NCBI GenBank assembly: GCA_038042445.1
Contig: JBBTED010000074.1
Span: 1-27,103, forward strand
Length of the DNA: 27,103 nucleotides
Source: Candidatus Firestoneibacteriota bacterium
GTDB taxonomy: Bacteria; Oederibacteriota; D2-FULL-39-29; JBBTED01
Direction: 5' to 3'
A program made the translations under genes and the position numbers. A model generated the notes under the pieces. It saw nothing but the letters and a program-made list of their open reading frames with translations. It made no database searches and was not told where the DNA came from. Below, piece after piece: positions 1-27,103 of the stretch (position 1 is the stretch's first letter; each line of letters starts with the position of its first letter).

Positions 1-1
1 C

Positions 2-157
2 AGAACATACACCTACTGCAACTGATTCCTCTCCAATATATATATGCACAAATCCAGGAATAAAACCTTTTGCATATAACTCACTTACTTTCTCTTCAAA
101 CTTTCGTATAGTAATCATTTTTTTATACATATCTAACAATTTTTCTTTATTGACCAT
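2..157 (-). CDS. TPP-dependent 2-oxoacid/acetoin dehydrogenase E1 alpha subunit, 5' part (runs off window)
   Basis: Manual translation MVNKEKLLDMYKKMITIRKFEEKVSELYAKGFIPGFVHIYIGEESVAVGVCS matches the PdhA/AcoA N-terminus (IRxFEE...GFxHxYxGxE). GGAGG SD lies upstream of ATG 157; an alternative in-frame ATG at 175 overlaps the upstream stop. Confidence 0.88.
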   Translation of the reverse strand, partial: MVNKEKLLDMYKKMITIRKFEEKVSELYAKGFIPGFVHIYIGEESVAVGVCS

Positions 158-174
158 TCTTTCACCCTCCAACA

Positions 175-879
175 TTAAATTAGATTTTTTACATCTTTAA
201 TCACCCGAGGATTAGCACAAGATGCAAAAAATGCTTCACCATATTTTGCACCAATAAAAGTCCCACGAACCATAGCCAACCCTTTCAGATATAGGAAAAA
301 CCCCTTTAGCTGTTCCTTCTGGGATACCATAGCCCTCATTGCCTTCATTTTAATTTCAAAGGTATCCGTTATATCAACAATATGCGAAGGCTTAGCTATC
401 ATATCTATAACCTCGTAATGGTAGAGACCTTTTGCACGCCACGGTTTTCCCAAATCAAGAGAAACAGACTCCCAGCCTGCTTCCCACCATGCATCTGTTG
501 AAAGTCTGGCTAATGCTCCATGAGGGAAATATTCTTCCACCAAATGAGTAAATATTACATCAGGCCTATATTTTCTAATCATATGCATACAAATCTTATA
601 ATTTTTCTCATTCATTTCTACACCAAAATCAGGGTAATTGATAAGCTCATACTTGGAAATACCTAAAATTTTAGCTACTTCTTTTCGCTCCTCATCTCTA
701 ATTTTAACTACCTTTTCCTTCATACTAATATCAGTATAACCTTCATTACCATTACAAAACATTACTACCGTAACTTCTATTCCCTGATTAGCCAACTTTC
801 TGATAGTTCCACCCAGTCCGATAACTTCATCATCAGGATGTCCTATAAAAACTAACACTCTTTTCATATTATCACTCAT
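175..879 (-). CDS. PIG-L/LmbE family metal-dependent deacetylase
   Basis: GHPDDE motif, G-x-x-G segment, R-x-x-E (IRDEE), C-terminal VDITDTFEIK...K and YGEAF; AGGAGG SD upstream. Confidence 0.9.
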   Translation of the reverse strand: MSDNMKRVLVFIGHPDDEVIGLGGTIRKLANQGIEVTVVMFCNGNEGYTDISMKEKVVKIRDEERKEVAKILGISKYELINYPDFGVEMNEKNYKICMHMIRKYRPDVIFTHLVEEYFPHGALARLSTDAWWEAGWESVSLDLGKPWRAKGLYHYEVIDMIAKPSHIVDITDTFEIKMKAMRAMVSQKEQLKGFFLYLKGLAMVRGTFIGAKYGEAFFASCANPRVIKDVKNLI

Positions 880-910
880 AATCTATATCCTCCTTTTTTC
901 TTTCGCAGTG

Positions 911-1103
911 ATAGCCGCCCGCCTAGGCGAGCGGTATTATTTTTTACCATTTTTTCCACAGGCTAAAGAGCCTGTGTCAAAAGGCGTCATTCTGAGGCAG
1001 TAGCCGAAGAATCTCGCTTTAAAGCCCTTTAAAAACGAGATCCTTCACTGCGTTCAGGATGACAAAATAGGGTTTTGACACAAGCTCTAAAACCTGCGAC
1101 TAC
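911..1103. repeat. GTAG-type REP doublet (REPIN-like), right-hand REP interrupted by a MITE
   Basis: Hairpin ATAGCCGCCCGCC-TA-GGCGAGCGG at 911-934. The opposed REP reconstructs on the minus strand as GTAGTCGCAGGT-TTTA-GCCTGTGG (956-967 plus 1092-1103) once 968-1091 is removed. Confidence 0.75.
968..1087 (-). mobile_element. 120-bp MITE, copy 1, carrying an internal GTCA-type palindrome (986-1063)
   Basis: Terminal inverted repeats GAGCCTGTGTCAAAA / TTTTGACACAAGCTC, flanked by direct TAAA at 964-967 and 1088-1091. Aligns end to end with the reverse complement of 5771-5914. Confidence 0.85.
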
Positions 1104-1151
1104 CTTTACGATACAGTCTAAATCATCGGTTTTTCCTTTTGTTTCCTTCTT

Positions 1152-3008
1152 TCATAAAACTTTTTTTTGCATTTTTTTATCAGACCCAGGACCCATACTT
1201 GGCCTTATTGGGGACCATGATTTTCCTGAAAAACATCCAGCCCATTCTTTTTTATTCTGCGAAATCTGATTTGACCTTGGAATAATAGGTAACCTAATAT
1301 ATGAAGCATACTTACTATTATGAAATACTGTCTGAAAAGCGGGTTTAAGTATTTTATCAAAACCAAATATCCCCCCTGTATTTGGATTACGGTCAAATCG
1401 TGGAAAGTTACTACTTGAAATTTCAACACGAATTGAATGTCCTTTTTTAAACACATTACTTGTTGCTATAAGATCAATTATGTACTGGTAAACTTTTCCA
1501 GGCTTTATTAGTTTTTCTCTAATTAAAGATTCTCTATACCTTGCCCGTATAATACCATCTGTTAAATTTCGTGCATATCCAGAAGGATAAACATCTATAA
1601 GCTTACCTGTAAAGTCTGTATCTAACGCTGAAGACGTAGCAAAAAGTATTATAGTAATTTCTCCTGTTACCTCTATATCTTCCTTTAATACTTCACTAGT
1701 GTATACAAGAACATCTTCTCTTGTTTCCATTTCTCTTTGATCAAAAGCACCTCCACAAACCGCTCCTGACCAGCAACAAAGTCCACCACCTTTTGTAGGA
1801 ACTGGATTAATAGGATTGTATAAATAATTGTCTGGAGGTTCATTTGCTATGGGCTTCTCTGGACTTAAATATCCATCGCCATAGAGACTATTTGCACATC
1901 CTCTGCTGTGAAAATAATAATTAACATATCTTGTACGAGATAATGGCCATTCTTTTTCTTCTCTCCAATAATTCTCTCCCATTACAAATATAAGCACAGG
2001 TGGTTCATCTGCAATACCATTATCAATATCTTTGAGCCAATAATCAAACCAACGAATTTGCAACCCATCTAAATCAAAAAATGCAGGATTTGTTACTGCT
2101 CCAAAATTTACTTCGCCTACAACATTACTTACAGGTACACTATGATGCCATGGACCAATGATTATTTTCTGATTTCTTCTTACCTGAGATGTTTTTCCAT
2201 ATTCACGCATACCAACAAAATTATGTAGTGTCCCACCAAGAAAAATATCATACCAACCACCAAGATTATAAGCAGGAACTGTTATATTCTGATATTTTTT
2301 TTCTATATCCCATTTTCTCCAGTAATCATCATTATTTGGATGAGAAAGCCAATCATAATAGTAAGCAGCTCCATTTCTAAAAATTGGGATTTCATTTAAT
2401 GGTAGAAATTTAAACCATTCACACATTTTATCTATAGCCAACATAAGAGCGCTATGTTCTTTTTTAGCTTTGGAATTAAAATACGCTTGTTTATTTAATG
2501 TATCCGGCGCAAGAATAGGTAATATCCAACTGATGTTAAATCCTAAAGCAAATGCTCCTCCCTGATATGTCCAACCATTGTAACATTGAGATGAAGTCAA
2601 GCTTGGGAAAATTGCTTTTAAATGTGGAGGAGATGCAATAGCTGCAAGCCATTGTGTCATTCCAAAATACGATACACCATACATTCCTACTTTGCCATTA
2701 CACCATTTTTGGGAAGCAACCCACTCTACAGTATCATATCCATCATCTGCTTCATAAGAAAAAGGATAAAAAATTCCTTCAGAAGCATAACGACCTCTTG
2801 TATCCTGAATAACCACCACATATCCTTCTCTTGCTGCTCTAATAGGGTCCAAAGCAGGATAACTAATAAGAGGATTGCTTTTGTTATAAGGCATACGACA
2901 AAGCAAAGCTGGGCACTTTTCTCCCTCAGGAGAATAAATATCAGCATAAAGTATTACTCCATCTCTCATACGAATTGGAACATCTTTTTTTATTACTACA
3001 TTTGTCAT
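1152..3008 (-). CDS. CocE/NonD family serine hydrolase (peptidase S15-like)
   Basis: MRDGV-LYADIY, QDTRGRYASEG, nucleophile motif GVSYFG, GGWYD, IGPWHH, C-terminal SSSNFPRFDRNPNTG. Start placed at ATG 3008, which forms an ATGA overlap with the upstream stop. Confidence 0.93.
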   Translation of the reverse strand: MTNVVIKKDVPIRMRDGVILYADIYSPEGEKCPALLCRMPYNKSNPLISYPALDPIRAAREGYVVVIQDTRGRYASEGIFYPFSYEADDGYDTVEWVASQKWCNGKVGMYGVSYFGMTQWLAAIASPPHLKAIFPSLTSSQCYNGWTYQGGAFALGFNISWILPILAPDTLNKQAYFNSKAKKEHSALMLAIDKMCEWFKFLPLNEIPIFRNGAAYYYDWLSHPNNDDYWRKWDIEKKYQNITVPAYNLGGWYDIFLGGTLHNFVGMREYGKTSQVRRNQKIIIGPWHHSVPVSNVVGEVNFGAVTNPAFFDLDGLQIRWFDYWLKDIDNGIADEPPVLIFVMGENYWREEKEWPLSRTRYVNYYFHSRGCANSLYGDGYLSPEKPIANEPPDNYLYNPINPVPTKGGGLCCWSGAVCGGAFDQREMETREDVLVYTSEVLKEDIEVTGEITIILFATSSALDTDFTGKLIDVYPSGYARNLTDGIIRARYRESLIREKLIKPGKVYQYIIDLIATSNVFKKGHSIRVEISSSNFPRFDRNPNTGGIFGFDKILKPAFQTVFHNSKYASYIRLPIIPRSNQISQNKKEWAGCFSGKSWSPIRPSMGPGSDKKMQKKVL

Positions 3009-4714
3009 ATTTTGTATTTTCCCCACATATCTTTTATTTTTTTGTATGCTTTATCAGAAATTGAACTGCCATCTATAAGATGAGTAGCATAAAATATATG
3101 AGGCACACACCCTAATGAAATATCCATCTCAAGCTGAGACAACCATTCGGCTTCACTTTTATTTCCTTCGTTATTTACCTCTGTATTTAAAAGACAGTGT
3201 GGCAAAGTTATACGACTAATCCCAATTAATTCCTTTAAAACATCAACAATATTAAGTTTATCTATTCTTGGTGTTACTAAACAAGTAACCATATCAGCAA
3301 AATGCGAAAAATATGGATTCGCAATTACTGTTATTATTAAAGCATCTTTTTTCGCTTTTTTGGCTTCTTCATAGTAAATTCTTAAACTATTTTTTAAAAG
3401 CTCTGCGCCCCAAATCTCACCATAAGTTTTTAATCTTTCATCAGTTCTTAATACTTCACCAGAAATAAATCCATAGTTATATTCAGGATATCTCATACCA
3501 AAACCATAAAGGTCATAAACTTTCTTTTCAGATGGAAAACCTACTGCAGTACCTACTTTTAGGCCATCTGCATTAAGACAGTTTTTTTCATTAGATAACA
3601 TATAATGAACCAATCTTTTTAATCTTTTTAAATATGCTGGATTACTTGTATCAACTGTCATTGGTTTTTTACCTCTGTTTATACATTCTTTATTAGGTAT
3701 TCCACCTATACTCCAGACAGATGGCCATAAAATAACCTTTTGGCCTTTTGCATGGCATTTATCAATAAAGCCACGCATATCAGGCCATTTACCTTTATCT
3801 ACTACCTGCTCTCCATAGTAAAGCTGCCAACCATCATCTATTATTATCGTTGATGGAATAATTCCTTTATCCTCAAGAATTTTTAGCCAAGTTTCGTAAT
3901 TGTATTGTGTGCAATACACTGAAGGAGATATTGAAGGATGAATCCATTCCTTTCCACAATAATACATTTGTTCACCAAAACCACAAAACATTGGCTTCTT
4001 CCACCATTGATATATTTTCGTATCCTTAGGAAAACTAACATACTTGTGATAAACCAACCATTCTATGAATTTCCTATATACTTCATACTTTTTATCTGCT
4101 TGTGAAAACTGCATAATTAAATGTGGACTCTCCCAACTCTTTATAATCTTAGTATGGCCTTCATAGTCTAAATTTAGATGAAATTGTCCTTTTTTATGCT
4201 CAAACTGAAAATCAGCAAAAGTATATTCTCCATCTTCAATAGCCAAACCAAAACTTATCCAATTATTATTTTTAAACTTTGCTAAATAGCATATTGGTGC
4301 ACACTGCCTCTCTGCTTGTTGTTCAACACAACTTACTTCACTAAAATCACCTTTTGAAGATATAAATTCATCTTTAAAAAACCCTCCGAAAAATTTACAT
4401 TCTCCTATTTCACCTTGCCCTTTAATCTGAAAATAAAATTCAATTGAATCTTCGTAACATCTGAATACATAGCATTTCTCATCCCATATATTACTTTTTT
4501 CACTAATAGAAATTTGAAGAACACCATTTGCAAGCTTTTCTATCACTGGTTTTCCAAGTTTTTGACATAAATCACTCTTTGTTAATTTATCGCATTGTGA
4601 TATTAAAGATAATTCCATAGGTTGGATAGCTTTACTACCAAAAGGAAATATTATAACTTTCCTCTTTTCAAAATCCAAAACAAACTTATAATCCCTCTTG
4701 CAAATTTCCGTCAT
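3005..4714 (-). CDS. GH31/GH36-like TIM-barrel protein, apparently lacking canonical catalytic Asp residues
   Basis: IIIDDGWQ, KWPDMRGFIDKCHAKGQKVILW, D-x-SNP and ADGLK motifs of clan GH-D/GH31 barrels. Start ATG 4714 follows an AGGAGG SD. Confidence 0.75.
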   Translation of the reverse strand: MTEICKRDYKFVLDFEKRKVIIFPFGSKAIQPMELSLISQCDKLTKSDLCQKLGKPVIEKLANGVLQISISEKSNIWDEKCYVFRCYEDSIEFYFQIKGQGEIGECKFFGGFFKDEFISSKGDFSEVSCVEQQAERQCAPICYLAKFKNNNWISFGLAIEDGEYTFADFQFEHKKGQFHLNLDYEGHTKIIKSWESPHLIMQFSQADKKYEVYRKFIEWLVYHKYVSFPKDTKIYQWWKKPMFCGFGEQMYYCGKEWIHPSISPSVYCTQYNYETWLKILEDKGIIPSTIIIDDGWQLYYGEQVVDKGKWPDMRGFIDKCHAKGQKVILWPSVWSIGGIPNKECINRGKKPMTVDTSNPAYLKRLKRLVHYMLSNEKNCLNADGLKVGTAVGFPSEKKVYDLYGFGMRYPEYNYGFISGEVLRTDERLKTYGEIWGAELLKNSLRIYYEEAKKAKKDALIITVIANPYFSHFADMVTCLVTPRIDKLNIVDVLKELIGISRITLPHCLLNTEVNNEGNKSEAEWLSQLEMDISLGCVPHIFYATHLIDGSSISDKAYKKIKDMWGKYKI

Positions 4715-4748
4715 TTTAAAACCTCCTCTATTTATACTCCTATTTATA

Positions 4749-4777
4749 AATATGCTTAATAATGTGTATTTTGTCAA
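4749..4777 (-). promoter_or_regulatory. Sigma70-type promoter for the GH-like/CocE genes
   Basis: TTGACA (4777-4772), 17-bp spacer, CATATT (4754-4749). Confidence 0.6.
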
Positions 4778-4809
4778 TGGACATTCTGCGGTTTCGTGTG
4801 GACTTTTTG
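4778..4809 (-). promoter_or_regulatory. Putative AraC-family operator (tandem direct repeat)
   Basis: CAAAAAGTCCA and CAGAATGTCCA repeated at exactly 21-bp spacing, the second abutting the -35 box; adjacent to the AraC gene. Confidence 0.5.
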
Positions 4810-4832
4810 AAACTGCTAATCGCAACACATTT

Positions 4833-5729
4833 TTAGGAATTATTTGAATTATGCCCGCTAACTGAAATGAGTTTTTCGCGATATTTACCTGGTGTTACAC
4901 CTGTATTTTTTTTAAATATTCTGTGAAAATAGTATGGGTCATTATAACCTACTTCTGATGCAATAGATGAAATTTTCTTTTTAAAATTTTTAAGCAGATT
5001 TTTTGCGATTTCTATTTTAATTTTTGTTAAATATTGTATTGGTGAAGAACCTATTTCTTTTCTGAAGAGTGATGAGATATGCTGTGGTGATAAATGAAAT
5101 TTATTTGATAATTCTATATCGCTAAATTGTTTTTTGTAATTTTTCTTAATGTATTTACACATTTCCATTACAATGTTTTTTTGTAAATTTTTATTTAGCA
5201 TTATGGTGGAAGAGAAAATTTCATTTCGGACATGCAAAAATCTATATATTTCAATTAGCAAATTAATCAAATATGATTTTATTTTTAGTGTATAACCTGT
5301 TTTTTTTACAACCGCCTCATCAAGTATATTTTGAAAAATATCGCCTATTTCCCTTTCTGGAATAATATGTATTTTTGTTGGAAATTTAAAAATTTCATCT
5401 AATGTATGCATCTTGTTTTCTTTAGATATTCTTATTGTTATAAAAACTAATTCAAAGGGATCAGATAAATCGCAAACCTCATAATGTTCTTCATACGGTT
5501 TAACAACAAAAAGATCCCCTGGTTCCATATTAAATTTTTTACCTTCCAAATAATATTCCCCTTTTCCATCCACAACAAAGCAAAATTCGTATACATTATC
5601 CTTATGCACAGCAATTCCTGATGTCCATTTGTCTTTTTTTTCTGCTAAATGGATATGTTGTAGTTCTATGTTCATGCTAAAAAGTATTTTTTTGAGTCTG
5701 TCTATCTCAAATTTATATATGTGTATCAT
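4833..5729 (-). CDS. AraC-family transcriptional regulator (cupin sensor plus double HTH)
   Basis: N-terminal cupin (H-x-x-x-x-YE...PGDLF...H); C-terminal IASEVGYNDPYYFHRIFKKNTGVTPGKYR signature. Confidence 0.95.
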   Translation of the reverse strand: MIHIYKFEIDRLKKILFSMNIELQHIHLAEKKDKWTSGIAVHKDNVYEFCFVVDGKGEYYLEGKKFNMEPGDLFVVKPYEEHYEVCDLSDPFELVFITIRISKENKMHTLDEIFKFPTKIHIIPEREIGDIFQNILDEAVVKKTGYTLKIKSYLINLLIEIYRFLHVRNEIFSSTIMLNKNLQKNIVMEMCKYIKKNYKKQFSDIELSNKFHLSPQHISSLFRKEIGSSPIQYLTKIKIEIAKNLLKNFKKKISSIASEVGYNDPYYFHRIFKKNTGVTPGKYREKLISVSGHNSNNS

Positions 5730-5736
5730 AAGTATA

Positions 5737-5745
5737 ATTATATCA
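5737..5745 (-). promoter_or_regulatory. Extended -10 promoter for the AraC gene (likely leaderless)
   Basis: TGATATAAT followed by 7 nt and then ATG 5729; no SD. Confidence 0.55.
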
Positions 5746-5754
5746 TATTTTTAT

Positions 5755-5959
5755 GTAGGGCAAGGCTTTAGAATCTGTGCCAAAACTCCATTTTGTCATA
5801 CTGAACACATTCGTTTTACTCAGTGTAAACTCCGTGAAGGATCTCGTTTTTAAAAGACTTTTAAACGAGATTCTTCGGCTATCGCCTCAGAATGACAGCT
5901 TTTGGCACAAGCTCTTTAGCCTTGCGAATATAAAATGCAAACCTAAAGGTTTGCCCTAC
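5755..5959. repeat. GTAG-type REP doublet, left REP interrupted by a MITE
   Basis: GTAGGGCAAGGC-TTTA-[MITE]-TTTA-GCCTTGC, plus the opposed intact REP GCAAACCTAAAGGTTTGCCCTAC (5937-5959). Confidence 0.85.
5771..5914 (+). mobile_element. 144-bp MITE, copy 2 (copy 1 plus 24 bp)
   Basis: Terminal inverted repeats GAATCTGTGCCAAAA / TTTTGGCACAAGCTC; TTTA duplicated at 5767-5770 and 5915-5918; internal GTCA...GAAGGATCT / AGATTCTTCGG...CAGAATGAC palindrome. Confidence 0.85.
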
Positions 5960-5964
5960 AAAAT

Positions 5965-6963
5965 TCAACATTTATTAACACTTTCATAAAATAGCAAAAT
6001 ATCAGAAATTGTTGTTTCTTCTGCAATAACGACTTTATGTTTATTGCCAAGTGGTGAAGAAATACGTGGGTCACTATGGTTTTTCAAAAATATAGCAAGA
6101 ACAAAAACAGACATACCAGCAGCTATATGCATAGGACCTGTATCATTTGTAATAAAAACATTACATCGTTCAACTAAAGCAGCAAATTGTCTTAAACTTG
6201 TAGAAGGAGCCAATATCAGCTTATGACTAAGTTTTGAAATCAAATTATTTGCAATTTCCTCTTCACCTGGTCCCCAAAAAACTAAAATTTTAGGATTATT
6301 ATCTTTTTGCAAAATTGCATCTGCAAGTTTTGAAAAATTGTCTACACCCCACATTTTATATGATGCACTTGCACCTGGATTAACTCCAATTAAAATATCG
6401 TTTTCATTTATTCCAGCATTTTTCAAAAACTCATCTGCATATTTTTTGTCTTCATTAGTAAATTTAATTTTTAAATCGTCAGTTTCACATTTAACATCAA
6501 TAGCTCGTAATAATGTGAAATATCGTTCAACATCATGACGCACACCTTTTATTGGTGCTACCTTAATGTTATAGAACATAGATTTCAAACCATCAGAATA
6601 ACCAATTCTATTTTTTGCACCTGTTAAAAAAGATAATACTGCTGTTTCCAGAAAATCCTGAAAATCCAAAACAATATCAAATTTCTTTTTTCGCAAATAA
6701 AGTAGTGCTTTAAAAATTTCGCGTATTGCTTTTAGCTTTGGCAAATTTCTCCATCTTTTTTTATCCCATACAATAATTTCATCAAAAGTATCATCTTTTT
6801 CAATCAAATTAAACGTTCTGGAATCAACTAACATAGTAATAGAAAGGTTGCGATATGTTTTTTTTAGTGAACGAACTGCAGGTAATGTTAATACTACATC
6901 TCCAACTCTATGAAAACGTATTATTAAAACTTTTTTTGAACTTTTAAAGTAATTGGTGTCCAT
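5965..6963 (-). CDS. Glycosyltransferase family 9 (LPS heptosyltransferase-like)
   Basis: LIIR...GDVVLT-P, NPGAS...K-W, NDTGPMHIAA motifs. Confidence 0.92.
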   Translation of the reverse strand: MDTNYFKSSKKVLIIRFHRVGDVVLTLPAVRSLKKTYRNLSITMLVDSRTFNLIEKDDTFDEIIVWDKKRWRNLPKLKAIREIFKALLYLRKKKFDIVLDFQDFLETAVLSFLTGAKNRIGYSDGLKSMFYNIKVAPIKGVRHDVERYFTLLRAIDVKCETDDLKIKFTNEDKKYADEFLKNAGINENDILIGVNPGASASYKMWGVDNFSKLADAILQKDNNPKILVFWGPGEEEIANNLISKLSHKLILAPSTSLRQFAALVERCNVFITNDTGPMHIAAGMSVFVLAIFLKNHSDPRISSPLGNKHKVVIAEETTISDILLFYESVNKC

Positions 6964-6967
6964 TTTT

Positions 6968-7164
6968 GTAAATTCTCACTGAACACCATTCCATTTCCTT
7001 GTCATTCCCGCATATAGTAAGCGGGAATCCAGTGACTTTAAAATCCTTTAAAATTAAAGCCTCTGGATTCCCGATAAAAGCATTCGGGAATGACAACCTA
7101 AAATATAACCATTATGACACAGTTTGCTTTCGCAAAAATGACATGGTGTTTACTGAGTATTTAT
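6968..7164. repeat. Nested palindromic element: outer 22-bp inverted repeat, GTCATTCCC/GGGAATGAC (dRS3-like) doublet at 6999-7096, orphan MITE-like terminus
   Basis: 6968-6989 vs 7143-7164 are inverted repeats (18/22). Two ATTCCC-N13-GGGAAT hairpins. TTATGACACAGT at 7112-7123. Confidence 0.75.
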
Positions 7165-8159
7165 CCTTTTTTAAACGCCTTATCAACAGCTTCCAAAACA
7201 TCAGTTACTGTTATTTCTTCTAAGCATTCCAAAGTATTACATTTTACTTTATTACAAGGCTGACAAGATAAACCTTTCCAAACAATATGATGTCTTGAAT
7301 CATCAGGTGGATTCCATGCTTTAGGATCTGTAGCACCGTATATTGTTACTGTTGGAACATCTAAAGCAACAGCAATATGTTTAGGAGAAGAATCATTTGT
7401 AATTAGTAAATCCAATTTTTGAATTATACCCATAAGTTGCCGTATATTTGTAGGTGGAATAATAATACTTATACCTTTTGTTGAATTTAAAATATCTTTA
7501 GCTAATTTTTCTTCACCTGGACCCCACAAAATAAAAATCTTTGCATTATATTTTTGAACTATACTCTGTATTAAAGAAATATAGTTCTCTTTTTTCCATA
7601 CTTTTGTAGCCCAGCTACTTGCAGGATTTACACCAATAAATAAATCTTTTTTTTCATTGGTATATTGGGAGAAAAACTTACTCGCGAAATCTTTCTCGTA
7701 TTGATTTAATTTTAGGACTAAATCAATGTTTACCGTATCAATTCCAAGTGTTTTAATTATATCTATATTTGGACAAACTGCATATTCAATCTTTTCAGAA
7801 CCTTTGACCTTAATATTATAACAAAACCTGCGAACTCTAATATTGTGTCCTATTCTTTTTTTAGCACCACTTATCAAAGTTAGAATTGCACTTCTAGGAT
7901 TACCAAATAAATCTATAGCTATGTCAAATTTTTTATCTTTTATAGATTTCAAAAATTTAATTTTCTCATATAAATTCAAATTTTTATCTAATGTTATTAT
8001 CTCATCAATATACGGATTTTCTTTTAATACTTCAGTACCGGGTTTCTCTGTTAATACTGAAATAAAACTATCAGGATATTTATTTTTAACAGATTTTATT
8101 GCAGGTGTAGAAAGCAAAACATCCCCTATACCGCGTAATTTGATTATTAGAATTTTCAT
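7161..8159 (-). CDS. Glycosyltransferase family 9 (WaaF-like heptosyltransferase)
   Basis: IKLRGIGDVLLSTP, NDSSPKHIAVAL, C-terminal CQPC..C...C. Confidence 0.92.
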   Translation of the reverse strand: MKILIIKLRGIGDVLLSTPAIKSVKNKYPDSFISVLTEKPGTEVLKENPYIDEIITLDKNLNLYEKIKFLKSIKDKKFDIAIDLFGNPRSAILTLISGAKKRIGHNIRVRRFCYNIKVKGSEKIEYAVCPNIDIIKTLGIDTVNIDLVLKLNQYEKDFASKFFSQYTNEKKDLFIGVNPASSWATKVWKKENYISLIQSIVQKYNAKIFILWGPGEEKLAKDILNSTKGISIIIPPTNIRQLMGIIQKLDLLITNDSSPKHIAVALDVPTVTIYGATDPKAWNPPDDSRHHIVWKGLSCQPCNKVKCNTLECLEEITVTDVLEAVDKAFKKG

Positions 8160-8177
8160 ATAAAAATATCATTAAAT

Positions 8178-8235
8178 TGTCATGCCGAACTTGTTTCGGC
8201 ATCTAATTAGACCCTGAAACAAGTTCAGGGTGACA
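8178..8235. repeat. GTCA-type short palindromic doublet, copy 1
   Basis: TGTCATGCCGAACTTGTTTCGGCATCT ... AGACCCTGAAACAAGTTCAGGGTGACA; the second half is identical to 17155-17181. Confidence 0.85.
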
Positions 8236-8238
8236 TTT

Positions 8239-9261
8239 TTATTTTCCTTTCAACATTTTCTCTACTGCTAACAATACATCATCAACAGAAATAGCTTTCA
8301 TACAATCTTGCTTTTCGCAAACATCCAAATTACAAGGCCAGCAGGACACTTGTTTTTTAAATGCAATATGTTTAGATTTATCATACGGAAACCATATATC
8401 TGGTTCTCCAGGACCAAATATTGCAATTGTTGGAACATTCAAAGCAACTGAAATATGCATAGGACCTGCATCATTTGTTATAAACAAATTACATCTTTCA
8501 ATTACTGATGATAAATATTTTATATCAAGATTATTCACACAAACTATCTTTTTCTTCATAAGATTAGAAATTTCATTGGCAATTCCTTTTTCTTTCGGGC
8601 CTTCAAAAATAATTATTTCTGAATTATATTTGTCCACAAGTATATCAGCAAGTAATGCAAATTTTTCTTTTAACCAACGCTTAGCTTGCCATGTTGCTCC
8701 TGGATTTATACCAATTATTTTTTTATTAATATCTATCTTTGACTCTGCAAGAAAATCTTTTGCATTTTTTTTCTCTTCATCAGACAAATATATAGTAGTA
8801 TTACAACAATTAGTATCCAGATTAGCATCAATTGCATTCAAAACATTTAAATATACATCTATTGCTGTATTTCTACTTCCTGAATCTTTAACAACAATAT
8901 TGTAAAAATTTCTGCGAACAGGAAAATTAAATCCTACTCTATATTTCGCATTAGTTAAATACGCCAGTATCGCACTTCTGGGATTACCAAATAAATCTAT
9001 AACAGCATCAAATTTTTTATCCCGCAGAGTATTTATAACTTTTAACATCTGAAATAAGTTTGCATTTCGCGGAATTTGGATTAATTCATTTAATAACGGA
9101 TTACCACTTAAAACTTGACCATACCCTTCTTCAAATAAGTATGCTATGTGAGAATCAGGATAATTTTTTCGTAAATTAGCAATAAAAGGTGTAGTTAATA
9201 CAATATCACCAATAAATCGTAAACGTATTATTAAAATTTTTTTGGCGGATGTAATTTTCAC
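8239..9261 (-). CDS. Glycosyltransferase family 9 (WaaF-like heptosyltransferase II)
   Basis: IRLRFIGDIVLTTP, NPGATWQAKRW, NDAGPMHISVAL, CWPC..C...C; GTG start. Confidence 0.92.
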   Translation of the reverse strand: MKITSAKKILIIRLRFIGDIVLTTPFIANLRKNYPDSHIAYLFEEGYGQVLSGNPLLNELIQIPRNANLFQMLKVINTLRDKKFDAVIDLFGNPRSAILAYLTNAKYRVGFNFPVRRNFYNIVVKDSGSRNTAIDVYLNVLNAIDANLDTNCCNTTIYLSDEEKKNAKDFLAESKIDINKKIIGINPGATWQAKRWLKEKFALLADILVDKYNSEIIIFEGPKEKGIANEISNLMKKKIVCVNNLDIKYLSSVIERCNLFITNDAGPMHISVALNVPTIAIFGPGEPDIWFPYDKSKHIAFKKQVSCWPCNLDVCEKQDCMKAISVDDVLLAVEKMLKGK

Positions 9262-9264
9262 TTA

Positions 9265-9298
9265 AAATCCCCCTTAATCCCCCTTTTTCAAAGGGGGA
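9265..9298. repeat. C-tract palindromic intergenic element
   Basis: AAATCCCCCTTAATCCCCCTTTTTCAAAGGGGGA: duplicated ATCCCCCTT and a TCCCCCTTT/AAAGGGGGA hairpin filling the 39-bp spacer. Confidence 0.6.
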
Positions 9299-9300
9299 AA

Positions 9301-9780
9301 TCAGTGATATTTAGAAGTAATAAGTTTAATGAGATCGGTTGTAGAATGTTCTTTAGGATCTCCAACTATAGCTACTTTACCACCATACGATTTAACAGTA
9401 TCTACTTCTGGAACAGTATCTTTAGTATAATCTGTACCTTTTGCATGAAAATCAGGTTTTAACTCTAACAATATTTTATCAACTGTTGGTTGAGAAAATA
9501 TTAAAATGTAATCAATATACTCAATTTCATTTAACATTTCAGCACGATCTGTATCTTTAAGTAATGGCCTACCATTACCTTTATTTTTCCTCACAGATGC
9601 ATCACTATTTAACCCTACTATTAATATATCACCTAAAGATTTAGCAGCAGATAAATACCTTATGTGGCCTACATGCAAAACATCAAAACATCCATTTACA
9701 AATACAATTTTTTTTTCTTTAGATTTAAGTAATTTAACGATTTTTTTTAATTCGCCTAAGGTTTTAAGTTTTTTTAGCAT
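9301..9780 (-). CDS. rfaE2: D-glycero-beta-D-manno-heptose 1-phosphate adenylyltransferase (HldE domain II)
   Basis: NGCFDVLHVGH, GLNSDASV, KGTDY, STT motifs. Confidence 0.93.
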   Translation of the reverse strand: MLKKLKTLGELKKIVKLLKSKEKKIVFVNGCFDVLHVGHIRYLSAAKSLGDILIVGLNSDASVRKNKGNGRPLLKDTDRAEMLNEIEYIDYILIFSQPTVDKILLELKPDFHAKGTDYTKDTVPEVDTVKSYGGKVAIVGDPKEHSTTDLIKLITSKYH

Positions 9781-10804
9781 GTAATTTTTTAACTATGGTC
9801 TGTCTTTTTCCACCAGACCATATTATTTCTTTTAGTTCATCAGTATTTGCTGTAGCAGTTCCACGTTTCATTACAACAATTCCGCCTGCATAATTTGACA
9901 ATTTTGCGGCTTCAGAAAAAGTTAAATGAGATGCCAATGCAAGAGTAAACACAGAAGTAACAGTATCACCAGCACCAGTAACATCTGCAACTTCATCAGT
10001 CCCACATACAGGAATATGCATTATTTTACCGTTTTTCTCAAATAAACTCATCCCCAAACTCCCACGTGTTACAAGAACAGCCTGCGGATTAGTTTTATTC
10101 AAAAGCAAACGCCCTGCTTTTTCTATTTCTTTGTTATCATTATCCAAAGTTACTCCAAGTGCTTGAGCTAATTCAGATTCACTCGGAGTAAGAACTGTAG
10201 CACCACTAAATTCAAGAATATTATATCGTGAATCAACAACAACTGTTTTTTTCTTTGTTTTTGCCAAATGAAGAACCTGTTCCCTAATATTTTGTGTTAA
10301 AACACCTTGTTGGTCATAATCAGAAATTATAATTGCATCAATTTTATTGATTATCTCTTTAATTTTATTTAATAATTTTGCTTCTACAGACAAAGTAATT
10401 TTACTTTTTCTTTCTTTGTCAATTCTTATTACCTGTTGACGCGAAGTATGATGCCCTCCTGCCATTATTCTGGTTTTAACAGTTGTGCATTCGTTTTTAT
10501 CTTGGACAATACCTGACACATCAACATTATGTGATTTCAAAACATTTAATAGTTCTTTACCTTCCCTGTCATCGCCAATTACACCAATAAGATACGAAGA
10601 TGCACCTAATGCAGATATATTATTTGCACAATTACCAGCTCCACCAGGAAGAATTATTCTACGGTCGTATTTTAATATAAGTACTGGAGCTTCACGAGAA
10701 AGTCTGGAAGTTTCACCATAAATATATTCATCTGCTAAAATATCTCCTAAAATTAATATTTTTTTCCTTTTGAATTTTTTAAGTACTGATATTAATTTAT
10801 CCAT
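9764..10804 (-). CDS. rfaE1: D-glycero-beta-D-manno-heptose 7-phosphate kinase (HldE domain I, PfkB family)
   Basis: RLSREAPV, GGAGN, KTRI, SDY, DVTGAGDT, K-GTA motifs. Confidence 0.93.
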   Translation of the reverse strand: MDKLISVLKKFKRKKILILGDILADEYIYGETSRLSREAPVLILKYDRRIILPGGAGNCANNISALGASSYLIGVIGDDREGKELLNVLKSHNVDVSGIVQDKNECTTVKTRIMAGGHHTSRQQVIRIDKERKSKITLSVEAKLLNKIKEIINKIDAIIISDYDQQGVLTQNIREQVLHLAKTKKKTVVVDSRYNILEFSGATVLTPSESELAQALGVTLDNDNKEIEKAGRLLLNKTNPQAVLVTRGSLGMSLFEKNGKIMHIPVCGTDEVADVTGAGDTVTSVFTLALASHLTFSEAAKLSNYAGGIVVMKRGTATANTDELKEIIWSGGKRQTIVKKLHAKKT

Positions 10805-11369
10805 TATTTTTTTCTATGTCTTTTAAAATCCATTTAACTGTCTGATACAAATCATTTGCAATATAATCAGGCTTTGTGGTTAAAACTTTCCTCTCATCTT
10901 TCCCATAACCTGTTAATACTAAAATTGACTTCGCCTTTGCATTTTTTCCAAATTCAACATCACTTGCTTTATCACCAACTATATAACACTTCTTTGGACT
11001 AAGCTTAAAATTTTTTACTCCTTTATTAAACATTCCAAGTTTAGGTTTTCTGCATAGACACTTAAAATCAGGAAAATGAGCACAGTAATATATTGCATCC
11101 ACATAAGCATTTTCTTTTGCAAGGAGTTTTATTAATTTATTATGAATTTTTTCTAAGGTTTCTTTTGTAAAATAACCTCTACTTATTCCAGATTGATTTG
11201 TTGTAACAATAACAGGGATATTTTTGTCATTTAATAACTTAATTGCCTTCGCAGATTTTGGTATAAGCCTAAGCTGTTTTGGAGAGTTTAAATATCCTAC
11301 TTCAACATCAATTGTGCCATCTCTGTCAAGGAAAACACCTACCTTTTTATATGGAGAAGATTCAACCAT
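10797..11369 (-). CDS. gmhB: D-glycero-D-manno-heptose 1,7-bisphosphate phosphatase (HAD)
   Basis: FLDRDGT, TNQSGI-RG, C-x-H...C-x-CRKP, GDK-SD motifs. Confidence 0.93.
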   Translation of the reverse strand: MVESSPYKKVGVFLDRDGTIDVEVGYLNSPKQLRLIPKSAKAIKLLNDKNIPVIVTTNQSGISRGYFTKETLEKIHNKLIKLLAKENAYVDAIYYCAHFPDFKCLCRKPKLGMFNKGVKNFKLSPKKCYIVGDKASDVEFGKNAKAKSILVLTGYGKDERKVLTTKPDYIANDLYQTVKWILKDIEKNNG

Positions 11370-11634
11370 AACGATAGGTTACTCCAAATCCTCCTCTGGG
11401 ATAACGCCAATCAATATTTGAATAAAGACATCCTATCCTGCAGGAACCACATTCCAAACACCCTTCATAAGCAACAGAAATCTTATCTGCTTCCTCTTTA
11501 TAAACTAAAGCCGGGCAAAATTTGGTACAAGGCTTAGTTTCACATTTTTTACAGGTATCCTGTGAAACTATCACAAGATGTGATTTTTCATCTTTCTTAA
11601 ATTTTACCAAAAAAAGCTTATCATCAAGTGTCAT
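11362..11634 (-). CDS. FixX-like 4Fe-4S ferredoxin
   Basis: SHL, CxxC...C...CPA-VY, YEGCLECGSCRIGC, WRYPRGGFGVTYRYG, all characteristic of FixX/YdiT. Confidence 0.88.
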   Translation of the reverse strand: MTLDDKLFLVKFKKDEKSHLVIVSQDTCKKCETKPCTKFCPALVYKEEADKISVAYEGCLECGSCRIGCLYSNIDWRYPRGGFGVTYRYG

Positions 11635-11679
11635 ATAATTTTTTATTTATAGTCTGCATTTTTGCGCCAGACTACGAAT

Positions 11680-11708
11680 AGTTTATACTATAAGATATTT
11701 CATTTCAA
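11680..11708 (-). promoter_or_regulatory. Sigma70-type promoter for the ferredoxin/heptose operon
   Basis: TTGAAA, 17 bp, TAAACT; followed by leader hairpin TAGTCTG-N11-CAGACTA (11650-11674). Confidence 0.5.
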
Positions 11709-11811
11709 GAGAAAAATCAATATATGCTATATATTTAAACATTTCACTATCAAAACAAACAGTATCTTCTCCCAATTCACCCGGTTTAGATTTTGTATAT
11801 GTATTTATAAA

Positions 11812-12675
11812 TTATTTCAATTTACCGGTTTTTTCAAGAAAATTAATTCTCCATAAGGCAAGTTGGACAAATTCTTTTACCCCAGAGTCACTATCATTTA
11901 GAGCATTTTTAAGTGCAGGAATAGCACTTTTAGAATAGGCCGCAACATCTAAATCACAAAATGTCTGTGATGCATATAATCTATCATCAACAATAGGACT
12001 TTTTAAAGCCTGAATCATAAATTCAACAGTTTCCTTCGGATTTTCTGATGACAGATTATTAATATATTCAGTATCCCCAACATATTTAGGCATTGCATTA
12101 GCTTTTTCAGAAAGCTCTTTAGCTTCATTAAGAATTTGATTTAAGCTTTTACCTTGATAAAAAGGTGCATCTAACTCACCACGACTTCGTGCACCTGCTA
12201 TAATTTTTCCAATATTAGGACCTACAAATCCATCTTTTGCTTCTTCAAGAATCTGTTTAAAACTAACACCATCACTATAAATCCTATCTAATTCTCCTGA
12301 CTTGTCAAGTTCTGCAAGCATACTTTTAAGTACTTCTGAAGTAGTAACAGGGTCTGTAAATTTTAAATCTTTTATATCCTCAAGAAGTTGTCTATACGTA
12401 ACTCCATTGCCATAAACTTTATCCAAAACTGGTGATTTCTCTAATTTCGGAAATATGTTTTTCACTACTTCTAATACAGCAATAGGATCTACAACTTCTC
12501 CTTTTGCTATTTTTTGTGATATTTCTTTTTGAATATCTTTACCGTGTGACGATATTTTCTTGGTACGTGTATTTTTATATATAACAAATGATGTAATTAA
12601 AGATACTATCATCAAACATCTAAATAAAAATTTTAATACCTCTTTAGAAATATTATTTCGAATCATATTTTTCAT
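11812..12675 (-). CDS. Hypothetical membrane-anchored protein with three internal repeats and a C-terminal HEAT-like repeat
   Basis: N-terminal hydrophobic helix; LDxxYxxGxxxxQILEEAKD-like repeat x3; AIPALKNALNDSDSGVKEFVQLALWRI is HEAT/PBS-lyase-like. Confidence 0.7.
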   Translation of the reverse strand: MKNMIRNNISKEVLKFLFRCLMIVSLITSFVIYKNTRTKKISSHGKDIQKEISQKIAKGEVVDPIAVLEVVKNIFPKLEKSPVLDKVYGNGVTYRQLLEDIKDLKFTDPVTTSEVLKSMLAELDKSGELDRIYSDGVSFKQILEEAKDGFVGPNIGKIIAGARSRGELDAPFYQGKSLNQILNEAKELSEKANAMPKYVGDTEYINNLSSENPKETVEFMIQALKSPIVDDRLYASQTFCDLDVAAYSKSAIPALKNALNDSDSGVKEFVQLALWRINFLEKTGKLK

Positions 12676-13423
12676 TACTTTTCAAACTGAGTATACCAAG
12701 ACTACAAAAAACCCAAAGAATCAAATATGACCAATGCCCGCCATAAAAAAGATACGGAAGTATCAGCAATCCCACAAGAAGAACTTTAGTCATATCATAA
12801 CTCTCATACAAATGATTAAACAACGTTATAAACCATATTATTCTATTTGAAAAGAAATTGTGCCCGCAATTCTCACACACATAATTGTGGTGAAATTCTA
12901 TTGATTCACAAACAGGACATGCATGCAACAAATTAAAATTAGTGATTTTAAAATCCGGATTTACCTTAAAATTTCGTTCTAAAAAATTTATTTTACCTTG
13001 AACTTCTTTATCAGCATATATGGAATATGATTTTTTAAGATATGTTAATACCAATTGAATTTCTCCTATTTGTTCATAAATTTCACTAATAGCTATTGCC
13101 GGCACAGGATTATCAGATATTCTGTTTAAAGCCTTTTTGTAAGTTACCATTTTATCTGCTAATTCCTGTCTTAATATTTTTGTTTTGGATTTTTCCGGTA
13201 TTGCCAAATATATGAGTAATATAAAAAATACGAAAACAACTATCACCACTCCAGCAACGTTACGGGCTACAAAAAAAAATAACTGGACTGGCATAAAACA
13301 AATAACCAAAATCATTTGTGATAAACTAATCTGCTGGTATCCTTTTGATATAATATTGGCAAATACCAATAAAACTGATATGACTAATAGTAACAGATAA
13401 AAACCCCAGAAAAATGCAACCAT
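12653..13423 (-). CDS. Hypothetical multi-pass membrane protein with TPR-like helix pair and zinc ribbon
   Basis: About three N-terminal TM segments, TPR-like AIAISEIYEQIGEIQLVLTYLKKSY, CPVC-x10-CENC, and C-terminal TM segments. Confidence 0.7.
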   Translation of the reverse strand: MVAFFWGFYLLLLVISVLLVFANIISKGYQQISLSQMILVICFMPVQLFFFVARNVAGVVIVVFVFFILLIYLAIPEKSKTKILRQELADKMVTYKKALNRISDNPVPAIAISEIYEQIGEIQLVLTYLKKSYSIYADKEVQGKINFLERNFKVNPDFKITNFNLLHACPVCESIEFHHNYVCENCGHNFFSNRIIWFITLFNHLYESYDMTKVLLVGLLILPYLFYGGHWSYLILWVFCSLGILSLKSNEKYDSK

Positions 13424-13432
13424 AAAAAATGT

Positions 13433-14431
13433 TTAATGATTAAATACCCAACGAAAAAATGTTGATAGTATACCAAACATTATCATTACATAAATAGTAG
13501 GAATACCAAAAATCTTTCCTCCAAATACCCATCCAAAAAATGGAACTGACCGTTTTGTTACACGAAATGAATTTACCGTATCATTAAAAACCGTATTCAA
13601 ATCATTAAACAAATTTTGATCAGACATACAAGTTATTACATAAAATTTATCGACACCAGGAACAATTGTCTGTATAAACTTCAATTCGTATGTTTCATAA
13701 CTACCTGGTGTAAATGTTGTCATTCCCCAGGAATTGGTTGTATAAATTGGTTGTGATATTGTAAATTGCATTTTAGCATTAGCTATAATTTTCAAGGATT
13801 TTAGTTTATCCACTTCAATTATTTCAGATGAATCTACGTTATAATCCTGAAACACACCTCCTGATTCTAATGTAAAACTAGATGTAATATATTTAACAAC
13901 CTCGTCTTTATTTTTTTCATTAAATTTAGGTGTTCCGGATTTAGAAACTACAACATTAATTTGCCCACCCTGCATAGACTCGGATATTTTGATTAAATGA
14001 ACTGCAGCTTTTGATTGTGATATAAGATTCATAAGATTTTGCGGAATTTGATCTTTGTATTGTTGAATCATTGATGTAAAGTTTTCGGAATTCATAATAA
14101 TCCATCCACTTGAAGGGCAGGATATTGCAAAATTATTTTTATCGTCCCGATATGCACCTTCAGGAATTGGCAAACCTTTCCATTTTACAAACACCCAAAC
14201 ACCAAAACCCACAAGCAACAAAAGAACAATAATACCAAGAAGAGGTTTGGGTTTTTTTGTGGGTTCAGATTCAGTAGTTGAAGTAATTGAAGTAGTTGAT
14301 GAAATTGATTTTACATCTTCAGCTAACTGTTTTTTTACCTGTCTTTCTTCCCACTTTGAAAAAATTAGCTGACATCTCTGGCATTCTAAAGTTTTATCTT
14401 CTTGTTCAAATCCACAACCTGGACATTTCAC
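13433..14431 (-). CDS. Hypothetical zinc-ribbon membrane protein with PsbP/DcrB-like domain
   Basis: CPGC-x10-CQRC...IFSK at the N-terminus, S/T linker, TM helix, Y-x-D...F-x-I-x-x-P-x-x-GW and FNDTVNSF ends typical of the Mog1p/PsbP fold, C-terminal TM; GTG start with AAGGAG SD. Confidence 0.7.
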   Translation of the reverse strand: MKCPGCGFEQEDKTLECQRCQLIFSKWEERQVKKQLAEDVKSISSTTSITSTTESEPTKKPKPLLGIIVLLLLVGFGVWVFVKWKGLPIPEGAYRDDKNNFAISCPSSGWIIMNSENFTSMIQQYKDQIPQNLMNLISQSKAAVHLIKISESMQGGQINVVVSKSGTPKFNEKNKDEVVKYITSSFTLESGGVFQDYNVDSSEIIEVDKLKSLKIIANAKMQFTISQPIYTTNSWGMTTFTPGSYETYELKFIQTIVPGVDKFYVITCMSDQNLFNDLNTVFNDTVNSFRVTKRSVPFFGWVFGGKIFGIPTIYVMIMFGILSTFFRWVFNH

Positions 14432-14459
14432 ACTTTATCATCTCCTTAAGACAATAATT

Positions 14460-15221
14460 TCATACAATTTGTTTGATGAAATTTATATTGCGCATTAATG
14501 CTTCACCTACTAATATTGCATTCAAATTAAATTTTTTCAAATAATCAATATCAAATTTTGTGTGTATTCCACTTTCACTTACAACTAAAATTTCTTTTGG
14601 AATAAATTTTCGCAAATATGCTGTTGTTTTAATATCAACTTTGAAAGTTACAAGATTTCTGTTGTTAATCCCTATTATCTGTGCTCCACAATCAAGTGCA
14701 ATATTTATTTCGCTTTTATTATGAACTTCTACAATTGGAGTAAGTTTTAATGAAGTAGCAATTTTCAAAAATTTCTTAAGTTTAATTTTATCCAGTATTG
14801 AAACAATTAGCAATATTGCATCTGCACCACATAACCGCGATTCATAAATCTGCAATTCGTCTATAATAAAATCCTTTCGTAAAATAGGTATATTTGTTTT
14901 GTTTTTTGCCTTAGACAAATATGAAATACTACCACCAAAAAACTTTTTATCAGTTAAAACTGAAATTGCTGATGCACCATTTAATTCATACATTTTTGAA
15001 ATTTTAACAAGATTAAAATTTCTGGAAATAATTCCCGCACTTGGAGATTTTTTCTTGACTTCTGCAATTAAATTGAAATATGACTTAGAAATTGCAGATT
15101 TAAAATTTCTTGGGGTTGACAAATCTTTTATTTTTTTTATTGCATATAAAATAGACAACTTAGAATAAAGCTGTTTGACTTCTATATGCTTACAACGAAC
15201 TATTTCATTCAATACATTCAT
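14460..15221 (-). CDS. trpC: Indole-3-glycerol phosphate synthase
   Basis: IAEVKKKSPSAG, SVLTD, LRKDFI, GINNRNL, SESGI, LVGEALM. Confidence 0.96.
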   Translation of the reverse strand: MNVLNEIVRCKHIEVKQLYSKLSILYAIKKIKDLSTPRNFKSAISKSYFNLIAEVKKKSPSAGIISRNFNLVKISKMYELNGASAISVLTDKKFFGGSISYLSKAKNKTNIPILRKDFIIDELQIYESRLCGADAILLIVSILDKIKLKKFLKIATSLKLTPIVEVHNKSEINIALDCGAQIIGINNRNLVTFKVDIKTTAYLRKFIPKEILVVSESGIHTKFDIDYLKKFNLNAILVGEALMRNINFIKQIV

Positions 15222-16234
15222 TTTGCATTTTGTGTAAAATCCTTGAATTCATTAAATTTTTTAAGAGCATCTCCTGAATCAATTGATTTTTCTGCTAATT
15301 TTGCGCCTTCAAATATATCCTTAGATGCACCACCTGCTGCAATAGCTGCACCTGCATTCATCAACACAATATCACGACAAGGTCCTTTTTCTCCATTTAG
15401 AACTTTCAAGAATATTTTTGTATTTTCTTCCATAGAATCACTTTTTATTTCTTCTAATTTTGCAGGTTTAAATCCAAAATCTTCAGGTTGAACATAAAAC
15501 TCATGCTTTTTACAATCCTTCCATTCAGATATTTTGGTATCGCCTGTTATTGTAATTTCATCTAATCCATCAGTTCCATGAACTGCAAAAACATGTGTGC
15601 TACCTAAACTCCCAAGCACACAAGCCACAATTTCAGTCAAATTGTAAGCATATACTCCAACTACCTGTGCTTGCGCATTTGCCGGATTTGTAAGAGGTCC
15701 TAAAATATTAAATATAGTACGTATGCCAATATCCCGTCTTGGCTCAGCCGCATACTTCATTGCAGGATGAAGAATTGGAGCAAATAAAAAACCTATCCCT
15801 ATTTTATTCAAACATTCTTCTACCTTTTCTGGCGACATTTCAATATTAACTCCAAGAGACTTCAATAAATCAGCACTTCCACAATGGCTTGATACTGCCC
15901 GATTTCCATGTTTTGCAACAGGGACACCTGCTCCAGCAGCTACAAATGCAGCAGTAGTTGAAATATTAAATGTATTGGCTCTGTCACCACCTGTTCCACA
16001 GGTATCAACAAGTATTTTATGTATTGAATTTATTTTCACAGATTTACTTCTCATACTCTGAACACATCCGATAACTTCATCTATAGTTTCACCTTTAATT
16101 CGCAATGCAATAATAAAAGCAGCAATCTGTGATGAAGTTGCTTTCCCATCCATAATTTCATCCATCACTAACTTAGCTTCATCTATTGAAATATCTTTCT
16201 TGTCAACAATTTTTGCAATTGCCTCTTTAATCAT
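15218..16234 (-). CDS. trpD: Anthranilate phosphoribosyltransferase
   Basis: DTCGTGGD, FNIST, KHGNRAVSS, GSAD, RTIFNILGPLTNP, GLDE. Confidence 0.97.
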   Translation of the reverse strand: MIKEAIAKIVDKKDISIDEAKLVMDEIMDGKATSSQIAAFIIALRIKGETIDEVIGCVQSMRSKSVKINSIHKILVDTCGTGGDRANTFNISTTAAFVAAGAGVPVAKHGNRAVSSHCGSADLLKSLGVNIEMSPEKVEECLNKIGIGFLFAPILHPAMKYAAEPRRDIGIRTIFNILGPLTNPANAQAQVVGVYAYNLTEIVACVLGSLGSTHVFAVHGTDGLDEITITGDTKISEWKDCKKHEFYVQPEDFGFKPAKLEEIKSDSMEENTKIFLKVLNGEKGPCRDIVLMNAGAAIAAGGASKDIFEGAKLAEKSIDSGDALKKFNEFKDFTQNAK

Positions 16235-17106
16235 TATAATCCCTCCACCAATTTTTTAAAATATTCAATCAACTTTGCAGAAATTTCTTTCTGACGAAGT
16301 GCATATTCAACTGTTGCTTCTACATAACCTAACTTTGTTCCTACATCATATCTTTTACCCTCAAACTTAACAGCATAAAATTTATGTCTTTTTAAAAAAA
16401 TCTTAAGTGCATCAGTTAATTGAATTTCACCATTAACTCCACGTGGTGTTTTTTCAAGTATATCCATTATCTCTGGAACAAGAATATATCTACCTACAAC
16501 TCCAAGATCAGATGGAGCATTTTCCTGTTTTGGCTTTTCAACAATATCTTTAACTTGATAAAGTCTATCCTTTATCAAAATAGGATTTATAATACCATAG
16601 CTTGACATTTTTTCCTTTGGCACAGTCTCTACAGCTAATACAGAAGTTTTATAACTATTATATACATCAATTAACTGTGCAATTGCAGATTTACGTGGAG
16701 CATATATCAAATCATCTGCAAGAAATACAGCAAAGGGTTCATTATTAACAAAACTTTTTGCGCACAGTATTGCATGACCTAACCCTAATGGTTCTTTCTG
16801 GCGAACATAATGAACATTAATCAAACTGCCTATTTCTTCTATGCTTTTTAAAAGCTGATATTGACGTTTTTCACGCAAATAATGTTCAAGCTCAAAAGAT
16901 TTATCAAAATGATTTTCAATTGTTTGTTTCCCACGACCCGTAACAATTAATATATCCTCTATCCCAGCAGAAATAGCTTCTTCAACAATATATTGTATTG
17001 CAGGTTTATCAAATATCGGAAGCATTTCCTTTGGCTGCGCCTTTGTAGCAGGCAAAAACCGTGTTCCAAGCCCAGCAGCTGGCACAACAGCTTTTTTAAT
17101 TTTCAT
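16234..17106 (-). CDS. galU: UTP-glucose-1-phosphate uridylyltransferase
   Basis: PAAGLGTRFLPATKAQPKEMLP, RQKEPLGLGHA, VEKP, EIQLTDA. Confidence 0.97.
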   Translation of the reverse strand: MKIKKAVVPAAGLGTRFLPATKAQPKEMLPIFDKPAIQYIVEEAISAGIEDILIVTGRGKQTIENHFDKSFELEHYLREKRQYQLLKSIEEIGSLINVHYVRQKEPLGLGHAILCAKSFVNNEPFAVFLADDLIYAPRKSAIAQLIDVYNSYKTSVLAVETVPKEKMSSYGIINPILIKDRLYQVKDIVEKPKQENAPSDLGVVGRYILVPEIMDILEKTPRGVNGEIQLTDALKIFLKRHKFYAVKFEGKRYDVGTKLGYVEATVEYALRQKEISAKLIEYFKKLVEGL

Positions 17107-17122
17107 ATCATTAACTCCTATT

Positions 17123-17181
17123 TGTCATGCTGAATTTATTTCAGCATCTCTTTTAGACCCTGAAACAAGTTCAGGGTGACA
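17123..17181. repeat. GTCA-type short palindromic doublet, copy 2
   Basis: TGTCATGCTGAATTTATTTCAGCATCT ... AGACCCTGAAACAAGTTCAGGGTGACA; homologous to 8178-8235. Confidence 0.85.
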
Positions 17182-17192
17182 ATATTCTATCA

Positions 17193-18338
17193 TTACACTT
17201 TTTCAAATGGGTCAAATAATTTTTTGTATTCTTCCAATGCAAAATGGTCTGTCATTCCAGCAATATAATCACAAATCACCCGCTGTTTTTTTCCTGTTTT
17301 AAGCTTCTCCTGAATTTTTGGCGGTAATGTATCAGTTCTTTTTAAATATATTTTAAATAATTCCGTTATAAACCGCTGTGCTTTTTCTTCCATTCGTTTA
17401 ACGCGATAGTGATGATATAGTTTATCCATCAAAAAATTTTTAAGTATTTTATTGTCTTTCTCCATCTCAATACTAAAACATACAATATCTTTTTTTGTAT
17501 TACGAACATCCTGCAAAGATTTAATATTAAATTTTTTAATATTTTCTTCAGTCTGCATTATCAAATCTGTGGTTTGCATATTTATAATTGACCGAATCAC
17601 CTGATACTTTTTTAACTCAAAACTTAGATTGCAAAAATTAATTTTCATATAATTTTTTTGCCAGATAGGAACTTTTTCTAAATCATCTAATGAAATAAGC
17701 CCAGACGCTAATCCATCATCTAAATCATGACTATTATATGCTATTTCATCTGCCAAATTTGCAACCTGTGCTTCTAATAAAGGCCCAAGTTCTGGCTTAA
17801 ACTCTTTACCAGATGAAACATCATATTCAGTATTATGCTTTGCAATACTTTCTCGGACTTCCCATGTTAAATTTAAACCTGGAAATTCCGGATACCTTTC
17901 TTCAAGTTCATCAACTACTCTTAAACTTTGTTTGTTATGCTCAAAACCACCATATTTTTTCATTAACTCATTTAAAATCTTTTCTCCTGAATGACCAAAT
18001 GGTGTATGACCCAAATCATGCGCCAAAACTATTGCCTCAGTTAAATCCTCACTTAATCTTAAGATTCTTGCTATTGTGCAAGCAATTTGTGACACTTCTA
18101 TTGTATGAGTAAGCCGAGTGCGATAGTAATCACTTTCATGAATAACAAACACTTGTGTTTTATATTCAAGACGACGAAATGCAGAAGAATGAATAATTCT
18201 ATCCCTATCTCTTTGAAAAGCTGACCTAAAAGGATGTTCTTGCTCAGGATATTTCCTTGCCCCAGCCAACCTATTTTTCATTGCATAAGGAGCAAGTATC
18301 TTCTCCTCCATTTTTTCGTATTCTTCGCGTGTAAACAT
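17193..18338 (-). CDS. dgt: Deoxyguanosinetriphosphate triphosphohydrolase (HD family)
   Basis: FQRDRDRI-HS-AFRRLEYKTQVF, RTRLTH, HDLGHTPFGHSGE, DYIAGMTD. Start placed at ATG 18338 (MFTREE). Confidence 0.93.
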   Translation of the reverse strand: MFTREEYEKMEEKILAPYAMKNRLAGARKYPEQEHPFRSAFQRDRDRIIHSSAFRRLEYKTQVFVIHESDYYRTRLTHTIEVSQIACTIARILRLSEDLTEAIVLAHDLGHTPFGHSGEKILNELMKKYGGFEHNKQSLRVVDELEERYPEFPGLNLTWEVRESIAKHNTEYDVSSGKEFKPELGPLLEAQVANLADEIAYNSHDLDDGLASGLISLDDLEKVPIWQKNYMKINFCNLSFELKKYQVIRSIINMQTTDLIMQTEENIKKFNIKSLQDVRNTKKDIVCFSIEMEKDNKILKNFLMDKLYHHYRVKRMEEKAQRFITELFKIYLKRTDTLPPKIQEKLKTGKKQRVICDYIAGMTDHFALEEYKKLFDPFEKV

Positions 18339-18344
18339 AAATAC

Positions 18345-18375
18345 ATTATATAACAAAAAAAGGATTGTTTGTCAA
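18345..18375 (-). promoter_or_regulatory. Promoter for dgt-galU-trpDC (possibly leaderless)
   Basis: TTGACA (18375-18370, overlapping the amrS stop), then TATAAT at 18350-18345 (19-bp spacer) or TG-T-TATATA (17-bp spacer); 6 nt separate TATAAT from the ATG; no SD. Confidence 0.5.
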
Positions 18376-19382
18376 AATATTCCATCAATTTGGACACCAC
18401 ATTTTGGGCACTTTGAATTTTTTAAATTATTTTCACGAATTTTAAATCCAAAACGTGTGATTAAATCTTTCTCACAATTATAACAATATGTTCTTTCTTC
18501 TTCCATAACATTTCCAATATAAACATAACGTAATCCTGCTTCTTTACCAATATCATAAGCTTCTTTTAATTTTTCCACAGGTGTTAGAGGTATTTCCGTC
18601 ATTTTATAATCAGGATGAAATCTGGATATATGCCATGGTATTTCTTTACCAATGCCAGCCAAAAATTCAGCAATTTTTTTAAGCTCATCATTAGAATCAT
18701 TTTGCCCCGGAACAATTAATGTTGTTACCTCTACCCAAATATTTAATTTACGCATTAACTGAATAGTTTCCAGAACAGGTTCTAATTTTCCACCACAAAC
18801 CTTACGATATTTTTCATCATTAAAAAACTTTAAATCAACATTTGCAGCATCTAAATATGGAGAAATCATTTCTATTGCCTCTTTACTCATATACCCATTT
18901 GTAACAAACACATTTAATAGTCCATTATTTTTTGCAAGATTAGCTATATCATAAGCATACTCAAAAAAAATTGTTGGCTCAGTATAAGTATAAGATATGC
19001 TTTTACAGTTATACTTCTTTGCCTGCTCTACTATGTATTCTGGTGAAACATCCTGCTCATTACTTATGCCTTTAATTTGAGATATTGACCAGTTTTGGCA
19101 AAACCCACATCTAAAATTACACCCTGCACAAGCAATAGAAAACGATTTAGACCCAGGAAACAGATGAAACATTGGTTTTTTTTCAATCGGGTCAATATGC
19201 ATCGCTATTATTTTACCATAAGAATGTGCATATAAAACACCTTTAATATTTTGTCTAACACCACAAACTCCAAATTTACCGTCTTTAATTTTACAAAAAT
19301 GATTACATAAATAACAATCAGTCTGCAAACTACTTTCTTTATTATATAATACAGCTTCTTTAAACATGTTTACTTTATTCAT
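18372..19382 (-). CDS. amrS: AmmeMemoRadiSam system radical SAM enzyme
   Basis: CxLCxHxC...GxCGVR, DPIEKKP-FH, GCNFRCGFCQNW (CxxxCxxC), YTYTEP, PWHISRFHP, C-terminal CxxC..CPKC. Start may be ATG 19367. Confidence 0.93.
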   Translation of the reverse strand: MNKVNMFKEAVLYNKESSLQTDCYLCNHFCKIKDGKFGVCGVRQNIKGVLYAHSYGKIIAMHIDPIEKKPMFHLFPGSKSFSIACAGCNFRCGFCQNWSISQIKGISNEQDVSPEYIVEQAKKYNCKSISYTYTEPTIFFEYAYDIANLAKNNGLLNVFVTNGYMSKEAIEMISPYLDAANVDLKFFNDEKYRKVCGGKLEPVLETIQLMRKLNIWVEVTTLIVPGQNDSNDELKKIAEFLAGIGKEIPWHISRFHPDYKMTEIPLTPVEKLKEAYDIGKEAGLRYVYIGNVMEEERTYCYNCEKDLITRFGFKIRENNLKNSKCPKCGVQIDGIF

Positions 19383-19399
19383 AAGCAGAAATTTTCATT

Positions 19400-19933
19400 T
19401 TAACCTGCAAATATTTTATTATAATAGGGATCCTTTCGTTTTGTGTTATTATCCCTGTTCTCTATATCTAAATGCCATTGCAAAGAATTGTTTGCAATGT
19501 ATTCTCTGATACGCAATAATGACGTTTCATTCCGGATAATATGGTCATAAAATGATTTTTGCCAACGAAATTCCGTAAAACCTGCTTTATGAATCAATTT
19601 TGATGATGTTGTTTTAAATGCCCCGACCAATTCCGGCAACGGTTTTATCTTCTGTAGGGAACGGTCGCGACCGTTCCCTACAATTGAAATTATGCCATGA
19701 AAATGATTTGGCATAATCACATATGCATCCAATTCTACATATGTATATTGTTCTGCCAACCAAACCCATTGTTTTTGCGTTATTTCACCCCATTCATTTA
19801 AAATCATCCTGCTATCTTCAACCTTACCAAACCATTCTATCCTATTCCATGTACAAACTGTAATAAAATAATATCCTACCTGTGAATAATCATATTTTCG
19901 CAAACGTGTTAATTTACGTTCAGTTGTTTTCAT
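19400..19933 (-). mobile_element. REP-associated tyrosine (HUH/Y1) transposase, RAYT/TnpA-REP
   Basis: RLxxYDYS-x-x-GYYFITVC, MPNHFH (HUH), FK, WQKSFYDHIIRN, YIxNN; associated with GTAG palindromes. Confidence 0.92.
19653..19682. repeat. Perfect 30-bp GTAG REP palindrome inside the RAYT coding sequence
   Basis: TGTAGGGAACGGTCGCGACCGTTCCCTACA is its own reverse complement; read in frame as VGNGRDRSLQ. Confidence 0.92.
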
Positions 19934-20008
19934 AAATTCATTCTTATTTTCCCAAACATCACTTCAGACAAAAAATCGCGAAAAATAAATGTCCTAACAA
20001 TTTAATCA

Positions 20009-20036
20009 GTAGGGAATGGTCGCGACCATTCCCTAC
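20009..20036. repeat. Perfect 28-bp GTAG REP palindrome between the uvrB stop and RAYT
   Basis: GTAGGGAATGGTCGCGACCATTCCCTAC differs from the internal copy by one compensatory pair (C-G to T-A). Confidence 0.92.
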
Positions 20037-20037
20037 A

Positions 20038-22152
20038 TTATTTCTTTTTGATGAATTTTTTTACATTATGAAATTTCTGCTGGGCTATACGTCTTTTTTT
20101 ATGTTTTGATTCTGTTTGTGAAATTTCGTTTCGCTGACTATGTAATGGAACTACTGATATGCCTTCTCTACTCATTACATTTGCGTTTTTATGTAGTTCT
20201 TTTATTCTGTCTCGTATTGCAGCTGCTTTTTCAAATTCCAATTTTCCTGCGTATTTTTTCATTTCAAGTTCTAATTCAGAAATAATTTTTGGTAATTCAT
20301 CTATTGCTATGTATTCCTGCTGATTTTCAGCAATTACCGGAATAGTAAAATAATCTGCTTCATAAACAGATGATAAAATATTTCTTATTGATTTTTTTAT
20401 TGTTTCAGGTGTTATATTGTGTTTTTTATTAAATTCAAACTGAAGTTTTCGTCTTCTTTCTGTTTCAGATATAGCACGTTTCATTGACTTTGTAATAGTA
20501 TCGCCAAATAATAAAACTTTGCCCTCAATATTTCTCGCAGCACGTCCCATAGTCTGAATCAATGATCTTTCAGAACGCAAAAATCCTTCTTTATCTGCAT
20601 CAAGTATAGCTACTAATGATACCTCTGGAAGATCTAAACCCTCTCGCAATAAATTTATACCTACCAATACATCAAAAGTTCCACGTCGCAAATCCTGCAA
20701 TATTTTTATACGTTCAAGTGTCTCAATATCAGAATGCAAATATCTTGCATTGATATTTGCACTTTTTAAATACTCTGTCAAATCTTCTGACATTCTTTTT
20801 GTTAGTGTTGTAACAAGAACTCTGTTTTTCTTTTGAATATGTTTATGTATTTCAGTAATCAATGTATCTACCTGTGTTTTTGCAGGTTTAACTATAATTT
20901 CAGGATCCATTAACCCTGTTGGCCTTATTACCTGTTCTACAACATTACCTTTGCTTTTCTCAAGTTCATAATTAGCAGGAGTAGCAGAAACATAAACTAC
21001 CTGATTTATTTTTTTCTCAAATTCAGAAAATTTAAGAGGTCTGTTGTCATAAGCAGATGGAAGTCTGAAACCATAATCTATAAGTGTATTTTTTCTTGAC
21101 CTGTCACCTTCATACATTCCATTAAATTGTGGTATACCTACATGGCTTTCATCAATAATAATTAACGCATCAGAAGGAAAATAATCCAACAAAGTAAAAG
21201 GCGGGTCACCAGGTTTTCTTCCATCTAAATATCTTGAATAATTTTCTATTCCTTTGCAAAAACCTATCTCTCTTAACATTTCTATGTCAAATAATGTTCT
21301 CTGTTCTATACGTTGTGCTTCCAGAAGTTTATTTTTACTTTTTAAATACTCTGTTCGTTCTGCAAGTTCTTTTTCTATAGCTTTAATTGCAGGTTCAAGT
21401 TCATCTTGAGGAGTAACCCAATGTTGTGCAGGATATATTGCAATTCTTTCAAGTTTTTTTAGTATATCTCCTGTAATTGGGTCAACTTCAGACAATTTTT
21501 CTATTTCATTGCCAAAAAATTCAACACGAATTGCAGTATCATACGATGCAGGAAAAATCTCCACAGTATCACCTCTAACTCTGAATCTGCCCCTATAAAA
21601 ATCTGTATCATTTCTTATATATTGTATTTCAACTAATTTTTTAAATAATTCCTCCATATCCATTTTTCTTTTGTTCTCTAAATAAATATGCATACTCTGG
21701 TATCTGTCTGGAGAACCAATATTGTATATGCAGGAAACACTAGCAATTATTATTACATCCTTTCTGGAAAGTATTGCAGAAGTTGCAGAATGTCTTAATT
21801 TATCTATTTCGTCATTTATAGATGAATCTTTCTCAATATATGTATCTGTTTGTGGAATGTATGATTCTGGTTGATAGTAATCATAATAACTTACAAAATA
21901 TTCAACAGCATTCTCAGGAAAAAATTCCTTAAACTCTCCATAAAGTTGCGCAGCTAATGTTTTATTATGAGATATAATTAAAGTTGGCTTCTGAATATTC
22001 GCAATCACACAAGCCATTGTAAAGGTTTTGCCAGAACCAGTTACACCAAGAAGCACCTGATGCTGGACGCCCTTTTTAAATCCTGCAGTTAATGATTCTA
22101 TTGCCTTAGGCTGATCCCCTTTTGGTTTAAATTCCGAAACTAATTTAAACAT
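20038..22152 (-). CDS. uvrB: Excinuclease ABC subunit B
   Basis: [64 protein letters not shown]-terminal UVR domain [11 protein letters not shown]. Confidence 0.98.
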
Positions 22153-22177
22153 ATTTTACTCATCATTCAATGCAAAT

Positions 22178-22206
22178 ATTATAACCATTAAACCACTATA
22201 AGTCAA
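22178..22206 (-). promoter_or_regulatory. Near-consensus sigma70 promoter of uvrB
   Basis: TTGACT, 17 bp, TATAAT, ending 25 nt upstream of the ATG. Confidence 0.7.
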
Positions 22207-22258
22207 AAAACAAAATATCAGGAATACATACATCAACCCCTATAAATTTTATTTTCAT
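22196..22258 (-). pseudogene. 20-codon ORF or truncated gene 5' remnant (MKIKFIGVDVCIPDILFFDL)
   Basis: GAGGA SD 8 nt upstream, and its own TTGATT-16-TATAAT promoter with TGn extension (22298-22325). Confidence 0.35.
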
Positions 22259-22376
22259 TTTTCACATCCTCGTCTATATATTTAGATAAATGTTAGCATT
22301 ATATCATATTGAGTATCGTAATCAAACGATCTAACCGCTTTTTTCTTTTTTTAGTTTCCATATCTGTTCCGGAGAC

Positions 22377-23042
22377 TCAGATCATTTTTTTAAAGAAATT
22401 GATTATTCTTTTGTATTGATTGGACGAATGTTTAAATAAAATTTGTCTTCCTACAATAAGAATATTTACACCTGCATTAACTAATTGTGAAACAGTTTCG
22501 TTGTTTACTCCACCATCTATTTGTATGTCTAAATCTAATTTTTTTTTAGTAATTAATTTCCTAACGTTTTTTATTTTTTTGATTATTCCCGGTGAAAGCT
22601 TGCAACCGGCAAATCCCGGAGGAACACCCATAACATTAAGAATAGAAATCTGGCCAAAAATATTTTCAAAATCCCTAATAGGTGTTTCAGGATTTATCGC
22701 AAGAGATACTTTTGCACCATCATTTTTTATTAACCGAATAACTGAATGAATATCATTTTTACAAGCTTCCAAATGTATGGTTATAATATTTGCACCTGCG
22801 TCTATAAATCGTTTTACATATTTCTCCGGATTATAAACCATTAAATGAATATCTAAAGGTAAATCAGTTGCTTTTCTTACTGCCTTCACAATATCTTCAC
22901 CAAATGCAAAATTATTAGCAAAATGCCCATCTATAACATCAATGTGAAACATATCCACACCTGCTTTTTTTAATGATTTTAATTCACAACCTAAATTCAA
23001 TAAATCTGCACACATTAAAGATGGAGATACTAATATACTCAT
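22377..23042 (-). CDS. Ribulose-phosphate 3-epimerase family (Rpe/AlsE-like)
   Basis: SPSLMCAD, HIDVIDGHF, DIHLMV, PGFAG, IQIDGG. Confidence 0.92.
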   Translation of the reverse strand: MSILVSPSLMCADLLNLGCELKSLKKAGVDMFHIDVIDGHFANNFAFGEDIVKAVRKATDLPLDIHLMVYNPEKYVKRFIDAGANIITIHLEACKNDIHSVIRLIKNDGAKVSLAINPETPIRDFENIFGQISILNVMGVPPGFAGCKLSPGIIKKIKNVRKLITKKKLDLDIQIDGGVNNETVSQLVNAGVNILIVGRQILFKHSSNQYKRIINFFKKMI

Positions 23043-23051
23043 ATTATTAAT

Positions 23052-24125
23052 TTATAACCAGGGTTTAACAACTATTTTTAAACCCATTCCAGTCTCAGCA
23101 ATTTTAATTGCTTCTTTAATTCTGGAAAGTGGAAAAATATGTGTAATAAAATCTTTTGCATTTATTTTTCTATCAGAAAATAATTTTAAAGCTTTGCGAT
23201 TATGAATACCTGTGCTTGATTGCGATCCTTGAATTATACATTCCTTATAGTGAACTATATTGCTATCTATATTTATTATAGAATCATCTGCAGAAAGCCC
23301 TCCAAAAAAATTTATTCTCCCTTTTCCTTTTATTATTTTTAGTGACTTCTCTTGAGCTTCCTTTGACGAACAAGCTACAATAACTACATCAACTCCATAT
23401 CCATTAGTTTCTTTTAATATACGTTCTACAAAATCTTCTGATTGTGAAGAAATAAACACATCTGCATTAAATTTATTCTTTGCCATTTTTAATCTTGTTT
23501 GTGACCTTTGCACCAAAAAAACTTTATTAGCTCCTCTTAATTTTGCAAGTTCAATATGCATACAACCTGCAGGTCCTCCTCCAATAATTGCCACACTATC
23601 ATTTTTACGGACATTAGAAAATTCCTGAGCATTAATACAACATCCTAATAATTCTGCAATACAGGCTTCTTCAAAAGGAAGATTATCCGGAATTTTATTA
23701 ATAAAACATCTTCCTTTTTTTAAAGACCTAGACGGAGGTATATGATATTGTGCAAAACCTCCAGGCCAGTTATAACCAATATGTATCATATTAAGACATT
23801 GTGTATCGAATCCTTCTTTGCAATAAATACATTTTCCACAAGATGGACCTGGCAGGGAAATAACTCTATCACCAATTTTAAAACCTTTTACCATTCTTCC
23901 AATTTTTACTATTCTACCTGCAATTTCATGACCGATTATTTGTGGAAATTTTACTCTTTTATCAACTTTTTTAAAAATTCGTAAATCAGAACCGCATATT
24001 GCACAAGCTTCTACTTTTATTAAAATACTATCTTCAGGACACACAGGTATATCTACTTCTTTTACAACTATTTCACCAATTCTTTCAAGCACTGCTGCTT
24101 TCATCTTATCATTGCTTGATTTCAT
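23052..24125 (-). CDS. Zn-dependent polyol/sugar dehydrogenase (MDR, sorbitol dehydrogenase-like)
   Basis: CAICGSD, GHE, CGKCIYC..C, GGGPAG. ATG 24125 is preceded by AGGAG. Confidence 0.9.
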   Translation of the reverse strand: MKSSNDKMKAAVLERIGEIVVKEVDIPVCPEDSILIKVEACAICGSDLRIFKKVDKRVKFPQIIGHEIAGRIVKIGRMVKGFKIGDRVISLPGPSCGKCIYCKEGFDTQCLNMIHIGYNWPGGFAQYHIPPSRSLKKGRCFINKIPDNLPFEEACIAELLGCCINAQEFSNVRKNDSVAIIGGGPAGCMHIELAKLRGANKVFLVQRSQTRLKMAKNKFNADVFISSQSEDFVERILKETNGYGVDVVIVACSSKEAQEKSLKIIKGKGRINFFGGLSADDSIINIDSNIVHYKECIIQGSQSSTGIHNRKALKLFSDRKINAKDFITHIFPLSRIKEAIKIAETGMGLKIVVKPWL

Positions 24126-24154
24126 AAAAATACTCTCCTTCTTTTTAAAAATTC

Positions 24155-24934
24155 TCAATGCATTTCACGACCACCATCAACATTAAGTGCCTGACCAGTC
24201 ATATATGAAGAATCATCAGATGCTAAAAAAAGTGTAACTGCTGAAATATCTTCAACTGTTGCTAATCGCTTAAGTGGAATTTTCTCTGTGAATTTTTCCA
24301 GAACCTGACTATCATTCATCTTGAGATTTTTTGCATAAGCAATATTTACAGAATTCCACATATTTGTATTAGAAGTAATACCCGGACAAATCGCATTAAC
24401 AGTTATTTTATATGGAGCAAATTCGCAAGCTAATGCCTGTGTCAAACCTATAATTGCAGCTTTAGTAGCAGAATAATGTGACATTAATGCAGAACCTGTT
24501 TTTCCGGATTTAGAAGAAAAATTAATTATTCTGCCGTAGTTTTGTTTTTTCATACAGGATATTACCTGCTGAATGAAGAAAAATGTACCTTTTACATTTA
24601 CATTAAACATACAATCCAATTCCGCTTCAGTAATTTCTTCAATATTCTTTTGCCCAACAATACCTGCAGTATTAATTAATATATCAATTTTACCGAATTT
24701 TTTTATTCCAAATGCTACTACATTCTTTACTTGTGTTAATTTAGTAACATCTGCAACTTCAACAATACAGTGGTTTTTATTATGGACACTATTCTTAAGT
24801 TTATTTAGATTGCTAATATTTGAATCAGTACAAAGTATTTTTGCTCCTTCTTTAATCAAATCTCTTGCAATTTTCATCCCCATACTTCCACCTGCACCTG
24901 TAATAATTGCACATTTATTTCTAAATCTGTTCAT
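24155..24934 (-). CDS. SDR oxidoreductase, sorbitol-6-phosphate dehydrogenase (SrlD)-like
   Basis: TGAGGSMG, SSKSGKTGS, YSATK, IPLKR, TGQALNVDGG; AGGAGG SD. Confidence 0.85.
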   Translation of the reverse strand: MNRFRNKCAIITGAGGSMGMKIARDLIKEGAKILCTDSNISNLNKLKNSVHNKNHCIVEVADVTKLTQVKNVVAFGIKKFGKIDILINTAGIVGQKNIEEITEAELDCMFNVNVKGTFFFIQQVISCMKKQNYGRIINFSSKSGKTGSALMSHYSATKAAIIGLTQALACEFAPYKITVNAICPGITSNTNMWNSVNIAYAKNLKMNDSQVLEKFTEKIPLKRLATVEDISAVTLFLASDDSSYMTGQALNVDGGREMH

Positions 24935-24952
24935 AATTCCTCCTTGTCATTT

Positions 24953-27031
24953 TCACAAATCAATCATTATACATTCATATTCATTAAGTTTTTCTAATGT
25001 AATGTGAAGCCAGTCTTTTTCTTTCTTAAAATTTATCTTTGCATTTTTTAGTGATTTTACTCTTTTAGGAATTTTGTTTCCTATTTTTATTCCTATTTCT
25101 ATTTTGTTTATTGGAACTACGTATCGGACAACTGAATACGGTTTTAATTGATTGGTAGTCTGATTTAACAACAATATTGCAACACTTTTTCCTTTTATGT
25201 GTGTAACTACTTCTACAGAACCAGATAGATTTGTTTTTAAAGACACATCTTTTTCTGATACAGACAAAACAGAATTTACCAAAACTTCCATATTATCTTT
25301 ACAGCCAAACCTATGACAAATTGCATCTAATTCAGCAGTTATATACAAAATCTTTCCTTTACCCAATTTTTGTGTCAATATCATTGGATTAATTTCATTG
25401 TTTGGATAACCTCCCATAAGGCAATGGTCCCTATGCCTGCGACTATCATCAAAACCTAATATTTCTGCCATAGGTAAAACACTCTTTTCTGTTTCTAACT
25501 GTATATACCCACCTCTAAATGAAAGAAGTTTTTTATTTAATTTTTCCCATATTTTTTCTTTAGAATGTATTTTATAATATGTATGTGGCAAAAATTTAGG
25601 CCCCCCACGTAATCCTACAGTTGCATTTTTTTCTAAATTATTGATCACTCCTAAACGGTTTTGGACACCTAATAGTTTCATCAATCTGTTTTCTTTATCT
25701 TCCCAGCCTGTTTTGTAAGTCATAACTAAACCCCCACCGTTTTTTACATATTCTTCAATACAATCTATTACTTTTGAGCTTAATCTTTTAGCATTAGGCA
25801 ATATCAAAACAGAATAATTTTTAAGACAGCTATTTTCTATATCTTCAGGAATAACTATATCTGTTGGAATATGATATTCACTAAGTGTAAAATAAAATCC
25901 CTTAAGAGCATCACTAAAATAATCCTCATTATCTTCTGGTGATGACCAATTTAAAATAGCTGCATATTTTAAGGATTCCGAATCAATCACATAAGAATTT
26001 AATTTCTCAATATCCACAAACAATTCTTTTAATGTAGGCATCAAGCTTTCGTCTTCTTCAAATGCAGTTTGAACATGAACTTGCACAATTGCCCCTTGAC
26101 TCATATTTTCCATAATTGCTAATTTAGTATGTTCTGGTGTTCTTTGCGCATAATCATAATCTACATTTTTTGAAACAAATTGTGTGTTTAAAATAGGCTT
26201 TTTACTCTCAGCCTTAAGCATCAAATTGTATAAACTTATTTCTCTTAATGAAATGTCATTATCATAATAACCCCATTGGCCCTCCATAGAAATAACATCA
26301 ACATATTTACTTAATGTTTTTATATTAGAATCTCTTAGACTAGAACGTCCCAACTCCTGAAACAGTGTATAAGTTGCGCCTGTGATAATAGTATCTGGAG
26401 ATACTTCATCAACAACTTCTCGTATTTTTCTATAAAAATCTGTAATTGTTTCTTGATGAAATTGTTTAAGTTGTCTGTCTGTTGCATCAGTTGGAATTTC
26501 TCTTTCATATTTACCTTTAAATTTTTCCCTGCAATAGTAACAATAACAAAATCCCGCTCCAAAATATATACCTTCTACATATATACCGTCTACTTTATAT
26601 TTTGAAACAATTTCTTTTATACGCTCGGGATAGTAATCCCCAAAAGGTGAATTTGGACAAAGTATTAAAAAATTGGACCATCCTGTTGGCTTACCTTCTT
26701 TGTCTAACTGCACCCAATGTGGATATTCATTACAAAGATAGGTTTTTGAATGTACCCCATAGAAACCTGCTATAAATCTCAAACCTCGTTTATGTGCTTC
26801 TTTTTCTATCATTGCAATTAGATCATAATTTCCTATATGTTTATCTTTAGGTGCTGATTTACCATCATAAAGAATATATCCTCCATTATCTATTACATAG
26901 GCAATTGCATTTGCATTAACTTTTTCCACACTATCAAGCATTTCATTTACATATTTTGGAACATCTAAGTCTATTTTAGGATTCAACCATTCTAAATGAA
27001 TCCTTGCTGCTTTATACCATTCTGTTCTCAT
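24953..27031 (-). CDS. Putative glycoside hydrolase (GHL6/GH42-like TIM barrel plus GATase1-like trimerisation domain)
   Basis: EAHKRGLRF, P-W, LCPNSP, YKVDGIY, CYCYYCREKF, YSVLILPN...LS, YVKNGGGL, GKGKILY. Confidence 0.75.
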   Translation of the reverse strand: MRTEWYKAARIHLEWLNPKIDLDVPKYVNEMLDSVEKVNANAIAYVIDNGGYILYDGKSAPKDKHIGNYDLIAMIEKEAHKRGLRFIAGFYGVHSKTYLCNEYPHWVQLDKEGKPTGWSNFLILCPNSPFGDYYPERIKEIVSKYKVDGIYVEGIYFGAGFCYCYYCREKFKGKYEREIPTDATDRQLKQFHQETITDFYRKIREVVDEVSPDTIITGATYTLFQELGRSSLRDSNIKTLSKYVDVISMEGQWGYYDNDISLREISLYNLMLKAESKKPILNTQFVSKNVDYDYAQRTPEHTKLAIMENMSQGAIVQVHVQTAFEEDESLMPTLKELFVDIEKLNSYVIDSESLKYAAILNWSSPEDNEDYFSDALKGFYFTLSEYHIPTDIVIPEDIENSCLKNYSVLILPNAKRLSSKVIDCIEEYVKNGGGLVMTYKTGWEDKENRLMKLLGVQNRLGVINNLEKNATVGLRGGPKFLPHTYYKIHSKEKIWEKLNKKLLSFRGGYIQLETEKSVLPMAEILGFDDSRRHRDHCLMGGYPNNEINPMILTQKLGKGKILYITAELDAICHRFGCKDNMEVLVNSVLSVSEKDVSLKTNLSGSVEVVTHIKGKSVAILLLNQTTNQLKPYSVVRYVVPINKIEIGIKIGNKIPKRVKSLKNAKINFKKEKDWLHITLEKLNEYECIMIDL

Positions 27032-27103
27032 AATTTCCCCTTTCCATCTATTTAGGTACTGTGAAAAGTTTTTAACAATATTCCTTTATTTCTTTAATTA
27101 CAT

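Follow-up and report, generated by a model that had tools for sequence, protein, structure and literature searches.

IS1182-ended, gene-less elements with REP doublets inside hairpin loops of other REPs in a Firestoneibacteriota genome

The locus

The analysed stretch of 27,103 nucleotides, referred to as the window, contains two copies of a small non-coding element, each of which splits a GTAG-tagged REP hairpin within its loop and carries a further REP doublet inside (Table 1). Excision of 968-1091 and 5771-5918 leaves one tagged hairpin with a TTTA loop in each place, as an earlier note on this DNA had proposed, although just 5 of the pairs in the stem recovered for copy 1 are of the Watson-Crick kind, with G-T pairs besides. 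The duplication of copy 1 (964-967/1088-1091) reads TAAA on the plus strand, and the hairpin at 911..934 forms a head-to-head doublet with the REP that this copy has split. The two copies share the orientation relative to the GTAG tag and are 85% identical over aligned columns; the extra insert in copy 2 gives it a fourth layer. The 15-bp terminal inverted repeats described in the earlier note are present but imperfect, since the ends match each other at 14/15 positions in copy 1 and at 12/15 in copy 2. The claim that the element carries a second class of REP also held, with a doublet inside both copies, yet this doublet is of the CGTC type.

Table 1. Features of the two element copies and their flanking REPs (window coordinates)
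Feature	Position	Strand
Partner REP-like hairpin, variant tag, CTAG loop, uninterrupted (read directly)	911..934	+
Split GTAG REP of copy 1, downstream stem arm	956..963	-
Copy 1 target duplication, 4 bp = REP loop, TTTA on minus strand	964..967	-
MITE copy 1, 120 bp, non-coding	968..1087	-
Copy 1 first terminal inverted repeat, same sequence as the ends of L101 and L110 (intact IS1182 elements)	968..982	+
Copy 1 cargo: CGTC/TGTC-tagged REPs, head-to-head doublet, palindromic spacer	986..1063	.
Copy 1 second terminal inverted repeat, 14/15 match to first	1073..1087	-
Copy 1 target duplication, 4 bp, other side	1088..1091	-
Split REP of copy 1 (type I), GTAG tag and upstream stem arm	1092..1103	-
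Split REP of copy 2 (type II), GTAG tag and upstream stem arm	5755..5766	+
Copy 2 target duplication, 4 bp, TTTA loop	5767..5770	+
MITE copy 2, 144 bp, long variant (3/17 genome copies)	5771..5914	+
Copy 2 left terminal inverted repeat, departs from consensus at two positions	5771..5785	+
Copy 2 cargo: REP doublet, CGTC/TGTC-type	5795..5896	.
24-bp insert inside loop of first cargo REP, copy 2	5810..5833	+
Copy 2 right terminal inverted repeat	5900..5914	-
Copy 2 target duplication, 4 bp, other side	5915..5918	+
Split REP of copy 2, downstream stem arm	5919..5925	+
Intact partner GTAG REP, empty TTTA loop; doublet with split REP of copy 2	5937..5959	-

No ORF of at least 100 aa runs across either copy, the Rfam search of the window gave no family at gathering score, and promoter and terminator scans found nothing within either element. 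All four outer junctions are crossed by contigs of one further sequencing run (X2, from the study to which the possible source run belongs), hence an assembly artefact is unlikely. The earlier note had suggested looking for empty REPs at orthologous loci, but no empty allele was found in the contigs of four out of 11 sequencing runs. The only joint in these four, of 5771 to 5937, was considered as such an allele and rejected, because it has at most 21 letters on its short side and varying spacers; empty REP doublets from other places, and not the window locus, account for it best.

Copies in the genome

The genome contains 17 complete copies, 82-98% identical, and those examined all appear intergenic. 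They are short and non-coding, bounded by terminal inverted repeats and present many times with differing flanks and duplications, i.e., they have the features of a MITE, and the description as a non-autonomous element therefore stands. A 4-bp duplication accompanies 15/17 copies, in 10 of them TTTA, and five kinds occur altogether (TTTA, GTTA, TGAC, GTAC, and TATA); the flanks do not trace back to one shared REP stem. REP-derived loops hold 13/17 copies, while four lie elsewhere, three of which (C72, C87, C121) have little or no stem at their site. Since near-identical copies occupy different REP families (C48 and C136 are 98.3% identical), the insertions are independent, which agrees with the earlier note. 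No empty shells of 28-49 bp were found in the genome.

The orientation proposed as fixed is not: 9 complete copies lie in the same orientation to the GTAG tag and 2 in the opposite one (p=0.065), two partial copies are also opposite, and a single REP family carries the element both ways (C27:5668 vs C136). The tree of the 17 copies shows no grouping by target, no branch of it being strongly supported. Only the two copies with inverted flanks, C38 and C156, which are 96.7% identical and sit in the same REP type, imply a loss of DNA between two REPs.

Target hairpins

The interrupted repeats have the tag, a stem of 6-9 bp, a short loop, high copy number and arrangement in doublets that characterise GTAG REPs, and the genome holds about 159 intact REPs of type I and about 33 of type II. 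When non-coding sequence is defined by a crude ORF mask, GTAG-tagged hairpin loops make up 422 of 9,062 non-coding TTTA/TAAA sites (4.7%), and the chance that at least 11 of 17 insertions fall into such loops is 2e-11. Across the end pairs of MITEs and intact elements, a stem of at least 6 bp was found at 28 of 49 duplication-bearing sites, as compared with 1.9% of 20,000 random positions; three of the 49 had been picked with a pattern that includes a REP, and related elements in the set do not count as independent cases. A further limit is set by the 26/75 end pairs that lack a 3- or 4-bp duplication, some of these pairings being spurious.

Targeting of GTAG REPs with TTTA loops was thus correct for both window copies but does not work as a strict rule, for 4/17 copies lie outside GTAG REPs, the loop reads GTTA in two of the REP targets, and elements of related type occupy CGTC loops and CCCC-type palindromes. 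Hairpin loops in a wide sense are the target, and not GTAG and TTTA alone. As for the enzymes behind the target repeats, type I REPs flank a RAYT-like match on contig C36 that is only partly readable and type III REPs flank a RAYT in L001, whereas the type II REP, the one split by copy 2, was not seen beside any of the six RAYT matches.

IS1182-type ends

The terminal repeat at 968-982 matches at 15/15 positions the perfect ends of two intact elements from other bacteria, L101 (1,648 bp, 472 aa, 388.8 bits to NF033551) and L110 (1,624 bp, 381.8 bits), both above the NF033551 cut-off of 270. The tentative comparison of the ends with IS1182 termini in the earlier note is borne out by this identity with the bounds of an intact transposase gene. 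L110, which was recovered through a protein search and not through a REP pattern, has a TTTA hairpin loop as its site and a TTTA duplication; L101 has a 3-bp duplication and no hairpin. The same protein search gave intact elements with related ends, of which L135 (377.2 bits to NF033551) sits in a GTAG-REP loop with TGAA and L162/L163 in GTAG-REP loops with CATG. In the class relatives G009 and G012, IS1182 reading frames follow a near-identical end, and in G081 intact elements of identical length, apparently young, also lie at hairpin centres.

The length of the duplication tracks the end subtype, in MITEs and intact elements alike: ends of the CAAAA type have 21 four-bp and 1 three-bp duplications, those of the CATAA type 20 three-bp and 7 four-bp ones. 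A 4-bp duplication is present in 4/5 distinct intact CAAAA-type elements, all four of them in hairpin centres, the exception being L101.

A full-length transposase gene bounded by the same ends therefore exists in other bacteria, but an intact one was not found in this 90%-complete assembly by searches with PF05598, PF13751, NF033551, the protein of L101 and 14 further protein queries taken from IS1182 loci. What the assembly does contain is a broken C-terminal IS1182 remnant at the end of contig C105, matched by NF033551 and having a different end subtype. The other NF033551 match, a weak one to a 575-aa transposase-like ORF on C40, is to an unrelated protein and was rejected as a driver.

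The cargo

The repeats inside the element bear CGTC or TGTC tags and form a head-to-head heterodimer. On contig C63, three doublets with 76-78% identity to the cargo flank a 94-aa ORF of the GIY-YIG type (PF01541). In each window copy a single head of the pair fits the published SRM search motif, and only with 2 mismatches, and so do the repeats beside the GIY-YIG gene. The cargo is thus a CGTC-type doublet with relatives beside a GIY-YIG gene and not beside a HUH transposase. The link from a HUH-mobilised to a DDE-mobilised repeat family, drawn in the earlier note, probably stands for the target, with types I and III beside RAYT matches (the one on C36 readable in part), but not for the cargo.

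In this genome 18 of the 36 doublets of the cargo family sit inside IS1182-type shells. Across 59 short IS1182-ended elements with 19 interior families, 48 carry a tagged REP doublet according to a test for tag pairs, which 24 of 2,950 shuffles passed, while a strict hairpin detector that misses the bulged cargo stems found just 19/59; L054 and L083, short elements in relatives, have no doublet. Visual inspection of the last 170 bp at the ends of five intact IS1182 elements showed no REP cores, so that origin by simple internal deletion of a REP-bearing IS is unsupported by these five.

Mechanism and alternatives

The gene-less element of 120-144 bp, with its IS1182-type ends and CGTC-type doublet, is likely mobilised by a DDE transposase of the IS1182 family with an affinity for hairpins. 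Such a transposase, supplied in trans, would likely recognise a short extruded DNA hairpin, the element ends would be joined, on either strand, where the 4-nt loop meets the stem and the cuts presumably fall, and repair would then duplicate the loop. Loop duplication is reportedly mentioned in the 2015 review of Siguier. The ends, the duplications, the target spectrum, the independent insertions and an intact IS1182 element elsewhere with the same end and target geometry are direct observations. The prevalence of GTAG REPs among the targets largely reflects their abundance, since they supply 339 of the 501 perfect hairpins with a 4-nt loop in this genome; a preference for a loop-closing C-G pair possibly adds to it. 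Against this explanation stand the absence of an intact IS1182 gene from the assembly and the other end subtype of the C105 remnant; the four of 17 copies outside GTAG loops and L101 without a hairpin stand against it as well.

The same element and enzyme could be at work with a transposase that reads not an extruded hairpin but a short palindromic duplex consensus, approximately a GC-rich arm, C, four A/T-rich bases and G, a word which REPs contain. A 5' C and a 3' G do close the loop at 16/28 four-bp sites, the duplication is TTTA/TAAA at 13/28 of them, three copies are almost without a stem, and about 60 perfect GTAGGGGC-type REPs, which have a TTTA loop and another closing pair, are untouched by the 17 copies; still, this class accounts for about 18% of GTAG loops, and 0/13 hits in it carries little weight. 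Stems unrelated in sequence receive insertions (GTAG types I-III, CCCC-type palindromes, CGTC loops), and in the accessible part of the published work the targets of IS1272 and TnSha1 have structure, not sequence, in common, which makes the duplex consensus unlikely.

Far less probable is near-random insertion at TTTA-like sites with survival mainly in harmless REPs. The apparently intergenic position of all examined copies, the four copies outside REP loops and a divergence (82-98%) that gives time for loss are in agreement with it, but about 95% of non-coding TTTA/TAAA sites lie outside REP loops, the insertions are exactly at the loop and nowhere else in the REP, and the apparently young G081 elements are at hairpin centres too. 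The least credible reading is that a composite of REP and MITE formed on one or a few occasions and spread whole, by the RAYT of the REP or by gene conversion. The orientation bias and the pair C38 and C156, which could be one copied unit, speak for it, but at the level of the entire family it is contradicted by near-identical elements in different REP families and non-REP sites, both orientations within one REP family, differing duplications and a tree (weakly supported in its branches) without grouping by target, so that it remains for single pairs only.

Beyond hairpin-directed movement in trans, one may tentatively ask if pairs of IS1182 ends have enclosed REP doublets time and again and so constitute a general DDE-driven vehicle for palindromic repeats. 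Such a vehicle would place its cargo in loops of further REPs and produce nested repeats in which three enzyme systems meet, with a RAYT-linked target, an IS1182 shell and a GIY-YIG-linked cargo; we hold this wider reading to be possible but somewhat doubtful. It may include CGTC/SRM repeats, for which no transposase of their own exists.

Relation to described systems

Hairpin targeting by IS1182 members, IS insertion into REPs and a MITE with a REP inside have each been published before. In the staphylococcal IS1272 and TnSha1, of the IS1182 family, hairpins with little sequence consensus are described as targets, a loop-duplicating route is drawn (Wan et al., Fig 13, pathway c) and the Siguier 2015 review is cited for palindrome targeting by other IS1182 members (PMC5678879, PMC4923244; available portions). 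The intact elements that match the window ends share with these two the transposase family (NF033551), and targeting of hairpins with little sequence consensus is common to both systems. In contrast, the available account of IS1272 has the stem-loop deleted and no duplication, whereas in both window copies the arms are kept and the loop is duplicated; unlike IS1272 and TnSha1 as described there, the element is also gene-less and has REP cargo.

The REP-targeting elements ISPsy8, ISRm22, ISPa11, ISPpu9/10, IS1397, and IS621 insert at one REP position, ISPsy8 and ISRm22 at the symmetry axis with a short duplication, and their mismatched flanks were attributed to recombination or adjacent deletion (PMC1525189, in the part available). 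These are autonomous elements of the IS3, IS4, IS110, IS256, and IS5 families, each described there with one species' REP, while the element reported here uses several REP families plus other palindromes. In Coxiella burnetii, QMITE2 is likewise a MITE (150-190 bp) bounded by terminal inverted repeats, with a REP inside and a core that exists free of the shell too. Its REP is of the GTAG kind, though, the duplications are of 7-11 bp and variable sequence, and QMITE2 is itself an IS1111 target; the accessible part of that account does not mention IS1182 or describe loop targeting (PMC5896051). The cargo, a CGTC/TGTC head-to-head heterodimer with relatives beside a GIY-YIG gene, resembles the CGTC-tagged REPs and Ssn-related motifs, which in the portions available are said to lack a dedicated transposase, and Di Nocera et al. 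found REP dimers within longer palindromes in Anabaena and Halothiobacillus (PMC3733652, PMC11893778). No transposase family was attached to those palindromes in the text available, while the cargo here is in an IS1182-type shell.

Among the titles and passages covered, no published account of IS1182-ended MITEs with REP cargo in REP loops was found. What may be less explored is the spread of repeats without their own transposase by IS1182 shells (48/59 short elements with doublets). The near-general presence of REP doublets in IS1182-ended MITEs bears on a question raised in Di Nocera et al. (2013), namely by what means CGTC repeats, which lack a dedicated transposase, are able to spread. The small element, an intact transposase with the same ends (L110) and a defined hairpin target make up a matched set open to experiment, which lets one ask whether a DDE transposase reads DNA structure, a behaviour published only in outline in the texts available. 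The elements are probably of no consequence to the host, as neutral debris between genes, where they add strong RNA hairpins to the spacers of co-directional neighbours.

The two insertions in the window

The earlier note described a non-coding MITE, with ends reminiscent of the IS1182 family, inserted into the loops of two GTAG-tagged REP hairpins. Both nested structures are present in the window, and each copy lies between two direct repeats of the 4-bp hairpin loop. The copies are 85% identical, copy 2 carrying an additional 24-bp insert. Since each split REP (type I at copy 1, type II at copy 2) has an unbroken partner close by, both are halves of REP doublets. The genes around both insertion sites are co-directional, on the minus strand. 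Folded as RNA, copy 1 plus its REP reaches −71.6 kcal/mol (z −9.2); copy 2, folded as DNA, reaches −36.9 (z −6.5). Contigs of one sequencing run (X2) cross all four outer junctions; X2 and the possible source run come from one study, which makes this a check of the assembly and not of independent occurrence.

Features of the window and of this genome (C-numbers, contigs of the assembly)
Feature	Position	Strand	Remark
MITE copy 1	window 968-1087		flanked by hairpin loop repeat
MITE copy 2	window 5771-5914		flanked by hairpin loop repeat
Partner REP, copy 1	window 911-934		unbroken
Partner REP, copy 2	window 5937-5959		unbroken
RAYT gene (PF01797)	window 19400-19933	-	NF047646 64.9 bits, under cut-off 80
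GTAG REPs of the RAYT gene	window 19654-19681; 20009-20036		inside ORF; upstream
Free CGTC/TGTC-type REP doublets and one single repeat	window 6999-7096; 8171-8242; 17153-17186		intergenic
Three glycosyltransferase family 9 paralogs	window 5965-9261	-	tandem
MITEs with inverted flanks	C38:6398-6517; C156:17516-17635
IS1182 remnant	C105:3306-3642		right end, broken C-terminal frame
Further IS1182-ended short elements	C22:17382; C22:22378; C21:3414; C21:84988; C27:58941; C77:4991; C95:9004; C96:4516; C105:3162; C158:26246; C179:1738; C179:4045
Free cargo-type doublet pairs	C27:3036/C81:14004; C142:128/C95:13039; C116:13323/C67:4101; C141:4438/C73:44		common flank
RAYT-containing frame (L004)	C63:6898-10164		1,382 aa

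The MITE family and its targets

In this genome (2.81 Mb, 32% G+C, 181 contigs, 90% complete) the family comprises 17 complete and at least two one-ended copies. A 4-bp duplication flanks 15 of the complete copies (TTTA 10, GTTA 2, TGAC, GTAC and TATA one each). Thirteen of the 17 lie in REP-derived loops: nine clean, one decayed, one with a single REP arm remaining and two with inverted flanks and a tagged REP half on either side; of the other four, two have no hairpin, one is in a weak hairpin and one has a CGTC-type hairpin on either side. Spread of REP and MITE as one composite unit, the alternative named in the earlier note, is excluded for the family as a whole, because 98.3%-identical copies occur in different REP families and one REP family is occupied in both orientations. 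Nor was the claimed fixed orientation relative to GTAG borne out: complete copies are divided nine same to two opposite (p 0.065), or nine to four with partial copies, one 'opposite' copy being a hybrid oriented from its linker only.

GTAG loops make up just 422 of 9,062 non-coding TTTA/TAAA sites (4.7%) and hold 11 of the 17 copies (p 2e-11 against this background), hence their enrichment is real. GTAG REPs already account for 339 of the 501 perfect 4-nt-loop hairpins in this genome, which leaves no more than a marginal preference for GTAG over other hairpin types (p 0.03).

IS1182 elements as candidate driver

Of 99 genomes of the phylum, 19 match the 15-bp end pattern (the reversed control gave scattered single matches); in class relatives this end is followed by sequence for the N- and C-terminal regions of IS1182 transposases. 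A genome-collection scan with end plus REP arm returned nine loci, which, being chosen by a REP-containing pattern, carry no weight as a targeting test. One (L101) is an intact 1,648-bp element with ends identical to window 968-982; its 472-aa protein scores 388.8 bits with the IS1182 transposase profile NF033551 (cut-off 270), and its 3-bp duplication without hairpin is counter-evidence. The remaining loci are mostly short elements. A Cloacimonadota MAG (five loci) and a Clostridia MAG (one locus) have the element at a type I REP loop, with GTAG-doublet cargo wherever readable. L110, from a protein search (85% identical), has the same ends and lies in a TTTA hairpin loop with TTTA duplication. 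Within the phylum, protein matches were found in 13 of 99 genomes; L135, L162 and L163 are inside GTAG-REP loops, and L137 and L154 inside other hairpins.

The search for an IS1182 gene in this assembly turned up no intact copy, just a broken remnant of a different end subtype at the end of contig C105, 14 bp from a MITE. The 2,582-bp contig C40 holds a transposase-like ORF of 575 aa with only a weak IS1182 profile match, which may resemble IS1634. In class relatives (L032, L035, L036, L047, L052, L054), IS1182 ends and MITEs are inserted after half-hairpins with TTAC loops, presumably similar to IS200/IS605 end hairpins.

Proposed mechanism

Probably, an IS1182 DDE transposase mobilises the MITE in trans. 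It would recognise a short hairpin or cruciform and, on both strands, attach the MITE ends at the margin of the loop, thus duplicating the loop. This route is pathway c of the model in PMC5678879. A 3- or 4-bp duplication accompanies 49 of 75 end pairs (identical-flank sites collapsed; some of the 26 pairs without duplication are spurious pairings), and a stem of at least 6 bp occurs in 28 of those 49, versus 1.9% of random sites. Duplication length tracks the end subtype in MITEs and intact elements alike. The main rival is that the transposase reads a short palindromic word in duplex DNA and not a hairpin, for which speaks the C-G pair closing the loop in 16 of 28 four-bp sites.

In the two inverted-flank copies, the element lies between the loop and its reverse complement, and each side carries a tagged REP half. 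These copies, and loci L159, L160 and L066 with similar flanks, are consistent with removal of the stretch that separated the two REPs of a doublet, through adjacent deletion or recombination of two copies, which PMC1525189 proposes for mismatched flanks; mis-assembly may also account for them.

The REP-loop MITE with IS1182 ends is a well-supported, real variant whose separate ingredients are already known: REP-targeting ISs (PMC1525189), the choice of hairpins as targets by IS1182 members (PMC5678879, PMC4923244), a MITE with REP core (PMC5896051) and REP dimers within longer palindromes (PMC3733652). The two IS1272 papers (PMC5678879, PMC4923244) also refer to a review for further IS1182 members that target palindromes. 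A search of mainly open-access literature found no publication in which these ingredients are combined into an IS1182-ended, REP-bearing MITE in REP loops.

The cargo

The cargo consists of CGTC/TGTC-tagged repeats in a head-to-head heterodimer. The earlier note suggested a link between a HUH-mobilised repeat family and a DDE-mobilised one. For the target REPs a HUH connection is likely: RAYT-like genes are flanked by type I and III REPs (the one at type I being partly readable), though none of the six RAYT matches has a type II REP, the target of copy 2, at its side. For the cargo such a connection finds no support, since three free cores, 76-78% identical to it, flank a 94-aa GIY-YIG gene on C63. 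Such an arrangement is described for Ssn nucleases (PMC11893778), and the cargo fits the published Ssn-related repeat motif (SRM) only with two mismatches. The genome holds 36 cores related to the cargo; an IS1182-type end lies close to half of them (18), and the other 18 lack one.

Short elements with this end class number 59 (this genome and other loci; 19 interior families), and 48 of them contain a doublet, tagged and head to head; of 2,950 shuffles, 24 did. The count of elements is weighted by the family studied here (18 of the 59). Empty shells, ends without core, were not found in this genome, and the end regions of five intact IS1182 elements showed no REP. Our preferred guess is that the transposase amplifies small end-pair remnants into which doublets have inserted. 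The main interest is that IS1182 shells possibly help to spread CGTC-type repeats.

Further repeats

Twelve further IS1182-ended short elements of this genome carry REP cargos of other kinds (doublets of GTAG or CGTC type, or mixed); the CATAA-end subtype gives mostly 3-bp duplications, and CGTC loops hold three copies. Four pairs of 'free' cargo-type doublets have tens of bases of common flank, thus such doublets may be parts of larger repeats that have different ends. The repeat at window 7000-7032 matches the published SRM motif exactly. The near-perfect palindromic GTAG REP type of the window RAYT gene differs from those targeted by the MITE, and in L004 a RAYT domain lies in an open frame that reads through REPs. 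The glycosyltransferase paralogs account for the long direct repeats D1, D2 and D7.
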